Virus record (IMG/VR): IMGVR_UViG_3300045988_149468
Location: 32,001-96,000 of that record
Direction: 5' to 3' (one strand)
DNA length: 64,000 nucleotides
Source: a virus
A program made the translations under genes and the position numbers. The notes under the pieces are model-generated. The model did no database searches, was not told where the DNA came from, and saw only the letters and a program-made list of their open reading frames with translations. Below are positions 1 to 64,000 of this stretch, piece by piece. Positions within the stretch are counted from its first letter, which is position 1. Each line of letters opens with the position of its first letter.

Positions 1-660
1 AAATTACCACTTAATGATGAAGGTGAAATATTATGTGATTATGATGAAGCAACAGGATATCATGAAGCAGTAAAAAATGCAGTTGGAGCTGGGGATAATG
101 TTGGTGTTGGCGTAGTTACAACTCCTTATACTGTTAGTTCTGAATCATTAGGTGATAATAAAAGTAAAGAACTATCTTATACTAGCAATGTAAAAGAGAG
201 AGCTTATGATGATGCTGGTATATCATCAGAAATATTTAATGGTTCACGTTCAAATAACCTTTCTGTTCAATATGGACAAATCTCAGATTCAATTCTTCCA
301 TTAAAACTACTTCAAATGTTTGAGGTATTTTGGAATAATTACATGGAAAATGATAAAATTCTAAAAAATTACATTTTATATTTTATAGACAATAATAGAT
401 TTAATAAAGCTGATAATATTAAGTTAGCTGTAAGTTCAATAGCATTATGGGACTCACGATTGAAATATTTAGCCACACTAGGACTAGAACCTTATGAGGC
501 TTTATGTATTCTTAATCAAGAAAAACTAATGGGTATAGATGAATTTATGCCACCTATGTTATCATCACATACTGCTACATCTGAAGACTTGGATCAAGGA
601 AGACCTTCTGCAAGTGAGAGTGAGACGAGTGATACAAATCAATCTGAATCTCAAAACTAG
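1..660 (+). CDS. portal protein, C-terminal part (5' end lies outside the window)
   Basis: Frame 1 is open from base 1 to the TAG at 658-660; the ORF track shows only the part after Met 316. It sits immediately upstream of the protease/scaffold/capsid genes and has an acidic S/T/E-rich tail. The portal assignment is positional, not motif-based. Confidence 0.4.
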   Translation, partial: KLPLNDEGEILCDYDEATGYHEAVKNAVGAGDNVGVGVVTTPYTVSSESLGDNKSKELSYTSNVKERAYDDAGISSEIFNGSRSNNLSVQYGQISDSILPLKLLQMFEVFWNNYMENDKILKNYILYFIDNNRFNKADNIKLAVSSIALWDSRLKYLATLGLEPYEALCILNQEKLMGIDEFMPPMLSSHTATSEDLDQGRPSASESETSDTNQSESQN

Positions 661-672
661 GAGGGATATAAA

Positions 673-1506
673 ATGGATAAATTTTTATGTAAAGGAATGA
701 AGACAAGTAATATTGAAAAGTTTCAATCACAAGGTTGGAGAGGTACAGGTATTAGCATATTAGTACTTGATACTGGATATTCTGAACATGAATACATAAA
801 GAAAAATATAGTTGAATGTAAAAACTTTACTAATGAAATAGATTACAAAGATAATAATGGACATGGCACTTTTGTAATAGGTGAAATATTACAAGTAGCT
901 CCTAATTCTAAAATATATGTTGGTAAAGTATTAGATGACAAAGGCAATGGGTCATATGATAGCATTATTAATGGATTAAAATGGGGTATTGAATTAGGAG
1001 TGGATATTATTAATATGTCTTTAGGTGCAACTAAAGATACTAATGAATTATACATTACTGTTAAAGAAGCTATTAATAAAGGAATAAGTATTGTTTGCTC
1101 AGCTGGGAATAATGGTGATGGTAATCCTAATACAGATGAATTAGAATATCCATCTTGCTATGAAGAAGTAATTAATGTCGGTGCAATTGATCTTAATAAA
1201 AGAATAGCACCTTATTCTAATAGTAATACTTATGTTGACTTATGTGCTGTTGGAACTGATATAACATCAACATACAAAGAAGGTAATAAATGGTGTAGAT
1301 GTAGTGGAACATCTATGTCAACACCTATTGTAAGTGGATTTCTAGCATTATTGAAAGAGAAATTTATCTATCAATGGGATAGAAAACCTAGTGAAAAAGA
1401 ATTATATGCAAGATTAATCAAAAATACAGTAGAAATAAAAGGATTAAAACCTCATGAATTAGGTAATGGATTTTTATATTATACTGATACAGATGATGAT
1501 TTATAA
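673..1506 (+). CDS. subtilisin-like (peptidase S8) serine protease
   Basis: Catalytic motifs occur in canonical order: VLDTGY (Asp), NGHGTFVIG (His), SAGNNGDG (oxyanion Asn), GTSMSTPIVSG (Ser). GGAGGG SD lies 7 nt upstream. Confidence 0.85.
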   Translation: MDKFLCKGMKTSNIEKFQSQGWRGTGISILVLDTGYSEHEYIKKNIVECKNFTNEIDYKDNNGHGTFVIGEILQVAPNSKIYVGKVLDDKGNGSYDSIINGLKWGIELGVDIINMSLGATKDTNELYITVKEAINKGISIVCSAGNNGDGNPNTDELEYPSCYEEVINVGAIDLNKRIAPYSNSNTYVDLCAVGTDITSTYKEGNKWCRCSGTSMSTPIVSGFLALLKEKFIYQWDRKPSEKELYARLIKNTVEIKGLKPHELGNGFLYYTDTDDDL

Positions 1507-1701
1507 ATGGAGGAGATTGGATTGAAATTTTTATATGTTAAAGATGAAAATATTAAAGATAAATTATTAGCTAATGGATTTACAATGTTGCAATGTAAAG
1601 AACAAAATGGTAAATATTATGTATTTGCTAATAATGGTGTATTAACATTTAGTGAAAATGATAAAAAGGAAATTTTATTTAGTAATGAAATACATTTGTA
1701 A
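1507..1701 (+). CDS. hypothetical small protein
   Basis: 64-codon ORF abutting the protease stop. ATG 1507 has no SD. In-frame TTG 1522 lies about 8 nt after GGAGGAG and may be the real start. Confidence 0.4.
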   Translation: MEEIGLKFLYVKDENIKDKLLANGFTMLQCKEQNGKYYVFANNGVLTFSENDKKEILFSNEIHL

Positions 1702-1753
1702 AATTGAATATGATAATTAATAAGGGAAGCGAGGAATATAAGGAGGCTAGTAT

Positions 1754-2695
1754 ATGCAAGATACTTATGAAAGAGTACAAGCAATAAATATCGATACAGG
1801 AGAAGTATTAGGAACAACTTATATCAAAACAAATGGATCTGAAGAAATAATTCTAAAAGCCGAAAAGAAAAAGGCATTAACTCCAGAACAACAAATGTTT
1901 TTAAATAATAAAATTCAATTAAGAAAACAGTGTAAGGTGTTAGGAGGTTTTGTTCATATGATTTATGCTAAAAATGAATTATTATTTAATAAATTAGGAT
2001 TAGATAAAGCTAATATTAGCAGAATAATATATTTAGCAACTTATTCTGATTATGAACAAAAGGGATTATTAACTATAAAAGAAAGAAGTAAAGATGGAAC
2101 ATTTTCATCTAATGCACCAATGAGTAGAAAACAAATTCAAAGTGTATTAGGTCTAGGTGATACAGCTTTTAGAAAATTCTTAAATAACATGAAAGAAAAT
2201 GATGTAATGTTTGAATTGGACAAATCTTATTTTGTAAACACTAAATATTTTATCAAAGGTGAAGTTGAAGATATTGATAAAACTAAACAAAGTTATTGTA
2301 GATTATTTATAAATACAATAAGAGAGTTATATGAAGGATGTCCAACTAATAAACATAAAACTTTGGCTAATGTATATCAATTAATACCATTTGTTCATTA
2401 TTCTAATAATATGATATGCCATGATCCTGATGTATTGGAAGACAAAGCTAAACCAATGACATTAACTGAGATTGGTAAATTATTAAACATTAAAGATGGA
2501 AAAGGTCATTTGAGAAGGTTAGTAAAAGAATTAGGAAATTTTTATGTTACTGTAAATGGTAGAGAATATAAATTATTTGCTTATAATATTAATGATGATA
2601 AAGACTTTTATTTTATCAATCCATATGTTGTATACAGTGGAAATGACATTAAGAAATTACGTTGGGTAGCTGATACATATTTCTTTAGAGATTAA
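1754..2695 (+). CDS. hypothetical protein (313 aa)
   Basis: AAGGAGG SD; preceded by the leader motif at 1704-1724; no motif recognised. Confidence 0.55.
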   Translation: MQDTYERVQAINIDTGEVLGTTYIKTNGSEEIILKAEKKKALTPEQQMFLNNKIQLRKQCKVLGGFVHMIYAKNELLFNKLGLDKANISRIIYLATYSDYEQKGLLTIKERSKDGTFSSNAPMSRKQIQSVLGLGDTAFRKFLNNMKENDVMFELDKSYFVNTKYFIKGEVEDIDKTKQSYCRLFINTIRELYEGCPTNKHKTLANVYQLIPFVHYSNNMICHDPDVLEDKAKPMTLTEIGKLLNIKDGKGHLRRLVKELGNFYVTVNGREYKLFAYNINDDKDFYFINPYVVYSGNDIKKLRWVADTYFFRD

Positions 2696-2867
2696 TTTTT
2701 CGTTTATCGTTATAAATTACCTTCACTACGTTCAATCAAGTTATTCATATAAACATAGGGTGGTTAAGTTATAATAAAGTGAAAATTAAGAAGGAATATG
2801 ATAATTAATACCTCGCAAAATGGAGGGATACAAACAACAAAACGTTGCAAAATGGAGGAGAAATAAA

Positions 2868-3047
2868 ATGAAACCAATATTTATATGTTATAACAAATAT
2901 TTAAAAAGATTTTTATGTAAAAATGGTCAAATATCATGGTGTTCTGGTATTAATAAAAGTTCAAAACATCAATTTTGGATATTTATGAATAGCAAAGAAC
3001 TAAGTGATTTAATTGAACAATACAATAAAGATAAAATACAAACTTAA
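2868..3047 (+). CDS. small hypothetical protein
   Basis: ATG 2868 is preceded by GGAGGAG; the longer 2820 start has no SD. The sequence pattern resembles small phage DUF5659-type proteins. This is from memory and weak. Confidence 0.4.
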   Translation: MKPIFICYNKYLKRFLCKNGQISWCSGINKSSKHQFWIFMNSKELSDLIEQYNKDKIQT

Positions 3048-3120
3048 ATTTAGCTTATTAAGAGATTTATTTGAATCTCTTTTTATTATATACAAAATTA
3101 TGGAAAGGAGGAAACCTTCC

Positions 3121-4365
3121 TTGAAAGAAAGAGTACAAGGTAAAATTGTATCTTTTGATTTGGAAAATAACAACAGTAGATTCGTTAGATGTAAGTTAAA
3201 ATTAATGCATGATGGCGAATCAAAAAATAGAACACAATTTACCAAAGAGGTTATGATGAATTGTGTAGAAAAAACTGTTAGAAATACACCGATATTATGT
3301 CATGTTTATAAAGATGTTGATGGCAATTATAAAATAGGAAATCACGATATGGATTTTGATTTAGAAAAAAATAAAGATGGTGATTTTGAATTTACTACAA
3401 CACATTTAGAAAAACCTGTTGGGTTTATACCAGAATCAACTGAAATATTTACTGAAGAAGAAGATGGAAGAACTTATGTTTATGCTATTGGATTATTATG
3501 GAAGCATTATATGGATAAATTAGAAGATTTATTATTAGATAAAGACTGTGTGTCTAATATATCTACTGAATTACTTTGTAATGATGCTGAAATGAATGAT
3601 GACAATATATTAGATATAAGGGAATTTGAACTTATGGGAACAACAATTATAAGTGCTGAAACAGGTATGCATAATACTGTTGGTGAATTTTATTTTTCAA
3701 ATGAAGATACAATGACTGTAGAAGATATGCAATTAGCATATAGTGAAGAATTGAGAGGAGGTGAAAAGGAAAACATGGATGAAAATGTAAAAGATCAAGT
3801 AGTTGAAAATGCTATCGAAGAACAAGAACCTCAAGTTGATGATTCGTTAGAAGAAACTGTTGTTGAAAATGCCGATAAAAAAGATAAAAAAGATAAAAAA
3901 GATGAACCTGAAAAGGATGAAGAAAAAACTGAAGAAGACGACAAGAAAAAGAAAAACGAATTAGAAGAAAAATATGAAGAGTTACAAGCTCAATTTGAAA
4001 GTTTAAAACAAGAAAACATAGCACTTAATGAAAAATTAGAATCAATGAAAGATTATGATGAATTAAAAGAATTTAAATTACAATCAGATAGAGCTAAGTT
4101 TGAACAAGAAGTTGAAGAAGTTACTGCTAAATTCGGATTAGCTGAAGAAGAAATATCTGAATTAAAAGGCAAAGTTTTAAACTATGAATTAGAATTAAAA
4201 GCTTATGAAAAAGAATTAGGTTATATGTATGCTATGAAAAAATTAGCTGAAACAAAAGTTGAAAAATTTAGCAAAGAAGAAATAAAAGAAGAAATGCCAC
4301 AAATAGATAATGGTGATTCTGAAGATGAACCTTATGGTGGATTATTTAGTATATTAGATAAATAG
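3121..4365 (+). CDS. scaffolding protein (globular N-terminal domain plus acidic coiled-coil C-terminal half)
   Basis: In-frame TTG 3121 lies 9 nt after AAGGAGG; ATG 3013 and 3100 lack an SD. The C-terminal half is D/E/K-rich and heptad-like (DKKDKKDKKDEPEKDEEKTEEDDKKKK, ELEEKYEELQAQFESLKQENIALNEKLE). It sits between the portal and capsid genes. The N-terminal part (NTPILCHVY region) might be prohead-protease-like; this is unverified. Confidence 0.6.
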   Translation: MKERVQGKIVSFDLENNNSRFVRCKLKLMHDGESKNRTQFTKEVMMNCVEKTVRNTPILCHVYKDVDGNYKIGNHDMDFDLEKNKDGDFEFTTTHLEKPVGFIPESTEIFTEEEDGRTYVYAIGLLWKHYMDKLEDLLLDKDCVSNISTELLCNDAEMNDDNILDIREFELMGTTIISAETGMHNTVGEFYFSNEDTMTVEDMQLAYSEELRGGEKENMDENVKDQVVENAIEEQEPQVDDSLEETVVENADKKDKKDKKDEPEKDEEKTEEDDKKKKNELEEKYEELQAQFESLKQENIALNEKLESMKDYDELKEFKLQSDRAKFEQEVEEVTAKFGLAEEEISELKGKVLNYELELKAYEKELGYMYAMKKLAETKVEKFSKEEIKEEMPQIDNGDSEDEPYGGLFSILDK

Positions 4366-4375
4366 GAGGAATAAT

Positions 4376-4849
4376 ATGTATACAGAGTTAAATCATGTAA
4401 ATGACAAAATGGCAGTTTCAGTTAAATTAGATGTAGACTGCGAAAATGGTGGATTCGTTAAAATAAGCGGATTAGCTGACTGTAAAGTTGGTAATTTTGA
4501 TTTAGGTGGAGAAGCGTTAAAAGGTGTTGCTTTAACTGATGGTTTTGGTGATGTTTATTGCTTAATAGCTTCTGATTATCATAGATATGATGAAAGAGTA
4601 TTATCAGGCGATATACCTAAACATAAAAAAGGTGAATTAGTTAGAGGTTACTTATTAGAAAAAGGTAATAGAGTAACTATAGAAAAAGCATTAGTTGATG
4701 GAGAAGTTGCTGTTGGTGATGTATTAGTTCCTACTGCTACTGGTACTACATTAGCTAAAGCTGAAGGTACTGAAAAAAATGCAATAGCTCAAGTTATAGA
4801 AGTTAGAAAATACATGAAAAAAGATTGTTATAAAATAATGTTTATATAA
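4376..4849 (+). CDS. head decoration/cement-like protein (positional)
   Basis: 157 aa with a strong SD, between scaffold and capsid genes. This matches the lambda Nu3-D-E order and sizes. No motif evidence. Confidence 0.35.
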   Translation: MYTELNHVNDKMAVSVKLDVDCENGGFVKISGLADCKVGNFDLGGEALKGVALTDGFGDVYCLIASDYHRYDERVLSGDIPKHKKGELVRGYLLEKGNRVTIEKALVDGEVAVGDVLVPTATGTTLAKAEGTEKNAIAQVIEVRKYMKKDCYKIMFI

Positions 4850-4900
4850 TAGGAATATATAAATTAATAATAGAAAAATAGGTTAAAATAGGAGGAAATT

Positions 4901-5920
4901 ATGTTAAGAGAAAACATGACTGATTTACAAAAGACTGCTTTCGACTGTTATAACAATACTGTTATAAAATACTCAGTTGCAGAAGCAGAAGACGTGATAA
5001 GAAAGGCTATAATAAATGAAATAGGTGAACCACCTGCAAGAAAAGAAAAAATGAATAGATGGTTTGAAAAAAATAAAGTTAGATTCTATGAATTATTAGA
5101 AGAAGTTTTAGAACCATTAGTAAATTTACCAAAATTAACTGACTTAGGTGGATATATATTAGTTGAATCTTGTGACTTTGGTGATAAGAAAACTTACAAA
5201 GTTAAAAATAAAGACTTATTTAAAGTTAGTCAAATAGCAACTGGTGTTGGAATGACTGATAGACAAAGATTACATGATAGTAAACTAGACACTAAAATGA
5301 CTAGATTAGGTATCAAAATATATGAAGAAGCATTTGAATTTTTAACTGGTAGAGTTTCTTGGACTGAATTAGTTAATAAAGTAAAAGATTCTTTTGATCA
5401 TACAGTAACAATGATGGTTATACAAACTGTTTTTGATGCTTATGATGTTGTTAATACTAACTTAAAAGCTACTACAAATGCTGATGGTGTTGGTGACAAA
5501 TTAAAACAAATGATAGCTAAAGTTAAAGGTGCTACTGGTGTAGAACCAGTTGTATTAGGTACTAAATCAGCATTAGCAACTATACCTAATTCTGGTGGAA
5601 CTGATTATGTTTTAGATAATGAAGATAGAAGAAATGGTGGTTATGTAAAATTATTTGAAGGTACAAGATGTGTAGAATTAACTCAATATTATGATGTTGA
5701 AAATAATAAATTCCATATACCAGATGATTATCTAATCATAACTGTTCCAGATGCAAACGGTAAATTAGCAGTTGTTACATACGAGGGTGGAGTTACAATA
5801 TTAGATTCTAATGATACATTAGCTAGAAAAGATTATCAATTAGAAATGGAAATGGAAAGATTTGTCCATGTTGGTGTCCCAGTAGCAATGCATTTTGCAA
5901 TGATAAAAATATCTGCATAA
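4901..5920 (+). CDS. major capsid protein
   Basis: 339 aa with a strong SD (AGGAGGA), directly after the scaffold and a small protein. The size matches gpE-type coat proteins. It is followed by a leader motif plus hairpin. The assignment rests on position and size. Confidence 0.6.
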   Translation: MLRENMTDLQKTAFDCYNNTVIKYSVAEAEDVIRKAIINEIGEPPARKEKMNRWFEKNKVRFYELLEEVLEPLVNLPKLTDLGGYILVESCDFGDKKTYKVKNKDLFKVSQIATGVGMTDRQRLHDSKLDTKMTRLGIKIYEEAFEFLTGRVSWTELVNKVKDSFDHTVTMMVIQTVFDAYDVVNTNLKATTNADGVGDKLKQMIAKVKGATGVEPVVLGTKSALATIPNSGGTDYVLDNEDRRNGGYVKLFEGTRCVELTQYYDVENNKFHIPDDYLIITVPDANGKLAVVTYEGGVTILDSNDTLARKDYQLEMEMERFVHVGVPVAMHFAMIKISA

Positions 5921-5994
5921 TTTGATAAATATAATAATTAATAACAGTTCCCTTTTTATTAAGGGGACTTATATAAAATAGGAGGAGATTAATA

Positions 5995-6621
5995 ATGGCA
6001 AGAGTAAGTAAGGCTGATTTAGAAAAGAAAAAAGCAGAAGAACAAACTGAAACACAGACTAAAGAAGTTGTAGAAGAAACAAAACCAAAAACTAAAACAG
6101 TATCAAGAAGACAACAATTTAAAGAAAAGAAAATAGAACTTAGGAAACAAGCTAGTGAGATACAAGTCGAAGTATTAAATATATCCGATGGTAATGCTTA
6201 TTTTGTTAGTAGAAAAACTGGTATACCTTATTTTGATTTAAGTCCTTCTGAAGATACAGTATTAACTTTAGATGAACTTGAAGAAGTAGTAAGAGATGCT
6301 AAAGGTTTTTTCACAAAAGATGTATTAGTTATGACTGATGTTTATAATGAAAAATACAATTTAGTTGATATAATGGAATATTTAAAATTAAAAGATTACG
6401 ATAAAGCTGGATATGATTATCTTGAAGAATTTATAGTTGATAGTTCTGATGCCGAATTTAAATCTAAATTAGAAAATGAATCAAGAGAGTATGTTAAAAG
6501 AATTGCTTGTAAAGCTATATACCTTGATGCAACTGAAGAATATATACTACCTCGTAGTAAAGAAACAATTCTTTGTAATTTATTAGGATTACAATTGCTA
6601 ATAGGTGAAAATGACAGATAG
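5995..6621 (+). CDS. hypothetical head-module protein with K/E-rich N-terminus
   Basis: Strong SD AGGAGGAG; 208 aa; no motif. Confidence 0.5.
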   Translation: MARVSKADLEKKKAEEQTETQTKEVVEETKPKTKTVSRRQQFKEKKIELRKQASEIQVEVLNISDGNAYFVSRKTGIPYFDLSPSEDTVLTLDELEEVVRDAKGFFTKDVLVMTDVYNEKYNLVDIMEYLKLKDYDKAGYDYLEEFIVDSSDAEFKSKLENESREYVKRIACKAIYLDATEEYILPRSKETILCNLLGLQLLIGENDR

Positions 6622-6631
6622 GAGGTGCATT

Positions 6632-7045
6632 ATGGCAACTTCTGTTCAAGATATTTATAAACGATTTTTAGCACAAATAGGCAAAGATGTAATAGCTGAG
6701 TTAGAACAAGAATTAGCTGAAGAACTAATGTTAATTTATTTAGAAGGCGCTATTTCAATGTTTGATATTTGTGAAAAAGACTTAACAATAGAAAATAATG
6801 AGTTTAAAGAAGATTTAACATTAAATGAACAATATATATTAGCTGATGGTATGATTTTATATTGGTTAAAACCAAAAATAAATACTGAAAAAATGATAGA
6901 TTTAATAATTACAACTAGTGATTATAACATTAAATCACCTGCCAATCTATTAGACAAATTAAATACTTTATATAATGATAGTTTTTATAAATTTAGAAAT
7001 AGAATTAATCGTTATTCGTTCAAAGGGAAAAAGGTGAATGGATAA
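6632..7045 (+). CDS. putative head-tail adaptor
   Basis: ATG 6632 lies 6 nt after AGGAGGTG; the track start at 6605 lacks an SD. The stop overlaps the next start (ATAATGA). Function is positional only. Confidence 0.35.
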   Translation: MATSVQDIYKRFLAQIGKDVIAELEQELAEELMLIYLEGAISMFDICEKDLTIENNEFKEDLTLNEQYILADGMILYWLKPKINTEKMIDLIITTSDYNIKSPANLLDKLNTLYNDSFYKFRNRINRYSFKGKKVNG

Positions 7046-7478
7046 TGAGTTATTTTGAAAGATATAAAATTAGAACACAAAGAGCATTAAATTGTAAAGA
7101 ATCTTTGTTAAAAGATGCTGAATATAGATTTCAACAGGTTATGGATGAAGCATTAACCACTCATATTGTTCAATATACTAAAAATGGTGAATTTCCAGAT
7201 TTAAAAAAGAATGGAACTATTAGAGTAAATATAAATGATATTACAAACAATGATAAATCAGCTTATGATGAAAAGAAAATTTTAGTTGATAAAAATGCTG
7301 ACATGGATGTTGGTTCGTACATATGGTTTAATAATTGTTGGTGGATAGCTGTATTTAAAGAACATCAAAGTTTAAATTTATATAAGAAATTGATATTTAA
7401 AGTTTGTAATCAAATAGTGAAATATAAATTAAATGGTACAACATATGATATACCTGTTAATATACACAATATGACGCT
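7045..7478 (+). CDS. neck/tail structural protein, exon 1
   Basis: The ORF runs into a stop at 7513 inside structured, GC-richer RNA. P1 pairing places the 5' splice site after U7478. See the intron feature. Confidence 0.6.
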
Positions 7479-7806
7479 AAACTGTATGGTGTCTTGCTAT
7501 AGAAATATAGCATAGGAAAATTGGGTAAAATCGGTCATATATGTAGTGATACATATGGTAAGAAAGGCTAAATCTATTTTTTATAGACAAGCTAATACCG
7601 AGTTAATTAATTAGATTACGAAAGGCTAATTAACAATGTAGAGCGTAGAAGGTGAATAAATATAATCCTTCCAAGAGTATCCAACATCTTAACGGATAAT
7701 GCTGAAGATGAAAATGTACGCCAAACTGAGTTGGAATTAACCAACTGATGAAAATGAGAGAAATCTCCAGAGCAGTAGATAAAAAGCTACTGGATAATAA
7801 TTATTG
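7479..7806 (+). ncRNA. group I intron, ORF-less (328 nt)
   Basis: P1: exon GACGCU (7473-78) pairs with GGUGUC (7488-93), with U7478.G7488 at the splice site. P10: 3' exon AUAUAG (7807-12) pairs with CUGUAU (7482-87). P2: UGCUAUA-GAAA-UAUAGCA (7495-7512), a GNRA loop. The last base G7806 serves as omega-G. There are further hairpins (GTTGG-AATTA-ACCAAC, CAGTAG-N8-CTACTG). ATG 7820 downstream has no SD. Exons 434 + 535 nt = 969 nt = 323 codons, in frame. Confidence 0.7.
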
Positions 7807-8341
7807 ATATAGTGATGGTATGAATGATGCTAGATATATGTCTTATGGCGATAGTAAATGTAGATTTGTTATAGGTAAAAATCCAATAACTGAAAATATA
7901 AATGTTGGAGCAAGATTCTTAGTAAATCATGATGTACCTTACAGAGTTACAAATAGAGTTGATTACGAATATAACGGATATACAAATGGTAGTGACGGTA
8001 TAATGAACTTTATACTATTACAAGTACCTAGATTGCCAGATGATGATATTGAAGATAATATTGCTTATAATAATTTTGGTAAATATGTTGATGAATTATT
8101 TGTTGGTAATGATATTTGTTACATAGGTGAAGAGAATGAATATATATTTAGAACAAAACAAATGATAAGTTATCAGCTTGAAACTGATACAAAAGAAATA
8201 ACTATATCTGTTGAAAATAATATATGTACGTTGCATTGTAATTATAATATGGATCTAATAGGTAAGACAGTAAGATTAATTGTTAATAATGATGAAGGTA
8301 ATTTTATAATTGATAAACAAATTTTAATTAAGGGGGTGTAG
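7807..8341 (+). CDS. neck/tail structural protein, exon 2
   Basis: The frame is open from 7808. Joining to exon 1 gives ...NIHNMT-L-YSDGMNDARYMSYGDSK... There is no SD before Met 7820. Confidence 0.6.
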
Positions 8342-8345
8342 GATT

Positions 8346-8885
8346 GTGAGCAGTATTATAAAGAATTTTTCAAGTAATTACATGACAAAATTAGCAACAA
8401 TATTCATGTTAGATAAACAAGTTAATAAATTTTTATATTACAACAATATTTTAGATGAAGATATACTTTCACAACCAGATGTTAAAAATCCTATATCAGC
8501 CTTAAATGAAAATAAAGTATTTGTTGATAGAAAGATAGATAAAATCATCAAAGAAGGAGATATTACATTATTTATAAATGTTAAAAGTGATGCTCCTTAT
8601 TCTGATGGTGCTAGAGTTTCTTCTTTATATAACGTATTAACGATTGAAGTTGGTGTTATATGTCATAAATCATGCCGAAAAACAATAAATGGAATACGAG
8701 AATTAGTGGTAACAGATAGAATTAGACAAATCTTAACTAAAACTCCAGAATTACAAGGTATTGGTGATTTAACAATTAAAAGTTGTTCACCAATGTATAG
8801 TATTCCTTATTATGATTATAATGGTTATTCTACACAATTTGAAATAATTTATTGGAAGGATGCTTATAACAATGAAATTTCCTAA
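8346..8885 (+). CDS. hypothetical neck/tail protein
   Basis: GTG start 8 nt after AAGGGGG; 179 aa. Confidence 0.5.
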   Translation: MSSIIKNFSSNYMTKLATIFMLDKQVNKFLYYNNILDEDILSQPDVKNPISALNENKVFVDRKIDKIIKEGDITLFINVKSDAPYSDGARVSSLYNVLTIEVGVICHKSCRKTINGIRELVVTDRIRQILTKTPELQGIGDLTIKSCSPMYSIPYYDYNGYSTQFEIIYWKDAYNNEIS

Positions 8886-9621
8886 ACAATGTGTTAGTGG
8901 GAAACCAATTGATTTAAAAAAAGATGAGCTAGGAATTATAAATCAATTCGTAGTAGATGATTTTATGGATGATTATGATATAAATGAATTTATCAGACCA
9001 TTTTATATTGAACAATCAATGATGTTATATGAAGATATCAAAAATTTAAATATACCATTATTAACTTATTTATCTACTTCATTAGGAAAAAATGAAGAAT
9101 TAATAAATTTATTATTTAAATCATTAAAATTTTTATATAAAGCTTCTGAAGTTAAATTAAGTGAAATAGATGGTGAATACATAATAATTATTAAAAAAGA
9201 TGGTAAAGGTATTGCAAATATAAATGATAGAAATTTTCATTTACTTAGTGATGTTATATTTGAAATATTATATTTTGAAAAACCTAAACCAGAAGAAAAA
9301 ATAGAAGGTTCACCAGAATTAATAAAAATGGTTAGAGAAGCTGAAGAAAAATATAGAAGAAAACATTTAAAAGATAATATTATGACATTTGAAATTATGG
9401 TACACGATGTCATTCATTATAGAAACTTAGATTATCAAGCAATTAAAAATTGGACTGTATGGCAATTAAAAGATACTTTTATTACTGAAATATATAAAGA
9501 AAATAAAGAGGATTCTTATTTATTGGCTACAGGTGGTAATTATAAAGTTGATTTAAAGAAAGTTAAAGACTGGAAAAAAGAAACTAGAGTAGTACACGAT
9601 GATGTACTTAATATGAAATAG
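8872..9621 (+). CDS. hypothetical neck/tail protein
   Basis: ATG 8872 lies about 10 nt after GGAAGGA; the track start is 8860. It overlaps the preceding gene. Confidence 0.5.
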   Translation: MKFPKQCVSGKPIDLKKDELGIINQFVVDDFMDDYDINEFIRPFYIEQSMMLYEDIKNLNIPLLTYLSTSLGKNEELINLLFKSLKFLYKASEVKLSEIDGEYIIIIKKDGKGIANINDRNFHLLSDVIFEILYFEKPKPEEKIEGSPELIKMVREAEEKYRRKHLKDNIMTFEIMVHDVIHYRNLDYQAIKNWTVWQLKDTFITEIYKENKEDSYLLATGGNYKVDLKKVKDWKKETRVVHDDVLNMK

Positions 9622-9634
9622 GAGGAAATATTAC

Positions 9635-10153
9635 ATGGCTAAAACAAGTGCAGATTTATATGCAATAAAAAAATGTGTAAATGGTACACTAACTGAAATA
9701 GGTGGAGGTGCAAAATCAATAAAAGTAGATTTTTGTAATACCTTCGATATGGAAACATCTTCAGATAAAATAACAGCTAGAGCTGATGGCGTAGATGTTA
9801 TTACTTGGAATACTTCAATAGAAAGAACATTCACATTAGGTTCTGAATGTATGAGTGATGATGCTTTAGCATTATTAGTAGGTGGTACAATAGATACAGC
9901 AACAAGTAAAATAACTGTTCCTAAAGATGTACCTTCAACTTGTTATTCTTATGAAGGTACATTTACAGTAGTCTATAAAGACGGTACTGTTGGTGTTAAA
10001 ACAATGAAAATACCTAAAGTACAACCAAACGTAGACAATTCATTATCATTATCTTCAGTAGATTTATCTACATTTGAAGTACAATTTAATATATTATCTG
10101 GTGATGAAGATTTTGTATTCACAATAGAACCTAAAACTGCTGAATCAGTATAA
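9635..10153 (+). CDS. major tail protein
   Basis: 172 aa with a strong SD AGGAGGAA. It is the last gene before the chaperone pair and the tape measure, and a strong terminator hairpin follows. No sheath gene is present. The assignment is positional. Confidence 0.55.
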   Translation: MAKTSADLYAIKKCVNGTLTEIGGGAKSIKVDFCNTFDMETSSDKITARADGVDVITWNTSIERTFTLGSECMSDDALALLVGGTIDTATSKITVPKDVPSTCYSYEGTFTVVYKDGTVGVKTMKIPKVQPNVDNSLSLSSVDLSTFEVQFNILSGDEDFVFTIEPKTAESV

Positions 10154-10185
10154 AATTGAATATATTAATTAATAAGACACTTAAT

Positions 10186-10218
10186 AACTCTCTATGAAAA
10201 TAGGGAGTTATTTTTTTT
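10186..10218 (+). terminator. rho-independent terminator
   Basis: 10-bp stem AACTCTCTAT/ATAGGGAGTT (one G.U pair), GAAA loop, then T8. Confidence 0.75.
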
Positions 10219-10253
10219 ATGTATTTTTAAATTTTATTTTAAAAGGAGGAATT

Positions 10254-10832
10254 ATGGATAGAACATTCAAATTAAAATTTAATATAGATGAAGACATCCT
10301 TATTGTTCCAGAGGTAGAAACCTTTACGAAAGACAATAATATATTCAATATATGTCTTGAATTATATAAAAATGGAAAAACAAAAGAGTTACAAATAAAA
10401 AAGACTGAATTGAAAGATTATAAAGTTGAATTATTTGTTTGTAAACCACCCATGCTAAAAGAATGGGTATCTTGCATTGGTGAAGTTGATGAAAAAAACA
10501 ATCGTATAAATTTCCCAATAGATGATACTTTTACAGATACGAAAGGTGCATATAAATGTGAAGTTTCAATTTCACATGATGAACAAATGTTAATTACACA
10601 ACCATTCATATATAGAGTTAATGGTAGTGTTACTGACGGTGCAATAAAAGAAGAGAAAGTAATCATTAATAAAATAGAACCTAAAATTATTAACAATTTA
10701 ATTACTACTAATGGTGAAGTAGCTTTAAGTGCTAAACAAGGATACATATTAAATGAAAGAATAACTGAAGTTGTTAAAGAGCTTAACGCTAGAATAGATA
10801 GAATATTTGATAATCAACAAGATTTAAAATAA
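10254..10832 (+). CDS. Ig-like (BppU_N-type) domain tail protein
   Basis: ATG 10254 follows AAAGGAGGA; the track start 10194 lies inside the terminator. The N-terminal pattern (KGAYKCEVSISHDEQMLITQPFIYRVNGS) resembles the BppU N-terminal Ig-like domain and is paralogous to 29396 and 42280. Confidence 0.45.
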   Translation: MDRTFKLKFNIDEDILIVPEVETFTKDNNIFNICLELYKNGKTKELQIKKTELKDYKVELFVCKPPMLKEWVSCIGEVDEKNNRINFPIDDTFTDTKGAYKCEVSISHDEQMLITQPFIYRVNGSVTDGAIKEEKVIINKIEPKIINNLITTNGEVALSAKQGYILNERITEVVKELNARIDRIFDNQQDLK

Positions 10833-10867
10833 TATAAAATTTTAATTAGTGATGGGAGGGTAAATTA

Positions 10868-11332
10868 ATGAAGATAAGTGAATTAAAAGGAAATCATTTA
10901 AGAAATTCATTTATATTTAGTATAGATGATGAAATTAGAGAGGTTAATGTGTTTAATCCAACACAAGAACAGAGAGAGATATTACTTAATAGAATAAAAG
11001 AATTAAGCAATAATGATAAAAATGATTCAGAAATAGCTGAAGAATTATATACAGATATATTATTAAATTGTACTGATTTAGAAATAGATGAACCAATAGT
11101 AGATATGTTGGCTAATCCAACTGGTAATTTATTATTGCTAATGAGAGATATAATAGATATATTTAATGAATTGCAAATGGAAATGTTGCTTAATCAATAT
11201 AATGCTATCAATGAATTAGAAAAATTACAATATACTCAATTAATGATATTAAAATCTCAAAAAATAGATATCATTAAGAAAAAAGCAGAGAAAATCCAAG
11301 ATGAAATAGATGAGTTAAAAAAGGATGATTAA
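10868..11332 (+). CDS. tail assembly chaperone (gpG-like, positional)
   Basis: 154 aa, acidic, immediately upstream of the tape measure. It ends in the slippery run A_AAA_AAG at 11317-11323. Confidence 0.45.
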   Translation: MKISELKGNHLRNSFIFSIDDEIREVNVFNPTQEQREILLNRIKELSNNDKNDSEIAEELYTDILLNCTDLEIDEPIVDMLANPTGNLLLLMRDIIDIFNELQMEMLLNQYNAINELEKLQYTQLMILKSQKIDIIKKKAEKIQDEIDELKKDD

Positions 11333-11762
11333 TATGGATTTTAATAATATACAAGAAATTGTAAAATATGTAGAAGGAATTTCACAAGATGGCTTAGTTT
11401 CACTTAAAGATGATTTTAAGGAAACTATGAGTAATGAAATAGAGGAACAGATATATAATGATCATGAGCCTGAAGTATATGAGAGAACGGAACAATTAAA
11501 AAATACACCAGAAGTTGTTATTGGAGATAAGCTTCTTACTGCAAGCTTTGAAGATAATGGTGATTGGGAAAGTTGGAATGGTGGTCACTTCTTTCCTATG
11601 ATTGCTTGGGAAAATAGTGGGACAGTTAGAAGAAGTACGAGTCAAGGTGGTGGGACTTATCCTTTAACACATATTACTGAAGGTGCTTATCAAAAATTAG
11701 ATAGAGAAATTCCTGTTAAATTTAAACAATACCTTATTTCCAGAGGATTGAAGATAGAATAA
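11325..11762 (+). CDS. hypothetical protein, possible gpT-like partner
   Basis: It overlaps the previous ORF in the +1 frame. It has its own ATGs at 11325 and 11334 after AAAAAGGA. No motif recognised. Confidence 0.4.
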   Translation: MINMDFNNIQEIVKYVEGISQDGLVSLKDDFKETMSNEIEEQIYNDHEPEVYERTEQLKNTPEVVIGDKLLTASFEDNGDWESWNGGHFFPMIAWENSGTVRRSTSQGGGTYPLTHITEGAYQKLDREIPVKFKQYLISRGLKIE

Positions 11763-11778
11763 TAAGGTGGTGAATTAA

Positions 11779-13672
11779 ATGGCAGATCATCAATTTAATA
11801 TTAAATTAGGTATTAAAGTTGAAAAAGGTGATTCTGAAAAACAGTTAGAGAATCTCAAAAAATCATTAGAAGAGAAGAAAATTACTTTAAAATTAGATGT
11901 AACTAAGCTTAATGAACAATTAAAAACATTTAAAGATTCGTTAAGTGATGTTAATAAAAAATTAAATGATGCTTTTAAGTTAAATAATGGTGCATTAGAT
12001 AATTTAAAGAATTTAAAAACCGTATTAGAGGAAATCAACAAATTAAGTGGTAAAACTAAAATACAAATTAATAATAGTAAAGACGTAAACACAATTACTA
12101 AAAATTTAGAAACACAGAAACAAAAGTATGCTGAATTAATAAGGTTGAAACAAAGCCTTGAAAAACAAAGAGCTAAAACAACTAATGCTGAATCGTATAA
12201 TGCATTAACAAGAGAAATTGATTTAGTTTCACAAAAAGCAGAAGAATGTAAAACTAAACTTAGTGAACTAACTAAGATTAAGTTAAATGCCGACATGACT
12301 AAAAGTATGGCATCGCAATTTCAAACAATTCAAAAAGAAGCTCAATCCTTAAAAACTTCATTAGAAAATACTTTAAAAAATTCTAATTTAACAATGACTC
12401 AGCAACATGATTTAGAAAATCTCTTAAAAACTATCGAAAAAATCAAAGGTAAAAAAGTAGATTTAAAAACTGATGGAGCAAAAACTAAATTACAAGATAT
12501 AAAAACCAATTTAGAAAGTATTAAAGAAAAATATTCATCAATTAAAATAGATATAAAAACTAACGACAATATTAGAAGTGCGATAAAAACAACTAATGAT
12601 TTTATTAACAAAATTAATTCTGCTCAAAAATCTAAAACTGGTGTAAATTCATTTATTGATGAAGGAAAATTAAATAATTTAAAAACTAAAGTTAAAGATT
12701 TAAGAACTCAATTGTCCGATGTACATTTAAAACCTAATGTTGAATCAGAGATTGAAAACATTATAAAAAAATTAGATAGATGTAAGGTTGAGTTTAAAGA
12801 ATTACAAAATTCAGCTAAATTAAGCATGAAAATAGATGGTGATGTAAATTCACAAACTAAACAGATTGATACTATGTTAAATAAGCTAAAAGAAATGAAA
12901 CAATGGAAAATTGGTTCAAATGCTTATATAGATGAATCTAAAATCAATGAAGCGATATCTAAATTAGAACAGTATAAAAATGAATTGAAAAATTTAGACG
13001 TTAATGATGAAAAAGTTGCATCTGAATTTGAGACTATAAAAAGTAAAATCAATGAAACAACACAAGAAATAAAAGAATTTCAAAATCAAGCTAAGCAAGG
13101 TATGAAAATTGATAGCAATAATGCTAGTATAGATTCATTAAAAAACAAAATCACTCAGTTAAAAAATGAAGAAAAATTAACTGCTGAACAAGCTGAACAA
13201 CTTAAACAAAAATTAAATCAAATATCACAAATGGATGTTGGAAAACAAGCTAATGCTATAAAACATTTTAGAAACGAATTAAAACAAGCTACAGATGAAA
13301 CTTCCAGATTGCAAACTGGTGTTAAAAGAACAAGCACATTCTTTAGTAATCTATATTCAACAATGTCTACATTCTCTCTAGGTAATATTATAAGTATGCA
13401 AATAACCAAAGCTATTTATGGTATAAGTGATACTATTAGAGAATTAGATAAAGCATTTGTTGGGTTAACTAAAGTTGCACCAGATTCATTTCATGGTACT
13501 GCTGAAGAATTAGAAAATGTAAGACAAAAAGCAGTAGAGGTTGGACAAGATGTTGCTCGTAGTGCTACGGATATAATTAATTCAACTGCATCAGCTTTAC
13601 AGTTAGGCGTAAGTAATATTGATAGAGCTATGGAATATGCTAAAAATGTCAATTTATACGCAAATGTCGCAG
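11779..13672 (+). CDS. tail tape measure protein, exon 1
   Basis: Strong SD; about 500 aa of coiled-coil followed by the conserved TMP core (...VGQDVARSATDIINSTASALQLGVSNIDRAMEYAKNVNLYANVA). The uninterrupted frame would stop at 13698, inside intron sequence. Confidence 0.75.
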
Positions 13673-14043
13673 AAACAACATTCTGCCTATGTTTATAAAG
13701 AGCATAGCAAACTCATTGAATTGCTGGAAAGCCCTAAAGCTCAAATGCCACAACATAATTGGAAACGATAAGTGTGATGGAACGAAAGTAGAAAAAAGTT
13801 TTGAGATAGTATAAGGTTAAACCCTAAGTACTAAAATAATGGGTAATCAGCCTCCAAGTCTCTATAAAGTGAGAAAGGATAAACGACTATTCCGTGACGG
13901 GAAGTACACATATAAGCTATTGATATGTGGAAGTGGTGAGGTTCTTTTTATTGAAAAAGAATGTGATATAGTCTACTCTTATATGAAAGTATAAGAAGTT
14001 CATAAGAGAACTGTCTAGCGTAGCGAGCTAGATGAATACAAGG
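13673..14043 (+). ncRNA. group I intron TMP-I1 (ORF-less, 371 nt; boundaries inferred)
   Basis: Core elements occur in order: P GAATTGCTGGAAA 13718-30, Q AATCAGCC 13845-52, R AAACGACTATTCC 13881-93, S GATATAGTCT 13965-74. The 3' tail is GTTCATAAGAGAAC 13998-14011 plus hairpin TCTAGC/GCTAGA. It is richer in G+C than the flanks. Confidence 0.75.
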
Positions 14044-14190
14044 ATATTTCAGAAGAGGATTCAGATAAATATTTAAAATCAATAATGTCAGCGTATGGTG
14101 GCGTTGATGAATCATTGGATGCTATGAGTACCAAAGTTAAAGGTGCTGGTGATAATTACAGTAGATTAACTGATTATATGGATCAGGCAG
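14044..14190 (+). CDS. tail tape measure protein, exon 2
   Basis: Open stretch reading (D)ISEEDSDKYLKSIMSAYGGVDESLDAMSTKVKGAGDNYSRLTDYMDQA; no start codon or SD of its own. Confidence 0.6.
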
Positions 14191-14563
14191 ATGTTTGCCT
14201 AGTTGTATAGTAATATGCAACCGAAAACAACTCTAATTGCAGGTAATGGGTAAAGCCTTACACTACAATATGCCAGAAATGAGTATATGATAGTGCGAAA
14301 GCGGAAACAACGTAAGGATTCTCATATGGTTAAATCCTAAGTGGGAAATGATTAAATTCATACAATCCCTGTTCATGCAACCAAGCTCCCCTGTATATAA
14401 CGAGGAGAAGGCTCAACGACTAATTGTACATTACAAGCCAATGGTAATGGAAAAGGGTTGCTCCTATTTATATAGGATGAAGAAATAGTCTAATCTTATG
14501 TGAAAGCATAAGCAGTTTGTAAGAGAACGGCATAAATCTTGCGAATTTATGTGAATATGAAAG
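14191..14563 (+). ncRNA. group I intron TMP-I2 (ORF-less, 373 nt; boundaries inferred)
   Basis: P TAATTGCAGGTAA 14234-46, Q-like GTTCATGCAACC 14371-82, R CTCAACGACTAAT 14412-24, S AAATAGTCT 14483-91, tail GTTTGTAAGAGAAC 14515-28 plus hairpin CATAAAT/ATTTATG. It is closest to I4. Confidence 0.7.
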
Positions 14564-14577
14564 AAACTATGCAGGTG
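14564..14577 (+). CDS. tail tape measure protein, micro-exon 3 (14 nt; alternatively 13 nt, 14564-14576)
   Basis: This is the only segment between I2 and I3 whose length keeps exons 2 and 4 in frame: (E)TMQV in the 14-nt solution, (A)NYAG in the 13-nt solution. Confidence 0.4.
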
Positions 14578-14922
14578 AAAGTTTAATCGCCTAGTAATAC
14601 AAGTGATTGTATTATTTTACTTTTTGAATTGCTGGAAACTCCTTAGAGTCTTAAATACTACAACATAATCTGAAAAGATAAGTGTGAAAGTTTAAAAAAT
14701 TTAAGAATTGGAAAATCAGCAGGTAAGATTCTAAGTTGATTATAAAATCAATATGAATAAACTTCAACGACTATTCCTGGCAAGGAAGTACATTCAAGCG
14801 AATGGAAGTGGAAAGCTCTTATAATAATTATAAGATAAAGATATAGTCTAGTATCCTATTGAAAAATAGGGAAGTTCATAAGAGAACTGATTAGGAAGTA
14901 GCGAACCTAATTGAATATAACG
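14578..14922 (+). ncRNA. group I intron TMP-I3 (ORF-less, 345 nt; boundaries inferred)
   Basis: P GAATTGCTGGAAA 14626-38, Q AATCAGCAGG 14714-23, R TTCAACGACTATTCC 14763-77, S GATATAGTCT 14840-49, tail GTTCATAAGAGAAC 14874-87 plus hairpin ATTAGG/CCTAAT. It is closest to I1. Confidence 0.7.
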
Positions 14923-15411
14923 AATAATTTTGCTGTTACATCAGCCGACATAGGTGAAGCATTAATGAGAAGTGCTTCAGCTTTTAAATCTAATGGTATG
15001 GATATAAATGAAGGTATAGGATTAATTGTAGGTGCTCAAGAAACGGTTCAAAATGCGGGTAAAGTAGGAAATAGTTTTAAAACAATGATAAATCGTCTTA
15101 ATGGGGTTACTTACTCTATGAAAGAAGGAGATGTTATTGCTAACAAAACTGCACAAGCATTTGAAAAATTAGCAGGTATCAAAATAGTAGATTGGGATAC
15201 TAACAAAGTAAAAGATGCTTATACTATCTTTAGTCAATTAGCAGATAAATGGGATGATATGAACGATGTTCAAAAAAATGGTATAGCAGACGCATTAGGT
15301 GGTGCTCACCATTTGAACACATTACAAGCTTTAATGAACAACTGGGACACTGTCGTACAATATCAACAAGAATATAACGATGGATTCATGGTTGGATCAG
15401 CTGAAAAAGAG
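14923..15411 (+). CDS. tail tape measure protein, exon 4
   Basis: NNFAVTSADIGEALMRSASAFKSNGMDINEGIGLIVGAQETVQNAGKVGNSFKTMINRL... is the typical TMP core. The track ORF 14911-15447 extends into intron sequence on both sides. Confidence 0.65.
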
Positions 15412-15647
15412 AAACAACATTCTCCGTATGTACAGAAATGTGCATAGGACACAACTTGAATTGCAGGTACAACCTAAGAGCCTTACACCACAATATTGGA
15501 GAAATCACAATATGAAGGTACGAAAGTAGAAACAACGTAAGGATAGATATAAGGTTAAATCCTAAGTATCTAAATGTAATTAAAGTAATTATTACATTAC
15601 AATGGTAGTTCATGCAGAGAAATTCCTAAATTTAATTTATAAAATCA

Positions 15648-15676
15648 TTGACAATATTTACCATTGGTGTTATTAT
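15648..15676 (+). promoter_or_regulatory. sigma-70-type promoter inside intron I4
   Basis: TTGACA (15648-53), 17 bp, TATTAT (15671-76), 11 bp, AATTAATAAGGAGG (15688-), then ATG 15710. Confidence 0.5.
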
Positions 15677-15709
15677 TTAAATATAATAATTAATAAGGAG
15701 GTGATTATT

Positions 15710-16861
15710 ATGGCAAAAAAATATAATGAAAAAGATATTATTGAAATTTTAGAAAAAAATAATGTGATATTATTATCAAATTATAAAAATAGCACAACAG
15801 AATTAAAAATGATTTGTAGCTGTGGAAAGCATTTTAGTAAATCGTTTAAAATAATGAAACGAAGTGGAAATTTTAAATGTAATGATTGTATAAAAAAAGA
15901 ACAAGTAAAAAAACAAACTATGCCTTATGAAATTGCAAAACAGAGAGTTGAAAACTTAGGATATAAATTGTTAACAACCAAAGAAGAATATATTAAAGCT
16001 AGTGAAAAAAACAAATTACAATGTCCAAATGGGCATATATATGAACAAATATTATTAGATTTATTTAAAGGACACAGATGTAAAAAATGTGCATCTAAAA
16101 TAAACGGAGATAAATCTAAATTTAAATACGAAGATGTTAAAAAGGTTATAACTGATTTAGGATTTGAATTATTATCAGCAGAATATGTAAATAATGATAC
16201 TCCTTTAAAAGTTAAATGTAAAAAATGTAATCATATATTTTCCCCAACTTTACATAATTTAAAAAACGGAACTGGCTGTCCAAATTGTTATTCAAAAATT
16301 AGGGGTAAATCTACAATCATACCATACGAGGATAGAGTAAATTATGTTGAAAATTTTAATTATAAAATCTTAACACCAAAAGAAGAATATATTAATGGTG
16401 AAAATAAGGTGAAATTAAAATGTTCAAAAGGACATATTTATGAAGCTAGATTGCATGATTTTTACATTGGAAATAGATGTCCGCATTGTAAGGAATCTAA
16501 AGGTGAAAGAAAAATTGAAAGATTTTTAAAAGAAAATGACATTAGATTTGAAAAACAATACATTATAAAAAGATGTAAATTTAAAAGATATTTACCTTTT
16601 GATTTTTATTTACCTGATTATAACCTTCTTATAGAATATGATGGGAAGCAACATTTTGAAATAAGTGATTATTTTGGGGGTTATGAAAGTTTCATAGATA
16701 CCAAGATAAGAGATACAATTAAAAACATTTATTGTCAAAATAATAACATAGATTTATTGAGAATCTCTTATTGGGATTATAAAAATATTGAGAATATATT
16801 GGCTGATAAATTAAAATTAAACAAGGAAAACTTTCAACGACTAGAGTTGAGATACTCGTAG
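15710..16861 (+). CDS. intron-encoded homing endonuclease: tandem zinc-ribbon modules plus C-terminal Vsr/PD-(D/E)XK-like nuclease domain
   Basis: ATG 15710 follows AAGGAGG. There are four repeats of CxxGH...GxxCPxC-type ribbons (CSCGKH..CNDC, CPNGH..CKKC, CKKCNH..CPNC, CSKGH..CPHC). The C-terminus FDFYLPDYNLLIEYDGKQHFE...RD matches Vsr/DUF559-like and EDxHD-type nucleases. The last codons overlap intron element R. Confidence 0.75.
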   Translation: MAKKYNEKDIIEILEKNNVILLSNYKNSTTELKMICSCGKHFSKSFKIMKRSGNFKCNDCIKKEQVKKQTMPYEIAKQRVENLGYKLLTTKEEYIKASEKNKLQCPNGHIYEQILLDLFKGHRCKKCASKINGDKSKFKYEDVKKVITDLGFELLSAEYVNNDTPLKVKCKKCNHIFSPTLHNLKNGTGCPNCYSKIRGKSTIIPYEDRVNYVENFNYKILTPKEEYINGENKVKLKCSKGHIYEARLHDFYIGNRCPHCKESKGERKIERFLKENDIRFEKQYIIKRCKFKRYLPFDFYLPDYNLLIEYDGKQHFEISDYFGGYESFIDTKIRDTIKNIYCQNNNIDLLRISYWDYKNIENILADKLKLNKENFQRLELRYS

Positions 16862-17000
16862 GATATAAGCGATTGATATCCGAAGTGGGTTGCCCCTAAC
16901 GTAAAGACGAGGGTGAAGAAATAGTCTGCTCATCTATAGAAATATAGAGAAGTTCATAAGAGAACTGCATAGGTATAGCGAATCTATGTGAACAAAAAGG

Positions 17001-20000
17001 AATGCTAGATTTATAGATAGCATAGAAGGTAAAATAACAAAATTAAAAGAACAATTTAATAGTTTGGTTACAACTACAATAAGTACGGATAGTGTTAAAA
17101 CATTTTTAGATGTATTAACAAGTGTATTAGAAACAGTTAATGGTATAGTAAAAGCATTTGATAATATAGGTATGTCTGCTCCTTTGATGATTGGTGTTTT
17201 TGCTAGTTTAGGTAAAACTATAAAAGCTTTAGGTACAGGTTCAGCATTAACTGTGACTGGGGGAAGTATATTTTCAAATTTATTAGGTAGAGCTGGTGTT
17301 CAAATACCACAAACTCTACAACAAAGTACTACTGCAACTGAAGGATTTAGAGTAGCTTTAACTAATGTAAGTGGAGCATCTATGTTAGCTTCAGCAAAAA
17401 CTGCTGTTTTAACTGCGGGTGTAACATTATTAAATACAGTTATGACAGGATTAGCTATTGGTGCTATTGCTTTAGTTTGTAAAGCTTTATATGATTATGT
17501 CAATGCTAATCAAATTGCACATGATAGAATAGAAGATAATATTGATACTACTAAAAGTAATATTAATAGTTATACCAAACAAAAGAATAGCTTAAAAGGT
17601 ATTGCAGAAGAATATGATAATTTAGCGGACAAAACTAATAAAAGTACAAAAGAATCTGAAAGATATCATGAATTACAACAACAAATAGCTGATACTGCAC
17701 CAGATTTAGTTTTAGGACAAGATTCTAATGGAAATCCAATTTTAGCTTTAAATGGATCATTAGAAGATTATATAGATAATTTAGATAGTGCAATAAAAAG
17801 AGAACAAGAGTTTTTAAAAATTCAACAAAATGCATTAGCAAATACTTCAATAGGGAATTTAGTTAAATATACTAAAGATAGAAGTATAGTTGAGTCATCT
17901 CTTGGGAATATGACAAACTTTTCAGATGCATGGGACGATAGTGGTTCATGGTGGAATAAAAAAGGATTAAAAAATGCTAAAGATGGCGCTGATGCCTATG
18001 TTCGTATAGTGCAAGAAAGAAATGATAAAGTAAATAAACTTAATAAAACTTTAACAGAACATTTTACTGAAGTTTCTCAAATAGAAGCAGAACAACAACA
18101 AAAAGTATTTAATGAATTAGGAGATGAATATCTTTATAAAAATTATAATAAGTTATCTAAAGACGGAATTAAGAATACTAAAAATATTATGGATACACTT
18201 ATTGGTAATTTTAACTGGGGTAGTGAAGTCGTAGATACAGTAGCGAAACAAAAGGATTTCATAGAAAGTTTTGATGAAATAGCTTCTAAAGTTGGTAAAA
18301 GCAAAGAAGAAATGCAAGAATGGAATAAAACTTTAAGTGAAGCTAATTATGCTTTCCAAGAAACAGGTGATTATGAACAATTCCAAAAAGACATAAGTGG
18401 TATAACTGAAGAATTAGAAAAAATGACTGGAATTGACGCTGAAAAATGGGCAATTGGATTTACACCAGCTTTACAAGGTTCATTAGATGCTGATTCTATA
18501 GCATTGAGTAAATTTTTAAAGAATTATAATAAAACACTTACAGAACTTAAATCTGGTGATAAAGTAGCAATAAGAATACAAGCCGAATATGAAGATACCA
18601 ATGATTTCATACAAAAGATAACTAATATGGAAGATAGACAGCAACAGATTGATTATATGGTTAAAATTAATACTGGTGAAGTTGAATATGGCAATCTTCC
18701 TTACCAAATTCAAGAAATGATTAAAGGTACTCTTGATGGTGGTAAAACAATGCAAGATTGGGAATCTGATGTTGTTATGAGAATTGCTACTGAAATTCAA
18801 TCTAATGGTGAATTAGATGATAAAACATTTGATTTAATTGCTAGAATGTTAAATGGTGAATTAACCGATACGGAAATTAAAGCAGGGATAACATTACCTA
18901 GTGGTGATGTATTAAATGCACAACTTGTTGGTGAAATAAATGAGGTTAATAAAAATAAAGATAAAAACATTAAAGTAGGAATTGAAGCTGATTCAGAGAA
19001 ATTAGATGAAGATTTATCTACCATTTTAGGTGATAAAGAAGAAGCTAAACAGTTAAAAGTTGATTTAGTTACTAATTTTAATGAAGATAAATTTGAAACA
19101 TTCAATGAATTAATTAAAGATATGGATTCTGATAAACAAATTCAAATAGCTACTGCTTTTGTTAATAATGGTGATGCAGATCCAGATGAAATAGAACAAT
19201 TTATATCATCTTTACCTGATGAAATCCAAAAGATAGTTAGAATTAAGTATGAAGAAAGTGGCAAAAATGATGTTGAAAATAGTGTGTTTAATGAATCTAA
19301 AGTACAGACAATTATACTTGATGCTGATGATGAAAAGGCACAAGCTAAGATTAAGAAATTAGGTAAAACGCTAGATGATATGGACGGTGTTGATAGAAAT
19401 ATTAAAGTTGGTATTATTGAAAATGCTGGTACAGGTAATGTAAAAGATATGATGAAAGCATTAGATTTAGTAAAAGATTTACCAGAAGAAAAAAGATTGG
19501 ATGTTATAAGTAATTTACAAGATATAATGGTAAACTTTTCTGAAGCTGACAAAAAACAACTTAAACCTAAAATAATGGAAATACTTGGTGATAATTCTGA
19601 TGCTAATTCTAAAATAGATAACACAAACGCAAAAGATACCCCAGACAAGAATTTGGATATTAATGCTAACGATAACGCTAGTAATAAAATTCATAAGGTA
19701 CAACAAGAAAGTATAGCCGACAAATTCTTCAACATAGTTGTTGGCGTAAAAGAAACCGTTGCAGGTGCATGGAAAGCTCTAACTAGTGGTGTAGGTGGAT
19801 TATATTCTAAAGGTGATAATAGTACTATAAAACACAAGTCAATTAGTGAATTTTCTAATATAGGAGATAACCCAATAGATGTTGATAGTGCTACACCAAC
19901 AGCTCAAAGTATGGATTTTAACTCTATGTCGGATAGTCCTTCAGTAGTAGATTCTGATTCAACAATAGATAATACAAGCTCAGCTATTAGTAAAGTAAAA

Positions 20001-21935
20001 GCATTTACTACTCAAGCATTAAGAGGATTTACAGATATAGGTAAAACAACTACAATAGGTACAAAAATAGACATAAAGAAAAACACATTAGATTCTATAG
20101 AGTATGCTGTAAACTTAATGCAAGAATTAGAATATCGTATTGATAATGTCAATGATAAATTATCTTTATTGGATGTTAAAATGGAAAATGCAGTAGGTAC
20201 TAAGAAAATTGAATACTTACAAAAACAAAATGCGTTATATGAAGAACAAGCTAAATTACAAAAAGAACTTTATGATAATTTAACTCAAGAAAAGCAAATA
20301 GTTAAAGATAAATTAAGAACATATGGTTTTACAATAGATGCACAAGGGAATCTTAGAAATTATGAAGAAACACTTCTTAAAATGGAAAAAAGAGCTAAAG
20401 AGCTAGAAGACCAAGCCGAAAAAACTAGTAAAAAAGCATCAGATTATGATACTAAAAGTAATAGTAAGTCTAGTAAGAAAACTAAAAAGTCATTACAAAA
20501 GAAAGCCGATAGTTCTAAAGACGCTTCAGATAAATATAAAGAAAAACTTGAAAAGGTAAAAGATTTAACGGAACAATATCTAAAAATGCAAAGAGATGAA
20601 ATTCCAGATGCAGAAAAAGAATGGTTAGAAATGCAAAATGCTATTAAAAAAAATAATGATGAAATAGAAAAGTTAGAATTAGAAGATAAATTATATAAAT
20701 TCAAAAATAGTGTTACTGGATTGACTAATCAATATGACATATGGGGAGATAAAATTGACTTAATAGATACTAAGCTAAACAATTCATTACAAACAGATAA
20801 GGTTTCTTTATATCAACAAAAATTATCAGCTTTAAATAAACAACTTGAAATACAAGAAAAAACATTAGAATCTTTAAAAAATCAATTACCAGTTTATCAA
20901 GAAGCATTATCGAAATATGGTGTTCAGTTTGGAGAAAATGGTAATATCATCAATATGTCTAATGTATTAAATGAATATCAAAATAGTGAAGATTTAGAAA
21001 AGATTAATGATTTAATGAAAGAATATAATGACTTAATCAGAGATACAATTCCAAATGCACAACAAGAATATGAAGATTTGAATAATGCAATTCAAGATGT
21101 TTATAATAGTCAATTAGATGTTGTAAAAGATATTGAAGATAAGATTACTGATGTTATTAAGGATCAAATTGATAAACGTAAAGATTTAATTCAAAAACAA
21201 TATGATAAAGAAATTGAATTACTTAATAAACGAAAAGATGAATATAATAACAATAAAAATACAAATGATTATTATAAAAACTTAGAAGAAGCACAATCTG
21301 AAATTGATAAAATACAAGCTAAAATTAATAGACTAAGTTTTGACAATTCATTATCTAGTAAAAGTAAGATAAGCGATTTAATGGATGATTTAAAAGATGC
21401 ACAAGATAAATATAATGATTTAGTTAACGATAGACAAGACGATTTAATTAATAATATGTATGACGATGAAATTGATAAACTTCAAAAAGAACAAGAAGAT
21501 AAAATACAAGAGCTTGAAGATAAATGGTCAGATAGTAAAATAGCTGAATTAGTTGCTAATGCGTTAGGTACACAACAATTTATAGATATTGACGGAAATG
21601 TTCATAATTTACAAGATACACTGCTTAGTTTTGCTGAAGAAAGTGGAGATGCATTAGGAATATTAGGTGATAAGATTAAAAGTGAATTAGTATTAAATCT
21701 TCAAGATGCTTTAGAATATGCTAAAGATTATAGTAATATATTTGACAACTTAGGATTAAAACATCTAGGTAATGTAAACTATAGTGATAAACTTAATAAC
21801 AAAACATTACGAGTTGATGATATAAGTATTAATGTATATGGTACTGACAACATGGATGAACAAAAAATAGCTAAAGAAGTAGCTAAACAACTTGATGGTA
21901 AATTTAGTGAAATAACAAATGGAGGACTTTTATAG
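17001..21935 (+). CDS. tail tape measure protein, exon 5
   Basis: NARFIDSIEGKITKLKEQFNSLVTT..., then a hydrophobic segment and a long coiled-coil. No SD or ATG; the track assigns TTG 17064. The frame is open from 16992. Confidence 0.75.
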   Translation, partial: NARFIDSIEGKITKLKEQFNSLVTTTISTDSVKTFLDVLTSVLETVNGIVKAFDNIGMSAPLMIGVFASLGKTIKALGTGSALTVTGGSIFSNLLGRAGVQIPQTLQQSTTATEGFRVALTNVSGASMLASAKTAVLTAGVTLLNTVMTGLAIGAIALVCKALYDYVNANQIAHDRIEDNIDTTKSNINSYTKQKNSLKGIAEEYDNLADKTNKSTKESERYHELQQQIADTAPDLVLGQDSNGNPILALNGSLEDYIDNLDSAIKREQEFLKIQQNALANTSIGNLVKYTKDRSIVESSLGNMTNFSDAWDDSGSWWNKKGLKNAKDGADAYVRIVQERNDKVNKLNKTLTEHFTEVSQIEAEQQQKVFNELGDEYLYKNYNKLSKDGIKNTKNIMDTLIGNFNWGSEVVDTVAKQKDFIESFDEIASKVGKSKEEMQEWNKTLSEANYAFQETGDYEQFQKDISGITEELEKMTGIDAEKWAIGFTPALQGSLDADSIALSKFLKNYNKTLTELKSGDKVAIRIQAEYEDTNDFIQKITNMEDRQQQIDYMVKINTGEVEYGNLPYQIQEMIKGTLDGGKTMQDWESDVVMRIATEIQSNGELDDKTFDLIARMLNGELTDTEIKAGITLPSGDVLNAQLVGEINEVNKNKDKNIKVGIEADSEKLDEDLSTILGDKEEAKQLKVDLVTNFNEDKFETFNELIKDMDSDKQIQIATAFVNNGDADPDEIEQFISSLPDEIQKIVRIKYEESGKNDVENSVFNESKVQTIILDADDEKAQAKIKKLGKTLDDMDGVDRNIKVGIIENAGTGNVKDMMKALDLVKDLPEEKRLDVISNLQDIMVNFSEADKKQLKPKIMEILGDNSDANSKIDNTNAKDTPDKNLDINANDNASNKIHKVQQESIADKFFNIVVGVKETVAGAWKALTSGVGGLYSKGDNSTIKHKSISEFSNIGDNPIDVDSATPTAQSMDFNSMSDSPSVVDSDSTIDNTSSAISKVKAFTTQALRGFTDIGKTTTIGTKIDIKKNTLDSIEYAVNLMQELEYRIDNVNDKLSLLDVKMENAVGTKKIEYLQKQNALYEEQAKLQKELYDNLTQEKQIVKDKLRTYGFTIDAQGNLRNYEETLLKMEKRAKELEDQAEKTSKKASDYDTKSNSKSSKKTKKSLQKKADSSKDASDKYKEKLEKVKDLTEQYLKMQRDEIPDAEKEWLEMQNAIKKNNDEIEKLELEDKLYKFKNSVTGLTNQYDIWGDKIDLIDTKLNNSLQTDKVSLYQQKLSALNKQLEIQEKTLESLKNQLPVYQEALSKYGVQFGENGNIINMSNVLNEYQNSEDLEKINDLMKEYNDLIRDTIPNAQQEYEDLNNAIQDVYNSQLDVVKDIEDKITDVIKDQIDKRKDLIQKQYDKEIELLNKRKDEYNNNKNTNDYYKNLEEAQSEIDKIQAKINRLSFDNSLSSKSKISDLMDDLKDAQDKYNDLVNDRQDDLINNMYDDEIDKLQKEQEDKIQELEDKWSDSKIAELVANALGTQQFIDIDGNVHNLQDTLLSFAEESGDALGILGDKIKSELVLNLQDALEYAKDYSNIFDNLGLKHLGNVNYSDKLNNKTLRVDDISINVYGTDNMDEQKIAKEVAKQLDGKFSEITNGGLL

Positions 21936-21970
21936 TTCTCCTTTTTTATATTATAGAAAGGAGGATAATC

Positions 21971-22708
21971 ATGTTTTTAAGTCCTTATTTTTCATTTAAA
22001 GGGATTGATTGTAGAAATTATTTTATAATGATAACTACTACTGATAAAGATGATATAGTAGAAGTCGGTGTTCCATACAAAACAAATTTAACAATGGAAA
22101 ATTCATTTCATTATACGGAAGAAGATGAAACTCCAGATCCAATAGAATTTAATCTAACATTAGTAGATGAAAATAGAATACCTTTAAAATGGACGAATGA
22201 ATATTTTCAAAATATTAAAGATTGGTTGATAAGCGATGATTTTGAAGAATTTGTAAGTTATGATAATCCAGAGTATGTTTATTATTTTAAATGTATAAGT
22301 ATAGTAAAAAATTTCACATATGGTAAAGAAGGTTGGATAACTACAACATTTCAACCTTTAAATCATTATGCATATAAAAAACTGAACATCGATAAACTTG
22401 TGGATGGAAAAGAATATATTGAAATTAATAATATAACTAAAAAGGATTATGAACCAAAAATAATAATTAATAATCTAGGTACAGAAAATAAAACAATAAG
22501 AATAAATAATATGTTATTAAAAGATATAAAGAATAATGAAAATGTAACAATAGATAATTATATGTGTACTATATATGGGGATATGACTGGAAATTTATTA
22601 TCTAATAGTAATAGAAATTGGATTGTATTAAAACCTGGTCTAAATAAGATTCTAGTAGAGGGAAGTATGTTTATAAATATATTATGTGAATTTCCAGTCA
22701 TAATATAA
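21971..22708 (+). CDS. distal tail protein (Dit-like)
   Basis: 245 aa, SD AAAGGAGGA, immediately after the TMP. The assignment rests on position and size. Confidence 0.5.
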   Translation: MFLSPYFSFKGIDCRNYFIMITTTDKDDIVEVGVPYKTNLTMENSFHYTEEDETPDPIEFNLTLVDENRIPLKWTNEYFQNIKDWLISDDFEEFVSYDNPEYVYYFKCISIVKNFTYGKEGWITTTFQPLNHYAYKKLNIDKLVDGKEYIEINNITKKDYEPKIIINNLGTENKTIRINNMLLKDIKNNENVTIDNYMCTIYGDMTGNLLSNSNRNWIVLKPGLNKILVEGSMFINILCEFPVII

Positions 22709-22721
22709 GGAGGGGGATCAT

Positions 22722-25700
22722 TTGAAAATTAAACAATTAAGAACGATTAATAAATTAGAATTATGTAAAATTAATAAAACAATAATTGGAGAAATACCAA
22801 TCAAATTTTTAACTGAAGAAGAGTGTAAATTAGATGAAATTGGAACGTTAAATTTACAAATTCCTAAATATTTTCAAGATAATCACACTTTAAAAAAGAC
22901 AGAAGTATTAATCTATGATGATTTAAAGAATGAAAGATTTATAAAAGTAAATGAGTCAGATTATTATGTTATTAAAGAAATTAAAGAAGATAAAATAAAC
23001 AAAGTTAAAACAATTACAACTTATTCATATGAAAAGAAATTAGAAAAAAATAATATAGTTTTATCAGATATATCTTTATCACTACTTGATGTTGATGAAG
23101 AAAATGAAATATATTCTTTTAATGACGAATTGTATAAAACAACAGGTTGGAGTTTAGGGTATGTTGATGATACAGTAAGATATGATGAAACTGGTAGACC
23201 TAGAGTTAGAGTTCAAGAAAATACTGATACAAGCTTTTATCAATTTATTAAAGAAACAATTCAAGAACAATTTTGTTGTATTGCTGATTTTGATATTAAA
23301 AATAAAAAAGTAAATCTTTATGATGAAGATAGTTTTGGTGATGAGATAAAGATAATATTAAATAAAGATAATTATCTTAAAAATTTAGAAAATACAAGTA
23401 ATACTACTAGTTTAGTAACTCAACTAACATTACAAGGGAATGAAGATAAATGTATTGTTGAAGATGCAAATCCTAATGGAACAAATTATATAGAAGATTA
23501 TTCATACTTTGTTGAAACGGAAGAAATGAGTGAAGAATTAATTAATGCTTTAAACTTATATAATAAATTAACTGAAAAAAGAATAGCTGAATGGAGAGAA
23601 TTAAATACTCAAAAATCAATATTATTATCAGATATAAATAATAAAACAGGCAACGAAAATATTCTCACAAGCATGGTGAAAGAATATGAAAATTATATTA
23701 TAGCACATGAAAATATTGAAGAAGAAGGTATGGAATATGATTTAACTGATTTCAAAAATCAATTACAAATAAAAAGAGATGAATTAGTTGAATTAAATAA
23801 AGAATTAACTGATTTAGAACAACAATTAAATAATGTGAATAATAGAATTAAAGAATTAAATGGGTTGATTTTAAAAGAAACATCTAAGGATGGACAAGGT
23901 AATTTCATATTTAATGATAAACTATTAGATGAATTAAAAGAGTTTACATATAATGATACTTATTCAGAAGATTCTTTTATAGATGCTAATGAAATATTAA
24001 GAACTGGAAGACATTTATTAGAAAGTAAATGTAAACCAACAGTTGAATATTCTATTGATGTAAATGATTTTACAAGTAGAATAATATCAAACAAAACAAA
24101 AGGTGAATGGCAAGGAGAATTATCATTAGGAGATTTAATAGTATTATATGATAAAGAAACTAAAAAAGAAGAATATGTTTATTTTGTTGGTTGGAATAAA
24201 AAATACAATTATCAAAATGATTCGAATAGTGTCACAACAGAACTATCATTAGATCTATCTAACAAAAAAACGAATAAAACTAATACAAAAGTTATAGCCG
24301 ACTTATTAAAAGATAGCAAAAATAATAAAAAACAAATAAATTCAACAAAACATTTATTGAATGACCAAAAATATAATAGATTTAAATCTAATTTATTAAA
24401 TAATGAAGATATACTTTTGGACTTAGATGAACCTAGGCTGAACGATATGACTAAAGTTACAGGTATTGATTTAAATATATCAACTTTAACATTAGACATA
24501 AATGTTAGTAAACAAATAAAAGCATATGTTAGACCTACAACAGCAAAAAATACAAATGTTATATGGTCATCTTCAGATAACAATATAGCTACTGTGAGTA
24601 CTACTGGACTTGTTAAAGGTGTTAACTATGGTTCTTGTACAATAACAGCTATTACTGAAGAGGGTAATTTTAAATCTGTTTGTCAAGTTACTATTCAAAA
24701 ATCAATTGAAAATGAAGTTAAAGTAACTGGTGTTCAAGTATTAAATAGTAATATAGCACTTGATATTGGAGAAGAAGAATATATAATTCCAAATATTTTA
24801 CCTAATAATGCTACAAATCAAGACGTAACTTATGTTAGTAGTTCTCCTACTATTGCTACTGTAGATAATACTGGTAAAATTACAGGCGTTAATTATGGTA
24901 TTTGTGAAATAAAAGTTATACCTGTAGATAATCCTGAGATATCAGCTAGATGCTATATTTCAATTAGCACAGAAGACAAAAAGGATTATACAACCCTAAA
25001 CAATGCATTATTTATAGGTGATGGCAGAATTGCTGAAATGAATAGTTTAGGTATACTTAATAAATTATATGTTGATGCTAAAGCCGATGTTGATATAACT
25101 TACTTTAATAGTAGAATAAATACTTATCCTGTAAATCCAACTTGTATAATTGTAATGCCTAATATAAATGATTTAAGTGAACAAGGCGCATTTAATGTTA
25201 AGACATTATTAACTACTTTAAAAAATAAGTACCCAACTAAAAATATTTATCTTGTAACTCCATTACCAGTAGGTGTAAATTATGAAAGTTCTAAATTATA
25301 TTCTGAAGTTAATAATCAAATTACCAAATTTAATTCATTAATAAAAGATTATGCTAATTTGTTAAATGTTAAGAGTGTAAATGCTAATTTAAACTTAGTA
25401 ACAAATGGTACATTAAATAGTTATTATAGTAAAGATGGATATTATTTAACTGAAACAGGATATAGGATATTATGTAATAATATTACTAATACCATTTTAA
25501 ATTATATGAATGTTAAACAAGATACACCAAAAGACGATGATGATAAAAAAGATGATGATAATAATTCTAGTGGTGGATTAAGTAAACAAAGACAATTAAT
25601 AATTGACAGAGCTGAGGAAATTGTTAAGATGTGTAAAAATGGTAAAACTTGGTATAGTCAATATAATAGAACAACAGATTGGAATAAGAAACAAATAATA

Positions 25701-26729
25701 AAATATTCTAGTGAGACAATATATTCTCAAGGTAAACAATATACTTACAAACAACCAGGAAAAGGGAAAATCGGATTTGATTGTAGTTCGTTTGTCGGAG
25801 TTTGCTATCAAAACGCTGGATATGACTTCATGAAAGGTTTATCTTGTGCTGGTGGTAATTTACAATCTACAGCTAAGAAACACAATGCTAAGATGTGGAG
25901 ATATGTTGATAGTAAATTTGAGAAATGTTTACCAGGCGATATAGTAATGATGGCAAATGATTCCGTTGATTTAACTAAAAGTAATATGGCAACTTGTTCA
26001 ACACATCATACAGCTATTTACATGGGAAATGGATATATAGCCGAAGCTGTCGGGTATTCGACAGGAATAGTGAAAAGAAAGAGAACCCCTAATAGTCAAT
26101 GGTTCTTTATGAGAATTGAAGAATTAACTAAGACAGATAAAAAATCAAATGATGATTCTAGTGAAAGCGGAAGTAATGATAATTCAAGTTCAGATAATGG
26201 AAGTGGAAAAAACTGTATAAATCAATCAGGTACCATTGATGGACATAAATATATTTATAGATTTGCAAAAGCTCGTTGTACGGCTTATGGAGATAGTTCA
26301 AGTACAGGTGCTGGTGGCAAATTAACTATTGGAAAAAGTTGTGGTGCACATAATCTTCCGTATTCTACTAAGCTTTTTATACCTTCAACTGTTGGTAAAT
26401 TTGGTAATAAAGATGGCATATGGGAAGTTAAAGACACAGGTGGATATACAACTGATTTTGACCTATTGATTGCTAAATCTGATAGTCAGGCTGAAAAATT
26501 ATTAGGAAATCCTTTGGTGACAGACGTATACGTTCTCGAATGGGGAGATGGTAAAACAGCATGGTCATTTACGGAAGCCATTGAATGGTGTAATAAATAT
26601 TATGGAGTAGGTGCTTTTCATACTTCATGGAAAACATATATGAAATATGGTGGTTGTACAATAAACTTCTGGAGATTCAAAGACCATGACAAAACTATAA
26701 AATCTAAATCTTGGTATAATAAATTATAA
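22722..26729 (+). CDS. tail-associated lysin (Tal) with Big_2 x2, SGNH/GDSL esterase, NlpC/P60 and 3D domains
   Basis: TTG start after AAGGAGGGGG. Two Ig-like repeats at about 24490-24950 (ATVSTTGLVKGVNYGSCTITA and ATVDNTGKITGVNYGICEIKV). SGNH-like region at about 25000-25510 (LFIGDGR ... SKDGYYLTETGY). NlpC/P60 at about 25600-26100 (GFDCSSFVGVCY, HHTAIYMGNG). C-terminal 3D-like region at about 26210-26729 (RCTAYGDSS..., VKDTGG, DFDLLI). Confidence 0.8.
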   Translation: MKIKQLRTINKLELCKINKTIIGEIPIKFLTEEECKLDEIGTLNLQIPKYFQDNHTLKKTEVLIYDDLKNERFIKVNESDYYVIKEIKEDKINKVKTITTYSYEKKLEKNNIVLSDISLSLLDVDEENEIYSFNDELYKTTGWSLGYVDDTVRYDETGRPRVRVQENTDTSFYQFIKETIQEQFCCIADFDIKNKKVNLYDEDSFGDEIKIILNKDNYLKNLENTSNTTSLVTQLTLQGNEDKCIVEDANPNGTNYIEDYSYFVETEEMSEELINALNLYNKLTEKRIAEWRELNTQKSILLSDINNKTGNENILTSMVKEYENYIIAHENIEEEGMEYDLTDFKNQLQIKRDELVELNKELTDLEQQLNNVNNRIKELNGLILKETSKDGQGNFIFNDKLLDELKEFTYNDTYSEDSFIDANEILRTGRHLLESKCKPTVEYSIDVNDFTSRIISNKTKGEWQGELSLGDLIVLYDKETKKEEYVYFVGWNKKYNYQNDSNSVTTELSLDLSNKKTNKTNTKVIADLLKDSKNNKKQINSTKHLLNDQKYNRFKSNLLNNEDILLDLDEPRLNDMTKVTGIDLNISTLTLDINVSKQIKAYVRPTTAKNTNVIWSSSDNNIATVSTTGLVKGVNYGSCTITAITEEGNFKSVCQVTIQKSIENEVKVTGVQVLNSNIALDIGEEEYIIPNILPNNATNQDVTYVSSSPTIATVDNTGKITGVNYGICEIKVIPVDNPEISARCYISISTEDKKDYTTLNNALFIGDGRIAEMNSLGILNKLYVDAKADVDITYFNSRINTYPVNPTCIIVMPNINDLSEQGAFNVKTLLTTLKNKYPTKNIYLVTPLPVGVNYESSKLYSEVNNQITKFNSLIKDYANLLNVKSVNANLNLVTNGTLNSYYSKDGYYLTETGYRILCNNITNTILNYMNVKQDTPKDDDDKKDDDNNSSGGLSKQRQLIIDRAEEIVKMCKNGKTWYSQYNRTTDWNKKQIIKYSSETIYSQGKQYTYKQPGKGKIGFDCSSFVGVCYQNAGYDFMKGLSCAGGNLQSTAKKHNAKMWRYVDSKFEKCLPGDIVMMANDSVDLTKSNMATCSTHHTAIYMGNGYIAEAVGYSTGIVKRKRTPNSQWFFMRIEELTKTDKKSNDDSSESGSNDNSSSDNGSGKNCINQSGTIDGHKYIYRFAKARCTAYGDSSSTGAGGKLTIGKSCGAHNLPYSTKLFIPSTVGKFGNKDGIWEVKDTGGYTTDFDLLIAKSDSQAEKLLGNPLVTDVYVLEWGDGKTAWSFTEAIEWCNKYYGVGAFHTSWKTYMKYGGCTINFWRFKDHDKTIKSKSWYNKL

Positions 26730-26815
26730 AATTTTACAAAAATAGGTTTAAAATTTCCTCCTTTTGATAACAATATATAATATGAATATAAAAATTAATA
26801 AGGGGGAATTAACTT

Positions 26816-27829
26816 ATGTATTTTAATTTAGAACACAAACAGATGGTAGAAAATCGTGGCTATATTTATATTTACAGTTATGATAGAAAAGAAGTAACAT
26901 TAGATAGTAAAAATAAGAATAAAAATAAAATTCATATAAGAGTGAAATGTCCTTATTGTAAGAAAAAATATGACATAGATATTTATACATTTAGAAATGG
27001 TTCACATTGTAAATATTGTTGTCATGAATATAAAAAATCATTTGCATATTATATTGAAGAAGAATTAGGGTTAGACCTTAATGATGTTTGGGATTGGGAA
27101 GAGAATAGCAGACGAGGAATTAATCCTTGGGATATATTAATAAAAAGTGATAAAATAATTTATATATGGTGTCAAGATAAATGGTATCATGGTAGTTATA
27201 AAACAGCACCTAGCTTATTTTACAAAGGAAGAAGATGTCCCTATTGTAATCCTTTTGCTAGTCATAGAGTGCATAAGTTAGATAGTTTTGGATATTTATA
27301 TCCAGAGAAAGCTAAGTACTGGGATTATGAAAAAAACAAAAATAAAAAACATAAAACTCCATTTGATGTGGCACCTCATAGTACTATTGAAAAATATTGG
27401 TTTAAATGCGAAAAATGTAATACACCATTTGAGAGAAGTTTAAACAGCATGAATCGAGAAGATACAGGGGTAGTATGTGAACAATGTAATGGGTCTCAAC
27501 TAGAACAAAAAGTAAAAAAAGTTTTAGACAAATATAATCAATTTTATTATAGAGAAAAAGAATTTAATAATTTAATAGGTCATGGAAAAAGAAATTTAAG
27601 ATTTGATTTTTATTTACCTAATCATAATTTATTAATAGAATGTAATGGTAAACAACATGAAGAATTTACATCTTTCTTTTGTAAAAATAAAGCAGACTTT
27701 GAAAGACAATTAGAGCACGATAGACGCAAGAAACAATACTCAATTGACCATAACATCAACTTCTTAGAAATTTGGTATTATGATATAGATAATATAGAAC
27801 AAATACTAACAAAGCAATTAAATCTATAA
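26816..27829 (+). CDS. free-standing paralogue of the intron homing endonuclease (zinc ribbons plus Vsr/PD-(D/E)XK-like domain)
   Basis: It has its own leader motif (TATAAT 26776-81, 11 bp, AATTAATAAGGGGG) and terminator. It contains CPYC..CKYC, CPYC and CEKC..CEQC ribbons. The C-terminus reads FDFYLPNHNLLIECNGKQHEE, compared with ...LLIEYDGKQHFE in the intron copy. Confidence 0.7.
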   Translation: MYFNLEHKQMVENRGYIYIYSYDRKEVTLDSKNKNKNKIHIRVKCPYCKKKYDIDIYTFRNGSHCKYCCHEYKKSFAYYIEEELGLDLNDVWDWEENSRRGINPWDILIKSDKIIYIWCQDKWYHGSYKTAPSLFYKGRRCPYCNPFASHRVHKLDSFGYLYPEKAKYWDYEKNKNKKHKTPFDVAPHSTIEKYWFKCEKCNTPFERSLNSMNREDTGVVCEQCNGSQLEQKVKKVLDKYNQFYYREKEFNNLIGHGKRNLRFDFYLPNHNLLIECNGKQHEEFTSFFCKNKADFERQLEHDRRKKQYSIDHNINFLEIWYYDIDNIEQILTKQLNL

Positions 27830-27842
27830 TATAGAAATTAAT

Positions 27843-27868
27843 AAGGCATCTTAGTGTGCCTTATTTTT
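27843..27868 (+). terminator. rho-independent terminator
   Basis: Stem AAGGCA/TGCCTT with an 8-nt loop, followed by ATTTTTAT. Confidence 0.6.
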
Positions 27869-27890
27869 ATGTTTAAAAGGAGGTGAAATA

Positions 27891-29384
27891 ATGGCATTAT
27901 TAAATAATTCCCCTGCGAATGGATATATATACTTTGAAAATCCATGTATACAATACAATGGAACAATCTATACAATCAATTCAATGTATACAAATAAACC
28001 ATATATTTATTTTGATATATCTGATCCTAAAATATTAAAAGACTTTGATTATAGACAACCTGATGAAAATTTAATACTAGTTGTAAAAAATAATGATGGT
28101 TTTGCTATGATTTTAGAAGGTAACACAGCTTTAGAACTAACTTTTGACGGAATTAATGCAAAAACATTAGCTAATAAACTAAATTCAGTTAATAAAAACT
28201 CACAAGAATATAAAAATGAATTAAGTGAAATTAATGATAGCGTTAATTCTCTATCTGATGATTTAGTTAAGACTAATACGTTCAATGAGATTAAAGAAAC
28301 ATTTAATACATCAACAATACAGCTAAATAATAAATTGGTAAGTTTAACTGTATTAGTTAAAAATAGTGTATCGGATAATTTGTTAACTACTTCTGAAAAA
28401 GGAAATATAAATTATGAATATGGTTTATTTGAACAACGAATATTAGAAGTCCTATCTCAATCAAATTCATTAATAGCTTTATATAGTACTTCTTCTAGTA
28501 ATATAGATGAAAATGTTATATCTTCTGTAGAAAATAATGAATCTGAATTAACTGGATTGGTTGCCGAACTAAACATTCAAATGAACGAATTAGTTAATCT
28601 TCAAACAGAAGCTGTAACTTCTGCTGATATAGTTGATATAACTAGTAACTTAACAACTATAAGTTCATCATTGGTATCATTAAAAGATAATTGTAATAAT
28701 TTAATATATCTTGGTGCAGGAAATACTATTGTAGACACAACAAATAATATTTCTTTTAGATTGGACACTTTAGACAACATTGTATCTGAATTAAAAGAAA
28801 GTGTTACTTCTGGATTTGAAGAGGAAAAGAAAAATATCCAAAATATAATAAACAATGATATAAATATATGTAACAAATTAGGAAATTTATTATATCAAAT
28901 AGTTTCAAGTGATGGAAATCAAATGACGCAATCTCAGAAATCATCTATAGGAACATATTGTAATGGATTAGAAAATAATTTGAATAAATTAAAAGGTATA
29001 TATGAAGTTTATTATGAAAACGAAGCATTAGACAGCACGTTAAAAAAACAATTTAAAGAAAGTATGGACGATTTTATAAAAATACAAACTACAATGACAG
29101 ATGATTTAAAAGAAAGTATTAGTGATTTAATTCTTACATCTAAAGAATATAGAAGATATTTTGCTTATTTAGAATTGTTTAGAAGTGCAAGGAGTGATTT
29201 ATCTAGTAAATTTATGTCAGTTATAAACTTAGTTATTAATTCACAAGGTTCAGATAGTATAGATGCTATTAATACAAAGATACAAAATATAAATGACAGT
29301 ATAGCAAGTATAACACAAGAAATAAATACTATAAAAAATAAATGTGATGATTTTGATAAAAGATTAAAAGCATTAGAAGGATAG
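27891..29384 (+). CDS. coiled-coil baseplate/fibre structural protein
   Basis: 497 aa, SD AAAGGAGGTG, long low-complexity helical regions. Structural by context. Confidence 0.5.
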   Translation: MALLNNSPANGYIYFENPCIQYNGTIYTINSMYTNKPYIYFDISDPKILKDFDYRQPDENLILVVKNNDGFAMILEGNTALELTFDGINAKTLANKLNSVNKNSQEYKNELSEINDSVNSLSDDLVKTNTFNEIKETFNTSTIQLNNKLVSLTVLVKNSVSDNLLTTSEKGNINYEYGLFEQRILEVLSQSNSLIALYSTSSSNIDENVISSVENNESELTGLVAELNIQMNELVNLQTEAVTSADIVDITSNLTTISSSLVSLKDNCNNLIYLGAGNTIVDTTNNISFRLDTLDNIVSELKESVTSGFEEEKKNIQNIINNDINICNKLGNLLYQIVSSDGNQMTQSQKSSIGTYCNGLENNLNKLKGIYEVYYENEALDSTLKKQFKESMDDFIKIQTTMTDDLKESISDLILTSKEYRRYFAYLELFRSARSDLSSKFMSVINLVINSQGSDSIDAINTKIQNINDSIASITQEINTIKNKCDDFDKRLKALEG

Positions 29385-29395
29385 GTGATAATAAA

Positions 29396-30658
29396 ATGGA
29401 AAGAGAATATACTTTAATAATACAAAAACAAAAAAGTGTATTAAGTGAAGCATTATCTATTTCTAAAGATGATGATGGTGTTAGTGTTTATTTAAGATTA
29501 TTAGGTTCTCCATTCTTTGATATAAGTAAACATAATTACACATATTCTAAAATATCAATAACAGATAAATATAAAGTAATAAAAGAAAATGCAATAACAC
29601 CTATAGTTGATAATAGGATATTATTTAAAATAAATAATGAATTAACTAATGTTTTAGAAATAGGAGAATATCAACTATATATAAGATTAATTGATGATAG
29701 AGGTCAATATTATACTTTACCACCAATTAAAATGGAATGTATAAAATCAAATGAATTATCAACATTAACATTAGATGAAGGAACGATAGAAAAAGGTAAC
29801 GTTGATAATGTATCTATTCAAAGTTTAGGAGAGGATATTCCATCTTATTTAACTGATGGTAGTTATAATAGAACAATATGGCAAACCAATGATTTGATTA
29901 CTGGAAATAAAATGAATAAAATTGAATCTGTTCTTAATGATGAAGTTGATAATAGTATTCAGTTTGTTCAAGCATTAGAATTATTAAATAAAGAAAAAGG
30001 TTATAACCTTAAAGAAGGAACTTCAGTTAATCCTATTAACATATATAACCTTCCAGTAGGAAATTACATTCTTAATGGATATATAAAAGATTTATCAAAT
30101 AGTACAGTACAAGAAGTTGAAAATGCAAGATATTATGTAGTATATAAAGATGAAGATTGTAGTTATATATTAAGAAATTTATCTACGGATAAAATTCCAA
30201 TTTTATTGAAATACGATTCATACCATAATCAAGTATTAGCAGTCACAGGGCAAGTTAAGATACTTAAAACGGCATCAGATACGTTACAATTAACAAATGA
30301 CGAATTTCAATTTTTAAGCATTGGCGACTTGGTTAAATTGAAATTACCAAAGAATATTGACTTTACTAGAATACATTTATTCATATTACCCACATCAGAT
30401 TTAACCATTACTTTTCCTAAGATTTCATGGGAAAATTACCCATTATTAAACCAAGATATGTTTACCGAAATAACACTAACTTGTTATAATAATGTATGGT
30501 ATGGGAAAGCACATACATTTGAAAAATCAACTACAACAACAACTTATAGTGAGGAAATGACATTTAATGTTAATTCTGTAGGCTGTGATTTAGATTATGA
30601 TGATTATAAAGATATAATTAAAAATACAGTCGGGGAGGAATATATTAAAAATGAATAA
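29396..30658 (+). CDS. baseplate upper protein-like (BppU_N Ig-like N-terminus)
   Basis: N-terminal pattern ...GEYQLYIRLIDDRGQYYTLPPIKMECIKS, typical of BppU_N. Confidence 0.5.
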   Translation: MEREYTLIIQKQKSVLSEALSISKDDDGVSVYLRLLGSPFFDISKHNYTYSKISITDKYKVIKENAITPIVDNRILFKINNELTNVLEIGEYQLYIRLIDDRGQYYTLPPIKMECIKSNELSTLTLDEGTIEKGNVDNVSIQSLGEDIPSYLTDGSYNRTIWQTNDLITGNKMNKIESVLNDEVDNSIQFVQALELLNKEKGYNLKEGTSVNPINIYNLPVGNYILNGYIKDLSNSTVQEVENARYYVVYKDEDCSYILRNLSTDKIPILLKYDSYHNQVLAVTGQVKILKTASDTLQLTNDEFQFLSIGDLVKLKLPKNIDFTRIHLFILPTSDLTITFPKISWENYPLLNQDMFTEITLTCYNNVWYGKAHTFEKSTTTTTYSEEMTFNVNSVGCDLDYDDYKDIIKNTVGEEYIKNE

Positions 30659-31502
30659 TTGTAAAAAATATATGGGTTTAATAACTGAATCAATACAATC
30701 GTATATAGATAAAGCCTTAGAAAAATTTGACCTTTCAATAAAAAAGATTAAAGACAATGTTCCTGCTGATGTTGATTTTAATACTACTAGTAGAAAAATA
30801 CAACTTATGTCCAAGGATGGTGTAAGACTAGGTGAAGGTGTTGTATTGCCATCTACTGATTGGGGTGGCAATATAGACACAGCTAAATTTGCTAGAACAG
30901 AAGATGTTCCCACTAAAATGTCACAATTAACAAACGATAATAATTATGTTACTGAAAGTGATTTAGTTGATAAAGGATATCTTACGTCACATCAAGACAT
31001 TAGCGGTAAAGTTGACAAAGTAGAGGGAAAACAATTAACCACTAATGATTATGATGATACTGAAAGAAACAAACTTAAAAATCTATATGACAATCAATTA
31101 GCTGATACAATTATGATAAATGGAAAACTTTATTTAGTAAAAAAAGACGGTGCAATTATTGGTGAGGGTACAACTATATATAATAATACTACTGATGAAT
31201 TAACTGACTATGCTAAAAAAAATGAAGTTGCAAATGATTTATTTTTAAATTCTTCAACAAATAGATTACAACTTATAGATACTACTGGTAAAAAAATTGG
31301 CAATGGTATATTATTACCAATTAACAGTGGTACTGTCGATGGAAGTTTGGCAACTATTTATAAAAATAGCCTTCCGACTGCAACAAACGATGATGATGGC
31401 AAAATAGCGATAAAGAGAGTTGCTGGAAAAGATGATACAGTTCACATATGTATTAGACAATCTAATGGAACAAGTGCTTGGAAGAAAATAATGTTAGAAT
31501 AA
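30651..31502 (+). CDS. tail fibre protein with repeated x-L-x-L-x-x-x-D-G-x-x-I-G-x-G motif
   Basis: Repeats IQLMSKDGVRLGEGVVLPS, LYLVKKDGAIIGEGTTIYN and LQLIDTTGKKIGNGILLPI. The same motif occurs in 42797-45229. Confidence 0.5.
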   Translation: MNNCKKYMGLITESIQSYIDKALEKFDLSIKKIKDNVPADVDFNTTSRKIQLMSKDGVRLGEGVVLPSTDWGGNIDTAKFARTEDVPTKMSQLTNDNNYVTESDLVDKGYLTSHQDISGKVDKVEGKQLTTNDYDDTERNKLKNLYDNQLADTIMINGKLYLVKKDGAIIGEGTTIYNNTTDELTDYAKKNEVANDLFLNSSTNRLQLIDTTGKKIGNGILLPINSGTVDGSLATIYKNSLPTATNDDDGKIAIKRVAGKDDTVHICIRQSNGTSAWKKIMLE

Positions 31503-31580
31503 TTTTTTTTAAATAATACAAGAGTGGTTATTAACTTAACTACTCTTTTTATATAAAAAATAAAGGAGGGATGAAAATTC

Positions 31581-32972
31581 ATGTATGGTAAATTTATAAA
31601 TGACGAATTAATTGAAGCACCAAATACATATAAAACGCCAATGGGTGAATTAATAACTAATTTCACTAATTCTGTTGAATTAATGAAAGCTTATGGATTT
31701 AAAGAAATCACAGGAAATCAACCGAATTATGATCCTAACTATGAAGTATTAATAATTACATCTCATATAGAGCATGAAGACACAATAGAATGTGTTTATG
31801 AAAAAGTTTCAATGGCATCGTTACTTAAAACTAATATATCACATGATAAAAAAATAGATTATACTAGAGGTGAAATATTAGAAGCTAGAAAAAGTACTAA
31901 ATTAGTAAATGGTGAAACCACAACTAAAGAGTATTCTTCTTTAAAAGAAAGATTAGATAATATGGAAACTTTTGTTTATGAAAGAGTAGATATATCTAAT
32001 ACTACCCCAAATATAAATATAGAAAATAAAAAAATGTATATTTGCAATGAAAGTATAACCAATATATCGTTGATAACACCTGCTAATGTTGATGTCAACT
32101 TTTCATCTAAATTGTATTTTTCTTCAGATTCGGATTTAACATTGGATAATGTATTATTTATGGGTGACCATTGTGAAAATGGAAAATTAAATATTAAAGA
32201 AAATAACGAATATATTGTTGATTTTGTATATGCTACAAGATTCATAGGATTAGTTTCATCTTCAAATGTAATTGATGGTGATCCACCACAACCAAGCGAC
32301 CCTGGTGAAGATGTTGAAAATAAATTGCACTCATTTAGTGGTGGTGCTGAATTGGTTAGAATAGCTAAAACATATTGGGAAAATAGAGCAAATTATATGA
32401 CTTATGGTATGCAAAACATTTTAACTGATGGTGCTACATTAGGCTGGACAAAAGTTACAACTAAGGGTGCTGATAGCCCAGATGGTAGATATAGAAAATT
32501 AGACTGCTCTGCTTTTGTTGGTTTGGCAATGAGAGGAATAGAATTTAGAGATGTATTTAAAGATAGTAATACATTTGCTAAGAAAGATTTATCTCCTCGA
32601 AATTCTAAATATCCATGGGCAACTCAATTAAGCAGAACATCAGCTAATATGTGCAAGGATTGTGAAAACTTAGGTTGGGCAGTTCCACCAGATAATTGGC
32701 ATACTGATTCAGCTAAAACTAATTGGTTGGGATTAGAGGTTGGAGATTTAATATTCCTTAAAGGTGATTCTGATAATGGCAGATACAAAGCTGTAAATCA
32801 TGTATGCATTTATTATGGGGATAATAGTAAAGGAGAAAAATGTATAATTGAGTTTACAGGTGGTGCAACAGTTAAAAAACATTCCGATGGTAAAAATTAT
32901 GGATGTCAAATAATACCATTAGCAAGAAAAAATAGAGCAAACATAGTAACTGTTGCTAGATGTCAAAAATAG
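31581..32972 (+). CDS. structural protein with C-terminal NlpC/P60-like (C40) peptidase domain
   Basis: RKLDCSAFVGLAMRG (Cys) and VNHVCIYYGDN (His); SD AAAGGAGGG. Confidence 0.6.
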   Translation: MYGKFINDELIEAPNTYKTPMGELITNFTNSVELMKAYGFKEITGNQPNYDPNYEVLIITSHIEHEDTIECVYEKVSMASLLKTNISHDKKIDYTRGEILEARKSTKLVNGETTTKEYSSLKERLDNMETFVYERVDISNTTPNINIENKKMYICNESITNISLITPANVDVNFSSKLYFSSDSDLTLDNVLFMGDHCENGKLNIKENNEYIVDFVYATRFIGLVSSSNVIDGDPPQPSDPGEDVENKLHSFSGGAELVRIAKTYWENRANYMTYGMQNILTDGATLGWTKVTTKGADSPDGRYRKLDCSAFVGLAMRGIEFRDVFKDSNTFAKKDLSPRNSKYPWATQLSRTSANMCKDCENLGWAVPPDNWHTDSAKTNWLGLEVGDLIFLKGDSDNGRYKAVNHVCIYYGDNSKGEKCIIEFTGGATVKKHSDGKNYGCQIIPLARKNRANIVTVARCQK

Positions 32973-32986
32973 TTAGAGGTGATTAT

Positions 32987-33358
32987 ATGGTGATTTTAAA
33001 TAAAGGGAAATATAATAAAAATCAATGGAATGAACCAATTGATTTAACCAAAGAAAAAATGGATAAAATTGAAAATGCTTTAAGTTATACTATAGATATG
33101 GATGTAAAATATAAAAAAATAACAAATGACATTTTTAATTTATCAACCGACAAATATCAATATTTAACAATAGATAAAGACTTAACTATTAATTTGCCGA
33201 TATTAGATTATGATATGATAACACATTTATTTCTAAATTGCGAACAAGAACTTAAAATCAAATTTATTTCTAGCGGAGATGAACGAGCTGTTTATCTCCC
33301 TATTAATTTATATGATATAGAACTGATATACATCGGTGAATGGATAGTTAAAATTTAG
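32987..33358 (+). CDS. hypothetical tail protein
   Basis: ATG 32987 follows AGAGGTG; the track start 32960 overlaps the previous gene. Confidence 0.45.
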   Translation: MVILNKGKYNKNQWNEPIDLTKEKMDKIENALSYTIDMDVKYKKITNDIFNLSTDKYQYLTIDKDLTINLPILDYDMITHLFLNCEQELKIKFISSGDERAVYLPINLYDIELIYIGEWIVKI

Positions 33359-33369
33359 GAGGTGATATT

Positions 33370-36300
33370 TTGAGTAAAATACATATGTTAAATGGTAACA
33401 ATTCTAATTCTTTTACAGGCATTCCTTCACTACCTAATAATTTAGTTTTACAAACTATCACACAAGCTAAAGTAAATGAATGGAATAAAAAAATCGGAGA
33501 AAAAGAATTAAATTCTGCATTAGATTCTATCAATAATAAAATATCATCTATTAATAGAGATATACAAACATTAAATAGTGCAGATGAAGTTCATACTGCT
33601 GATATTAAAACTTTAAAAGCTAAATTAAATGAGTTAAATTTAGCTTTAGGAGATATAATTGATACCACATTTGAAAATAATAAGTATTTAAGTAATATAG
33701 CACAAAACATAGGTAAAATAAATGAATTTATCAATAGTGGATACACAGATGCTATAATAAATTTAAATAAGAGACTGGATGGCAAAGCTGATAGTTACAT
33801 TCAATCGACTCCACCACACCCAGAATACAGAAATGTAGCAGATAATAACAACTATAATGTATGGGTTGGAGATTTATGGAGAAATCCTAAAGAAAATAAA
33901 GATTATAAATATGTAAAAATTGAAATTAATCCTAATGCTTATAGTTATTACTGGGAAGAACAAACTGGTGCTATACCAGATGGATTATTTGACATGATAG
34001 ATGGAAAATCAAGTATATATTTTTCTAAACCTTCATCTTATAATGCTAGAGATTGTTGGATATTAGAGAGCGATGATGTACATCCACCTAACAAAATGGG
34101 TACTTTGTTATTCGCTAATGCAACTAGAAAAATGTATGTTGCTAGTGACTGGATTGATTTAATGCAATATGTCACTAAAAACGATTATGAGAATTATATT
34201 AAAAAGATAAATGACTTCATTAATAAAACATATAATAATGAAATTAAAAATCTTAATGATAAAATAGATGGAAAAGCTGATAGTTTTGTACAAGAAACAC
34301 CTCCACATCCCGAATATTTTGGAATAGAAGAAAAAACACAATATGACGGTTGGATAGGAGATTTATGGAGAAAGTCATCTACAGGAGCAGATTATAGATA
34401 TCTACGAAGACAACTTTCTAATGGTAATTATGATTACTACTGGGAGTTACAAACTACTTCAATACCAGATGATCTATTTGATAAAATAGATGGAAAAGCA
34501 TCAATTTATTTCACAAAACCAACATCTTATTCTAAACGAGATTGTTGGATTCTTGAAAACGATAGTGTTCATTACCCAAATAAAAAAGGAACAATTCTTT
34601 TTGCAAATAGATCAAATACAGTATATAATCCAGATGATTGGGTAGATTTATTATCTTATGTGACAGATGATGATTATGATGTTATAAAATCTAAACTTGA
34701 AAATTTTATTAATAATACTTATAACGATGAAATAAAGGATATAAATAATAAAATAGATGGAAAAGCTAATAGTTATGTGCAAGAATATCCACCACATGAT
34801 GAATATTTAAATGTTGAACAAACAAGCGAATATGACGGTTGGTTGGGTGATATTTGGAGAAAAATTTCAAGTGGTGAAGACTTTAAATATGTTAGAATTA
34901 AAAATGTAGATGGAACATACAGTTATCGCTGGGAAGCACAATCAGCATCTATACCTGATAGTTTGTTTGATTTGATAGATGGGAAAGCTACTATATTTTT
35001 TAGTAAACCAGACAGTTATTCAGCAAGAGATTGTTGGATATTAGAAAATGATACAGTGCATCCCCCAAATAAAAAGGGAACAATGTTATTCTCTATTAAA
35101 GATAATGACCATTATGATGCTACTGATTGGGTGGATTTAATATCTTATATAACTAGAGGAGAGTATGAGGATTATAAAAAAGAAGTAGAAAATTGGATTA
35201 ATAATACCTATACTGAAGAAATTAAAAATATAAACAGTAAAATTGATAATAAAGCCGATAGTTATGTGCAAGAAGATAAACCTCACCCAGAGTATAATAA
35301 TATAGCTGAAAATACCGAATATAATGGCTGGCTCGGTGATATTTGGAGAAAAATTTCAAGTGGAGCTGACTATAAATATTTAAGAAGTCAAAATAAAGAT
35401 GGTACATTTAATTATTATTGGGAATTACAAACAACAACTATCCCAGATGATATTTTTGATAAAATAGATGGTAAATCTTCAATTTATTTTAGTAAGCCCA
35501 CAAGCTATTCAATACATGACTGCTGGATACTTGAAAATGATAATGTTCACCCACCTCATAAAAAGGGAACTCTTTTATTTGCAAACAAATCAAATAGTGT
35601 ATATGATGCTGACGATTGGATTGATTTAGTTTCTTATGTAACCGAAGATAAGCATAACGAAATTGTTACTAGATTAAATGAATTTATTAATAATACTTAC
35701 ACAGATGAAATTAAAAGAATAAATAGTAAGATTGATAATAAAGCAAATTCTTATGTTCAAGAAGCTAGACCACATGAAGAATATTATAACGTAACACAAA
35801 ATATTACTTATGATGGTTGGTTGGGTGATATTTGGAGAAAAATTTCAAGTGGTGAAGACTTTAAATATGTTCGTGTACAAGGTACTTCATCTAATACTTA
35901 CACATATAGATGGGAAGCTCAATCTATGTCAGTTCCCGATAGTTTATATGACTTAATTGATGGTAAAGCTACAATTTATTTTAGTAGACCAGATAGCTAT
36001 TCGATAAGAGATTGTTGGATTCTTGAATCAGATGAAATACATCCACCTAATAAAAAAGGTGAAATGTTATTTGCAAAGAGTAGTAATACATCTTATAATT
36101 CAGCGGATTGGGTCGATTTATTAAGTTATATAGACAAAAGTCAACATGATGACTTAGTTAATAGAGTTAATACATTTATTAATAATACCTATACCAATGA
36201 TATTAAAGATATAAACAATAAAATAGATAATAAAGCTAATAGTTATGTTCAAGAAAACTCACCTCATGCTCAATACACTACTTCAAGTAAAGTGACAGAG

Positions 36301-38136
36301 TATGAAGGTTGGATAGGCGATATATGGAGAAAACCCTCAACTTCTGAAGATTATAAATATGTTAGAGTAGATAATCCAAATGGAAAATATACTTACAAAT
36401 GGGAATTACAAACTACTAAAATTCCAGATGAATTATATGATAAAATAGATGGTAAGGCTAGTATTTATTTTTCTAAACCGTCTAGTTATTTTGCACATGA
36501 TTGTTGGATATTAGAAAATGACACAGTATATCCACCATATTTGAAAGGGACTTTATTATTCTCTAATTATGATAATACAACATATGATGCTAGTGACTGG
36601 GTGGATTTAGTAAATTATATTAACAAAACAGACTATAATGAAGGAATCAATAATGTAACTAAAAAATATGAAGAATTGTCAGATAGATTTTCATGGCTTG
36701 TTACGAATGGTTCAAGTTCATCAAGCTTAATTATAACAGATAAATTAATACAAGCAATAGCAACAAGCAACATACAACTTTCAGCTAAAAAAATATTAAT
36801 CAACGGTCTTTTAGAAGGAGTAGGCTGGAGAGTTGATGAGGAAGGAAATTTTGTTGTTAATGATTTAAATATTGAAGGTACATTAACTTGTCAAAACTTC
36901 TCAACAGAAAATTTAGTCGGAGCAACTATAGGCAGGGTATTAGATAGTGATCAAGATTACTATGCTAGTTCATCTAACAGTATAACTGATATATTAGATG
37001 ATATACCTTATAACTTAAATGGTTATAAAGTTAATATATATGTTACTGAAAATTTAACGGAAGATATAACATTGAGAAAACATATAAATGGCTCAATTAA
37101 AATATTCATGTGTGGTTATCCATTATATGGTTATATTCATACAATGCACAACAATTCAATATATGAGATTTACGGTGGAAGTAGCGAAAGTGATTCAACT
37201 AAAGCTAAAATAATGCCTTACACTGGTTATGTTCTAAATTCTTATGTTTATACGATTCTATGCTCTTATTCCCCAAATATTTATTTGAAAAATTTAATAA
37301 TTTATGGTGATAAATCAAACACATCAAAAAATGTTGGTGTTGGTGGAACTCAAAAATCTGATATTATAATGAACAATGTATCATTTATAGGTTGTAAGAG
37401 CAACTGTAGAACATATTCATTAACTAGAGTTCATTGTGATGCATCAACAGGTAGAGCTAGTGGCGTAGGTTGGTATGCAGGTACAGGAAGTAGAATAAGT
37501 TTTGGTGCAGGAACTCAAGCTGGTGGTTCTACTGATAACACAGACACAGGTTCTAATGGTCAAGTATTATCTAGTGGTGTGACGTTTAGTTCATCTGCTG
37601 ATAGTGGTAGTAATAATAATACTGGTGGAACTAATAGTACTGTTAAAAGTGTCACTTATTATCCTAAGTACTCCGACAATTATCGTAGTACCCATTATTA
37701 CAGTTGGAGAAAAGATGGCGTTGCAAAACAAGGTAGATGGAGTAAAAATGGTGCAGAAAGTGGCAGTTGTAATGGATACTTCTTTTTTGGAAATCAATTC
37801 TCAGAACTTAAAGGATGTAATATAACCAAAGTTGTAATTACATTATCAAGAAAGTCTGGTGTAGGTAATTCAGCTAGTTGTAATCATCCTATTTATTATC
37901 ATACTTACAGTGGTAGACCAAGTTCTAACCCTTCAATGCAAAGTTGTAATGCAAGTGTCAATATGGCATGGGGAGAAACAGATTCAGCAACAATAACAAA
38001 TTCTAATGTTTTAACTGGTATAGCAAACGGCACAGTTAAAGGGTTCGGTATTAAGTCTACATATGATTCCTCACATTACAGTGGTATTAGTACTTGCAAA
38101 GTTCGAATTTATTATACTGGTGAAATAGAAGATTAG
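33370..38136 (+). CDS. giant tail fibre (1,588 aa) with six tandem repeats of about 165 aa
   Basis: TTG start after AGGAGGTG. The repeats are followed by a non-repetitive C-terminal region with a G/S/N/T-rich linker. Confidence 0.7.
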   Translation: MSKIHMLNGNNSNSFTGIPSLPNNLVLQTITQAKVNEWNKKIGEKELNSALDSINNKISSINRDIQTLNSADEVHTADIKTLKAKLNELNLALGDIIDTTFENNKYLSNIAQNIGKINEFINSGYTDAIINLNKRLDGKADSYIQSTPPHPEYRNVADNNNYNVWVGDLWRNPKENKDYKYVKIEINPNAYSYYWEEQTGAIPDGLFDMIDGKSSIYFSKPSSYNARDCWILESDDVHPPNKMGTLLFANATRKMYVASDWIDLMQYVTKNDYENYIKKINDFINKTYNNEIKNLNDKIDGKADSFVQETPPHPEYFGIEEKTQYDGWIGDLWRKSSTGADYRYLRRQLSNGNYDYYWELQTTSIPDDLFDKIDGKASIYFTKPTSYSKRDCWILENDSVHYPNKKGTILFANRSNTVYNPDDWVDLLSYVTDDDYDVIKSKLENFINNTYNDEIKDINNKIDGKANSYVQEYPPHDEYLNVEQTSEYDGWLGDIWRKISSGEDFKYVRIKNVDGTYSYRWEAQSASIPDSLFDLIDGKATIFFSKPDSYSARDCWILENDTVHPPNKKGTMLFSIKDNDHYDATDWVDLISYITRGEYEDYKKEVENWINNTYTEEIKNINSKIDNKADSYVQEDKPHPEYNNIAENTEYNGWLGDIWRKISSGADYKYLRSQNKDGTFNYYWELQTTTIPDDIFDKIDGKSSIYFSKPTSYSIHDCWILENDNVHPPHKKGTLLFANKSNSVYDADDWIDLVSYVTEDKHNEIVTRLNEFINNTYTDEIKRINSKIDNKANSYVQEARPHEEYYNVTQNITYDGWLGDIWRKISSGEDFKYVRVQGTSSNTYTYRWEAQSMSVPDSLYDLIDGKATIYFSRPDSYSIRDCWILESDEIHPPNKKGEMLFAKSSNTSYNSADWVDLLSYIDKSQHDDLVNRVNTFINNTYTNDIKDINNKIDNKANSYVQENSPHAQYTTSSKVTEYEGWIGDIWRKPSTSEDYKYVRVDNPNGKYTYKWELQTTKIPDELYDKIDGKASIYFSKPSSYFAHDCWILENDTVYPPYLKGTLLFSNYDNTTYDASDWVDLVNYINKTDYNEGINNVTKKYEELSDRFSWLVTNGSSSSSLIITDKLIQAIATSNIQLSAKKILINGLLEGVGWRVDEEGNFVVNDLNIEGTLTCQNFSTENLVGATIGRVLDSDQDYYASSSNSITDILDDIPYNLNGYKVNIYVTENLTEDITLRKHINGSIKIFMCGYPLYGYIHTMHNNSIYEIYGGSSESDSTKAKIMPYTGYVLNSYVYTILCSYSPNIYLKNLIIYGDKSNTSKNVGVGGTQKSDIIMNNVSFIGCKSNCRTYSLTRVHCDASTGRASGVGWYAGTGSRISFGAGTQAGGSTDNTDTGSNGQVLSSGVTFSSSADSGSNNNTGGTNSTVKSVTYYPKYSDNYRSTHYYSWRKDGVAKQGRWSKNGAESGSCNGYFFFGNQFSELKGCNITKVVITLSRKSGVGNSASCNHPIYYHTYSGRPSSNPSMQSCNASVNMAWGETDSATITNSNVLTGIANGTVKGFGIKSTYDSSHYSGISTCKVRIYYTGEIED
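33716..36650 (+). repeat. six tandem in-frame repeats of about 490-495 nt
   Basis: Units start near 33716, 34201, 34693, 35186, 35675 and 36165. Each encodes ...FINNTY..EIK.IN.KIDGKA.SYVQE..PH.EY....YDGW.GDIWRK.S.G.D.KY.R.....Y.Y.WE.Q...IPD.L.D.IDGK..IYFSKP.SY..RDCWILE.D.VHPP.KKGT.LFA...Y...DW.DL.SY. Confidence 0.85.
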
Positions 38137-38150
38137 ATGGTGGTGATAAA

Positions 38151-38459
38151 ATGGGTGAAGAAATAATATTAATCGCAGAAATAACTACAGCGATAATCAC
38201 AATAGGTGGTGTTTTAGGAAGTGTATGGAAATTGTTTAAAAAAATAAATAATTTTCAAGAAACATTAAATTATAATACATTAGAAACATTAAAATTAATT
38301 ATAATTAATAAAAATATACCATTAGATGAAAGAGTATTAGCTGGACAAACATACATCAAACTTAATGGGAATGGTGCAATAAAAAGATTAGTTTTAGAAC
38401 TTGAAGAGCAATTAGCAAATCAATATGTTGGTGAAAATGATGAAGATCCTTATGAATAA
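38151..38459 (+). CDS. small membrane-anchored protein
   Basis: N-terminal hydrophobic helix IILIAEITTAIITIGGVLGSVW. Confidence 0.45.
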   Translation: MGEEIILIAEITTAIITIGGVLGSVWKLFKKINNFQETLNYNTLETLKLIIINKNIPLDERVLAGQTYIKLNGNGAIKRLVLELEEQLANQYVGENDEDPYE

Positions 38460-38743
38460 TGGAGGTGGTTATATTGACAACTAAAAAAGTAAAAGGTAAG
38501 GTGGTATTAACAACAGTACCTAATCAAGAAATATTAGACGATGATAATGATATAACAACAGTAGTTGTATTAAATAATGTAACAATACAAAACATGAGTG
38601 AAATAGATGTTCATGTCAGAGTTAATCAAGGTGATGAAATATTAATACAAACAGATGAACAAATAAAAATAGTTGGTACTGGTGTTGATTCTATTATAGT
38701 AAAAGAAAAAAATAGCAAAGTTAGATATATAGGATTAAGTTAA
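38459..38743 (+). CDS. hypothetical protein
   Basis: 94 codons with ATGA overlap. A TTG at 38474 after GGAGGTGG is an alternative start. Confidence 0.4.
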   Translation: MEVVILTTKKVKGKVVLTTVPNQEILDDDNDITTVVVLNNVTIQNMSEIDVHVRVNQGDEILIQTDEQIKIVGTGVDSIIVKEKNSKVRYIGLS

Positions 38744-38749
38744 TTATAA

Positions 38750-38790
38750 AATAAGTTAATGTATGAATTGTGCATTAACTTATTTTATTA
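38750..38790 (+). terminator. rho-independent terminator
   Basis: Stem ATAAGTTAATG/CATTAACTTAT followed by TTTATT. Confidence 0.55.
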
Positions 38791-38852
38791 AAAAATATAT
38801 AATCAATAAAATGGAAACTTAACAATACCATATGCATTAGGAGGTGTTTGGT

Positions 38853-39134
38853 GTGAGTAATAACAATGAAGTTTGGATTAAAAAGAAAAAACATAGTACT
38901 AGAAAATGGGTAATACCTCTAGTTATTGGATCAATATTTATATTTACAGCAATAGCAATATGGTTACAATATGCTACTAGCACAGAGTTATCTTCAACTT
39001 TAATAACTTGTTTTTATGGATTTTGTGGTGGTGAATTATGGTTATTAGCCTCTATTACAAAAACTAAAACAAAAAGTAACAATAGCGATGAAGAAGAAAA
39101 TAATAATAATGATGATTTAGAAGGAGAGGGATAA
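38853..39134 (+). CDS. holin-like membrane protein (two TM segments, acidic tail)
   Basis: GTG 38853 lies 8 nt after AGGAGG. TM segments WVIPLVIGSIFIFTAIAIWL and LITCFYGFCGGELWLLASI. It is upstream of the lysins. Confidence 0.5.
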   Translation: MSNNNEVWIKKKKHSTRKWVIPLVIGSIFIFTAIAIWLQYATSTELSSTLITCFYGFCGGELWLLASITKTKTKSNNSDEEENNNNDDLEGEG

Positions 39135-39136
39135 AA

Positions 39137-39472
39137 ATGGATATTGAAACTATTTTAATATTAATTGTTTTATTATTGGTTTTAATATTTTCAGTATATC
39201 AATTTGTAAAATTAGGCAAAGTAAAACAAATAGAAAATATAAAACAATGGTTAATATATGCTTGTCTTGAAGCTGAAAAAATATTAGGTAGTAAAACAGG
39301 GCAAGTGAAACTTAGATATGTATATGATTTATTTATAAGTAAATTTAAATTTGTATCTTATTTTATATCGTTTGAATTATTTAGTAAATGGGTAGACGAT
39401 TCATTAATAGAAATGAAAGATATGATAAATAACAATGATTCAATTAGAAAAATAGTAGAAGGTGATAAATAA
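39137..39472 (+). CDS. LL-H-type holin-like protein
   Basis: A single N-terminal TM segment (ILILIVLLLVLIFSVYQFV) followed by LEAEKILGSKTGQVKLRYVYD, as in the phage holin LL-H family. This is from memory. Confidence 0.55.
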   Translation: MDIETILILIVLLLVLIFSVYQFVKLGKVKQIENIKQWLIYACLEAEKILGSKTGQVKLRYVYDLFISKFKFVSYFISFELFSKWVDDSLIEMKDMINNNDSIRKIVEGDK

Positions 39473-40302
39473 TGACAGTAAATAAACCAGTTATTGTAGA
39501 AAAATGGCAAAAGAAAAATAAATATGGTAGACCAGGAACAAAATTAAATTATACAAAAGTGGCAATACATTACACAGGACAAGCAGATGTTAAAGGTATA
39601 AGTACAGTTAGCTATTTTAACAATGTAGTTGCAAATGGAACAAAAGTTAATGGTAAATACATATATGCTTCAGCACATTTTGTTATTGATTTAGACGGAA
39701 CAATATATCAATTAATACCTCTAAATGAAATGTGCTATTGTACAAATTCAGCTAATAGATATGCTATTGGAGTTGAAGTTGCAACAACAGGAAAAGATAA
39801 TCATTACACAGATGCAACTTATAAATCAATGGTGCATTTATGTGCTTGGTTATGTGATAGAAAAGGACTAAATTGTAAAAAAGATATAATAAGACATACA
39901 GATGTTGTAGGACGTGCTTACAAACTATGCCCTATTTACATGGTTTTAAATCCTAGAAAATACGAACAATTTAGATTAGATTGTTACAATTTAACAAAAG
40001 GTAAAATACAAGTTAAAGATATAGTTAACTGTACAAACGGTAAAGGTAAAATAACTCAAGTTCCTAATACTTCAATAGATAAAAACATCTCAACAAAACA
40101 ACAATTTATAAGAATATTACAAGATGTTAATGTCCATTCAACACCAGATTTCGATGCTAGTTCAATATGTGGTAAAGCCAAAAAAGGTGAGGCATTAACA
40201 ATAATTAAAAAAATTGAAAGAAAAGGAACGGATATGTATTATGTGAAAGCAGGATATTATATAACTGCATCAACAAAATATGTAGAAGTATTTGAAAGAT
40301 AG
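39472..40302 (+). CDS. endolysin: N-acetylmuramoyl-L-alanine amidase (Amidase_2/PGRP) plus SH3-like C-terminus
   Basis: VAIHYTG, SAHFVIDLDGTIYQ, IGVEV and IIRHTDV...KLCP motifs. C-terminus: IRILQDVNVHSTPDFDASSICGKAKKGEALTI. Confidence 0.85.
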   Translation: MTVNKPVIVEKWQKKNKYGRPGTKLNYTKVAIHYTGQADVKGISTVSYFNNVVANGTKVNGKYIYASAHFVIDLDGTIYQLIPLNEMCYCTNSANRYAIGVEVATTGKDNHYTDATYKSMVHLCAWLCDRKGLNCKKDIIRHTDVVGRAYKLCPIYMVLNPRKYEQFRLDCYNLTKGKIQVKDIVNCTNGKGKITQVPNTSIDKNISTKQQFIRILQDVNVHSTPDFDASSICGKAKKGEALTIIKKIERKGTDMYYVKAGYYITASTKYVEVFER

Positions 40303-40313
40303 AGGTGATTTAT

Positions 40314-41102
40314 ATGATTGGGATAACAACTGCTAATTTAAATGTAAGAACTGGTACTGACACAAATTATACTTCTATTGCAATATTACCTAAAGGTACA
40401 AAAGTTAATATATTAGAAGAAAATGTTAAAACAGGTTGGTACAAAATACAATTTGATGAGATTTATGCTTTTGTGTCAAGTAAATATGTTAAAATACAAT
40501 CTAATAAACCATCATCTAAAACACAAAGTAATAAAGAAGAATATAAAAATTGTATTAATGAACAAGGTATAAAAGACGGGCATAAATATGTTTACACATT
40601 AAAGAATTGTAAAATAACAGCATATGGATCTAATAGTTCTAGTGCTTGTAAAATACCATTACAACTTGGTCACACTTGCGGAACTTTCAATCTTCCTTAT
40701 AATACTAAAATATACATTCCTTCAATGAAAGGATTTAAATTTACAGATGGTAATGGTAAAACAGCAGTTTGTGATGGAGTATTTATTTGTAATGATACAG
40801 GTATAGGTTGTGCTGATTTTGACTTATACATGAGTACATACACCGACTATAACGCTGAAAGAAATCTTGGTTCTACAAAATATGAAGATGTATATATTTT
40901 AGAATATGGTAAAGGTTATGGTTATGCTTGGAGTTATACTCAATCATATGAATTTGCAGATAAAAATAATAGATTAGAATTATATAAAAAAGCATTTAAA
41001 GACTATATAAAAAATGGCGGGACATTAATTAACTTTTTGAAATTTAAAGATATTGATAAAAATATTAGAAAATCAACATATTGGAAGAAATTAAATAATT
41101 AA
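40314..41102 (+). CDS. second lysin: SH3_3 plus 3D (MltA/RlpA-like) domain
   Basis: ATG 40314 follows AGAGGTG. SH3: LNVRTGTDTNYTSIAILPKGTKVNILEE..GWYKIQ. The C-terminal 170 aa are a paralogue of the Tal C-terminus (CKITAYGS.., CNDTGIG, DFDLYM, ...LINFLKFKDIDKNIRKSTYWKKL). Confidence 0.7.
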   Translation: MIGITTANLNVRTGTDTNYTSIAILPKGTKVNILEENVKTGWYKIQFDEIYAFVSSKYVKIQSNKPSSKTQSNKEEYKNCINEQGIKDGHKYVYTLKNCKITAYGSNSSSACKIPLQLGHTCGTFNLPYNTKIYIPSMKGFKFTDGNGKTAVCDGVFICNDTGIGCADFDLYMSTYTDYNAERNLGSTKYEDVYILEYGKGYGYAWSYTQSYEFADKNNRLELYKKAFKDYIKNGGTLINFLKFKDIDKNIRKSTYWKKLNN

Positions 41103-41159
41103 TATACAAAAAAGAGGACTCACATTAAGGGTTCTCTTTTTTATGAGGGAGATGATAAT

Positions 41160-42143
41160 GTGAGTAATATTTATAATAAATATGATACAGCAGAAAAATA
41201 TAAAGAAGTAAATCAATATAATAAAGATTTATTAGATGAATTTATTTTAAATTTAAAAGCTGAAGGGAAAAAAGATGGAACAATTAGAATGTATAAAGCG
41301 AATATAAAAATTATGTTTGTTTATATATTAGAAGAATTAGGAAATAAACCTATTTCACAACTAAAGAAAAAGCAATTTAGAAATTATGTTTTATGGCTAC
41401 AACAAAAAGGATTAAGTGTAGCTAGGATCAATAATTTAAAATCAGCTTGTTCATCAATGTTATCCTTTGCTTGTGATGATGATGATTATGAAGAAGATAT
41501 TCCAGTTAATCAAATTAGAAAATTAAAACCTATTAGCAAAGAAGCACGAAGGGAAATTATATTTTTAACAGATGAACAAATAACAAAAATAAGAGATGAA
41601 TTAATAAAAAGAGAAAAATATCAAATAGCATTATTACTTTCATTAATGTATGATAGTGGTGCAAGAAGAAATGAATGTTATCAAATAATGAAAGATGACA
41701 TAGAAATAGATAAGCATATGACAAAAAGAAAAGTGACTGGGAAAAGAGGTAAAACATTTAATATATATTATCATGATTGGACTATTGAATGTTATAAAAT
41801 GTATATGTCAAGTAGAGGCGAGGATAATGTGAAAGAATTATGGGTAACTCAAACAGGTGAACCAGCATCATATGAAACCCTATATTCATGGATAATTTAT
41901 TGCAGAAACATACTTAAAGAACTTGAAGGGGAGGAAATACCTTTTAATCCTCATACATTTAGGCATTCTTTTGCAACTAATATGACAAATGGAACACATT
42001 ACTTATGTAGGCAATTAAATAAAAAGTTTTCATTAGAAGAAATTCAAATATTATTAAACCATAGTTCAATAGAAACAACAAACAGTTATATTAAAAGTAG
42101 AGATGAAGAAATTATAAATAATGCTTTCGGTTGGTCAAATTAA
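41160..42143 (+). CDS. tyrosine recombinase/integrase 1
   Basis: GTG start after AGGGAG. SGARRNE (Arg), HTFRHSFAT (H-x-x-R), LLNHSSIETTNSYIK (His, Tyr). Confidence 0.8.
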   Translation: MSNIYNKYDTAEKYKEVNQYNKDLLDEFILNLKAEGKKDGTIRMYKANIKIMFVYILEELGNKPISQLKKKQFRNYVLWLQQKGLSVARINNLKSACSSMLSFACDDDDYEEDIPVNQIRKLKPISKEARREIIFLTDEQITKIRDELIKREKYQIALLLSLMYDSGARRNECYQIMKDDIEIDKHMTKRKVTGKRGKTFNIYYHDWTIECYKMYMSSRGEDNVKELWVTQTGEPASYETLYSWIIYCRNILKELEGEEIPFNPHTFRHSFATNMTNGTHYLCRQLNKKFSLEEIQILLNHSSIETTNSYIKSRDEEIINNAFGWSN

Positions 42144-42279
42144 AGGATTAAATACATTAAGAGATTTTTTAAAAGGCTTATATTCGCCAATATATAAGTG
42201 ATTTTAAAGAAGAATAATTAGTACGTGGTATTAAATCTTATTGATAAAATAGAATTATAAATGAATTGAGGTGAATTTG

Positions 42280-42783
42280 ATGCTCGATAAAAGATATAAA
42301 GCTATGAAGTTAGATTTAATTTCAGATAAAGAAGATAATTTACTTATGAAGTTTTCATTAAGTGATAATCAAACTTCAGATTTTTATATTAACATAACTA
42401 GAGATAACAGTAAAATTAATTTATCAGATTACAAGACAACGCTATATATAGAAACTCCAAACAAAGAAATATTAAAAAAAGAACTTACAGAATATGACGA
42501 AGCGAGTAATTTATATTATTGTAATTTAGAAACAGAATATAAAAATGAAGTAGGGGAATATCATTGTCAAATCATGATAGAAGATAAATATACTAACGAA
42601 AGGATTATTCCTTTGAATAATTTTAAATATAAAGTATTTGATGACACTATATCTAAAAGTGGGACAACTCCAGATATTCCAAGTGGCGGAGCAACTATTA
42701 ATTATGATCCTGTAACAGGTAATTTAACAATACGCTCAAATAGTTTAGATTATAATTCACAATCAGGTAATTTAAAAATTTAA
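42280..42783 (+). CDS. BppU_N Ig-like domain protein (third paralogue)
   Basis: ATG 42280 follows GAGGTG. Pattern GEYHCQIMIEDKYTNERIIPLNNFKYKVFDD. Confidence 0.5.
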   Translation: MLDKRYKAMKLDLISDKEDNLLMKFSLSDNQTSDFYINITRDNSKINLSDYKTTLYIETPNKEILKKELTEYDEASNLYYCNLETEYKNEVGEYHCQIMIEDKYTNERIIPLNNFKYKVFDDTISKSGTTPDIPSGGATINYDPVTGNLTIRSNSLDYNSQSGNLKI

Positions 42784-42796
42784 AGGAGGTAATAAA

Positions 42797-45229
42797 ATGG
42801 CAGAAATTGATATACTTAGTATAAATAATAAAAAAATACAAGATGTAGAAGCTAGAAAAGATATTCAAGTAATTAAAGAAAATAATACTGCAATAAAACA
42901 GGATATAAATGACATTAAAGCTAGTATAGGTACAGAAGCATTAACTACTACTGCTAAAGATTTGAAAGGGGCAGTTAATGAAGTTAGTGCACAATATAAA
43001 GATATTGCGAACTTATCTCTTGCACTAGGAAAAGATGGACTATTATATATTAAAAAACAAGATGGAACACTTATAGGAACTGGTGTTAAAGTTAATAATG
43101 ATACTGATTTATCTAAAGTAACTATGCAAATAAATGGTAATACGTTAATATTATTGAATAATGGAACTCAAATAGCATCTGTAGATTTGCCTAACAACAT
43201 GAGTGCTACCGATGTATCTAACTTAATAAAAAAAGGTGTTTCAGAAACTAACTATAATGCTTTAGATACTACGGATAAACGTATTATAGGTGGAATTAAT
43301 GAAATTAATATACACTTAAACAGTACGGCGAAAAAAACAATCGTAGAAGGAAATAAAATATATTTAGCAAAAAGTGATGGAACAAAATTAGATACAGGAA
43401 CTATATTACCTACAGGTGGAACTGGTAAACCTTATGATGACACTTCCATAAAATCTGATATAAGCAATATTAAAAATGACTTAGGTACTGCACAACTAAC
43501 TACAACTGCTCAAAATGTTAAAGGAGCAATAAATGAAATTGATGCAAAATGCGATGATATTGCAGTCAAAACTATTACAACCGAAGAGAGAACAAAATTA
43601 ACTAACTTAAAAAATTATGATGACACAAGTATAAAAACAGACATAAATAATATTAAGACTAATTTAGGTACTGCACAACTAACTACAACTGCTAAAGATG
43701 TTAAAGGTGCAATTAATGAAGTTAATAAAAAAATTGGAACTGGGGTAGCTTATGATGACACTGCGATAAAATCTGATATAAATACCATCAAAACTAACTT
43801 AGGTACAGACAAATTAAATACAACTGCTAAGGATTTAAAAGGGGCAGTTAATGAACTTAATACACAATATAAAGATATCGCATCTAGGACTATTACAACC
43901 GAAGAGAGAAATAAATTAAATAGTCTAAATAATTATGATGACACAAGTATAAAAAATGATATACAAACAATTAATACACAATTAGGAGATATTGCGAACA
44001 AATTTACAACCGAACAAACAGATAATAATTTTATATTAAAATATGGTGATAAAATAATAGCAACTATTCCTATAAACGGAACATTAGTTAATTATGGTAG
44101 TATAGTTATATCTTGTAATGAAATTTTAGAAATAAACGAAGGTGAAACATTAGACATTGAAGTTTATTTAAGTTCAAAACCTACAAATAATCAATCTATA
44201 GTTATTACAACAAGCAATTCTAATATAACTACATCAGTAAGTGAATTAACTTTTACCCCTAATAACTATGCAACAAGTCAAATTATTACTTTAACTGCTA
44301 TACATGATGTTAGTTCATTTGATGATAAAAATTGTTTAGTTACATTTGCAAGTGAAAATGTAGAAAATATAACTATTACTGTTACTATAAAAAATACTGA
44401 TGTTCAACAGTCACATTATATTACAGATGGATTAAGTTTATACTATGATTTTACAGAAACTCCAACAAACCCAACAACTGTTTATGATAAAGTTAATAAT
44501 GTATCTATATATAATAAAAATTATACAGCTGATAATTATACAAGCAATGGTGTGTATTTGATAAACGGTGGCGGTTCAGAAGCATATAAATTTGGCTCTA
44601 GTAGTGTTAGTGTTTTCGAATATCAAACAATGCCTGAATTTAACAATTTCTTGAATAAAATCAAAGAAGGTAATGGATTGACTATTGAGTATTTCGGACA
44701 ATATATTCCTGTATCTATCATGTATGCATATAATAGTGGGGTTAATGCATCGGGTACAGGAGCAATTGGTGGTGGATATTTAACAAAATACGAGTCTCTA
44801 GGTGGTGTTACCTTTAAATATTTAAATACATCTAATGAAACAACTAGCGTTAGTTTAGCTCAAAGTGATAAAGCAACAAAAGATGGTCAATCAATACTTG
44901 CTTATTCCGCTGATAATAAAGCTGATACTTATATACATCTAGTTATTACTGCTGATGAAACAGGAAAATTAACATGGTATTTAAATGGAAATGTTATGAG
45001 TAATACTGCTACTGCAACTGATTTTGCATCGTGGGATTATGATACTATGTTTAAAGCTAATTATTGTATGCTTGTTAGATGTGGAGTTGAAGATACAAAT
45101 AGACTTATATACCCCGCAACAAGTATAAAAATATATAATAGAGCTTTAATACAAGATGAAATAAAAACTAATTTAGAGTATGAAATAAGCAAAACAAATT
45201 TTGTTAATTCAGCAAGTGTTACTCCCTAG
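42797..45229 (+). CDS. tail fibre with repeated DDTSIK...LGTAQLTTTAK.VKGAINE units and a C-terminal LamG/ConA-like region
   Basis: SD AAAGGAGG. At least five units of about 45-60 aa, and the same DG-x-x-IG-x-G hairpin motif as 30651-31502. The C-terminal jelly-roll call is weak. Confidence 0.6.
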   Translation: MAEIDILSINNKKIQDVEARKDIQVIKENNTAIKQDINDIKASIGTEALTTTAKDLKGAVNEVSAQYKDIANLSLALGKDGLLYIKKQDGTLIGTGVKVNNDTDLSKVTMQINGNTLILLNNGTQIASVDLPNNMSATDVSNLIKKGVSETNYNALDTTDKRIIGGINEINIHLNSTAKKTIVEGNKIYLAKSDGTKLDTGTILPTGGTGKPYDDTSIKSDISNIKNDLGTAQLTTTAQNVKGAINEIDAKCDDIAVKTITTEERTKLTNLKNYDDTSIKTDINNIKTNLGTAQLTTTAKDVKGAINEVNKKIGTGVAYDDTAIKSDINTIKTNLGTDKLNTTAKDLKGAVNELNTQYKDIASRTITTEERNKLNSLNNYDDTSIKNDIQTINTQLGDIANKFTTEQTDNNFILKYGDKIIATIPINGTLVNYGSIVISCNEILEINEGETLDIEVYLSSKPTNNQSIVITTSNSNITTSVSELTFTPNNYATSQIITLTAIHDVSSFDDKNCLVTFASENVENITITVTIKNTDVQQSHYITDGLSLYYDFTETPTNPTTVYDKVNNVSIYNKNYTADNYTSNGVYLINGGGSEAYKFGSSSVSVFEYQTMPEFNNFLNKIKEGNGLTIEYFGQYIPVSIMYAYNSGVNASGTGAIGGGYLTKYESLGGVTFKYLNTSNETTSVSLAQSDKATKDGQSILAYSADNKADTYIHLVITADETGKLTWYLNGNVMSNTATATDFASWDYDTMFKANYCMLVRCGVEDTNRLIYPATSIKIYNRALIQDEIKTNLEYEISKTNFVNSASVTP
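43430..43990 (+). repeat. intragenic direct repeats of about 180 nt
   Basis: TTAGGTACTGCACAACTAACTACAACTGCT recurs at 43481 and 43664. TATGATGACAC recurs near 43434, 43617, 43750 and 43934. Confidence 0.6.
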
Positions 45230-47153
45230 TGCGGCTACAAGTTATTCTTATACAGAATTACCTTATGCTGTAAATACAATTCCTGCATCTGCTATAAATG
45301 ACTGTGAAATTTTAGGAACTGTTGAGAATGACGAAGTAGCCCAAATTAATGATAATTATATAAGTTGTTATAAAAGTGGAGAAACAAATATAAACATTCA
45401 AGTGAACTATAAAGCATCAAAGATCTTTAACATAGAAGTTCCTTTAAAAGTTATTGATACTGTTGATTATGAAGCAACTTCTACTAGAACAATTGAACCT
45501 ACAGGTATATCAATAGTAAATAAAATTACTGAATTGAAATTAGGGGAAGAATTTGTCCTATTGGCAATACTATATCCTTACCATCCTTATATGGATAATT
45601 TAATTGAGTTTACATCAAGTGATGATTCAATATGTTCTGTTAAGTTTGGTGTTTTAAAAGCTAATAAAATAGGAACTTGTACTATTACTGCAACTGGTAT
45701 TGGAACAAACATATCAGAAAGTTTTAATATAAACATAATAGCGAATGAAGAAGAAAGTTTATTAGATTCGGAGATATATAACGTTTTATTACCTTGTGTT
45801 ACCACAAATGGTCAATTATATAATGACGGATCCAATGAAGAAGAGACAACTTATGCTATCCAAGATTTATTAAGCTATGCAAGTGAAAATAATTATAAAA
45901 AAATAGTATTTCCAAAAGGAACTTATTCTGTAACGGCTGATATTTATGGATCTGATGTCATTGGACCTACATTGTTTTATGTACCATCTAATTTAATAAT
46001 TGATTTTTCAGACGCTATAATTCAAATGCAACCAAATTCACATACTTTATCTCCAAACGGAACTGCTGGAACTGGCGGTGGATATACGACATTTATGTTT
46101 GATAACAATTGTCAAAATAGTAAAATAATAAATGCTGATATTAGAGGTTGTAGAGAATTAATAGATTATGATATAGCAACAACCGGAGAACAATGTAAAA
46201 ATGTAAGTTTTTATGATGCTGTAAACTGTTCTTTAGAAAATTGTAGTATAGGAAATAGTTGTGGTTTTAATATGGCTATGATAAGAAATACATACAATGG
46301 TTGGGATGGAAGAATATTTATAATGCCAAGTAACATAGAGGCTGGAGGAATAGCAGATGACGGTTCAAAAGATGATGTAAATACATCATGGAATTGGAGA
46401 ACTATAAATATGTTAAGTCTAGATAAATTAGGAGATAGACTTAGTTTTGATATCGGAAATTATCAAGGTTGGGGTGGTTATCAAATAGCAGGTAGATTAT
46501 ATGATATCGCTTTCTATGATGAAAATGAAACCTTTATAGAAATTATGAGAAATTGTAGGGTTTATTGTAGATATAATAGACCAAGTAATTCAAAATATTT
46601 TCATATAGTTTTTCATCAAGAAGAACAACCTACAGAAGGTGTTACTGATTATGGATATTTATATACACTTCAAAGTACAAAAGAACCTTATAGATGTTCT
46701 ATAAAGAATTGTGTTATACATGATAACTATTCTATAGGAATAGCTATAGTTGGTGGAAAAAATAATACATTTGAAGGAAATACATTTATAAATAATAAAG
46801 GTCGTGACCCAAATTGTCATCTTGATTATGAAGATGGTAGAGAGGCTATGATAGGCGATATATGGAGATATAATTCATTTGATAGCCGAAGCGGATATTT
46901 ATGTATTATGGCAGGAAACGCTATGACATTTAGAAATAATATATTTAACTGTTCTGTACAATTTACAGGAAGATGTGAAGGTTGGAGAGTTTATAATAAT
47001 AAATTCAATGGTTCAACAATAACTCAAGGAACTCAATCTGATTCGGTTTTTGCTTTTAACTTATTAAATAAAACTACACTTGAAAACCCTTCGTACTATC
47101 ATGGAGAAAATTCTCAATATAAAGTACATTATTTTAATAATACTGTGTTATAA
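45201..47153 (+). CDS. Big_2 plus right-handed beta-helix (pectate-lyase-like) protein, putative depolymerase
   Basis: Ig-like CSVKFGVLKANKIGTCTITATG. Beta-helix rungs NCSLENCSIGNSCGFN and IKNCVIHDNYSIGIAIVGGKNNTFEGNTFINNKG. There is no SD or ATG at the 5' end, and the frame opens at 45189. See the frameshift finding. Confidence 0.65.
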   Translation: MLIQQVLLPSAATSYSYTELPYAVNTIPASAINDCEILGTVENDEVAQINDNYISCYKSGETNINIQVNYKASKIFNIEVPLKVIDTVDYEATSTRTIEPTGISIVNKITELKLGEEFVLLAILYPYHPYMDNLIEFTSSDDSICSVKFGVLKANKIGTCTITATGIGTNISESFNINIIANEEESLLDSEIYNVLLPCVTTNGQLYNDGSNEEETTYAIQDLLSYASENNYKKIVFPKGTYSVTADIYGSDVIGPTLFYVPSNLIIDFSDAIIQMQPNSHTLSPNGTAGTGGGYTTFMFDNNCQNSKIINADIRGCRELIDYDIATTGEQCKNVSFYDAVNCSLENCSIGNSCGFNMAMIRNTYNGWDGRIFIMPSNIEAGGIADDGSKDDVNTSWNWRTINMLSLDKLGDRLSFDIGNYQGWGGYQIAGRLYDIAFYDENETFIEIMRNCRVYCRYNRPSNSKYFHIVFHQEEQPTEGVTDYGYLYTLQSTKEPYRCSIKNCVIHDNYSIGIAIVGGKNNTFEGNTFINNKGRDPNCHLDYEDGREAMIGDIWRYNSFDSRSGYLCIMAGNAMTFRNNIFNCSVQFTGRCEGWRVYNNKFNGSTITQGTQSDSVFAFNLLNKTTLENPSYYHGENSQYKVHYFNNTVL

Positions 47154-47186
47154 TGAATAAAAAAAGACATTGTCATGGGGGAAATT

Positions 47187-47780
47187 ATGTTTACAGATTT
47201 AAAACAATTATTAATTCAACAAAAATTAAAAAGAGAACATAAAAATTTTTATATTTATAGACCATCATCAATAAGTTTAGCAAAAACTTCAAAGATACAA
47301 ATAAAAGGAAGTTTAACCTTTAATGATGTATATTCTTCAAACCAAAAAAGAAAATTAAGCATATTAGTTATGGGAGAAGATTCTAAATTAGAAGTTAATG
47401 GAAATTTTTCGTTTTTTAGTGGTTGTAGAGTTGGGGTTTTAAAAGGGGCTACACTTTCATTGGGTAACGGATATATGAATTTTGATTCTAAAATATATTG
47501 CTATAATAATATAAAAATAGGGAATAGAGTTTTTATATCAGAAGGAGTAACAATAATAGATTCAGATGTTCATAGTATATCTAATAAAGATGTATCTGCT
47601 CCTATTGTAATTGGAGATAATGTTTGGATAGGAATAAATGCAACTATATTAAAAGGTGTTACTATTGGAGATGGTGCAGTAATAGGTGCTGGAGCAGTAG
47701 TTACTAAAGATATTCCATCTAAATGTTTGGCTGTAGGAAATCCAGCTAAAGTAATAAAAGAAAATATAGAATGGAAATAG
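47187..47780 (+). CDS. hexapeptide-repeat (LbH) O-acetyltransferase
   Basis: IGNRVFISEGVTIIDSDVH...VIGDNVWIGINATILKGVTIGDGAVIGAGAVVTKDIP...GNPAKVIK. ATG 47187 follows GGGGGAA. Confidence 0.8.
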   Translation: MFTDLKQLLIQQKLKREHKNFYIYRPSSISLAKTSKIQIKGSLTFNDVYSSNQKRKLSILVMGEDSKLEVNGNFSFFSGCRVGVLKGATLSLGNGYMNFDSKIYCYNNIKIGNRVFISEGVTIIDSDVHSISNKDVSAPIVIGDNVWIGINATILKGVTIGDGAVIGAGAVVTKDIPSKCLAVGNPAKVIKENIEWK

Positions 47781-47805
47781 ACTAGAAATTAATCTAGTCT
47801 ATTTT
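47777..47805 (+). terminator. rho-independent terminator
   Basis: 9-bp stem TAGACTAGA/TCTAGTCTA, 6-nt loop, then T5. It overlaps the stop codon. Confidence 0.7.
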
Positions 47806-47954
47806 TAATACGCAGTTAGTTCGCAATTTAAAAATATTGCGTATATAATGTGATCAACAGAATATTCATTATATATTTTAAATATCATGTATAGAATAAA
47901 CAAATAAAGGATAAATTATTATTAGTTATTCTATTTGTATGTATTTTTATTATA

Positions 47955-47992
47955 ACCCTTTAGTGATTATTTGCTAAAGGGTATTTTTTTTT
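47955..47992 (+). terminator. rho-independent terminator
   Basis: 9-bp stem ACCCTTTAG/CTAAAGGGT followed by A and T9. Confidence 0.7.
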
Positions 47993-47998
47993 ATTTAT

Positions 47999-48027
47999 TT
48001 GACAATCTTTCAGATATTTGTTATCAT
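47999..48027 (+). promoter_or_regulatory. sigma-70-type promoter
   Basis: TTGACA, 17 bp, TATCAT. Confidence 0.45.
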
Positions 48028-48132
48028 AATTAAAGATATAAATAATATTCTCATATTAACTTACATTATCAAATTTTCAATAGAACTATTTTATTTTTTT
48101 AATAGTCCTATTATTTTTTTGTTTAAAATGTA

Positions 48133-48182
48133 TTGAAAATAATAACTAATTATGTTATAATTCAATTATAATAATTAATAAG
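48133..48182 (+). promoter_or_regulatory. promoter plus conserved leader
   Basis: TTGAAA (48133-38), 17 bp, TATAAT (48156-61), 11 bp, AATTAATAAG (48173-82), then AGGAGAG and ATG 48199. Confidence 0.55.
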
Positions 48183-48198
48183 AGGAGAGTAAAGCAAT

Positions 48199-49182
48199 AT
48201 GAAGAATGATAATGAAAAACTAATAAAACAAATAATGAATCATATAAAAAATAATGTTATTACCAAAGATGAAATAGAAAAAATATTATATGAAACTATA
48301 AGAGATTTTAATATTGAAATAAATATTCATCAAAAACATAATAATCAAGATATTCTCGATGAATATAAACAAGATATGGAAACTTTAGATTATTCAAGTG
48401 GAACTATTAGAAACAGAATGTATACCTTAAAATATTTCTTAGATTATATAAACAAAGAGATTCCTCAAATTACAGTAGTTGATTTAAAAGCTTATTTAAA
48501 TTTTAAAAAGAAATCAGTAAAAACTTCAACTATAAATGGATTAATTTCAGTAATAAAATCATTTTTCAGCTGGTTAGTAGAAGAAGAATACATAGATAAA
48601 AATCCAACGAAGAAAATAAGAAAAATAAAAGAACCACAAAGAATTAGAGAGCCTCTGTCTATAGAAGAAATGGAAAATTTAAGAATGTGTTGTAAGACAG
48701 ATAGAGAAAGAGCTTTAGTTGAATTTATGTTAGCGACAGGTATGAGAGTTTCTGAAATTCAAAAGACAAACATATTTGAATTGGATCTTTCTTCAAATAA
48801 ATTAAAAACAATTGGGAAAGGAAACAAAGAAAGAATTATATTATTTAATGATAAATGTAAATTATATTTAAAACAATATTTAGACAATAGAAAAGGTAAA
48901 AATGAAGCTTTGTTTATTTCTGAAAGAAAACCGTACAGAAGACTTGGAGTTAGAGCAATTCAAAAGATATTAACAAATATATCAAAAAGAAAAACAATTC
49001 TTCCCATTGTATATCCTCATAAATTAAGACATACTTTTGCTACATCACTATTTAATAGTGGAGAAGACATTGAAACTGTTCAATTTCTTTTAGGACATGA
49101 AAACATAACAACAACTCAAATATATACAAAAACATCAATGGATAAAGTTAATTATCAATATAATAAATGTTTGATTGTATAA
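48199..49182 (+). CDS. tyrosine recombinase 2 (XerC/D-like)
   Basis: ATGMRVSE (Arg), HKLRHTFATSLF (H-x-x-R), LLGHENITTTQIYTK (His, Tyr). It has an N-terminal SAM-like core-binding region. Confidence 0.8.
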   Translation: MKNDNEKLIKQIMNHIKNNVITKDEIEKILYETIRDFNIEINIHQKHNNQDILDEYKQDMETLDYSSGTIRNRMYTLKYFLDYINKEIPQITVVDLKAYLNFKKKSVKTSTINGLISVIKSFFSWLVEEEYIDKNPTKKIRKIKEPQRIREPLSIEEMENLRMCCKTDRERALVEFMLATGMRVSEIQKTNIFELDLSSNKLKTIGKGNKERIILFNDKCKLYLKQYLDNRKGKNEALFISERKPYRRLGVRAIQKILTNISKRKTILPIVYPHKLRHTFATSLFNSGEDIETVQFLLGHENITTTQIYTKTSMDKVNYQYNKCLIV

Positions 49183-49315
49183 ATATTCTAAAATAAAGTT
49201 TTTAACCTAACTTTTTAGATCAACTCTTAGTTTTTACTAAGGGAATTTTTTTTATTTATTTTTAGTAATATTTTTAAGGAATATCACATATAATTCAGTA
49301 AAAGGAGGGATAATT

Positions 49316-49501
49316 ATGAAAAATAAAAAATCTTTTGAGGTAAGTTTCAAGAATAATATGGAAGACACTCTTTTATATTCCTGGTTAGAAGAAAAATTTA
49401 TAATTCATGGAAATAAGAGTGCCTATGTTAAATATGTTTTAAGAGAAAAAATGTACTCTGAATTAAATCAATCTACTCAAGTAATCAAAAGCAAAAGCTA
49501 A
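49316..49501 (+). CDS. small hypothetical protein, possibly a ribbon-helix-helix type DNA binder
   Basis: 61 aa with a strong SD AAAGGAGGG. The fold guess is weak. Confidence 0.45.
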   Translation: MKNKKSFEVSFKNNMEDTLLYSWLEEKFIIHGNKSAYVKYVLREKMYSELNQSTQVIKSKS

Positions 49502-49591
49502 TCCAAACCAAAACATTGCTTCACCCATTTTATATCACCTCGTTTAATCATAATTATATTATTAGTTTAACCTTAAAGGAGGATTTTATAC

Positions 49592-49966
49592 ATGAAATCT
49601 TATACTTTTGAAGAATATAAACTAATGATGAATAATAAAGAATCACTTCTTGATAAATTTATTTCAAGTCTAAATCAAATTGAATATAAAAAATTAATTA
49701 TTCTGATAGCTTTGTTTATGCATAAAAATTCAATAGTATATTGTGCTACAACTGAAGCAGAGATATCTATGATGGCTAATCAAATATTGCATATTTTAAT
49801 GATATTCAGTAAGTATGGATGTATGTGTATGGGAGTTAAAGCTATTATTGAAAATGCATTACAAGGTGCAAATTTTCGACAAGCTACAACATCTGGTATT
49901 CAATATTTTTTGATATATATTCTTTTAACATTATATCCTAAATTATTTGCTATGATTAAAATGTAA
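49592..49966 (+). CDS. membrane protein (three hydrophobic segments)
   Basis: SD AAAGGAGGA. Segments LIILIALFM, ILHILMIFSKYGCMCMG and IQYFLIYILLTLYP. Confidence 0.5.
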   Translation: MKSYTFEEYKLMMNNKESLLDKFISSLNQIEYKKLIILIALFMHKNSIVYCATTEAEISMMANQILHILMIFSKYGCMCMGVKAIIENALQGANFRQATTSGIQYFLIYILLTLYPKLFAMIKM

Positions 49967-49978
49967 GGAGGTTATATT

Positions 49979-50230
49979 ATGGAAGAAAAGATTGATAAAT
50001 TAATAAATATCATGGATAATTTTTTACACCCAATAGAATCATTTAAAGAATTTGGGTATCAACTTTTAATTAACATTGATAAATTTTCATTTAATATATG
50101 TCTTTTAGCAGGTTTTATAGCTTTATTACTTTATGTATTTGGGTATGATAAAGGTAAAAAATGGGCATTTATAATCCCTTGTGTATATTTGATTTTAAAT
50201 ATTATCATAGGAGTAGTTGCAAATGCTTAA
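49979..50230 (+). CDS. small membrane protein (two TM segments)
   Basis: SD TAAGGAGG. Segments ICLLAGFIALLLYVFG and AFIIPCVYLILNIIIGVV. Confidence 0.5.
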   Translation: MEEKIDKLINIMDNFLHPIESFKEFGYQLLINIDKFSFNICLLAGFIALLLYVFGYDKGKKWAFIIPCVYLILNIIIGVVANA

Positions 50231-52427
50231 CATTCCTATTTCTAAATATATAGAAATTAAACAACAAAAATATATTTATCTAAAACTTATACCCACTAAA
50301 TCAATTAAAAATAATCAAACATATGATATATTAAAATTAGTTAATAAAATGTTTATAAATCTAAATAAACAAATAAAAATTCAAGATAAAAAATTAATAA
50401 TACAAACTCAAATGAAAGCTAGTTATTATATCTACATTACTAAAGAGAAAATCAACTTCTATTTTATTGTTCCTGAAGTATTCTATTCTAAATTTAAAAT
50501 TAAATTTAAAGAAGTATGGAAATCGGTTCAAATAGAGGAATGTAATTATATACCACACATTGAAAACGGATTACAATATCAACTAATATATAAGAAGAAA
50601 GATTTTCTTTCTAGTAATGCAGATATGAGAAATAATGAATTATTAAATGCAAATATGACAATAATGGAATTATTAGAAAATCAAGAAGAAGTGGGAATAT
50701 TATATAATTTCCACCCAATTTCAGAAAAACAAATCAATTATTTTAAAATTTCATGTCAAAAATTCATCAGAGAATATAAGGAAAATTCCATAAAATATAC
50801 GAATAATCAATATTTTAATATAATAATTAAATGTTTAGATTATATGATAGAATTTATCAACTCAACGTTAAACTTTATATTTAATACTAAACAAGTAAAA
50901 AAAATAACACCACAAAAATATTCAGAAAGCACTATAAGAAAAAGTAAATCTGAAATGTGTAAAACTCAAATAGTATTAAATATAAAAGGAAAAAATCAAA
51001 ACCATTCAAAGACATTACTTGAAGGTTTAGTTAATTCATATAGTGAAATTTCAGATGATAATGAATTTATATGTAAAAAGGTTAAGAATGGAAATATAAA
51101 GTCATTAAATACTTCAATATATGAGTGTTCTAATTTTATAAGTTTACCTGGAGATAGTTTAATCAAAGAATATAATAATATAGAACATAATAATATTTAT
51201 GATAAGTCAATTCCTAATTGTTTGAAGAGAGGGCAAGTCCTTCTCGGAAATTCTTTAAAGAATACAAATGTTTATTATTCATCTGATAAAGAATGTAGTA
51301 GATTAGGTAAAGTATTTATAGGAGGAATGGGAAGTGGAAAAACCTACTCAATGATTAAATTAGCCAAACAAATAATAAATAAAGGTGATGGATTAGTCGT
51401 GTTAGATATTATTAAAAATTGTGAATTAGCAGATAGCATTAAGAAAATAACGCCTAAAGATAAATTAATTGAAATAGATTGTGCAAATATAGATCAACTA
51501 CAAGGGTTTTGCTTTAATGAATTAACTTATAATAAATTAGACGAATATGATAAATTAGCTAAATGCATGGAAAAAGCTAATCAACTTCATATTTTGTTAA
51601 ATACAATTAATACAGATACTAAATTAACACCTAGAATGGTTAGGTATTTTTATTCAGCTTGCACAATAGTCTTTTATAGTAATTTTAATGCTAGTTTTAG
51701 AGAGATAACGAGGGTACTTATGTATCCTAAAGAACGAAAGAAAGCCTTAGAATCGCTTACAGAAAGGCAACTTTTTTTACTTCAAGATGAAATAAATAAT
51801 TTAAAAGAGTTGGATAAAGAAAATAAGAACGGAACAATAGAAAACTATGATTCTAAAATAGATGGAATAATTGATAGAGTTAGTATTTTACAAACTAATT
51901 TATATACCAAGTTAGCATTTAATAAATCAGCAGATAAGAATATTAATTTTGTTGAAGCATTAAGTAAAAATAAAGTAATATTAATTAAAGCTAAAGAAAG
52001 TAATTTCACTAATAGAAGTATTAGAGACTTAATAGCAACATTTTTTATTAATAAGGTATGGTTAAGCAAACAATTAAATGCTAATACTAGAACAGAAATA
52101 TTCATAGATGAGATCAATTTATTCCCAACAGCACAAAATATATTCCAAGACACATTAACTGAATGTAGAAAATATAATTTTATACCTACAATTTCATTAC
52201 ACTTCTTTAATCAATGTAATAAAAAATGTAAAGAAGCCATATTAAATTCTGGAATGAATTTTATATTATTAGCTGGTGCAGACATAAGAAATTTTTATGA
52301 ATTAGAAACATTATTTAATAAAGAAGGGTATGATAAGATTGATTTTGTTAATCTCAAAAGATATCAAGCATTATGTTTAATTAGGAATGAAGAAACTGTA
52401 TATTCATCTTTTGTGGTAAATATGTAA
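50223..52427 (+). CDS. FtsK/HerA/VirB4-superfamily P-loop ATPase with an N-terminal domain of about 340 aa of unknown function
   Basis: Walker A VFIGGMGSGKTYS at about aa 365. Walker B TEIFIDEINLF at about aa 620. ATG 50223 lies 9 nt after TAGGAG. Confidence 0.7.
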   Translation: MLNIPISKYIEIKQQKYIYLKLIPTKSIKNNQTYDILKLVNKMFINLNKQIKIQDKKLIIQTQMKASYYIYITKEKINFYFIVPEVFYSKFKIKFKEVWKSVQIEECNYIPHIENGLQYQLIYKKKDFLSSNADMRNNELLNANMTIMELLENQEEVGILYNFHPISEKQINYFKISCQKFIREYKENSIKYTNNQYFNIIIKCLDYMIEFINSTLNFIFNTKQVKKITPQKYSESTIRKSKSEMCKTQIVLNIKGKNQNHSKTLLEGLVNSYSEISDDNEFICKKVKNGNIKSLNTSIYECSNFISLPGDSLIKEYNNIEHNNIYDKSIPNCLKRGQVLLGNSLKNTNVYYSSDKECSRLGKVFIGGMGSGKTYSMIKLAKQIINKGDGLVVLDIIKNCELADSIKKITPKDKLIEIDCANIDQLQGFCFNELTYNKLDEYDKLAKCMEKANQLHILLNTINTDTKLTPRMVRYFYSACTIVFYSNFNASFREITRVLMYPKERKKALESLTERQLFLLQDEINNLKELDKENKNGTIENYDSKIDGIIDRVSILQTNLYTKLAFNKSADKNINFVEALSKNKVILIKAKESNFTNRSIRDLIATFFINKVWLSKQLNANTRTEIFIDEINLFPTAQNIFQDTLTECRKYNFIPTISLHFFNQCNKKCKEAILNSGMNFILLAGADIRNFYELETLFNKEGYDKIDFVNLKRYQALCLIRNEETVYSSFVVNM

Positions 52428-52433
52428 AATAAT

Positions 52434-52456
52434 AGGAGGATAATTCCTCCTTTTTC
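52434..52456 (+). terminator. rho-independent terminator
   Basis: Stem AGGAGGA/TCCTCCT, TAAT loop, then T-run. Confidence 0.65.
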
Positions 52457-52794
52457 TTTATTTTTCTTGAATTATTTTTAGCATAATACTCACTCAAATT
52501 GCTATAACCTTGATATGAACATTCCACAATTAATTCTCAGTCGCTATCGCTCCTTTCATAATTGTTACATATATCATAGCATATGATTTTTGTCTTAAAA
52601 AATATTCCAATTTAACAATATTTTAACATTTATATTATTTATTAATTTGAAGACAATATTAATATACACTTTTACCAACCAATTATTAATTATTATATTC
52701 AATATATACATTGACAAATAATAATTAATATGAATGCTTATGTTACTATCTTATTAATTACTATGTAAGTATAATTTTAATATTAGTATTTTAA

Positions 52795-52830
52795 AAGGGT
52801 TATCGTAATTGATAACCCTTCTTTTTTTTT
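52795..52830. terminator. bidirectional terminator hairpin between convergent blocks
   Basis: 10-bp stem AAGGGTTATC/GATAACCCTT, with T9 on the + side and TTTTAAAA on the - side, 16 nt past the stop of 52846-53226. Confidence 0.65.
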
Positions 52831-52845
52831 ATTTATTTTTAATTG

Positions 52846-53226
52846 TTAATCTGTTGTATCTTGTATCATTTCAATTATATATTTCTCTGGTATTGTGTTA
52901 ATTTCTATAAGATTTTGACAAGCTCTAATACCAACAAAGAAAAATATTATAACTATTATTGGCGTGATTACAGCACAACCTATTGTTATTACATCATCAT
53001 AATATGTATCTTCTGACCATTTAATAAGTTTGACAGACAAATATATAGATATTATTATTGTTAATATTGATATAACTAACCAAAATATACTAGTGTAAGT
53101 TATATATTTAGTTATTCTAACCATTAAATCTTGTAAGTAAGGAATTATATTACTTGATGACCAATCAATTGCTATTCCGAACTTATCACATATATGATCT
53201 AAAACTTTAATCGCTTCATTACTCAT
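52846..53226 (-). CDS. membrane protein
   Basis: SD AAGGAGGG; two long hydrophobic segments. Confidence 0.5.
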   Translation of the reverse strand: MSNEAIKVLDHICDKFGIAIDWSSSNIIPYLQDLMVRITKYITYTSIFWLVISILTIIISIYLSVKLIKWSEDTYYDDVITIGCAVITPIIVIIFFFVGIRACQNLIEINTIPEKYIIEMIQDTTD

Positions 53227-53238
53227 ATTTAACCCTCC

Positions 53239-53508
53239 TTATATTGTAGGTTTGAAATCTCTATTGTAAGCTGATATAAATTCACTAACATCTCTAATTA
53301 ACCATTCTTTTTCATATTTACCTCTTGAAAACATAAACCAATCTACTTTTTTATTATTTCTCCATACTTCTATATAATTTGATTCAGTAGAAAATATTGA
53401 ATCTAAAGCTTTCATTGGATTTTCTGTAACTCTTAATACTTCCCAATCGTCACAAGGTGAAGAATACATACAAACATAAGTTGTTGTACATTTATCTTTA
53501 TCAATCAT
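53239..53508 (-). CDS. hypothetical protein
   Basis: ATG 53508 follows AAGGGAG. The longer track ORF (to 53601) would overlap the upstream gene. Confidence 0.45.
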   Translation of the reverse strand: MIDKDKCTTTYVCMYSSPCDDWEVLRVTENPMKALDSIFSTESNYIEVWRNNKKVDWFMFSRGKYEKEWLIRDVSEFISAYNRDFKPTI

Positions 53509-53521
53509 CACAAACACTCCC

Positions 53522-53935
53522 TTATTCATCATCTTCTGATTTAAACACCATAGTGTGACCTTTATTTTCCGTTGAATAATCATTAACGGTAGTACCATCA
53601 AGTACTGTACTAAATCCTAAATCTTTTTTATTTAACACCTCACATGATGTTGTTACACATTCTATGCTTTCACCTAATAGAGAATTTAAAAACAAATCTA
53701 CATCATCAATTAAATATTTTTGTTTAAATTTATGACCTCTAAATACAATATCTAAATTAGATTTTCTAACTACTATTGGTTCTGGTATTTTTAACTTTAA
53801 TTCTCTTGCTACATCTTTAATATGTTTAGCTTGATATTCAGTATGACAAAGTATTGGATATTCCATTCTAGCACTACGTTTTACTAAAAAGTATGTTTTA
53901 CCTCTGCCTCTATCTAAATTTACTATTTCCATCAT
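53522..53935 (-). CDS. hypothetical protein with a GRGKT P-loop-like motif
   Basis: SD GGAGGG. N-terminal LDRGRGKTY. Confidence 0.5.
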   Translation of the reverse strand: MMEIVNLDRGRGKTYFLVKRSARMEYPILCHTEYQAKHIKDVARELKLKIPEPIVVRKSNLDIVFRGHKFKQKYLIDDVDLFLNSLLGESIECVTTSCEVLNKKDLGFSTVLDGTTVNDYSTENKGHTMVFKSEDDE

Positions 53936-53964
53936 TTATTTCCCTCCATATTTGTTTAAATTAA

Positions 53965-54162
53965 TCATTGTTTTCTTCCTTTCATTTTCCTTTCTTCTAG
54001 TATTATTTCTCCAATTATATAAGAAAGATATATCCCTAATGCTATAAATAATAAATTACTACCTATTTTAGTTGAAAAACTAAAAAATATAAATGCTGTT
54101 ATAAGAATTATTGGTATTGATCCAATTATAATAGCTTGAATTATTTGTTTAAATTTATTCAT
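53965..54162 (-). CDS. small membrane protein
   Basis: SD GGAGGAA; two TM segments. Confidence 0.45.
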   Translation of the reverse strand: MNKFKQIIQAIIIGSIPIILITAFIFFSFSTKIGSNLLFIALGIYLSYIIGEIILEERKMKGRKQ

Positions 54163-54451
54163 TATTTAATTCCTCCAATGGTAATATCTCTTCTAATAAA
54201 TAAAAATCAGATTGTTTAGCTAAATCATAATCTATTATTTCATCTCTTACAAATTTAATAAATTCTTTATCAACTTCTCCAAATTCTAATAGTTTAACAG
54301 TACTTTCATCAGATGATTCTATTTTATTAACTAAACCATTTGTTAATTTATTCGCTGTAACTAAGGCTTTTGTTAATGATTTTAATTCACCACTTTCTTC
54401 CATATCTATTGCTGAAAAATCACATTGACCATTAACGTATATTATCTTCAT
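54155..54451 (-). CDS. hypothetical acidic protein
   Basis: SD AAAGGAGA. Confidence 0.5.
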   Translation of the reverse strand: MKIIYVNGQCDFSAIDMEESGELKSLTKALVTANKLTNGLVNKIESSDESTVKLLEFGEVDKEFIKFVRDEIIDYDLAKQSDFYLLEEILPLEELNNE

Positions 54452-54504
54452 TCTTATCTCCTTTCTAAAAATAAATCTCTATTTCATAATCTTTTAAATT
54501 ATTG

Positions 54505-54729
54505 TCAACTATTTTTATTTTCATATTCTAATATTTTATTAAGAACATCAGTTTGTATATCTTGAAAAATATCTAATCTAATTTTTAATTTCTCTATTTC
54601 TTTATTCAAACATTCTCTTAACTCACTTGATATACTATAGCCTAAAAGATTCTCCATAGCCTTTATTTTATTCTTTATTGGGTCTTGCTTTCTTTCAAAT
54701 AAATTATTCATTTCATTATATAAGATCAT
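54505..54729 (-). CDS. hypothetical protein
   Basis: ATG 54729 follows AAAGGAGAA. The track start 54828 overlaps the upstream small ORF. Confidence 0.45.
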   Translation of the reverse strand: MILYNEMNNLFERKQDPIKNKIKAMENLLGYSISSELRECLNKEIEKLKIRLDIFQDIQTDVLNKILEYENKNS

Positions 54730-54740
54730 ATTATTCTCCT

Positions 54741-54896
54741 TTATTTTTTTAATAATAAAACTGTTATAACATAAATTATTATTTCTAATAATGTGACTAT
54801 TACTACTGGTGCGAACACTACCCACCAAGAAATAGTAATTAATTTTAATAATTTTAAAACTAATAATACTATTGTAATTGCTCCAGATAATGACAT
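54741..54896 (-). CDS. 51-aa hydrophobic peptide (not in the ORF track)
   Basis: My translation: MSLSGAITIVLLVLKLLKLITISWWVVFAPVVIVTLLEIIIYVITVLLLKK. SD GGGAGGAAA lies 5 nt upstream. Confidence 0.4.
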   Translation of the reverse strand: MSLSGAITIVLLVLKLLKLITISWWVVFAPVVIVTLLEIIIYVITVLLLKK

Positions 54897-55006
54897 AAAA
54901 TTTCCTCCCTTATTTTAAAATAAAATTCAGATTTTATTGTTATATTTTAAAGATGCCTAATAGAATAGTCATATGACCGTCCTAGAAGGCATCTCAGCTT
55001 ATTTAA

Positions 55007-55237
55007 CTAACTTTCTAACAAATATGAGTACCAAACCCATATACCACTATCGCATTCGAGTTTATATTCGGGTATATTTTCATCGTCCCAATTTTCTTTA
55101 TCAATTACTTCCTTAACTCTTGTTTCTTTTCCACCATATTTAATCATAGATTTTACTAAATCAAATTTATCTTCTTTATATAATCCTTGTAGTATTTCTT
55201 TAGGTTTTATTTTAACTTTATCCCCTATTTTAAACAT
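55007..55237 (-). CDS. hypothetical protein
   Basis: SD AAGGTGG. Confidence 0.5.
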   Translation of the reverse strand: MFKIGDKVKIKPKEILQGLYKEDKFDLVKSMIKYGGKETRVKEVIDKENWDDENIPEYKLECDSGIWVWYSYLLES

Positions 55238-55255
55238 ATATTACCACCTTATCAT

Positions 55256-56035
55256 TTATTTAGTTCCTGTAGAGCCATCATTGTCAGTATTGTTGTATTG
55301 ATTATTTTCTAATTTTTTATAATTGTCCATGCATTCTTTGGAACAAAATTTACTTGATTTATCTCTCGATTTTATTACCTCGTATTCTTTCCCACAAAAT
55401 TTACATATCTTTTTTACTGAATTTAATTTATGTTTTTCACCTTGATGTATTTTAGCGTGTTCACTTCTAGTAACAATTAGAAGATTACTTATGGAATTAT
55501 TTCTTTTATTTTTATCTATATGATGTACGTCCAAATTAGGATTTAAAACTTTTGCTCCGTTTATATAGATTAAATCACTTTCTTTGGCTAGATATTTTTC
55601 TGCCAAATATCTATGTTCTAAAATTCTTCCATCTCTATCCGATAAAGGATGATTAGGTTTATATATTTTTAAATATCCATTTGAAGTTATACGATTATCA
55701 TTTCTCCAACTTGAATTTTTATTGCCTTTCACTCCATATTGATGATTATTTTCACCAAGCATAGTTATCTTTTTTGACTCATAAAAACATTGTTTAGAAC
55801 AATAATTATTTTTGGATTTTTTTATATGAGATTCTTTTTTATGAAAATATTTGCCACAGTTATCACATTTACAATTATTTTTAGTCATTTTCTTTCTATA
55901 TTCACCTTCACATTTTTTACAACAAAAAGCCAACGCCCTAGTTAATCTTTCTTTATGATATATGAAGATTAACTTTCCACAATTATTACATATCCTAAAT
56001 CCTTTTATTTTTCCTTTACTTGCCACTACTACCAA
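55256..56035 (-). CDS. HNH homing endonuclease with multiple CxxC zinc ribbons
   Basis: DVHHIDKNKRNNSISNLLIVTRSEHAKIH, plus four or five CxxC...CxxC pairs. The start is TTG 56035 or GTG 56026. It overlaps the dUTPase 3' end. Confidence 0.75.
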   Translation of the reverse strand: MVVVASKGKIKGFRICNNCGKLIFIYHKERLTRALAFCCKKCEGEYRKKMTKNNCKCDNCGKYFHKKESHIKKSKNNYCSKQCFYESKKITMLGENNHQYGVKGNKNSSWRNDNRITSNGYLKIYKPNHPLSDRDGRILEHRYLAEKYLAKESDLIYINGAKVLNPNLDVHHIDKNKRNNSISNLLIVTRSEHAKIHQGEKHKLNSVKKICKFCGKEYEVIKSRDKSSKFCSKECMDNYKKLENNQYNNTDNDGSTGTK

Positions 56036-56465
56036 ACCCCCCTGTTCTTTCTTTATTTATACAACAGTCATCATCGGTAGTTAAATATTTTTCAAATATA
56101 CATTGACAAACTCGTTCATTTTCTTCTAACACCACTTCTTTATCCGTTGTATTATACAGTTTAACCCCTATATTTCTAGGGTAATATGATGCATCTATTA
56201 TTCCAGTTCCATTAGAAAGAATAAGTCCTTTTTTGCACCCGATACTACTTCTAACAAATATTTTTAAAACTTCATCATCTTGCATATAAGCACATATATC
56301 TGTAAACTCTAATTCAGAATGCGAATGTGGTGGAATAACCATTCTACATGGTACACGTAAATCATATCCTGCACTACATTTATCATTTCTTTGTGGTAAT
56401 TGAATATTTACTTCTGGATGTTTTCTAAATTCATCTCTCACCAATTCAAAACCTCTTATTTTCAT
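56016..56465 (-). CDS. dut: dUTPase
   Basis: SAGYDL, VRSSIG, GIIDASYY and ERTGGFGSSGK motifs. ATG 56465 (MKIRGFE) follows GGAGGAG. Confidence 0.85.
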   Translation of the reverse strand: MKIRGFELVRDEFRKHPEVNIQLPQRNDKCSAGYDLRVPCRMVIPPHSHSELEFTDICAYMQDDEVLKIFVRSSIGCKKGLILSNGTGIIDASYYPRNIGVKLYNTTDKEVVLEENERVCQCIFEKYLTTDDDCCINKERTGGFGSSGK

Positions 56466-56566
56466 ATTTGCATCTCCTCCATTAACTATTTTATCGTATT
56501 TTTCTAATGCTCTTGCATAATTTTTATATTTATTCATAAATTCATAAGTCAAGCATATCAAACCTC

Positions 56567-56782
56567 CTAGTTTTTTTTAATAAATCCTATCATCTTTAAA
56601 GTATCGTCAAATAACCAATTGATTAATAAATCACCTATAGTTAAACCTACTATAAATACAATAAATGATTCGAATTTGTAAAGTGTGTTTCCAAATATAT
56701 TAGCATATATAATCACTACTATATACAAACTTAAAAAATTAACACAAGCATTTCTCATTGCTTTAAATATTTTATTCCACAT
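56567..56782 (-). CDS. small membrane protein
   Basis: SD GAAGGAGAA; two TM segments. Confidence 0.45.
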   Translation of the reverse strand: MWNKIFKAMRNACVNFLSLYIVVIIYANIFGNTLYKFESFIVFIVGLTIGDLLINWLFDDTLKMIGFIKKN

Positions 56783-56784
56783 AA

Positions 56785-57303
56785 TTATTCTCCTTCAGTT
56801 TTAATTAATATATTTTTTAAATAAGCTAAACCAATACCTATTGCATCACATATATCATCATTTTTGTCCTTATTTTTAGGTATAAATTCAAAATCTATGA
56901 TGTTATTTTTAATCAAATAATCATAACATTTTTTCTTTTTATCATTACTTGTGCCTTTATTTATGCCTAATATTTTTCTCCATTCATTCGGGAAGTAATA
57001 ATGAACGTTTATATCGAATCTATTAGCTGTCCTCATAATTCCACCTATTAATTTTCTTAATACTAATATTGTTTTACTATTCACAGATGTAAACTGATCT
57101 TCACAAACTAGTTCGTCTATTTCATATTTAATTATTAATTGTTCTATTTCATCACATATATAATTAAGTCTTAAATCTTCTGTTTTGAATTTATCTTTTT
57201 TAGTAACTATTTTGCCATATTTTATTAATTGTTCACCTTCAAATATTGCATATCCTGTACTGGCTATACTTGCATCTAAACTTAATAAAATAATAACAAT
57301 CAC
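56785..57303 (-). CDS. RuvC-like Holliday junction resolvase
   Basis: LSLDASIASTGYAIFE (first Asp), ELVCEDQF (Glu) and DDICDAIGIG (Asp). The start is uncertain because GTG abuts the SD; an in-frame ATT about 8 nt downstream is possible. Confidence 0.7.
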   Translation of the reverse strand: MIVIILLSLDASIASTGYAIFEGEQLIKYGKIVTKKDKFKTEDLRLNYICDEIEQLIIKYEIDELVCEDQFTSVNSKTILVLRKLIGGIMRTANRFDINVHYYFPNEWRKILGINKGTSNDKKKKCYDYLIKNNIIDFEFIPKNKDKNDDICDAIGIGLAYLKNILIKTEGE

Positions 57304-57404
57304 CTCCTTCCTTATTAATTATTATATTTGATTATTTATTATTGAATAAGGATTTAATTAAAAATATTAACAATAATATTAATAAATATAATAAACCTTT
57401 CATT

Positions 57405-57578
57405 CTATTTCTCCTTTAATTCATCTATAGCTGAAGTAAATACATCACACAATGTATAAGCATTTACATCTTCATTTCTATCACAAGTTGATCTTATAGG
57501 ACAATTCACACAACTTTCTATTTCATCTAATGCTCTTGACAATCTTTTAAATATTAATAATAATTTTGTTTCATCCAT
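57405..57578 (-). CDS. 57-aa Cys-rich protein (not in the ORF track)
   Basis: My translation: MDETKLLLIFKRLSRALDEIESCVNCPIRSTCDRNEDVNAYTLCDVFTSAIDELKEK. SD GGAGAG. Confidence 0.4.
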   Translation of the reverse strand: MDETKLLLIFKRLSRALDEIESCVNCPIRSTCDRNEDVNAYTLCDVFTSAIDELKEK

Positions 57579-57581
57579 TAT

Positions 57582-58160
57582 TTACTCTCCTTGTAAATTT
57601 CTACTACTCGCCCATAGAAAACAGTAATTGGCAAGATCTACTATTGTATCTGTTATAGATTCATCCCTAACTTCTACTTTTCCATTTTCTAACAAAGAAC
57701 ATATCCTATTGTATTTATCTGTTATTCTCACCAAATAACTTACATCACCAAATTTTTCATATGTGTCTTGTACACTTGAACCATAATCGGCATTTTTACG
57801 TTTGCACAACTTAACAGTTTCATTTACTATTCTTTCATATTCTTCCATGAATGGATTGACAGGATCATCTTCAACTTTTACATTTTTAATTTCTTGTGGT
57901 TTTGATAATTTCGTTAATTCCTCAAACATTTTACAATCTATAATATCTTTCGTAAGATATTTACCCTCTTCAATTATTGGATTGCATAATTCTATTTCAT
58001 CTTCGTTGCATTGATAATATTTGTCAGCTTCTATTTGATATTCTTCAAACGATTGTTGTTTGTCATTTTCATCTAAATATTCATTATATCCCCTTGATAT
58101 TATTATCCCTACTATACCATTTGATCTTATTCTTACTTTTTCTCCTAAATTGAATTTCAT
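57582..58160 (-). CDS. DUF1599 (Nmad1) domain protein with SH3-like N-terminus
   Basis: KRKNADYGSSVQDTYEKFGDVSYLVRITDKYNRI...DTIVDLANYCFLW matches the DUF1599 pattern. Confidence 0.65.
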   Translation of the reverse strand: MKFNLGEKVRIRSNGIVGIIISRGYNEYLDENDKQQSFEEYQIEADKYYQCNEDEIELCNPIIEEGKYLTKDIIDCKMFEELTKLSKPQEIKNVKVEDDPVNPFMEEYERIVNETVKLCKRKNADYGSSVQDTYEKFGDVSYLVRITDKYNRICSLLENGKVEVRDESITDTIVDLANYCFLWASSRNLQGE

Positions 58161-58212
58161 ATAACTACCCCTTTCTGGAGGGAATTACCCTCCTTATTAA
58201 TTTATATATTGT

Positions 58213-58422
58213 TTATAATCTTTCTAATATGAATAAACTTTTATTGTCAAATATACCATATAGATTATCTTTTATATTGATTAACTTATTTGTTTTTAAT
58301 TTAATGTGTTTACCTGATGATGTAGTTAAATATGTCTCTTTATCTTGTGTTAATTCACAAGTATCATTGATTATTCCATATAGATTTTTATAATCACTCT
58401 TTAAAAATAATATTTTATACAT
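58213..58422 (-). CDS. hypothetical protein
   Basis: SD AAGGAGC with the leader motif. Confidence 0.45.
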   Translation of the reverse strand: MYKILFLKSDYKNLYGIINDTCELTQDKETYLTTSSGKHIKLKTNKLINIKDNLYGIFDNKSLFILERL

Positions 58423-58454
58423 TATATCAGCTCCTTATTAATTTCTATATTAAT

Positions 58455-58483
58455 ATAATAACATAAATGGTATTTATTGTCAA
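58455..58483 (-). promoter_or_regulatory. sigma-70-type promoter plus conserved leader
   Basis: On the minus strand: TTGACA (58483-78), 17 bp, TATTAT (58460-55), 11 bp, AATTAATAAGGAG (58443-). Confidence 0.5.
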
Positions 58484-58489
58484 TACTTA

Positions 58490-59035
58490 TTATGAAATAT
58501 ATTCAAATTCATAATCATAATTATTTGCTTTTTTACCTTTCAATATTGAAGTTATTGTTTTTCTATTCAATTTCAATTCATTAGCACAAGAACGTATTGA
58601 TTTAAATATAAATTCTTCTCCTGTAATTTTATGAATTGCTTTAACACCACATCTATATGTGCTTCTGTATAAATTAGAATCATATGAGTGTTGTGTATTT
58701 TTACTATTAGAAATCCATTCTAAATTTTTAGCATTATTATTTAATTTGTCCCCATCTATATGATTGACCATGCAATTTATATTTGTCTTACCTTCCACAA
58801 ATGCTTCAGCTACTAATTGATGAACTCTTTTATAACATCTTTTCTTATCTTTTCTCAATATTACTTGTTTGTACCCCACATTATCAACCCATTGACATAA
58901 TTCTTTTTCTTTAGTTTTAACTCTAGATATCACTATTCCATCATCTGTTATATAATAATTTGGAAAACCTATTATTTCTTTTATCACATTTAATACCCCA
59001 CTCAATATTATATTAATTAAATCCCTCCTACCCAA
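58490..59035 (-). CDS. HNH_3/NUMOD4-type homing endonuclease
   Basis: GFPNYYITDDGIVISR (NUMOD4) and VNHIDGDKLNNNAKNLEW (HNH). The likely start is GTG 58987 rather than TTG 59035. Confidence 0.75.
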   Translation of the reverse strand: MGRRDLINIILSGVLNVIKEIIGFPNYYITDDGIVISRVKTKEKELCQWVDNVGYKQVILRKDKKRCYKRVHQLVAEAFVEGKTNINCMVNHIDGDKLNNNAKNLEWISNSKNTQHSYDSNLYRSTYRCGVKAIHKITGEEFIFKSIRSCANELKLNRKTITSILKGKKANNYDYEFEYIS

Positions 59036-59155
59036 CCCTTTAAATTATTAACTATATAATTTAATCATCATTAATTTGGATAATTGTTTTTCTAAAGTGT
59101 TAACTATTTGATGCATAAAATCCACCTCCTATTATTAATTTATATATTTAAAATA

Positions 59156-61444
59156 TTATTCACATTTTGTATATGAACAATTAGGGCAAGAAACACAATT
59201 TCCTGTACTATCAAGATCACTTGAACAAATTGGACATTTTCTAAAATTTATTGCAAACCAATCTTCACCATATTTTTTAATCAGTTCTTTTTCTTCATTT
59301 GTAAATTTATTTTCTTCTTTTATTGTTCTATTAGTTTTATAATATCCTAATTCTACTAATTCAGATAAACATTCATTCTGTAATTCTTTTTCGACATCTA
59401 ATAAAGTATATAATATACTTGTTCCACAAGAATTTCCTTTTGATACATATTTTCCTTTCGCCCTAGCTGTTGCATAACTACTACATTTACCTGCTCCTTC
59501 AAAAGATTTTTTATAAGATGCTAATGTACTTCCATGTCTTAATCCATTAGATATTGATATTGCTATATTTTGAATATTCAAAGCACAACCACCAGCTGAG
59601 GAATTAGTAACATAGACATCAAATATTCTTTTTTCTTTTGGAATTACAGATATATGTAACATCATTTTTCCACAACCCGAATATATTTTTCTTGTAACTT
59701 CTATTAAATTGTCAGGTTTCTTTTCATATTCACCTCTATGTAATTCATCTTCTATTTTGCTTTCATTGGTAGTTAATATTCCCATCCTTTTGCAACCATC
59801 TCTAAAACAAGTAATACCTTTAAGTCCATACTTCCATGCTTCCATATATATATTTTCTATATCTTCTACTGTTGTATCATTAGGTAAATTTATTGTTGAA
59901 GATATTCCTGTATCTATATATTTTTGCCAAGTACCTTGCATTTTTATCCTATTTATATAAGATATATCTTGTGATTCAATGAAATAATTTGGTAAATTAT
60001 CTGAATTATCATTTGTTACTTGTTTATAGTCTTTTACAATTTGACTATCTACTTTAAAATATTTATCTCCATTACCTAAACTTTCTGTCTTTCTATTATA
60101 TGAGAACCTAAAATTAGGTTCAATACCAGTTGATGTACCTAGCATAGTCCCTATGCTTCCAGTAGGAGCAATAGAAGTTAATGATACATTTCTTAATCCA
60201 TTTTCTTTAACTATCTCTTTTACTTCATCGCATATTATATCATTATACAATTTAGATTTTAATAAAGAATAATAATTATAATTAGGGAAAACGCCCTGTT
60301 CTTTAGCTAATAATGAAGATTGTTTTATGCATTCGTTTATAAAGATATTTCCTAAATCTTCACTAAATTTTAATGATTGTTCATCTCCATATGTAAATCC
60401 TAATTTAATAAATGTATCAGAAAGTCCCATTATACCTATACCAACTTGTCTCCATAATTTCGATTGATCTTGTTGCTCTTTTAATGGTAATCTATAAATG
60501 TTTTCATCTAATACTTCATTCATAGCTCTAACTACTACTTTAATTGCTTTTATAAATGATTCATAATCAAATTTTGAATCATTTGTAAATGGATTTAAAA
60601 CAAATTCCGATAAATTTAATGATGAAAGCAAACATGAGGAATTTTCTGATAAAGGTTGCTCACCACATGGATTTGTTGAAGTTATATTATAATTTTCATA
60701 ACCATTTGTAAGATTATAATTTTGTATTCTATTATTAAATAAACAACCAGGTTCTCCCATTTCATGATTATTCTCACATAATTTTCTAAATATCTTTCTT
60801 GCATTTACATTTTTTTTCAAAATATCTCCATGCTCAGTTATAAATTTTAATTCCCAATCTTTATTATTTTCGACAGCTTTCATGAATTTATCATTAACTT
60901 TAACTGATATATTCGCCTTAGTAACCCTATCTAAATCTTTTTTTATATCTATAAATTCTTCAATATCAGGATGATCTATTTCCATTGTCAACATCAAAGC
61001 ACCTTTCCTGTTGTTTTGTCCTATTATTTCTGTAGTTAATGAATATAAATCCATGAAACTAACTGCCCCTGTTGTTGTCTTAGCACTATTATTAACTTTC
61101 ATTCCATTAGGTCTTAAATTACTAATATCAAAACCTACTCCACCACCAAAGCTGAATACTCTTGCTGATTTTTTAGCTGTATCAAATATTGATTCTATAC
61201 TATCTTTAGGTGCTGGAATTACAAAACAATTTGACATACAACTATTATTATTTATTCCTCTATTTGAAAGTATGCGTCCTCCAAATAAAAATTTCTTATC
61301 TATTATTAACTGTTTTAATTCTTTATCCCCATTTGATATTCTATCTAGCCATTCATCGAATGTTTCATTATCATATTGATATTTATTTTTCCATATATCT
61401 TGTCCTAATTTATTGTCTTTTCCTAACCACTCTTGTACTAACAT
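59156..61444 (-). CDS. nrdJ: class II (B12-dependent) ribonucleotide reductase
   Basis: TNPCGEQPL active-site motif, 762 aa, C-terminal Cys-rich tail CPICSS...CVSCPNC. SD AAGGAG. Confidence 0.8.
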   Translation of the reverse strand: MLVQEWLGKDNKLGQDIWKNKYQYDNETFDEWLDRISNGDKELKQLIIDKKFLFGGRILSNRGINNNSCMSNCFVIPAPKDSIESIFDTAKKSARVFSFGGGVGFDISNLRPNGMKVNNSAKTTTGAVSFMDLYSLTTEIIGQNNRKGALMLTMEIDHPDIEEFIDIKKDLDRVTKANISVKVNDKFMKAVENNKDWELKFITEHGDILKKNVNARKIFRKLCENNHEMGEPGCLFNNRIQNYNLTNGYENYNITSTNPCGEQPLSENSSCLLSSLNLSEFVLNPFTNDSKFDYESFIKAIKVVVRAMNEVLDENIYRLPLKEQQDQSKLWRQVGIGIMGLSDTFIKLGFTYGDEQSLKFSEDLGNIFINECIKQSSLLAKEQGVFPNYNYYSLLKSKLYNDIICDEVKEIVKENGLRNVSLTSIAPTGSIGTMLGTSTGIEPNFRFSYNRKTESLGNGDKYFKVDSQIVKDYKQVTNDNSDNLPNYFIESQDISYINRIKMQGTWQKYIDTGISSTINLPNDTTVEDIENIYMEAWKYGLKGITCFRDGCKRMGILTTNESKIEDELHRGEYEKKPDNLIEVTRKIYSGCGKMMLHISVIPKEKRIFDVYVTNSSAGGCALNIQNIAISISNGLRHGSTLASYKKSFEGAGKCSSYATARAKGKYVSKGNSCGTSILYTLLDVEKELQNECLSELVELGYYKTNRTIKEENKFTNEEKELIKKYGEDWFAINFRKCPICSSDLDSTGNCVSCPNCSYTKCE

Positions 61445-61475
61445 ATAATCACTCCTTATTAATTAATATATTGAA

Positions 61476-61616
61476 TTATTTATCTTTAGCTACTAAATCA
61501 TAATTATTTAATAACCATTTTAATAAACAATCAACAAATTCTTCTGTTCTACATATTCTGTCACATTCTTTATTTTCACAATATTGTTCGTGTTTATTTA
61601 ATAACTCCTCCATCAT
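61476..61616 (-). CDS. 46-aa Cys-containing peptide (not in the ORF track)
   Basis: My translation: MMEELLNKHEQYCENKECDRICRTEEFVDCLLKWLLNNYDLVAKDK. SD GGAGA. Confidence 0.35.
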   Translation of the reverse strand: MMEELLNKHEQYCENKECDRICRTEEFVDCLLKWLLNNYDLVAKDK

Positions 61617-61690
61617 TATTATCATCTCCAAATACAAATTTCTCTATTAAACAAAGCACAATTATTAAACCTATTAATCCACCTATTACT

Positions 61691-61855
61691 TTAATCATCT
61701 TCGTCCACCATCATTTCTAATTCATCTTTAAACTGTAATTCATATTCATCATCTATACATTTCATATTACCTTTTTCATCATAAGTAATATATAAATGTA
61801 ACATAAAACTTGGCACTTCTCTTTTTGTCTTCTTATTTATAATCCTTACCTTCAA
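61691..61855 (-). CDS. 54-aa hypothetical protein (not in the ORF track)
   Basis: TTG start 7 nt after GGAGGTGG. It ends in an acidic tail MMVDEDD. Confidence 0.35.
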   Translation of the reverse strand: MKVRIINKKTKREVPSFMLHLYITYDEKGNMKCIDDEYELQFKDELEMMVDEDD

Positions 61856-61872
61856 ATAACCACCTCCTATTA

Positions 61873-62262
61873 TTAATTATTTATATACCAATCACCAAAT
61901 ATTTCGTTATGACTAAACATATGAAGTTCTGTTATCCATTTATTATATTCTGTATCAAAGTAAAATACACTTTCATTTCTATTAGGTGAAGTTATATATT
62001 TTGTTCCACTATAACAACTTTCTATCTCTTTCCCTTCTTTTAAGGATTTCATAGCCTCTTCAAAAGTATATTTTTTCTTGTCTAATATAAATATATCATT
62101 TAAACTAACACCAATATCCTTATATTCATCATCAAATTTAAATATTATACTGTTATAGGTTTTTTGAATTTTTGTTAATCTTTTATTTTTGTATTTATTA
62201 AGCCAAATTTCACCATCATTAATTGTATTTATTACTTCTTGAAATGTTTTTTCAACTACCAT
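61873..62262 (-). CDS. hypothetical protein
   Basis: SD TAGGAGGT with the leader motif. Confidence 0.5.
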   Translation of the reverse strand: MVVEKTFQEVINTINDGEIWLNKYKNKRLTKIQKTYNSIIFKFDDEYKDIGVSLNDIFILDKKKYTFEEAMKSLKEGKEIESCYSGTKYITSPNRNESVFYFDTEYNKWITELHMFSHNEIFGDWYINN

Positions 62263-62397
62263 TTTGACCTCCTATTATTAATTTCTATATTGAATATATA
62301 AGTATTTCAAGGTATAAACACCTTATGAACTTTTTTGAAAGCCCTAAAATCGCTTTTAGACAGTAGCTATTTTTAGTGTTTATACCAAATTATTTAA

Positions 62398-62679
62398 CTA
62401 TTTAGCTTCATGTGGTACATGAGGAACAACATCGTCTATGTATTTCTTTAATTCATCAACTTTATTTATTAATGATTCTAAATCAGATGCATTTGTTATT
62501 TTTAATTCTTTGTCTACAATATATTTTAATGCTGAATTTATAGATGGACAAAATCCAATATCTTTAAATTCTTTTTCTACTAATCCTGTATTTCTTCTAG
62601 TTATCTCTACTTCTTTTTGTACAATGTAACAATAAGCATCACTTGTTATTCTATAATCATTTCCTAGGTTTAATATCAT
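62398..62679 (-). CDS. hypothetical protein
   Basis: SD TAGGAGGT. Confidence 0.5.
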   Translation of the reverse strand: MILNLGNDYRITSDAYCYIVQKEVEITRRNTGLVEKEFKDIGFCPSINSALKYIVDKELKITNASDLESLINKVDELKKYIDDVVPHVPHEAK

Positions 62680-62703
62680 TTTATTACCTCCTAAATTGTT
62701 TTT

Positions 62704-63045
62704 TTAATTTAAAAATATAGAATCAATTATATCAGATATGTTTATTAGATCAACATTAGTTGTTTTATCACCAACTAATTTAACTATTATATTTTCTAAT
62801 AAACAATCACAATTCTCTTTGTAATAATTTATTTTAATTTCAAGTTCTTTATCATCACTATAATAATTAGCCTTCATACATGATTGTTGAATTTCTTTAG
62901 CATTTATAGTTCTGATATCTGTTAATTTTAATTTATATTTTTTAAATAATTTTGTATTTATGGCAAGAAGTTTATTGTATATGTGTAATATATTAATGTT
63001 TTCGTTATATTTAAGTATTATTTTTAATTCATTTTTAGTGTTCAT
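62704..63045 (-). CDS. hypothetical protein
   Basis: Start coupled to the upstream stop (TAATATG). Confidence 0.45.
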   Translation of the reverse strand: MNTKNELKIILKYNENINILHIYNKLLAINTKLFKKYKLKLTDIRTINAKEIQQSCMKANYYSDDKELEIKINYYKENCDCLLENIIVKLVGDKTTNVDLINISDIIDSIFLN

Positions 63046-63046
63046 A

Positions 63047-63235
63047 TTAATTCAACAACTGATATGTTGTTTCTCTTTCTACAAAATCATCATATACAAT
63101 TAAAACTCCTATTAATTTATCATTTAATTTCATTGGTTTAATATCTAATACTTCTTTTATATTATCTTCTAGCCAATCATTTACTTTTTGTTCTATTTTC
63201 TTTGCACTTTCATCTACTATAAACTTAACTTTCAT
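63047..63235 (-). CDS. hypothetical protein
   Basis: ATG 63235 follows AAGGGG; the track start is 63244. Confidence 0.45.
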   Translation of the reverse strand: MKVKFIVDESAKKIEQKVNDWLEDNIKEVLDIKPMKLNDKLIGVLIVYDDFVERETTYQLLN

Positions 63236-63271
63236 TATCGTCACCCCTTACTTATTAATTTCTATATTTAT

Positions 63272-63300
63272 ATATTACCATATTTAACATTTATTGTCAA
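63272..63300 (-). promoter_or_regulatory. sigma-70-type promoter plus conserved leader
   Basis: On the minus strand: TTGACA (63300-295), 17 bp, TAATAT (63277-72), 11 bp, AATTAATAAG (63260-51). Confidence 0.5.
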
Positions 63301-63303
63301 TGA

Positions 63304-64000
63304 TTATTTTGTAAATTTTTTATATTTTGTTAAAATCATTTCTTTATCTTCTAATTCTATCCATTTGTCACCTTCTTTTTTCTTTTTATTCTTAATTTGA
63401 TATCCTTTAATACTAATCACATCACCTATTTCTAATGGATCTTGCTTAAAATTCTTTTTATATATTTTTACATCTTTTAATTTACCATTTCCTATACCAT
63501 ATAAAGTAATTCTAGGTGTGTATTTAGTATTTATATCTGTAATAATACATTTATTTCCCATAGATTTATCTATTATATTACAATTACCACAAAATTCAAA
63601 ATAGGTTTTAATTAATTCTATAGTGTCTGTTCCATTATCCTTAATATGTTTTTCTATTGCAATTAACATTGGTAATATATCAATAAAAATATATTTTTTT
63701 TCTGTTTCTCTTTCAGCATATTTACTAAATATTTTATTTAAGCTAGGATATTTATCTTTTGATAATTGTTTTTTACCATAAAATGTTTGATAAAATTCAT
63801 ATACTTTTAATAGTTTTTGAACACCACCAAATTCACTAAAGAAATTCAATGATATTAATATTGTCATTTGTTTAGAGTTTATTTTTTTACCTATGTCAAC
63901 TAATAATTCTACAAAAGAATTATAATTATTATCTTTTAAAGAATATAATAATTCACCTGCATTTTTATTTAAGTTTTTAATTGATTTTATACCTTTATAT
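63304..64000 (-). CDS. DNA polymerase III alpha-like replicative polymerase, C-terminal part (continues beyond the window)
   Basis: The minus-strand frame stays open from 63867 to the window edge (checked codon by codon). ...KINSKQMTILISLNFFSEFGG resembles the helix-hairpin-helix region (LI.aGAFD.fG), followed by an OB-fold-like segment. Confidence 0.6.
   Translation of the reverse strand, partial: YKGIKSIKNLNKNAGELLYSLKDNNYNSFVELLVDIGKKINSKQMTILISLNFFSEFGGVQKLLKVYEFYQTFYGKKQLSKDKYPSLNKIFSKYAERETEKKYIFIDILPMLIAIEKHIKDNGTDTIELIKTYFEFCGNCNIIDKSMGNKCIITDINTKYTPRITLYGIGNGKLKDVKIYKKNFKQDPLEIGDVISIKGYQIKNKKKKEGDKWIELEDKEMILTKYKKFTK

Follow-up and report, generated by a model that had tools for sequence, protein, structure and literature searches.

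In a 64,000-nt stretch of viral DNA (IMGVR_UViG_3300045988_149468:32001-96000, the whole of which is called the window here), the 328-nt segment at positions 7479–7806 is very probably a self-splicing group I intron, devoid of an open reading frame (ORF), that interrupts one 322-codon gene of the virion module. [quoted passage not shown] All features described below lie on the plus strand and are numbered from the window's first letter.

Intron boundaries and the interrupted gene

Two ORFs can be called around the segment. The first, 7045–7515, reaches its stop codon 37 nt inside the 328 nt, and the segment has a G+C content of 0.30–0.35, against 0.22–0.26 in the flanks, in agreement with the earlier description of an ORF ending within a G+C-richer stretch of about 330 nt. 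The segment folds somewhat better than its shuffles (minimum free energy z-score of -2.6), and the ORF list contains no frame of homing-endonuclease size within 7479–7806. The second ORF, 7820–8341, begins at an internal methionine of the fused frame. Its predicted lack of a Shine-Dalgarno (SD) sequence, unlike nearly every other gene of the window, was confirmed with a caveat: anti-SD pairing at ATG 7820 amounts to -5.4 kcal/mol, where most of the neighbours reach -10 to -14, yet the starts called mechanically at 6605 and 8860 are equally weak. The GTG at 6605 has almost no SD at all; because the homologous genes of six related loci (L111–L116) are called at 137 aa, the true start of the 6605–7045 ORF probably lies downstream, near 6632.

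Joining 7478 to 7807 yields 969 nt, or 322 codons plus stop, reading ...NIHNMTLYSDGMNDARYMSY..., so that the in-frame fusion, put at 323 codons in the original prediction, is recovered. Exon 1 (7045..7478) comprises codons 1–144 plus 2 nt, and exon 2 (7807..8341) supplies the remaining base of codon 145 and continues for another 177 codons to the stop; both limits are supported by protein alignment, and the fused protein reads ...NMTLYSDGMNDAR... across the exon junction.

The contig L110, source of protein P0001, carries an intron-less allele of this gene, 98.6% identical in DNA sequence over exon 1 (L110 342–775) and 97% over exon 2 (L110 776–1310), which lacks exactly 7479–7806 (...ATGACGCT|GTACTCAGATGGG...). 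The comparison sets the intron boundaries to within one ambiguous A, which is resolved by the group I rule that U precedes the 5′ splice site and G is the last intron base. Accordingly, the 5′ splice site falls at U7478, the final base of the P1 exon strand GACGCU (7473–7478), and the 3′ splice site at the omega G, G7806, where blastn matches to the introns of other phages end exactly; the introns at the same site in other loci and the terL introns that were worked out likewise end in G. At L110 1150–1152 (window 8180), the allele has TAA where the window has GAA, which cuts its called protein to 269 aa; coverage of L110 is ~3x, and the TAA may be a sequencing error or the mark of a decaying copy.

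A homology search with the fused product, proposed alongside the original prediction, returned uninterrupted homologues that match across the junction and not the separate ORFs. The fused protein aligns over its full length with phiCD211 gp10 (329 aa, uninterrupted; 35% identity, E 2e-63), and the junction NMTL|YSDGM is gap-free, NMTLYSDGMND in the window facing NLTLYSDGMAD in gp10. Four uninterrupted metagenomic homologues from a large protein collection (321–324 aa, 46–70% identity) also align across the junction, and the fragments returned by the same search are exon-1 or exon-2 ORFs that enter or leave the intron at the same place. Residues 1–318 match positions 1–329 of 333 in the profile of PHROG 10703 (E 5.5e-57), an end-to-end match to a family of unknown function.

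The gene is flanked on one side by a gene for a YonB-like protein (4901–5920) and on the other by a YomW-like gene (8346–8885) and a tail-tube gene (9635–10153), identities that were taken from Pfam notes on syntenic contigs. This position makes it a member of the head-to-tail gene module of a low-GC, phiCD211/SPbeta-like phage, and the synteny suggests a conserved virion-module gene. Megablast with 20 kb of sequence revealed no close relative among the GenBank phages. Sequence searches of Pfam, NCBIfam, and the PDB with the host protein gave no match, and the AlphaFold model of P0002, an uninterrupted homologue, has a pLDDT of 41, too poor for a fold search. With these searches empty, the model poor, and the PHROG family without known function, the ‘neck/tail’ of the original prediction stays a positional guess; the splitting of the gene stands.

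An intron also occupies the same codon in L111–L113, which are 95% identical overall, and in L114–L116, which are ~80% identical. Some alleles carry the intron and others lack it, at 97–99% exon identity, which points to a recent gain or loss. Between the window and L110, 6 of the 27 exon differences fall within the 13 nt on the 3′ side of the insertion site (7807–7819; post-hoc hypergeometric P ~4e-5), and the final 59 nt of exon 1 contain none. All six clustered differences are synonymous, including a switch between the serine codons AGT and TCA, and positions 7807–7819 of the window are identical to those of L114, the intron-containing, 80%-related locus. The cluster on the 3′ side fits either co-conversion of the exon as the intron was transferred or selection and adaptation for P10. 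Homing with co-conversion is documented, as is the ‘collaborative homing’ in which a free-standing endonuclease mobilises an ORF-less intron (PMC3984707). The intron studied here has probably spread by recombination or with the help of endonucleases supplied in trans.

Fold, covariation and comparison with classical phage introns

The secondary structure was derived by hand from a three-way comparison and then counted on an alignment, A1, of the window intron and 17 diverse relatives. At its 5′ end, the internal guide sequence (7482..7493) contacts both exons. Its 3′ half and the last bases of exon 1 form P1 (7473–78 GACGCU with 7488–93 GGUGUC), 6 bp that include the U7478.G7488 wobble at the splice site, and its 5′ half pairs with the start of exon 2 to form P10 (7482–87 CUGUAU with 7807–12 AUAUAG), 6 bp beginning right after G7806. 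Both helices had been predicted in this form, and both covary among the same-site introns. L111 keeps the guide GGUGUC, its P10 (GUAG/CUAC) fits its altered exon 2 start, and its intron ends in ...AAAAG; L114 combines the exon sequence GACACU with the guide GGUGUC, which turns a G.U pair of P1 into A-U, and its P10 is CUAUAU/AUAUAG. Helices P2, P3, P4a, P9, and P9.2 also differ among the same-site alleles through compensating changes.

P2, which the original prediction had placed at 7495–7512 as 7 bp with a GAAA tetraloop, is built by 7495–7501 and 7506–7512 around the loop 7502–7505, and 7/7 of its pairs show changes on both sides in A1. P3 (7521–27 UUGGGUA with 7678–84 UAUCCAA) is 100% paired, with compensatory changes in 6 of 7 pairs, and closes the P3/P7 pseudoknot. 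Directly after its 5′ strand come the AAA of J3/4 (7528–7530) and P4 (7531–35/7597–7601, UCGGU/ACCGA), which is invariant across the family and therefore carries no covariation evidence. Between P4 and P5, beside J4/5, an unusual 20-nt hairpin is inserted (P4a, 7538–7557), with a stem (7538–45/7550–57) that covaries and a GUGA loop that is GNRA in the relatives as well; it is present only in the same-site introns and in L042 and L072. P5 (7566–69/7590–93) shows partial covariation and is followed by P5a (7573–77/7583–87); P6 (7602–04/7635–37) and P6a (7607–14/7626–33) are 95% paired, with 10 of 11 pairs compensatory.

P7 consists of G7641, the bulged A7642, and 7643–47 GCGUA, paired with 7717–22 UACGCC (100% paired, 4 of 6 compensatory). 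In this geometry, the outer pair G7641-C7722 (G-C or A-U in the family) and the pair G7643-C7721 enclose the bulge, and the inner helix varies freely as GCGUA/UACGC, GCAUA/UAUGC, GAGUA/UACUC, GCGCA/UGCGC, GCACA/UGUGC, and GACUA/UAGUC, the last being canonical. From its place beside the bulge, as in other group I introns, G7643-C7721 is predicted to be the guanosine-binding pair. P7.1 (7648–52/7667–71) is 100% paired, with 4 of 5 pairs compensatory, and encloses a conserved 14-nt loop that holds an extra hairpin in some relatives; on its 3′ side lies a conserved CAAGAG (7672–77). P8 (7685–90/7705–10) is 91% paired, 5 of 6 pairs being compensatory, with all its pairs standard in the alignment to the covariance model R1 described below, and is followed by the AAAAUG of J8/7 (7711–16). 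The 3′ domain holds P9 (7729–34/7741–46), P9.1 (7756–59/7764–67, GAAA loop), and P9.2 (7773–78/7787–92), each of them 100% paired and covarying. The classical P, Q, R, and S elements are recognisable in A1 as AAAAUCGGU, AAUACCGAG, GUAGAGCGUAG, and GAAAAUGUACGCC, for which the consensus sequences are AAUUGCGGG, AAUCCGCAGC, UCAACGACUA, and AAGAUAUAGUC. A first set of hand-guessed helices, in which GCGUA/UACGC served as P3 or P4, UAUCC/GGAUA as P8, and UUGG/CCAA as P3, was discarded, as the relatives disagree with it.

Counted on the same 18 sequences from which the fold had been derived, 95.0% of cells are standard pairs, compared with 34–43% when the 3′ partners are slid by 1–3 columns; both sides have changed in 53 of the 80 pairs of A1, and none of the 500 shuffles reached any of these measures. 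The covariance model R1, which spans P7 through P9.2, was built from the 17 relatives with the window left out. It matches the window at 7638–7794 with 172 bits (E ~1e-42) and every pair standard, and nowhere else in the window; it also matches the introns of the relatives at 64–171 bits, and gives no match on the intron-less loci L002 and L110. By this leave-one-out model and by blastn (best E 2e-48, to an intron in another phage), the resemblance is far beyond what would be expected by chance. The segment contains the group I core, with its P3–P8 and P4–P6 domains and a covarying P3/P7 pseudoknot, as well as a P1 with the U.G wobble and an omega G with P10.

P7.1 and P9.1/P9.2, the helices by which subgroup IA (IA2-like) is told, are present and covary; they place the intron in the phage IA type as read from its predicted helices, with IA1, IA2, and IA3 not distinguished. 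The classical phage IA2 introns, such as those of T4 td, nrdB, and sunY, Twort orf142, and the SPO1 DNA polymerase gene, have an architecture established in the classification of Michel and Westhof (1990) and reviewed in PMC3984707. The window intron has in common with them the topology of the group I core, the U.G pair at the 5′ splice site, the terminal G, a P7.1/P7.2 hairpin between P7 and P3′, P9.1/P9.2, the P, Q, R, and S elements, and, here as a prediction, the mechanism. It differs from them in P7, GCGUA/UACGC instead of GACUA/UAGUC, and in P4, UCGGU/ACCGA instead of GCGGG/CCGC.

There is precedent for small group I introns without an ORF in the virion genes of phages. [quoted passage not shown] That intron, of 265 nt, resembles the one in the window in lacking an ORF, in residing in a virion gene, in having been found via uninterrupted homologues, and in the U that closes exon 1 and the G that closes the intron; it differs in its high-GC actinophage host, its unrelated gene, and its experimentally proven splicing, which is inferred for the window intron. 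The latter is, accordingly, a genuine but ordinary element.

Relatives in other phages and the blind spot of RF00028

The cmsearch with RF00028 that had been suggested as a check was negative, alone among the structural and model-based measures of group I membership applied here. The model gave no match at 7479–7806 when the whole window was searched at gathering (50 bits), and none when a 601-nt slice was searched under permissive filters with E<=10 as the limit; no Rfam family matched the slice containing the intron. RF00028 found no member of this intron family in the loci of twelve relatives either, so the negative result reflects a limit in the sensitivity of the model. In its consensus-structure line, both P7 strands are drawn as unpaired, and compensatory changes in P7 therefore cost score on both sides. 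The Rfam group I model has been noted as incomplete for phage introns (PMC11878797).

Introns of the classical RF00028 type occur in the tape-measure region of the same window (14174–14512 and 14567–14871), whereas 7479–7806 lies below every reportable RF00028 threshold. No blastn similarity links 7479–7806 to the window's own IA2-type introns, and R1 passes them over, which agrees with the earlier statement that this intron and those of the tape-measure gene belong to different sequence families. The tape-measure region (13883–16918) contains four R/S pairs (ACGACTA ... GAWATAGTC), at 13883/13965, 14416/14482, 14767/14840, and 16837/16918; set against two RF00028 introns at gathering, they suggest that two more tape-measure introns may be under-called.

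By blastn, positions 7577–7806 match DNA within the split genes of unrelated phages at 70–82% identity, in alignments of up to 230 nt. The matches include Clostridium perfringens phage vB_CpeS-1181 (MW478292), in which two terL coding sequences flank an ORF, and Bacillus phage AR9/PBS1, in which the topoisomerase II coding sequence is annotated as three joined pieces; further matches come from Staphylococcus, Yersinia, crAss-like, and Leptolyngbya phages, where an HNH or LAGLIDADG gene is often adjacent. A 28-nt motif of the 3′ domain, GATGAAAATGANNGNAANNTCCAGAGCA, has exact matches in at least 106 stretches of IMG/VR viral contigs. The P9-P9.1-P9.2 domain (7729–7792) contains invariant GAUGAAAAUGA, CCAGAGCA, and GAUAAA across loci L004–L109 and is conserved more strongly than any other part of the family, the strands of the catalytic core included, in phages of very different hosts.

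The terL introns (vB_CpeS-1181, L007, and L066), the AR9 topoisomerase intron, and the unannotated element in the phiCD211 tape-measure gene have the same P3–P9.2 helices, with covariation, and share with the window intron the conserved CCAAGAG and the P9–P9.2 module; they differ from it in host gene and insertion site. In the terL introns the guide pairs with its own exon, as GGGGU/GCUCU in L007 and CAGGGU/GCCCUG in L066, so the guide-exon rule holds across different host genes, and splicing there would restore the Walker A motif GQGKTW. Relative to these terL and topoisomerase introns, P4a is an extra hairpin of the window intron. The AR9 intron combines the P9–P9.2 domain with a different P4–P6 half.

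The relatives also differ in their ORFs. L007 and L066 introns carry a LAGLIDADG ORF, located between the 5′ splice site and the guide and hence in the P1 loop, L1 (L007 2930–4240, L066 3320–4340), while the intron of vB_CpeS-1181 (L001) has its ORF in the P5 region, and the window intron has none. ORFs thus occupy different loops within one ribozyme lineage.

In phiCD211 (NC_029048.2), the tape-measure gene is annotated as two coding sequences and one Intron_gpI misc_RNA (28891–29156). R1 detects an unannotated family member just upstream, at 28691–28856 (L117 2450–2615; 63.6 bits, E 7e-15), which implies that this gene holds tandem introns; a literature search for a group I intron in phiCD211 found nothing. 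In L030, a family member at 197–365 (R1, 103.6 bits) lies ~140 nt upstream of an RF00028 intron at 505–725 (105 bits), and the two appear to be another tandem pair, of introns from two different lineages.

Database matches to this lineage come from Clostridium, Clostridioides, Staphylococcus, Bacillus jumbo, Yersinia jumbo, crAss-like, and cyanobacterial phages, and its traits are a nearly invariant P9-P9.1-P9.2 domain of ~100 nt together with a freely covarying P7. We tentatively raise the possibility that the window intron is part of a large IA-like lineage, carried by phages and so far without a formal description.

Proposed splicing pathway and alternative readings

Splicing and catalytic activity of 7479–7806 are predicted from these features, and the pathway would follow that of other group I introns. 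With the guide paired to the end of exon 1 in P1, a free guanosine bound in P7, at the G7643-C7721 pair beside the bulged A7642, would attack the bond after U7478. The 5′ half of the guide would hold exon 2 through P10 as G7806 enters the guanosine site, and the 3′-OH of U7478 would then attack after G7806, ligating ...ACGCU to AUAUAG.... The spliced mRNA would direct synthesis of the full-length protein, ...NMTL-YSDGM.... An unspliced transcript would yield only a truncated product of 156 aa, and the second half would have a weak predicted ribosome-binding site.

It is improbable that the segment is what remains of a group I intron that has decayed and can no longer splice, in a gene that is inactivated or expressed as two polypeptides. 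Such a relic would be compatible with an intron without a homing endonuclease, whose splicing is read from its sequence, and with ATG 7820, which could in principle restart translation. The unusual insertion of P4a is also in its favour: the J4/5 region normally contacts the P1 wobble pair, and a hairpin beside it could impair folding. Yet P4a is conserved in the diverged same-site alleles, where it covaries and keeps GNRA loops. All core helices are intact, the window intron shares all 87 of the 87 invariant columns of the family alignment, and its alignment to R1 contains standard pairs only, all of which speaks against decay. On the side of the gene, exon 1 of P0005 (L111, at 95% DNA identity) has zero amino-acid differences from exon 1 of the window, the SD of ATG 7820 is only weak (-5.4 kcal/mol), and synteny suggests a conserved virion-module gene.

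That nothing is removed, and that two separate genes are parted by a structured non-coding spacer, such as a small RNA or a regulatory element, is scarcely credible. Two ORFs can indeed be called and RF00028 is silent, but the homologues are single proteins continuous across the junction, and the intron-less allele of L110 lacks exactly the spacer, which is itself homologous to sequence within split terL and topoisomerase genes; in a scan of 6900–8500, promoter-like sites were not in excess and terminators were absent.

Other forms of removal or skipping, raised only in view of the failure of RF00028 and with nothing specific in their favour, have an equally negligible chance: a group II intron would need more than 328 nt, and the Rfam families are all silent; the gap is not bordered by a matched pair of take-off and landing codons, as read from the sequence, and is six times as long as that of T4 gene 60, against bypassing of that type; the boundaries are without the terminal inverted repeats or target duplication of a DNA insertion such as a MITE or other transposon; and the P3/P7 pseudoknot, the U.G pair, and the omega G are specific to group I.

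On the reading as a self-splicing group I intron, two ‘hypothetical’ ORFs of 156 and 173 aa are really one virion-module gene of 322 aa. The finding leaves the understanding of group I intron mechanism unchanged. Its near-identical alleles with and without the intron, together with the diverged same-site variants, constitute a small natural system for the gain, loss, and co-conversion of an ORF-less intron. Reliance on the RF00028-negative result would have wrongly dismissed a real intron. The blind spot extends to a whole lineage, found in more than 100 viral contigs and in published phage genomes; its missed members would be recovered with a covariance model built for the purpose, as R1 was. 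If this lineage is indeed large and distinct, the intron content of phages would be systematically under-called, including in the well-studied phiCD211, with its unannotated copy in the tape-measure gene.

What the first reader, a model, noticed from the sequence alone, without database searches (positions are those of the whole stretch)
11779..21935. Tape-measure gene split into five exons by four related group I introns
The TMP frame stops at 13698. It reappears only as short open stretches and then as a 4.9-kb ORF that has no start codon or SD. Each of the four gaps is richer in G+C than its flanks. Each carries the classical group I core elements in order: P (GAATTGC[TA]GG, at 13718, 14234, 14626, 15458), Q (AATCAGC.. 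or GTTCATGCA), R (..CAACGACTA.., at 13881, 14412, 14763, 16833) and S (A[TA]ATAGTCT, at 13965, 14483, 14840, 16919). They also share a 3' tail, GTT[CT][AG]TAAGAGAAC-hairpin-TG. The terminal hairpin stems covary between copies (TCTAGC/GCTAGA, CATAAAT/ATTTATG, ATTAGG/CCTAAT, CATAG/CTATG), which argues for a conserved RNA structure. Removing 13673-14043, 14191-14563, 14578-14922 and 15412-17000 leaves one uninterrupted 7,479-nt ORF of 2,492 aa. It reads ...NLYANVA-D-ISEEDSDKYLKSIMSAYGG...LTDYMDQA-E-TMQV-NNFAVTSADIGEAL...GSAEKE-NARFIDSIEGKITKLKEQF... To my eye this is a continuous tape-measure core. I do not recall a tail-length ruler gene carrying four introns. The introns fall into two sequence subfamilies, I1/I3 and I2/I4, but I1 and I4 share an identical 5' end (AAACAACATTCT). 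That pattern suggests intron duplication and recombination within a single gene.
Basis: partly seen in the sequence, partly recalled or inferred. Interest (0 to 1): 0.9.

Follow-up and report, generated by a model that had tools for sequence, protein, structure and literature searches.

The report
Four self-splicing introns in tape-measure gene
The tail tape-measure gene of this large SPbeta/phiCD211-like clostridial phage really is cut into five exons, one only 13 bases long, by four related group I introns; introns in tape-measure genes are already known, but three of these four do not follow the usual uridine at the 5' splice site.

Summary
The gene at 11779-21935 is interrupted four times. 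Rfam RF00028 hits I3 (73 bits), I2 (50.5) and I1 (43.8, below the 50-bit threshold). It misses I4, which carries a 1.2-kb insert in P6 holding an endonuclease gene.

Relatives without introns read ...DxANYAGNNFA..., not ...AETMQVNNFA.... The supported introns are 13673-14043, 14189-14563, 14577-14922 and 15412-17000. Exon 3 is 13 nt, and the product is 2,491 aa.

Each intron has a guide sequence that pairs with its own exon ends. This pairing, and changes that preserve it in relatives, support the junctions.

The base before the splice site is G in I1 and I4, C in I2, and U only in I3.

This is not a new kind of feature. Group I introns at several sites in tape-measure genes were described in Bacillus cereus prophages in 2008. 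The GenBank record of phiCD211 already marks one. I found no report of four in one such gene, of the 13-nt exon, or of a G before the splice site. Splicing itself is inferred, not shown.

The parts
11779..13672 (+). TMP exon 1 (1,894 nt). It ends ...AAT GTC GCA G, the first base of the Asp codon.
   Evidence: ORF. Relatives without this intron read NVNLYANVA|D(M/I)SE. Phase 1.
13673..14043 (+). Intron I1 (371 nt, no ORF). P1 is GCAG|AA paired with UUCUGC (13669-13686). P2 is the hairpin CUAUGUUU...AGAGCAUAG. The last base is G14043. The base before the 5' splice site is G, or A if the junction is shifted by one.
   Evidence: RF00028 43.8 bits, E 4.5e-9 over the region, below the 50-bit gathering score. 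The P1 hairpin was also picked up by the scan. L002 shows a compensatory change, GCGG with CCGC.
14044..14188 (+). TMP exon 2 (145 nt). It ends ...GAT CAG GC.
   Evidence: tblastn blocks. Homologue junction DxA|NYAG.
14189..14563 (+). Intron I2 (375 nt, no ORF). The guide sequence GUUUGCCU (14193-14200) is 8/8 complementary to the ligated exons AGGC|AAAC. The base before the 5' splice site is C14188, paired C-G. The last base is G14563.
   Evidence: RF00028 50.5 bits, at the gathering score. Only 7 of 5000 shuffles reach the guide-sequence match. Relatives P0002, P0003 and L136 have this intron at the same Ala codon.
14564..14576 (+). TMP exon 3, a 13-nt micro-exon AAACTATGCAGGT. It supplies (A)NYAG.
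   Evidence: Only this reading reproduces the near-invariant ANYAGNNFA motif of homologues. L002 has I3 without I2, and L124 and L136 have I2, so they are two separate introns.
14577..14922 (+). Intron I3 (346 nt, no ORF). It has a canonical P1 with the U14576-G wobble pair. The last base is G14922.
   Evidence: RF00028 73.4 bits, E 1e-16. The same intron in L002 scores 68 bits.
14923..15411 (+). TMP exon 4 (489 nt). It holds the C-terminal two thirds of the PhageMin_Tail domain and ends ...GAA AAA GAG.
   Evidence: PF10145, E 1.9e-17, profile positions 87-201. Relatives without this intron read GSAEKE|NA.
15412..17000 (+). Intron I4 (1,589 nt). The guide sequence CAUUCUC (15418-15424) is 7/7 complementary to GAG|AAUG. 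P2 is the hairpin UAUGUAC...GUGCAUA. A 1.2-kb insert sits in the P6 loop (about 15627-16824). The last base is G17000. The base before the 5' splice site is G15411.
   Evidence: Core motifs. With the insert removed it aligns with I1-I3 and shares P3, P7.1, P7.2, P8 and P9-P9.2, with compensatory pairs. Only 18 of 5000 shuffles reach the guide-sequence match. RF00028 does not detect it.
15710..16861 (+). Intron-encoded endonuclease gene (383 aa). It has about four zinc-ribbon modules and a C-terminal Vsr-like nuclease domain. Its last 12 codons overlap P6 (3' side), P7 and the start of P7.1.
   Evidence: Pfam DUF4379, E 3.9e-13. PHROG 559, 9084 and 7140, labelled homing or intron-encoded nuclease. 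The AlphaFold model (pLDDT 84) matches E. coli Vsr (prob 0.99, TM 0.50 on the target) and AbaSI. 1,244 homologues at E<=1e-10.
15648..15704 (+). Promoter-like site TTGACA-17-TATTAT with an upstream TG (15648-15676), followed by an AAGGAGGTG ribosome-binding site (15696-15704) ahead of the endonuclease ATG.
   Evidence: Best-scoring site of the region, 11 of 12. Sequence. It is a consensus match only; function is not shown.
17001..21935 (+). TMP exon 5 (4,935 nt including the stop codon). It starts AAT GCT AGA = NARFIDSIEGK.
   Evidence: Open frame. Homologues P0034 and P0035 run across the junction.

Best explanation
The 2,491-aa tail tape-measure protein of a roughly 110-150-kb phage is encoded by five exons separated by four group I introns. 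The phage is SPbeta/phiCD211-like and its relatives come from Peptostreptococcaceae-type hosts. The introns have hairpins where subgroup IA2 has P7.1 and P7.2.

Each intron is transcribed within the late tail operon and folds into the conserved core. Each pairs its own guide sequence with the end of the upstream exon (P1) and the start of the downstream exon (P10). It then removes itself by the two guanosine-initiated transesterifications and ends on a terminal G.

Splicing joins ...NVA|DISE..., ...DQA|NYAG|NNFA... and ...AEKE|NARF.... This restores the PhageMin_Tail domain. In-frame stops 5-11 codons into each intron halt ribosomes that read through.

I4 carries a Vsr-like endonuclease gene with zinc ribbons in P6, with its own promoter-like site and ribosome-binding site. 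This gene most likely drives homing. I1-I3 have no ORF. They are probably copies that lost their endonuclease gene or are mobilised in trans.

Shown: the intron cores, the junctions, the guide-sequence complementarity, and presence or absence of each intron among relatives. Inferred: self-splicing, endonuclease activity, and homing.
For: **RNA core**
- RF00028 hits on I3, I2 and I1.
- All core motifs occur four times, in order.
- RNAalifold on the four introns recovers P3, P7.1, P7.2, P8, P9, P9.1 and P9.2. Of 62 predicted pairs, 32 show compensatory change.
- The 3' hairpin covaries across 128 copies.

**Junctions**
- Relatives lacking I1 (P0001, P0002, P0005), I2 and I3 (P0001, P0005, P0007) or I4 (P0034-P0036) read straight across each junction.
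- PF10145 covers profile positions 1-201 only in the spliced protein.
- Guide sequences span the ligated junctions: 8/8 for I2 and 7/7 for I4.
- P1 changes are compensated: GCAG/CUGC in the window I1 against GCGG/CCGC in L002 I1, and GAG/CUC against AAG/CUU.
- The Glu codon before I4-type introns is GAG in all 13 such exon contexts found (9 at this junction, 4 at a nearby Gln-Tyr-Gln (QYQ) site). The window's tape-measure gene uses GAA 166 times and GAG 14 times.

**Context**
- The gene order is tail-chaperone-like genes, TMP, distal tail protein (Dit), then a large minor tail protein.
- The same interrupted gene recurs in contigs up to 148 kb from many metagenomes.
Against: - No transcript or protein data exist. 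I found no spliced junction sequence in the collections searched.
- Three of the four introns lack the near-universal U-G pair at the 5' splice site.
- I1 is below the Rfam gathering score and I4 is not detected at all.
- Relatives of I4 that lack the endonuclease gene are also missed or score weakly with RF00028.
- The endonuclease has no sequence relative among solved structures.
Confidence: 0.85

Rival explanations
1. I1 and I4 splice at a canonical U-G pair 20 nt further downstream (after U13692 and U15431) and end one base earlier (G14042, G16999). The hairpin I call P2 would then be P1. The shared 20-nt element AAACAAYAUUCUNCNUAUGU would be a portable 5' exon that stays in the mRNA. It would add 7 residues at each site (ETTFCLC; KQHSPYV).
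For: This model also gives one open frame, of 2,505 aa. Rfam aligned the I1 hairpin as P1 with a U-G pair. The element plus one base is 21 nt, a multiple of three, and it is open in all three frames.
Against: - Homologues without introns lack the 7 residues at both sites.
- The corresponding hairpin in L002 I1 is all Watson-Crick, so no wobble pair is available there.
- In I2 and I3 a hairpin in the same position follows a separate P1.
- The element contains a 7-8-nt guide sequence complementary to the precise junction.
- The element is far better conserved at the nucleotide level than the neighbouring codons.
Confidence: 0.1
2. The gene is a decaying pseudogene in a defective prophage. The intervening sequences no longer splice, or only some do, and no full-length tape-measure protein is made.
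For: Three non-canonical 5' splice sites. I1-I3 have no endonuclease gene. No expression data exist.
Against: - All five exons stay open, including 4.9 kb downstream.
- The 13-nt exon still encodes the near-invariant NYAG.
- Guide sequences co-vary with exon changes.
- The same architecture occurs in many independent viral contigs of 110-150 kb.
Confidence: 0.03
3. The interruptions are another kind of element (inteins, IStrons, or group II introns), or the gene is expressed by recoding or translational bypass.
For: None specific. IStrons are known in Clostridioides (PMC4227781, listed).
Against: - Each insert has stop codons within 5-11 codons of its start, which excludes inteins.
- There is no transposase gene. 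The only ORF is an endonuclease gene in P6.
- The only Rfam family hit is Intron_gpI.
Confidence: 0.01

Closest known systems
Group I introns TMP-IVS1, IVS2 and IVS3 in tape-measure genes of Bacillus cereus-group prophages (Tourasse and Kolsto 2008, PMC2504315)
   Same: - Group I introns of subgroups IA1 and IA2 sit inside a phage tape-measure gene at several sites.
- Related introns at different sites have adapted P1 and guide sequences.
- Some copies lack a complete endonuclease gene.
- Presence or absence varies among related prophages.
   Different: - That work found three sites and, as described, at most two introns per gene. Here there are four in one gene, and roughly ten sites across relatives.
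- It states that virtually all group I introns follow a U. Here three of four do not.
- No micro-exon was reported there.
- Whether the sites are homologous was not tested.
Clostridium phage phiCD211 / phiCDIF1296T (131 kb): tape-measure gene annotated as two CDS with an 'Intron_gpI' misc_RNA (GenBank LN681537.2)
   Same: It is among the closest named phages. Unannotated Clostridioides phage records score higher, at 51-52% identity. The tape-measure domain is 45% identical over 96% of the query, the genome is large, and the host clade matches. The gene is already recorded as interrupted by a group I intron.
   Different: Its intron sites differ: after QNAK and after KTIG. Only one intron is annotated. 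By eye there are two, separated by a micro-exon of about 30 nt. The second of these follows a canonical U.
Staphylococcus phage Twort orf142, one gene with three self-splicing group I introns (Landthaler and Shub 1999; cited from my own knowledge, paper not read here)
   Same: Several related group I introns lie in one phage gene, with short internal exons and a risk of exon skipping.
   Different: Three introns rather than four, in a different gene. Splicing was shown experimentally there and not here.
Phage T4 td, nrdB and nrdD introns, with open reading frames looped out of the ribozyme core (my own knowledge; one search lists PMC1865063 on the T4 introns)
   Same: The endonuclease ORF sits in a peripheral loop with its own expression signals, and its 3' end overlaps core sequence. 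Stop codons lie early in the intron.
   Different: The T4 endonucleases belong to the GIY-YIG and HNH families. Here the nuclease is Vsr-like with zinc ribbons. The T4 introns follow U.
Two fungal mitochondrial group I introns with a C-G pair at the 5' splice site (Hur and Waring 1995; title seen in the reference list of PMC6468297; paper not held)
   Same: This is a precedent for I2. A C-G pair replaces U-G at the splice site, with the guide-strand G kept.
   Different: The hosts are organellar and the subgroup differs. I know of no precedent for G before the splice site paired with C, as inferred for I1 and I4.

Membership tests
Group I intron (Rfam RF00028) | The covariance model scores at or above the gathering threshold of 50 bits. 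| tested here: inconclusive
   I3 scores 73.4 and I2 scores 50.5, so both pass. I1 scores 43.8 (E 4.5e-9 locally, 7e-8 over the window), which is below threshold. I4 gives no hit because of its 1.2-kb P6 insert.
Group I intron (Rfam RF00028) | The conserved core is present: P3-P8, the P4-P6 strands, and the P7 guanosine-binding helix (the P, Q, R, S elements). | tested here: met
   P, Q, R and S are present in order in all four introns. P3, P8 and P9 are recovered by RNAalifold with compensatory changes in all four, including I4. The P and Q strands co-vary: GCUGG with UCAGC, and GCAGG with CAUGC.
Group I intron (Rfam RF00028) | A U-G wobble pair lies at the 5' splice site in P1. | tested here: not met
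   It is met only by I3 (U14576-G). I2 has C14188-G. I1 and I4 have G paired with C. These follow from the homologue-defined junctions, the terminal-G rule, and the guide-sequence complementarity. The L135 3' end ...AAUG|AAUGCA leaves no alternative for the I4 type.
Group I intron (Rfam RF00028) | The last intron base is G. | tested here: met
   G14043, G14563, G14922 and G17000.
Group I intron (Rfam RF00028) | An internal guide sequence pairs with the 5' exon (P1) and the 3' exon (P10). | tested here: met
   I2 matches 8/8 and I4 matches 7/7 across the ligated junction (7 and 18 of 5000 shuffles reach these values). I1 has a 6-bp P1. I3 has a P1 in the Rfam alignment. P10 is weak for I1 and I3.
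Group I intron (Rfam RF00028) | Self-splicing that depends on guanosine and Mg2+. | not testable with these tools
   This needs in vitro transcription or RT-PCR.
Subgroup IA2 | Extra hairpins P7.1 and P7.2 lie between the 5' strand of P7 and the 3' strand of P3. | tested here: met
   Two hairpins (alignment columns 272-285 and 289-311) lie between AACGACUA and the 3' strand of P3 in all four introns. I did not check other features of the subgroup.
Phage tail tape-measure protein (Pfam PF10145 PhageMin_Tail) | A domain match above the cut-off, and a position between the tail-chaperone genes and the distal tail protein. | tested here: met
   72-84 bits against a cut-off of 33.2. The distal tail protein (PHROG 33) and a minor tail protein (PHROG 6211) lie immediately downstream. 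In relatives a YomN-family gene lies upstream.
Vsr-like (PD-(D/E)XK) homing endonucleases | A Vsr-type nuclease fold with catalytic acidic and His residues, and site-specific cleavage of the allele that lacks the intron. | tested here: inconclusive
   The fold matches E. coli Vsr (prob 0.99, TM 0.50 on the target, rmsd 3.8 over 103 columns) and AbaSI (prob 0.96), but whole-model E-values are weak. D298, E309, H315 and K338 are invariant in 20 homologues. There is no sequence hit to solved structures. Cleavage is untested.

The most novel reading that the evidence does not exclude
A lineage of phage IA2-type group I introns has given up the U-G wobble pair at the 5' splice site. It splices after G (paired with C; I1 and I4, and their relatives at three tape-measure sites) or after C (paired with G; I2). 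This would free these introns from the need to insert after a U. It could explain how they colonised about ten sites in one protein domain. Intron-intron recombination would then shuffle P1-P2 modules and occasionally delete the micro-exon between two introns.
Probability: 0.5. Interest if true: 0.65.

Novelty: new member of a known kind. Interest (0 to 1): 0.45.

Why it matters
**Annotation.** Gene callers report this tape-measure protein as fragments. Examples are the 639-aa clusters P0011-P0021 and a 456-aa Clostridioides difficile 'tape measure protein', P0024. Tail-length and host-range inferences for phiCD211-like and SPbeta-like phages are therefore made on truncated models.

**Splicing constraints.** I found no report of four group I introns in one phage gene, though my literature search was limited. 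The 13-nt exon lies between two ribozymes. Its first 4 nt serve P10 of I2 and its last 6 nt serve P1 of I3. This makes a compact natural test of how tandem group I introns avoid exon skipping.

**Splice-site rule.** If splicing after G or C is confirmed, it would be a natural exception to one of the most conserved rules of group I introns. A single RT-PCR would test it.

Tried and rejected
- **Canonical U-G model for all four introns.** It gives an open 2,505-aa frame. I kept it for I2 and I3, where homologues confirm it. I rejected it for I1 and I4, because homologues without introns lack the extra 7 residues.
- **Rfam on I4-type introns that lack the endonuclease gene.** L136 and L139 gave no hit at E<=0.01. 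A narrower search of L134 gave only 21-27 bits. I4 therefore rests on alignment and covariation, not on the Rfam model.
- **Search for the 20-nt I1/I4 element in other genes.** Scans of viral and metagenome contigs found it only at three tape-measure sites, apart from chance matches without an intron core.
- **Search for the I2 guide sequence elsewhere.** The 15-mer scan returned almost only chance matches.
- **Search for ligated-junction sequences.** These would mark spliced cDNA or alleles without introns that have identical exons. Neither viral nor metagenome contigs had any.
- **Host identification.** A single-protein query of reference genomes found nothing. One alignment was too divergent to use. 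A trimmed alignment found a C. difficile 132-kb plasmid and Terrisporobacter mayombei.
- **Solved structures related to the endonuclease, by sequence.** None was found.
- **The local Pfam copy.** It lacks the SPbeta Yon/Yom families, so that assignment rests on precomputed hits in relatives' loci.

Full report
**1. The observation**

The frame then reappears as short open stretches and as a long frame running to 21935. The core motifs each occur exactly four times in the 64-kb window. All copies are on the + strand, in the same order, inside the four gaps. A looser form of the S motif has two extra matches elsewhere.

Rfam RF00028 (Intron_gpI) hits 14567-14871 at 73.4 bits and 14174-14512 at 50.5 bits. 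Both reach the gathering score. A regional search adds 13683-13995 at 43.8 bits, E 4.5e-9. No other Rfam family and no tRNA is found in the window.

The G+C statement is only partly right. I1 and I2 are 0.35-0.36. I3 is 0.29 and I4 is 0.26, against 0.34 for exons 2 and 4.

**2. Where the junctions really are**

Two sets of boundaries both give one open frame, so I used relatives to decide between them. Protein searches found relatives that lack individual introns.

- Junction 1: P0001, P0002 and P0005 read NVN(L/I/M)YANV(A/S)D... straight across.
- Junctions 2 and 3: P0001, P0005, P0007, P0008 and P0009 read ...D(M/N/L)ANY(A/I)GNN(F/Y)A... across both.
- Junction 4: P0034, P0035 and P0036 read GSA(E/T)KE(N/L).... 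P0034 reads GSAEKE|NAAYLDS.

Junctions 2 and 3 are not. The true reading is DQA|NYAG|NNFAV, which requires I2 = 14189-14563 and I3 = 14577-14922. Exon 3 is then the 13 nt AAACTATGCAGGT. The spliced gene is 7,476 nt and encodes 2,491 aa.

PF10145 matches exon 4 alone only from profile position 87. It matches the spliced protein at 72-84 bits, and a single match covers the full profile (positions 1-201) only in the spliced construct. The introns sit in the best-conserved motifs of the domain: N89 and D92, and N141-A148.

**3. Guide sequences confirm the junctions**

- I2 contains GUUUGCCU. This is an 8/8 Watson-Crick complement of the ligated exons AGGC|AAAC. Only 7 of 5000 shuffles reach this.
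- I4 contains CAUUCUC. This is a 7/7 complement of GAG|AAUG. Only 18 of 5000 shuffles reach this.
- I1 forms GCAG|AA paired with UUCUGC (13669-13686). The hairpin scan also picked it up.
- I3 has a standard P1 with a U-G wobble pair.

Relatives supply compensatory changes.

- In L002, I1 follows GCG(G) and its guide sequence is CCGC. In the window the pair is GCAG with CUGC.
- The I4-type intron at a third site (QYQR|EY; L128, L132, L134) pairs AUAUUCUC with GAG|AAUA.
- The L002 copy after CAAGAA carries UUCUUC.
- All 13 distinct exon contexts preceding an I4-type intron end in G (9 at junction 4, 4 at the QYQ site). At junction 4 the codon is always GAG, although the window's gene uses GAA 166 times and GAG 14 times. 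One allele without the intron has GAA there.

The hairpin that Rfam aligned as P1 of I1 is therefore P2. It occupies the same position as P2 in I2 and I3. In L002 it contains no wobble pair.

**4. The unusual point**

The junctions are fixed by homologues, by the terminal-G rule, and by P1 and P10 pairing. Given those junctions, the base before the 5' splice site is:

| Intron | Base before splice site | Pairing |
|---|---|---|
| I3 | U | U-G wobble |
| I2 | C | C-G |
| I1 | G | G-C |
| I4 | G | G-C |

In L135 the intron ends ...AAUG|AAUGCA, which removes the one-base ambiguity for the I4 type. [quoted passage not shown] A C-G exception has been reported in two fungal introns (title only). I know of no precedent for G paired with C.

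The rival model splices at a U-G pair 20 nt downstream and leaves 7 extra residues. It stays in frame. It is contradicted by the homologues without introns, by L002, and by the guide sequences. I give it about 0.1.

**5. The fold and I4**

I4 is invisible to Rfam because about 1.2 kb is inserted in the P6 loop. With the insert removed it aligns with the other three. RNAalifold then recovers the following:

- P3;
- two hairpins between the 5' strand of P7 and the 3' strand of P3, as expected for P7.1 and P7.2 of subgroup IA;
- P8, P9, and two 3' hairpins.

Of 62 predicted pairs, 32 show compensatory change.

The 3' tail GUUCAUAAGAGAAC-hairpin-UGAA is common in phage DNA. An exact 17-mer found more than 119 stretches in IMG/VR. 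Of 128 distinct tails, 125 keep a hairpin of at least 7 bp, with 73 different stems.

Pairwise identity supports an I2/I4 pairing (68%). It does not support a distinct I1/I3 pairing. The 5' module of I1 is closest to that of I4, at 74%. This fits module exchange between introns.

**6. The endonuclease**

The ORF 15710-16861 encodes 383 aa. It has an AAGGAGGTG ribosome-binding site and the best promoter-like site of the region just upstream.

- Pfam sees DUF4379 zinc fingers.
- PHROGs sees homing or intron-encoded nuclease families.
- The family is large, with 1,244 proteins at E<=1e-10. A few are named 'very-short-patch-repair endonuclease' by their sources.
- An AlphaFold model (pLDDT 84) matches E. 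coli Vsr and the nuclease domain of AbaSI at the domain level.

Activity and target were not tested.

**7. Context and relatives**

Downstream lie a distal tail protein and a 1,335-aa minor tail protein. Loci of homologues carry SPbeta families YonB, YonD, YomW, YomV, YomU and YomN around the gene, on contigs of 110-150 kb.

Named relatives are phiCD211 and phiCDIF1296T, at 45% identity in the domain. A C. difficile 132-kb plasmid and Terrisporobacter mayombei also carry the gene.

Relatives carry intervening sequences at about ten positions of the same domain:

- ANVA|D
- within the Ala of xANYAG
- AG|NN
- ESI|VQN
- QNAG|K
- KVG|
- SAKDG|
- AIAG|
- QYQ(Q/R)|E
- KE|NA

These come in different combinations. 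Several belong to a second sequence class that RF00028 does not recognise. I did not verify those as group I introns.

**8. Comparison with what is known**

Group I introns in tape-measure genes are published. Tourasse and Kolsto (2008) found three sites in B. cereus-group prophages. Related IA2 introns there had adapted their P1 to different sites. The GenBank record of phiCD211 annotates an Intron_gpI between two tape-measure CDS.

The finding is therefore a new member of a known kind. My literature searches found no report of four group I introns in one phage gene or of a 13-nt exon in a tape-measure gene. I did not search specifically for reports of G before the splice site. These searches cover only the held library.

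**9. Verdict**

Interest is moderate. It would be higher if RT-PCR confirms splicing after G and C.

Noticed in passing
L002 3945-8285 (IMGVR_UViG_3300045988_132453, a close relative; exons 91-100% identical): The same gene has a different set of introns.
- I1 is 1.1 kb, carries a 228-aa ORF, and has a different P1 loop.
- I2 is absent and I3 is present.
- An extra 311-nt insert follows QNAG.
- One 1.9-kb intron joins QYQQE directly to NARF, so 13 codons (YNDGFMVGSAEKE) are missing. This looks like recombination between two tandem introns that deleted the micro-exon between them.
   Followed up: partly
window 17763-17786 (EDYIDNLD in exon 5); relative protein P0033: In a 97%-identical relative on a 4.3-kb contig, the tape-measure frame continues after ...EDYIDNLD into about 380 aa of DNA-methylase-like sequence (PF01555). 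This could be a further insertion or an assembly chimera.
   Followed up: no
L144 6570-7175 (phiCD211, LN681537.2 28576-29181): GenBank annotates one Intron_gpI. By eye there are two intervening sequences, separated by a micro-exon of about 30 nt (...KVGTALKTIG). The first belongs to a class that RF00028 does not detect.
   Followed up: partly
L134 5797-6137; L135, L023, L105 and L031 gaps; L002 5690-6000: A second class of inserts of about 310-340 nt lies in relatives' tape-measure genes (GAATTGAG..AAAATCGGTCA...ATGCTAA...). It gets no RF00028 hit even in narrow searches. It may be a divergent group I subclass.
   Followed up: partly
L003-L121 (IMG/VR stretches): The 17-mer AGTTCATAAGAGAACTG from the intron 3' tail occurs in more than 119 viral-contig stretches. 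These include contigs of 200-313 kb, and some contigs hold several copies. This intron class is widespread in large phages.
   Followed up: partly
window 15710-16861: PHROGs labels the intron ORF's family (phrog_559) 'HNH endonuclease'. The predicted fold of the catalytic domain is Vsr-like, and I saw no HNH motif. The label may be wrong for a family of more than 1,200 proteins.
   Followed up: partly
L136 9357-10160: Two I4-type introns lie 425 nt apart, at QYQR|E and at GEKE|N. They are separated by a micro-exon of about 45 nt.
   Followed up: partly

What the first reader, a model, noticed from the sequence alone, without database searches (positions are those of the whole stretch)
14191..14922. 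Two introns separated by a micro-exon of 13-14 nt
I2 and I3 are back to back. Only 14 nt (14564-14577, AAACTATGCAGGTG) can remain as exon if exon 2 (phase 1 at G14190) is to join exon 4 (phase 0 at 14923). An alternative solution is also in frame: exon 2 ends at C14188, the micro-exon is 14564-14576 (13 nt) and it ends at U14576. That solution gives ...DQ-A-NYAG-NNF... Either way the exon is shorter than a normal P1/P10 guide interaction would need on both sides. Splicing order and guide-sequence sharing between neighbouring ribozymes would therefore be unusual.
Basis: inference. Interest (0 to 1): 0.75.

Follow-up and report, generated by a model that had tools for sequence, protein, structure and literature searches.

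The report
Thirteen-base exon between two self-splicing introns
A phage tail tape-measure gene carries two separate self-splicing group I introns only 13 bases apart; related phages carry one, the other, both or neither, which fixes the junctions, shows that no special mechanism is needed, and reveals that the upstream intron follows a C instead of the almost universal U.

Summary
Confirmed, with corrected coordinates. Window 14189-14563 (I2, 375 nt) and 14577-14922 (I3, 346 nt) are two complete group I introns (Rfam RF00028, 50.5 and 73.4 bits). They are separated by a 13-nt exon, 14564-14576 (AAACUAUGCAGGU).

The proof comes from related phage contigs. With identical exon text they carry I2 only, I3 only or both, and a more distant one carries neither. 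All intron-free homologues read D-x-ANYAGN-x-(F/Y)A without a break.

The exon is not too short. Its first 4 nt pair with I2's own guide (P10). Its last 4-7 nt pair with I3's own guide (P1). There is no overlap and no shared guide. Whichever intron leaves first, the intermediate equals the pre-mRNA of a natural single-intron allele.

The same layout recurs in six contigs besides the window, and independently in a distant phage (L027).

Two things are unusual. I2 follows a C paired with G rather than a U·G wobble, invariant in five diverged variants. And the two guides are interchangeable in pairing energy, so frameshifting exon skipping is conceivable.

Small exons between phage introns (about 66 nt) and organellar micro-exons are already known.

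The parts
11779..13672 (+). Tape-measure gene, exon 1 (ends …GCAG; the boundary can slide by 1 nt)
   Evidence: ORF list. Intron-free allele L001 reads GTCGCAGACATTTCAG. Homologues read …YANVAD|ISEED.
13673..14043 (+). Intron I1, group I, 371 nt, no ORF
   Evidence: RF00028 43.8 bits, E 5e-9. Absent from L001-L003 and L007. P1 GCAG/CUGC plus a P2 hairpin.
14044..14188 (+). Exon 2 (145 nt), ends …GAU CAG GC, phase 2
   Evidence: Contiguous with exon 1 and with the micro-exon in L001-L003.
14189..14563 (+). Intron I2, group I, 375 nt, no ORF. The 5' splice site follows C14188; the last base is G14563.
   Evidence: RF00028 50.5 bits. Absent from L001-3, L006, L009, L010 and L017; present without I3 in L005, L011, L012, L015, L016 and L018.
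14185..14200 (+). I2 P1 hairpin: A14185-U14200, G-C, G-C, C14188-G14197 (the splice-site pair), A14189-U14196, G14190·U14195. The guide sequence is 14196-14202.
   Evidence: MFE fold, z = -3.2. The C-G pair is 5/5 and the +1 pair is AU x4 / UA x1 across five diverged site-B introns.
14193..14196 (+). I2 guide segment GUUU, which pairs with the first 4 nt of the micro-exon (P10)
   Evidence: Read directly from the sequence, 4 contiguous pairs adjacent to the splice-site G. Compensated in L027: GUUA with UAAC.
14203..14220 (+). I2 P2 hairpin with a GUAA tetraloop
   Evidence: Five of 7 pairs change on both sides across variants.
14564..14576 (+). Micro-exon AAACUAUGCAGGU, 13 nt. It supplies the third base of the Ala codon plus N-Y-A-G.
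   Evidence: Identical 13 nt between the two introns in WIN, L007/8, L013/14, L021 and L022. Contiguous coding sequence in single-intron and intron-free alleles. The motif ANYAG is conserved in homologues.
14577..14922 (+). Intron I3, group I, 346 nt, no ORF here (relatives carry a 234-237-aa homing-endonuclease ORF). The 5' splice site follows U14576; the last base is G14922.
   Evidence: RF00028 73.4 bits. Absent from L005, L011, L012, L015, L016, L018 and L004. The ORF variant matches phrog_559 at E 2e-60.
14573..14592 (+). I3 P1 hairpin: A14573-U14592, G-C, G-C, U14576·G14589 (canonical wobble), G14577-C14588, A14578-U14587. Optional extension 14570-72 with 14594-96.
   Evidence: MFE fold, z = -2.7.
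14597..14612 (+). I3 P2 hairpin with a GUGA tetraloop
14923..15411 (+). Exon 4 (489 nt), begins AAU AAU UUU = NNF
   Evidence: ORF and translation. PF10145 on the homologous piece.
15412..17000 (+). Intron I4, group I, 1589 nt, carrying a homing-endonuclease gene
   Evidence: Intron-free allele L009 reads GAAAAAGAGAATGCTAGA. The ORF-less copy at the same site in L007 is an RF00028 hit at 39.6 bits. P1/P2 fold z = -6.2.
15710..16861 (+). Homing-endonuclease ORF inside I4 (383 aa)
   Evidence: phrog_559 'HNH endonuclease' E 1e-81. Pfam DUF4379 treble-clef zinc finger E 4e-13, CapR.
17001..21935 (+). Exon 5, begins AAU GCU AGA = NAR
   Evidence: ORF. Homologue P0030 reads GSAEKENLRYLDS. Full spliced frame.

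Best explanation
Two independent, complete, mobile group I introns of the widespread phage type sit at two homing sites 13 bp apart. Both sites lie in the most conserved motif (…MD-x-ANYAGNNFA…) of the tape-measure gene of a large SPbeta/phiCD211-like siphophage.

Each intron has its own P1 hairpin and guide sequence. I2's guide 14196-14202 pairs with the end of exon 2. Its 5' neighbour GUUU (14193-14196) pairs with AAAC, the first four bases of the micro-exon (P10). I3's guide 14588-14594 pairs with (UGC)AGGU, the last 4-7 bases of the micro-exon (P1, with the canonical U14576·G14589 wobble). So the 13 nt are almost fully used, but by two different ribozymes and without overlap.

Splicing is most likely sequential. 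I2 probably goes first, because it is fully transcribed about 350 nt before I3's core exists (inferred). Whichever goes first, the intermediate is identical to the primary transcript of a naturally occurring single-intron allele, so no special mechanism is required.

The product is …GAU CAG GC|A AAC UAU GCA GGU|AAU AAU… = DQANYAGNN.

The arrangement exists because both sites are independently occupied or vacant in the phage population. Shown: the boundaries, the independence of the two introns, the pairings and the recurrence. Inferred: actual RNA splicing, its order and its efficiency.
For: Rfam hits for both introns over the full model.

All four occupancy states occur with the same exon text:
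- neither intron: L004
- I3 only: L001-3, L006, L009, L010, L017
- I2 only: L005, L011, L012, L015, L016, L018
- both: window, L007/8, L013/14, L021, L022

ORF fragments of relatives read straight through: …DYMDQANYAGESLIA* and …EYMDMANYAGNNFALTS.

Every intron has a P1 + P2 hairpin pair at its 5' end. P1, P10 and P2 covary across diverged site-B introns.

A second double arrangement in a distant phage (L027, whose TMP N-terminal fragment is 48% identical to the query) has its own 13-nt exon UAACUAUGCAGGU, and both of its introns carry ORFs.

A different intron sits at exactly the I3 site in Clostridioides phage pCD1602_4.

The spliced frame is open for 2491 codons. I3 relatives and I4 carry homing-endonuclease genes.
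Against: There are no RNA data: splicing, its order and its efficiency are all inferred from DNA.

I2's Rfam score is only just above threshold (50.5 against 50).

I3's P10 is weak: at most 3-4 pairs, with a mismatch.

The two guides pair about equally well with either 5' splice site (-6.5 to -7.2 kcal/mol), so mis-splicing could occur.
Confidence: 0.85

Rival explanations
1. The whole stretch 14189-14922 behaves as one composite (tandem) intron. I2's 5' splice site is joined to I3's 3' splice site and the 13 nt are discarded, as reported for tandem group I modules in fungal mitochondria and for exon skipping in phages Twort and SIOphi.
For: The two guides are interchangeable in pairing energy: exon 2 end with I3's guide -6.5, against -7.2 kcal/mol with its own. 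Exon skipping by phage group I introns is documented (PMC3073962, PMC11878797).
Against: Skipping removes 13 nt, shifts the frame and stops after 10 codons, giving a 689-aa product ending …DQAIILLLHQPT*. The 13 nt are ordinary coding sequence in single-intron and intron-free alleles, and ANYAG is conserved in all homologues. This can only be a by-product, not the productive route.
Confidence: 0.05
2. One reading: exon 2 ends at G14190 and the micro-exon is 14564-14577 (14 nt), giving DQAETMQVNNF.
For: It is in frame.
Against: Alleles lacking I2 read CAGGCAAACTATG, with no G14190. Alleles lacking I3 read GCAGGTAATAAT, with no G14577. No homologue has ETMQV. It would place neither 5' splice site at the guide-paired position.
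Confidence: 0.01
3. I2 is a decaying, poorly splicing or non-splicing insertion, because of its C-G splice-site pair. Phages that carry it are defective or depend on a helper, for example a host or phage factor, or cleavage of I2's 5' site by the neighbouring I3 ribozyme.
For: A Watson-Crick pair at the cleavage site strongly slows the first step in the Tetrahymena ribozyme (my own knowledge, not tested here). I2 has no endonuclease gene in the window. Its Rfam score is marginal.
Against: I2-only alleles occur in many samples on contigs of up to 128 kb, so I3 cannot be required. The protein cluster that reads into I2 has 118 member sequences. Site-B introns persist in diverged phages with compensatory changes in P1, P10 and P2, and some carry endonuclease ORFs (L023, L027). 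That is the signature of selection on a working ribozyme.
Confidence: 0.07

Closest known systems
Group I introns in tape-measure genes of Bacillus cereus-group prophages (TMP-IVS1, IVS2, IVS3; Tourasse & Kolstø 2008, PMC2504315)
   Same: Several phage-type group I introns (IA1/IA2 in that study) in one tape-measure gene. Related introns sit at different sites with P1/P10 adapted to each site, and different introns sit at the same site. Presence and absence vary between strains.
   Different: That study describes three sites and reports no micro-exon. Here the phage population has at least seven sites, two of them 13 bp apart, and several introns do not follow a U.
Tape-measure intron of Clostridioides difficile phages phiCD211 / phiCDIF1296T / pCD1602_4
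   Same: These are the closest cultured relatives of this gene (44-54% amino-acid identity). phiCD211 is annotated with Intron_gpI in the gene. pCD1602_4 has an intron at exactly the I3 site, GCUGGU|…|AAUAAUUUU.
   Different: A different intron sequence occupies the shared site, and no site-B intron was seen there, so there is no micro-exon.
[quoted passage not shown] 2025, PMC11878797)
   Same: A phage gene with two group I introns separated by a small exon, confirmed by cDNA. Exon skipping was seen in another gene of that study.
   Different: The phiNIT1 exon is about 66 nt by my reading of the sequence (L029 32266-32331), five times longer than this one.
Phage Twort orf142 with three group I introns and exon skipping (Landthaler & Shub 1999, as cited in PMC3073962)
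   Same: Similar introns clustered in one structural gene. Cross-use of splice sites between similar ribozymes.
   Different: I could not read the paper to compare exon sizes. The 142-codon gene is split into four exons, so they average about 100 nt (inference).
Organellar micro-exons between self-splicing introns (PMC12308204 and the work it cites)
   Same: That paper lists an 18-nt stretch between two group IB introns in cob, 3-bp exons in fungal mitochondria, and 1-nt exons. Neighbouring insertion sites are independently occupied in different strains.
   Different: Those are organellar genomes, often of uncertain interpretation (pseudo-exon or tandem twintron). Here the phage population supplies every intermediate allele, so the exon is unambiguous.
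BcISt1 and group B IStrons, which splice after G (Tourasse et al. 2014, PMC4227781)
   Same: An experimentally confirmed group I ribozyme whose 5' splice site does not follow a U.
   Different: There a U·G pair still exists, shifted by one base next to an internal loop. I2 has a plain C-G pair inside a continuous helix, and I1/I4 have a G-C pair with no U in the exon strand.

Membership tests
Group I intron (Rfam RF00028) | Match to the covariance model at or above the gathering score, over the full model | tested here: met
   I3 73.4 bits and I2 50.5 bits (threshold 50), both covering model positions 1-253. The same pair in L007 scores 75.3 and 46.5 bits, so I2 is borderline.
Group I intron (Rfam RF00028) | P1: the 5' exon end pairs with an internal guide sequence near the intron's 5' end | tested here: met
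   Hairpins at 14185-14200 (I2) and 14573-14592 (I3). For I2, exon/guide and +1 covariation across five variants.
Group I intron (Rfam RF00028) | U·G wobble pair at the 5' splice site | tested here: not met
   Met for I3 (U14576·G14589). Not met for I2: C14188-G14197, C-G in 5 of 5 variants. Sliding the boundary by 1 nt gives an A-U pair and an intron ending in A. So I2 is a group I intron by its core, but an atypical one at this feature.
Group I intron (Rfam RF00028) | Intron ends in G (omega-G) | tested here: met
   G14563 and G14922. The boundaries are fixed by intron-free alleles.
Group I intron (Rfam RF00028) | P10: the start of the 3' exon pairs with the guide next to P1 | tested here: met
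   I2: GUUU 14193-96 with AAAC 14564-67, compensated in L027 as GUUA/UAAC. I3: only a weak, interrupted pairing in the window (inconclusive for I3); AUU/AAU in L027.
Group I intron (Rfam RF00028) | Conserved catalytic core (P3-P9, G-binding P7) | tested here: met
   The model alignment shows P3, P4-P6, P7 (ACGACUA … AUAGUCU), P8 and P9 in both introns. 67-74% identity among I1, I2, I3 and the site-E and site-F introns.
Group I intron (Rfam RF00028) | Self-splicing with guanosine; ligated exons restore the reading frame | not testable with these tools
   Only the DNA-level equivalent is available: intron-free alleles and an open spliced frame.
Twintron / composite tandem intron | One intron lies inside another, or two modules are removed as one unit with no exon between them | tested here: not met
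   The two introns are side by side and occur separately in other genomes. The 13 nt between them are conserved coding sequence needed for the frame.
Mobile (homing) group I intron | [quoted passage not shown] | tested here: met
   Occupancy table. The I3 site carries a 234-237-aa ORF in L002/3, L009/10/17 and L013/14. Site-B introns carry ORFs in L023 and L027. The ORFs tested (I3-site ORF of L009, I4 ORF) match phrog_559 and DUF4379. The window's own I2 and I3 have no ORF.

The most novel reading that the evidence does not exclude
This phage lineage carries natural group I ribozymes that choose their 5' splice site without the U·G wobble. The site-B intron (I2) follows a C in a C-G pair, forced by the Ala codon GCN. 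The I1/I4/site-E family follows a G in a G-C pair.

In addition, I2 and I3 have interchangeable guide cores (GCCUAG) aimed at near-identical targets (CAGGC|A and CAGGU|A) 13 nt apart. Inclusion or skipping of the micro-exon, and so the choice between full-length and truncated tape-measure protein, could therefore depend on competition between two ribozymes.

If these introns self-splice efficiently, the wobble-receptor rule for group I splice-site choice is not general.
Probability: 0.5. Interest if true: 0.7.

Novelty: new variant of a known kind. Interest (0 to 1): 0.55.

Why it matters
For annotation: every gene caller cut this 2491-codon gene into pieces. A 13-nt exon cannot be found without population or RNA data, and the allele series found here gives a DNA-only way to fix such junctions.

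For ribozyme biology: the micro-exon shows how little exon two neighbouring group I ribozymes need, about 4 nt for P10 and 4-7 nt for P1.

The site-B intron lineage is a ready natural test case for splicing without the conserved U·G pair. The pair of introns with the same guide core is a natural system for studying splice-site competition and exon skipping.

For phage evolution: a stretch of about 1.7 kb in one gene (exon coordinates) with at least seven independently occupied intron sites is an unusually rich record of intron gain, loss and site adaptation.

Tried and rejected
1. The 14-nt solution: rejected by intron-free alleles.

2. For I1 and I4, a canonical U·G splice site inside the CUAUGU/GCAUAG hairpin, which Rfam aligns as P1. 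It would leave an in-frame 21-nt insert in the window. It is out of frame in the L016 variant (22+1 nt) and the L006 variant (15+1 nt), and no homologue has the insert. That hairpin is P2.

3. I2 as a recent copy of I3 at a look-alike site: not supported. I2 and I3 are 71% identical, no closer than any other pair in the family.

4. Other 5' splice sites for I2 after a U (U14183, U14179, U14192-96): none gives the conserved protein together with an intron ending in G (reasoning).

5. Host identification: two genome-contig scans found nothing, and the window has no tRNA.

6. An intron-free (neither I2 nor I3) allele among close relatives: none in IMG/VR. Only the 78%-identical (DNA) L004 lacks both.

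7. Near-identical phages in GenBank: none; only short intron-core matches.

8. The Twort 1999 paper could not be opened. The size of the phiNIT1 small exon is not in the text held, so I read it from the genome.

Full report
WHAT IS THERE

The window encodes, on the + strand from 11779 to 21935, a very long tail tape-measure gene. It sits among SPbeta-type structural genes: relatives' neighbours carry the Pfam families YomW, YomN, YonB, YomU and YomV, and PF10145 lies on the central exon. The gene is broken into five exons by four group I introns.

Rfam finds three of the introns: 13683-13995 at 43.8 bits, 14174-14512 at 50.5 bits and 14567-14871 at 73.4 bits. The fourth (15412-17000) is not detected because it carries a 383-codon homing-endonuclease gene (phrog_559 E 1e-81; treble-clef zinc fingers). 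Its ORF-less counterpart at the same site in a relative is detected.

The window is 26.4% G+C and has no tRNA genes. No close phage exists in GenBank. The nearest cultured relatives of this gene are the 130-kb Clostridioides difficile phages of the phiCD211 type, at 44-54% amino-acid identity. phiCD211 is itself annotated with a group I intron in this gene.

FIXING THE JUNCTIONS WITHOUT RNA

A protein search with the provisional spliced core returned 45 ORF fragments from metagenomes. Many are the same gene, cut by gene callers wherever an intron starts, and their ends show which introns each genome has. P0002 ends …YANVADISEED…DYMDQANYAGESLIA*, so it has no I1 and no I2 and runs into I3. P0005 ends …DYMDQADVCLVV*, so it runs into I2. 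P0001 reads …EYMDMANYAGNNFALTS… straight through. More distant homologues all read D-x-AN-(Y/F)-(A/I)-G-N-x-(F/Y)-A without a gap.

I fetched the contigs and mapped them on the spliced reference. In exon coordinates, the stretch of about 1.7 kb from the I1 site to site G has at least seven intron sites in this phage population. For the two sites in question all four states exist:
- neither intron: L004
- I3 only: L001-3, L006, L009, L010, L017
- I2 only: L005, L011, L012, L015, L016, L018
- both: the window, L007/8, L013/14

The exon text is the same in every state: GATCAGGC|AAACTATGCAGGT|AATAATTTTGCT. Hence I2 = 14189-14563, the micro-exon = 14564-14576 and I3 = 14577-14922.

The only ambiguity is a 1-nt slide for I2, because A14189 equals A14564. 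The rule that group I introns end in G resolves it.

An exact-pattern scan found two more contigs with the double arrangement. The 13 nt are identical in all of them. With these junctions the gene is one open frame of 2491 codons.

ANATOMY OF THE TWO INTRONS AND THE MICRO-EXON

All four introns begin with the same two-hairpin layout: P1, then P2 with a tetraloop in I2 and I3.

In I2, P1 is A14185-U14200, G-C, G-C, C14188-G14197 | A14189-U14196, G14190·U14195. The guide is UGCCUAG (14196-14202). P2 is 14203-14220 with a GUAA loop. Directly 5' of the splice-site G, GUUU (14193-14196) pairs with AAAC (14564-14567), the first four bases of the micro-exon. That is a textbook P10.

In I3, P1 is A14573-U14592, G-C, G-C, U14576·G14589 | G14577-C14588, A14578-U14587. 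It can optionally extend to U14570-A14596. The guide is CGCCUAG, and P2 is 14597-14612.

So the 13 nt divide as AAAC (P10 of I2), UA or UAUGC (spacer) and (UGC)AGGU (P1 of I3). The two interactions do not overlap, and each uses a different intron's guide.

I3's own P10 with exon 4 is weak in the window.

EVIDENCE THAT THESE PAIRINGS ARE REAL

More diverged phages carry introns at the same site B:
- L023: AUGGC|AGAGAUUUGCCUAG, with an endonuclease ORF
- L025: GAGGC|AGAAAGUUUGCCUAG
- L028: GAGGC|AAAAUUUUGCCUAG
- L027: UUGGC|UAAUGUUAGCCUGG

On the alignment of the five 5' ends, the named P1 + P2 structure is 90% paired. Versions slid by 1-3 columns are 25-48% paired. Five of the seven P2 pairs change on both sides.

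In L027 the +1 pair is U-A instead of A-U. The 3' exon there starts with U instead of A, so P10 is GUUA/UAAC instead of GUUU/AAAC. That is a coordinated three-way change at precisely the positions the model predicts.

L027 is also a second double arrangement. A site-B intron with an ORF is followed by a 13-nt exon (UAACUAUGCAGGU) and then a site-C intron with an ORF and a canonical CAGGU/GCCUG P1. The gene fragment there is only 48% identical to the query. The layout is therefore recurrent or long-lived, not an accident of one genome.

HOW IT MOST LIKELY WORKS

The two introns are independent self-splicing units.

If I2 leaves first, the intermediate is the natural pre-mRNA of I3-only phages. 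If I3 leaves first, it is the natural pre-mRNA of I2-only phages. The double allele poses no new chemical problem.

I infer that I2 usually goes first, because its 3' splice site and P10 partner are transcribed about 350 nt before I3's core is complete. I also infer that the two folded cores, tethered by 2-5 unpaired bases, probably cannot both dock the micro-exon at once. Neither point is tested.

Ribosomes that read into either intron stop within 7-8 codons, at UAG 14208-10 and UAG 14592-94, as is usual for phage introns.

WHAT IS UNUSUAL

(a) I2's 5' splice site follows C14188, which forms a Watson-Crick pair with G14197 at the position homologous to I3's U·G. The C is the second base of the conserved Ala codon, so it cannot be U without changing the protein. 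It is C-G in all five site-B variants. The literature held here states that virtually all group I introns follow a U (PMC2504315). The one confirmed exception I found is the BcISt1 IStron, which splices after a G (PMC4227781).

(b) The guide cores of I2 and I3 are the same (GCCUAG), and their targets differ only at the last base (CAGGC and CAGGU). Duplex energies for cognate and crossed combinations are -7.2 and -6.9 against -6.5 and -6.6 kcal/mol. Cross-use of splice sites, as in the exon skipping seen in Twort and SIOphi (PMC3073962, PMC11878797), would delete the 13 nt and give a truncated 689-residue product. Whether this happens is unknown.

COMPARISON WITH WHAT IS KNOWN

- Several group I introns in tape-measure genes, with site-adapted P1/P10, were described in Bacillus cereus-group prophages (PMC2504315).
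- A small exon between two introns was found by cDNA in phiNIT1 nrdE (PMC11878797). I read that exon as about 66 nt.
- Organellar genomes have an 18-nt stretch between group IB introns, and 3-nt and 1-nt exons (PMC12308204).
- I3's core is about 69% identical to the many introns of Bacillus phages AR9 and PBS1, and it also matches Staphylococcus myoviruses. I2's 3' half matches the Tuc2009 and Clostridium phage c-st introns.

The elements and the general phenomenon are therefore known. What is new is the extreme shortness in a phage gene, the complete allele series that proves it, and the non-U splice site.

I could not verify that 13 nt is the shortest phage exon on record.

VERDICT

This is a new variant of a known kind, of moderate interest. 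Most of that interest comes from the wobble-less splice sites and the shared guide core, both of which need bench tests.

Noticed in passing
window 13669-13686 and 14042-14044 (I1); 15408-15425 and 16999-17001 (I4); L006, L007, L016 site E: I1, I4 and the site-E introns of relatives all begin 'RG|AA-loop-UUCY'. There is no U in the exon strand of P1. The base before the cut is G paired with C or, sliding the boundary by 1 nt, a purine paired with a pyrimidine. The guide covaries with five different exon contexts: GCAG/CUGC, GCGG/CCGC, GAG/CUC, AAG/CUU and AGG/CCU. Introns at sites C, D and G have ordinary U·G pairs.
   Followed up: partly
window 13000-17720, compared with L001-L018: The tape-measure core is an intron hot spot. 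At least seven sites (A, B, C, D, E/E', F, G) are occupied in different combinations, with two to five introns visible per contig, and with or without endonuclease ORFs at the same site. The window has four (A, B, C, F).
   Followed up: partly
L027 4283-6213: A distantly related phage has its own site-B intron, 13-nt exon (UAACUAUGCAGGU) and site-C intron, and both introns carry ORFs (249 and 121 codons).
   Followed up: partly
window 15710-16861; L009 9645-10349 and 10801-11691: The intron ORFs belong to one endonuclease family (phrog_559). They combine repeated treble-clef zinc fingers (DUF4379, CapR) with a C-terminal region that weakly resembles the PvuRts1I N-terminal nuclease domain. None of the three tested ORFs gave a Pfam hit to a classical HNH, GIY-YIG or LAGLIDADG domain at E up to 0.01.
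   Followed up: partly
window 14043-14045 compared with L001 7894-7896: There is a synonymous difference right at the I1 site: intron-free alleles read GAC, intron-bearing alleles read GAT. This could be a co-conversion or endonuclease-resistance mark.
   Followed up: no
window 14240-14250 and 14395-14405 (I2), compared with 14632-14640 and 14715-14725 (I3); coordinates approximate: In the Rfam alignment the J4/5 and J5/4 strands, which form the wobble receptor in other group I introns, read UAA/UGU in I2 and AAA/AAA in I3. This may relate to I2's C-G splice-site pair. However, I1 (AAA/UAA) and I4 do not follow a simple rule.
   Followed up: no
L029 (Bacillus phage phiNIT1) 31970-32682: The 'small exon' reported from cDNA in phiNIT1 nrdE lies between two RF00028 hits. 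By my reading it is about 66 nt (32266-32331, encoding QRQGSGAAYLNIFHRDISDFLD). The GenBank record does not annotate it.
   Followed up: partly
proteins P0002-P0044: Public gene calls split this gene into fragments of 639, 686 or 689 residues that end in intron read-through peptides (…DQADVCLVV, …NYAGESLIA, …KQHSPYVQKCA). These peptide tails are handy markers of which intron a genome carries.
   Followed up: yes

Follow-up and report, generated by a model that had tools for sequence, protein, structure and literature searches.

The window analyzed here (the whole stretch of DNA, 64 kb in length) carries on its plus strand a tape-measure gene with four group I introns (I1 to I4) and a micro-exon of 17 nt within one gene. 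The first three introns are ORF-less: I1 (13673-14043; Rfam score 43.8 bits), whose register is ambiguous by 1 nt and whose junction was derived from relatives (ANVA/DISEED; here and below, the slash marks the splice site); I2 (14185-14559; 50.5 bits), whose 5' boundary may be 14185, 14186 or 14188, with homologue length as the argument; and I3 (14577-14922; 73.4 bits), which has a canonical U.G pair at its 5' splice site. Micro-exon 3 (14560-14576) ends with RNYAG, and the sequence NYAG/NNFAV is conserved in all relatives. Exon 4 (14923-15411), identified by tblastn to phiCD211-like tape-measure genes, ends with ...GSAEKE (last codon GAG), and its ORF is matched by PF10145 (PhageMin_Tail); exon 5 (17001-21935) begins with NARFIDSIEGK. 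The intron between them, I4 (15412-17000), is 1589 nt long and belongs to an IA-like subgroup with P7.1/P7.2 and P9.1/P9.2. A megablast search with the region from 13 to 18 kb did not find a close phage genome.

A preliminary description of this DNA, made without database searches, had regarded I4 as a group I intron, and this is well supported by an Rfam match, compensatory base pairs and the in-frame restoration of the exons as in relatives. The 3' half of I4 matches the Rfam Intron_gpI model (RF00028, model positions 123-253; 38.7 bits, E 7e-9), which is below the gathering threshold because this half is truncated, and the whole intron cannot attain the gathering score because of its 1.2-kb insert. 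Rfam found no match for the 5' half alone; the 164 nt at the 5' end share 74-76% identity with I1 and I2, both of which were detected whole. RNAalifold retrieved P7, P7.1, P8, P9, P9.1 and P9.2 with 29 pairs, of which 14 show compensatory changes, and such changes are present in P7.1, P8, P9 and P9.2; the P7 pairing (GACUA with UAGUC) is invariant in this comparison. The P1 hairpin (15409-15424; GAG/AA-ACAACA-UUCUC) was read from the sequence. It is conserved in five I4 orthologues and co-varies with the exon in I1 (GCAG/AA..UUCUGC), and the guide sequence CAUUCUC (15418-15424) could also pair with AAUG of the 3' exon (P10). The P2 hairpin (15424-15448) contains the in-frame stop of the exon 4 frame (TAG, 15445-15447). 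Alignment with the Rfam-annotated I1-I3 placed the 5' strand of P3, J3/4 (AAU) and the 5' strand of P4 (UGCAGG) at 15452-15467, and the 3' strand of P4 (the Q element, UUCAUGCA) with the 5' strand of P6 (GAGAAAUUCC) was likewise placed by alignment at 15609-15626. Downstream of the insert are P7.2 (16861-16881), the 3' strand of P3 (16882-16892), P8 (16893-16913), J8/7 with the 3' strand of P7 (the S element, GAAGAAAUAGUCU) and P9 (16915-16949), and finally P9.1, P9.2 and the 3' tail (16951-17000). The last intron nucleotide is G17000, as group I introns require.

The point at which I4 interrupts the tape-measure gene is precisely the one that reads GCTGAAAAAGAG/AATG in the intron-less phiCD211 allele, which contains GCTGAAAAAGAGAATGAGAGATTC. 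The ligated junction (GAG/AAT) is identical to that allele and restores the reading frame, and the intron-less relatives bear out the limits of the intron and its junction GCTGAAAAAGAG/AATGCTAGATTT as proposed earlier. The register is fixed because two orthologues (L007 and L011) end with ...AACG/AAT. Almost all group I introns have a U.G wobble at the 5' splice site. This wobble is absent from P1 of I4, where the last exon nucleotide, G15411, pairs with C15422. The five orthologues likewise have G, paired with C, before the 5' splice site, I4 and these orthologues always reading GAG/AAA; I1 has G or A at this position, and U.G occurs in I3 and in the intron of AR1086-1. Other positions for the 5' splice site, following U15420/15421 or the U.G of P2, were rejected because they would add three to seven residues absent from all relatives; they are also disfavored by the fact that AAACAACAUU starts I1 too, in a different exon context. 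A search for literature on natural non-U 5' splice sites yielded no useful papers. This tape-measure intron lineage (I4, its orthologues and I1) may have swapped the U.G for a Watson-Crick pair, and with G-C in place of U.G efficient self-splicing of I4 is not guaranteed. Should splicing be efficient, a rather speculative idea, to which we give a low probability, is that the ribozyme identifies the cleavage site in another way or depends on a helper protein, perhaps the zinc-ribbon endonuclease described below in the role of a maturase. A separate idea of the same low probability is that each of the four zinc-ribbon modules in the array reads its own part of the DNA target. Orthologues with slightly different targets would make such modular reading testable.

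The non-canonical G-C pair could also be taken to mean that no splicing occurs, i.e., that a free-standing endonuclease gene lies between two separately translated tape-measure fragments and that the RNA-like elements are relics, and the public annotations of relatives, which show two separate "tape measure" CDSs, would fit such an arrangement. We regard this as very improbable, given that no ribozyme helix is missing and the helices show compensatory changes, that guide sequence and exon co-vary between I1 and I4, and that the junction gives the exact frame and sequence of the intron-less alleles. Exon 5 has neither a start codon nor a ribosome-binding site at 17001, and its first in-frame start (TTG, 17064) would drop conserved residues. 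Moreover, that the conserved NYAG is encoded on a micro-exon of 17 nt is sensible only with splicing. Public annotation that divides the tape measure into two or more genes is, in our reading, wrong for this phage group.

The P6 loop of I4 contains the homing endonuclease ORF, which encodes 383 aa at the coordinates first assigned to it (15710-16861, plus strand) and whose ATG lies 8 nt downstream of GGAGG. A longer ORF starting from ATG 15602 (419 aa) was rejected, as it has no ribosome-binding site and MAKKY is the start both in the homologues and in the public gene call. An identical 383-aa protein is already present in public assemblies (P0001). The N-terminal part of the protein consists of four tandem helix plus zinc-ribbon (treble-clef) modules of approximately 65 aa (15710-16495; residues 1-66, 67-133, 134-199 and 200-262), a number that had been noticed from the letters alone and was recovered by internal repeat alignment, in which the modules are mutually alignable and each has C-x3/4-H...C-x2-C. 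The Pfam families DUF4379 (49.8 bits) and CapR (25.5 bits) both exceed their cut-offs on this protein, DUF723 is on record for close homologues, and the AF2 model of the zinc-ribbon region has a pLDDT of 90. Among phage protein families, phrog_559 matches residues 3-371 (E 1.2e-81), and PHROGs named "homing endonuclease" and "intron encoded nuclease" match the C-terminal domain; BFVD matches are annotated as "Homing endonuclease" and "Group I intron protein". At least 1265 homologues were found at E<=1e-5, with hits in 711 phage records.

The C-terminal domain (residues 263-372; 16496-16825) contains all of the FDFYLP, IEYDGKQH and RD motifs reported initially. Comparison of 58 homologues revealed that D298, E309, Q314, H315, D335 and K338 are invariant, that D311 is conserved in at least 90% of them, and that E266 is found in most but not all. 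Since the model of the whole four-domain protein diluted the Foldseek scores, a domain-only AF2 model (pLDDT 91, pTM 0.81) was used instead. It matched Vsr (1cw0_A; prob 1.00, TMq 0.64), AbaSI and PvuRts1I (prob 0.94-0.97) and a DUF559 protein (3hrl; TMt 0.67), with probabilities of 0.92-1.00 and E-values of 2.5e-3 to 0.15 for these matches as a whole; I-Bth0305I (3r3p) was absent from the best 50 matches. Thus, the search for a nuclease fold, on which the earlier assignment had been staked, found one, and the domain is predicted to have a Vsr-type fold. Sequence-level similarity is weaker: on this protein Pfam DUF559 scores 14.3 bits (cut-off, 20.6) and PvuRts1I-like_N scores 21.1 bits (cut-off, 27), DUF559 reaches E<=0.01 in 4 of the 58 homologues, and phmmer with the protein, as well as full-length and C-terminal profiles, found no meaningful sequence match in PDB.

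For comparison with I-Bth0305I, whose sequence was taken from the phage record and whose catalytic residue roles have been described (PMC3239194), hhalign gave an E-value of 7e-4 and a probability of only 26% over 43 columns, pairing E266 with E170, D298 with D196, and D311 with N208. The pairs H315-H213 and D335-D222 lie outside this alignment and are suggested by motif order and spacing. E266, D298, H315 and D335 would therefore, from their alignment and order, occupy the I-Bth0305I positions of the EDxHD composite motif. The resemblance to Vsr/DUF559 and EDxHD enzymes claimed in the preliminary description holds for the fold and the motif positions; the N-terminal part is unlike that of I-Bth0305I, and the protein falls outside the I-Bth0305I clade proper.

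The same description had excluded LAGLIDADG, GIY-YIG and HNH enzymes, and Pfam at E<=1 indeed returned none of these families. This bears on public databases, in which phrog_559 is named "HNH endonuclease" and homologues in several phage records are annotated in the same way. We give almost no credence to the view that the protein is an HNH endonuclease: besides the lack of an HNH family in Pfam at E<=1, its sequence has no His-Asn-His triad, the fold search gave only Vsr-type nucleases among the matches listed, and a VSR signature has been stated for P559 (PMC11878797). The label "HNH endonuclease" in public annotations of such genes is, on this evidence, wrong for this phage group.

Upstream of the ORF and downstream of the Q element, a predicted sigma-70-type promoter is located in the P6 loop (15648-15676, plus strand), as had been proposed: TTGACA (15648-15653), a 17-nt spacer and TATTAT (15671-15676), with a TG ahead (TGnTATTAT). 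With 11 of 12 matches, it is the top promoter-like site between 13 and 18 kb, and only 10 sites as strong exist in the 64-kb window. It is followed by the leader AATTAATAAGGAGG (15688-15701), which includes the Shine-Dalgarno sequence. The leader had been called conserved, and it is indeed repeated elsewhere in the window: nine matches with at most two mismatches were found (1.9 expected), a number reached by none of 100 shuffles. Promoter and leader together (15641-15712) are identical at 57 of 71 positions to a cassette that precedes a minus-strand gene at 58422 and at 48 of 68 positions to a cassette at 63244, with promoter copies at 58455-58483 and 63272-63300 (both minus strand). The endonuclease gene thus shares a promoter cassette common to other genes of the same phage; in one orthologue (L006), no recognizable promoter was found upstream of the endonuclease gene. 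No hairpin of the T4 type that would hide the ribosome-binding site was found (15612-15730 did not fold more stably than shuffles, z = +1.09), and a search of the promoter region for a copy of the homing site resembling an operator was also negative (the best local alignment was reached by 378 of 500 shuffles); T4-style regulation is therefore not evident. The I4 insertion site has no palindromic symmetry.

The ORF's 3' end (residues 373-383 and the stop codon; 16825-16861) runs into the ribozyme core, covering the 3' strand of P6 (P6', 16825-16832), J6/7 with the 5' strand of P7 (the R element, TTCAACGACTA, 16833-16843) and P7.1 (16844-16857), with the stop codon at 16859-16861. An overlap with R/P7 had been proposed and is present, extending over 12 codons (stop included) instead of 10. 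The tail has an AF2 pLDDT below 50 and an unconserved sequence, and the overlap is not kept in orthologues, which either stop earlier or cross the core in another frame. It looks like read-through into the core and not like a designed switch. ORFs overlapping intron cores have been described in general (PMC3984707), and in phage T4, where introns have independent promoters, the I-TevI ORF extends into the td core (PMC2988022). By analogy with I-TevI and td, a conflict between translation and ribozyme folding in I4 is a reasonable expectation.

The I4 site has no intron in phiCD211, ES-S-0173-01 and AR1086-1, and in five metagenomic relatives this very site is occupied by an orthologous intron with an endonuclease gene (51-71% aa identity); the presence of I4 is hence polymorphic at one site among relatives. 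Intron absence inferred from the lack of an Rfam match when five loci were searched together was discarded as a filter effect, because a search with phiCD211 alone does detect its intron (41.7 bits). One could imagine that the endonuclease gene is now an inactive or decaying passenger and that I4 persists by vertical descent and splicing without current homing, as the unconserved C-terminal tail and the persistence of the ORF-less I1-I3 in the same gene might suggest. We consider this improbable in view of the polymorphism and of an ORF that is full length relative to 58 homologues, has every invariant Cys/His and catalytic residue intact, and retains a strong ribosome-binding site and promoter. 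The preliminary description also took I1-I3 to be ORF-less derivatives; they are ORF-less and related to I4, but derivation does not follow. No ORF remnant was found in them, so that either loss or gain of the endonuclease gene would fit.

Taken together, the interval 15412-17000 is very likely a mobile group I intron with a P6-loop homing endonuclease cassette, located in the tape-measure gene of a Clostridia phage resembling phiCD211. The intron RNA would fold as an IA-like ribozyme (P1-P9.2) and excise itself, joining ...GSAEKE to NARFIDS... to give a single full-length tape-measure protein. From the cassette, which comprises the phage's sigma-70-type promoter, its standard leader with ribosome-binding site and the gene, the 383-aa endonuclease would be made. 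Its four zinc-ribbon (CapR/DUF4379-like) modules may bind a long DNA target, and the Vsr-like nuclease (E266, D298, H315 and D335; E309, D311 and K338) would cut near GCTGAAAAAGAG/AATG in the intron-less tape-measure allele of a co-infecting relative, after which recombinational repair would copy the intron and its gene into the cut allele. Because the reading frame stays open into the ribozyme core, translating ribosomes would pass through P6', P7 and P7.1, and for each RNA molecule endonuclease translation and folding/splicing would be mutually exclusive; the separate promoter would allow the endonuclease to be made from transcripts that need no splicing.

Several known systems resemble this one in part. 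The I4 protein is a member of the EDxHD/Vsr "outgroup" with CapR/DUF4379 repeats, in which three to five zinc-ribbon modules (~60 aa) precede a Vsr-like domain of ~100 aa and which was reported from phage group I and II introns (PMC12350094); the I4 protein is alike, with four modules, it is likewise encoded in a self-splicing phage intron, and the DUF4379/CapR/DUF723 trio of that group also occurs among its homologues. The host genes of that group encode virion RNA polymerase or terminase, whereas the I4 host gene is the tape measure; the I4 clade is specific for one tape-measure site, and I4 has its own promoter cassette. In Bacillus phage introns, phrog_559 with a VSR signature has been reported (PMC11878797). 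I-Bth0305I, the EDxHD prototype (PDB 3R3P) from the recA intron of Bacillus phage 0305phi8-36, is also encoded by a phage group I intron and has a C-terminal Vsr-like domain with equivalent E/D/H/D residues and the same D-to-H spacing of 17 residues. It differs in its N-terminal DNA-binding region (NUMOD2/HTH instead of four zinc ribbons), in passing Pfam DUF559 (29.7 bits versus 14.3 for the I4 protein, which does not pass) and in the position of its ORF (P5 instead of P6). I-TevI of the T4 td intron is a GIY-YIG enzyme and not Vsr-like, the td intron has the canonical U.G at the splice site where I4 has G-C, and the T4 hairpin that sequesters the ribosome-binding site and the T4 operator have no counterpart found in I4. 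The single gene orf142 of Staphylococcus phage Twort is reported to contain three group I introns (Landthaler & Shub 1999, cited in PMC11878797). As in the tape-measure gene, several related introns share one phage structural or late gene; the tape-measure gene differs in having four introns, a 17-nt micro-exon and an endonuclease gene in only one intron.

The architecture in phage introns is therefore known from two papers of 2025, the year in which the class was first described computationally, and I4 is a well-formed new example. With its four introns, micro-exon and non-canonical splice-site pairs, the tape-measure gene provides a test bed for the intragenic spread of group I introns and is also suited to gauging how far P1 may deviate. 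I4 itself represents a complete example of a very large predicted class of homing endonucleases, with a natural target defined by the intron-less allele of phiCD211, and its five same-site orthologues could be used for mapping specificity, which offers a practical entry to the characterization of this class.

The tape-measure gene of this phage (11779-21935, plus strand) is interrupted four times by related group I introns. Rfam group I matches were obtained for I1 (13673-14043; match at 13683-13995, 43.8 bits), I2 (approximately 14185-14559; 14174-14512, 50.5 bits), and I3 (14577-14922; 14567-14871, 73.4 bits), all on the plus strand, while I4 (15412-17000, plus strand) as a whole gave no Rfam match because of its 1.2-kb insert. 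Three introns, in Twort orf142, are reportedly the classic record for one phage gene. I2 and I3 are separated by exon 3, a micro-exon of 17 nt (14560-14576) that codes for the conserved ..NYAG. The genome is AT-rich and has no close DNA-level relative in the phage collection; its tape-measure protein is 45-52% identical to the homologues of phiCD211, phiCDIF1296T, AR1086-1, and ES-S-0173-01, which are large Clostridioides difficile siphophages.

The limits of I4 were determined by aligning the translated exons to those of relatives. No intron is present at this site in phiCD211 (GSAEKE-NERFINS), AR1086-1 (GSASKE-NERFINS), or ES-S-0173-01 (GSSDKE-NKRFVDS), and the exons of our phage join as GSAEKE-NARFIDS. 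At the DNA level, phiCD211 reads GCTGAAAAAGAG-AATGAGAGATTC across the junction, and I4 is flanked by GCTGAAAAAGAG and AATGCTAGATTT. A 1-nt register ambiguity (G/A...G/G A, the slash marking the splice site) was settled by the orthologous introns of two metagenomic contigs (L007 and L011), which end in ...AACG/AAT; I4 therefore occupies 15412-17000, in agreement with the preliminary description. In L011, a run of N at approximately 2260-2270 interrupts the intron and makes the P3 region unreadable.

When searched alone, the 3' part of I4 (16818-16949) gave a 5'-truncated match to positions 123-253 of RF00028 (38.7 bits, E 7e-9), and the 5' part gave no Rfam match. This 5' part is 74% identical to I1 over 164 nt (15412-15575 versus 13673-13836) and 76% identical to I2 over 140 nt, and can be aligned with both through P3, J3/4, P4, P5, and P4'. 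RNAalifold analysis of the 3' halves of I1-I4 and two orthologues recovered P7, P7.1, P8, P9, P9.1, and P9.2, with 14 of 29 pairs showing double compensatory changes and an invariant P7 (GACUA with UAGUC). The presence of P7.1 and P7.2 suggests an IA-like subgroup. The P1 hairpin of I4 is GAG/AA-ACAACA-UUCUC, and I1 has an identical loop flanked by GCAG/AA...UUCUGC; thus, exon and guide sequence co-vary (CUGC in I1 versus CUC in I4). Together with the 74% identity, this fits an intron that spread within the gene from one site to another and had its guide re-tuned. Directly 5' of the exon-binding part is CAUU, which could pair with the 3' exon AAUG to form P10.

A U.G wobble at the 5' splice site is almost universal in group I introns. 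The exon preceding I4 ends in a G, not a U, and this G is paired with C in P1; all five orthologues (L006, L007, L009, L011, and L012) have the same GAG/AAA...UUCUC. I1 has G or A at this position (13669-13686), and I2 has C, A, or G (14181-14204) depending on the choice among three in-frame solutions (14184-14188 with 14559-14563), which encode DQERNYAG, DQNYAG, and DQRNYAG. Only DQRNYAG agrees in length with the relatives (D-xx-NY.G), and homologue length favours C14184 opposite A, with the intron ending at G14559; this solution sets a C against an A where cleavage would occur, next to an unused U.G pair. Canonical sites are present in I3 (AGGU/GA with UCGCCU) and the AR1086-1 intron (GCGAU/). 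We found no literature on natural non-U 5' splice sites.

The preliminary description had placed a promoter, a leader, and an ORF in I4, and all of them were found at the corresponding plus-strand positions, in the P6 loop between GAGAAAUUCC (15617-26) and GGAAAACU (16825-32). The promoter consists of TTGACA (15648-53), a 17-nt spacer, and TATTAT (15671-76) preceded by TG; the leader AATTAATAAGGAGG lies at 15688-701, and the endonuclease ORF of 383 codons extends from the ATG at 15710 to the TAG at 16859-61. Within 13-18 kb this promoter-like site scores highest (11/12), and in the window it is one of ten sites of such strength. The 72-nt block of promoter and leader matches the one preceding a minus-strand gene at 58422 at 57 of 71 positions and another at 63244 at 48 of 68, and the leader motif occurs nine times with at most two mismatches (1.9 expected). 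This shared block and recurrent leader indicate that the endonuclease gene uses the standard expression cassette of the phage itself, which is good, though indirect, evidence that the predicted promoter works. The pattern TTGACAATAwwT...TGkTAwTAT followed by the AATTAATAAGGAG leader is present before minus-strand genes at 58455-58483 and 63272-63300 (both minus strand), with another copy of the promoter block at 48133-48161 (plus strand); it is probably the standard, perhaps early, promoter type of this phage.

The ORF runs into the ribozyme core, whose 5' P7 element TTCAACGACTA lies at 16833-43 (plus strand) and had likewise been listed in the preliminary description. The overlap comprises 12 codons (residues 373-383 and the stop, overlying P6', J6/7-P7, and P7.1); the 10 codons reported before had been counted from P7. 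A translating ribosome would unwind P6, P7, and P7.1, so the predicted conflict between translation and folding is reasonable. It mirrors the T4 td intron encoding I-TevI, in which efficient splicing depends on regulated translation (PMC2988022; PMC3984707). Neither of the other T4 devices was found in I4: searches for a hairpin hiding the ribosome-binding site (z = +1.09) and for an operator-like copy of the homing site were both negative. The overlap is not conserved among orthologues: the ORF of L006 stops 5 nt before P6', and that of L007 runs across P7 and P7.1 in another frame (...TSTTIPGDVKSHQ). The homologue P0002 ends in an identical tail (NFQRLELKYS). In the protein of I4, conservation of the domain stops at about residue 372, beyond which the pLDDT is below 50. 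Because orthologues differ at the ORF end, the overlap represents read-through into the core until a chance stop rather than a conserved coding feature.

Residues 1-262 of the protein form four mutually alignable repeats of about 65 aa each, with the pattern YE.V...IE..GY.LL...EY....K..C..GH....L.....G..C..C, i.e., a C-x3/4-H...C-x2-C metal site. Together with Pfam matches to DUF4379, the "treble clef zinc finger" (49.8 bits against a cut-off of 24.5), and to CapR (25.5 against 24.2), they bear out the four tandem zinc-ribbon modules noted earlier.

In the C-terminal domain (residues 263-372), D298, E309, Q314, H315, D335, and K338 are invariant among 58 homologues, and D311 is nearly so. AlphaFold gave confident models of the whole protein (pLDDT 90) and of the domain alone (pLDDT 91, pTM 0.81). 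The top Foldseek matches of the domain model are only Vsr-type folds, although with modest E-values (2.5e-3 to 0.15); they include DNA-bound E. coli Vsr (1cw0_A, prob 1.00, TMq 0.64, rmsd 3.7), AbaSI and PvuRts1I (prob 0.94-0.97), the DUF559 protein 3hrl (TMt 0.67), and RAP-domain mitoribosomal proteins. The structure of the EDxHD prototype I-Bth0305I (3r3p) is absent from the top 50. Its sequence, taken from the phage 0305phi8-36 record, was compared with the domain profile by hhalign (E 7e-4, but a probability of only 26% over 43 columns), which paired KGE-R...FDFYLP...IEYDG with TPE-R...VDFYLG...IEVNG and placed E266, D298, and D311 on E170, D196, and N208. By motif order, H315 and D335 would correspond to H213 and D222, and the two proteins share a D-to-H spacing of 17 residues. 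These five I-Bth0305I residues define "EDxHD" (PMC3239194). No LAGLIDADG, GIY-YIG, or HNH family was found in the Pfam search, as had been anticipated. The protein also matches phrog_559 (1.2e-81), whose name in PHROG, "HNH endonuclease", is a mislabel given the Pfam and Foldseek results; a VSR signature has been noted for phrog_559 in intron-encoded proteins of Bacillus phages (PMC11878797).

The closest homologues with enough context (P0004, P0008, P0010, P0013, and P0018; 51-71% identity) all have their genes in a tape-measure gene and at the codon junction used by I4, ...(K/R/N/Q)E-N.R(Y/F)(I/V)(D/N)S, inside an orthologous intron starting with AAAyAAyATTCTCC. In three cultured relatives the I4 site is empty, and introns occupy two other tape-measure sites instead. 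Such a combination, one site that is filled in some relatives and empty in others plus an endonuclease that is conserved, is the pattern classically taken as a mark of homing. I1-I3, which had been regarded as ORF-less derivatives, indeed lack an ORF and clearly belong to the same intron family; they match I4 only in its initial ~164 nt and its final ~90 nt, and the ORF region has no counterpart in them. I1-I3 may have lost the gene, or I4 may be an ORF-less intron that gained a gene cassette; the phage-type promoter cassette that accompanies the gene is compatible with gain.

The tape-measure gene is an intron hot spot in this phage group. Introns occupy two further sites in relatives, after ..VQNA and after ..IAEA (L001 3646-4247, L002 3874-4168, and L003 ~3900-4195), and L006 (~2275-2760) has one at the I3 site; in contigs L012 and L013 (1-3613), the tape-measure region holds three ORFs of the CapR/DUF4379 type. 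In NC_029048.2 and OR397124.1 (L001 and L003), two tape-measure CDSs flanking the intron are annotated, and the spliced single protein is not. A joint Rfam search of five loci (L001-L003, L006, and L007; 39 kb) returned no match, and a search of 900 nt alone gave the phiCD211 intron a score of 41.7 bits (E 4e-9). Rfam speed filters hide such AT-rich introns in larger searches, and the whole-window scan may have overlooked further introns.

The 383-aa protein fits exactly the CapR/DUF4379-repeat plus Vsr-like architecture described in PMC12350094, and the three Pfam labels of that description recur among its close homologues. The family comprises at least 1265 proteins (E≤1e-5), with tblastn matches in 711 phage records; BFVD structural matches come from phages and giant viruses, some being annotated as "Homing endonuclease" or "Group I intron protein". 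The preliminary observation is thus confirmed and its interpretation supported, subject to reservations on three points: the placement of the protein in its family, whether the ORF was lost or gained, and the lack of conservation of the overlap. The endonuclease is of a known, computationally defined kind, and I4 belongs to an ordinary type of element, the mobile group I intron that encodes a predicted homing endonuclease. It represents this endonuclease class well and lies in an unusually intron-rich gene.
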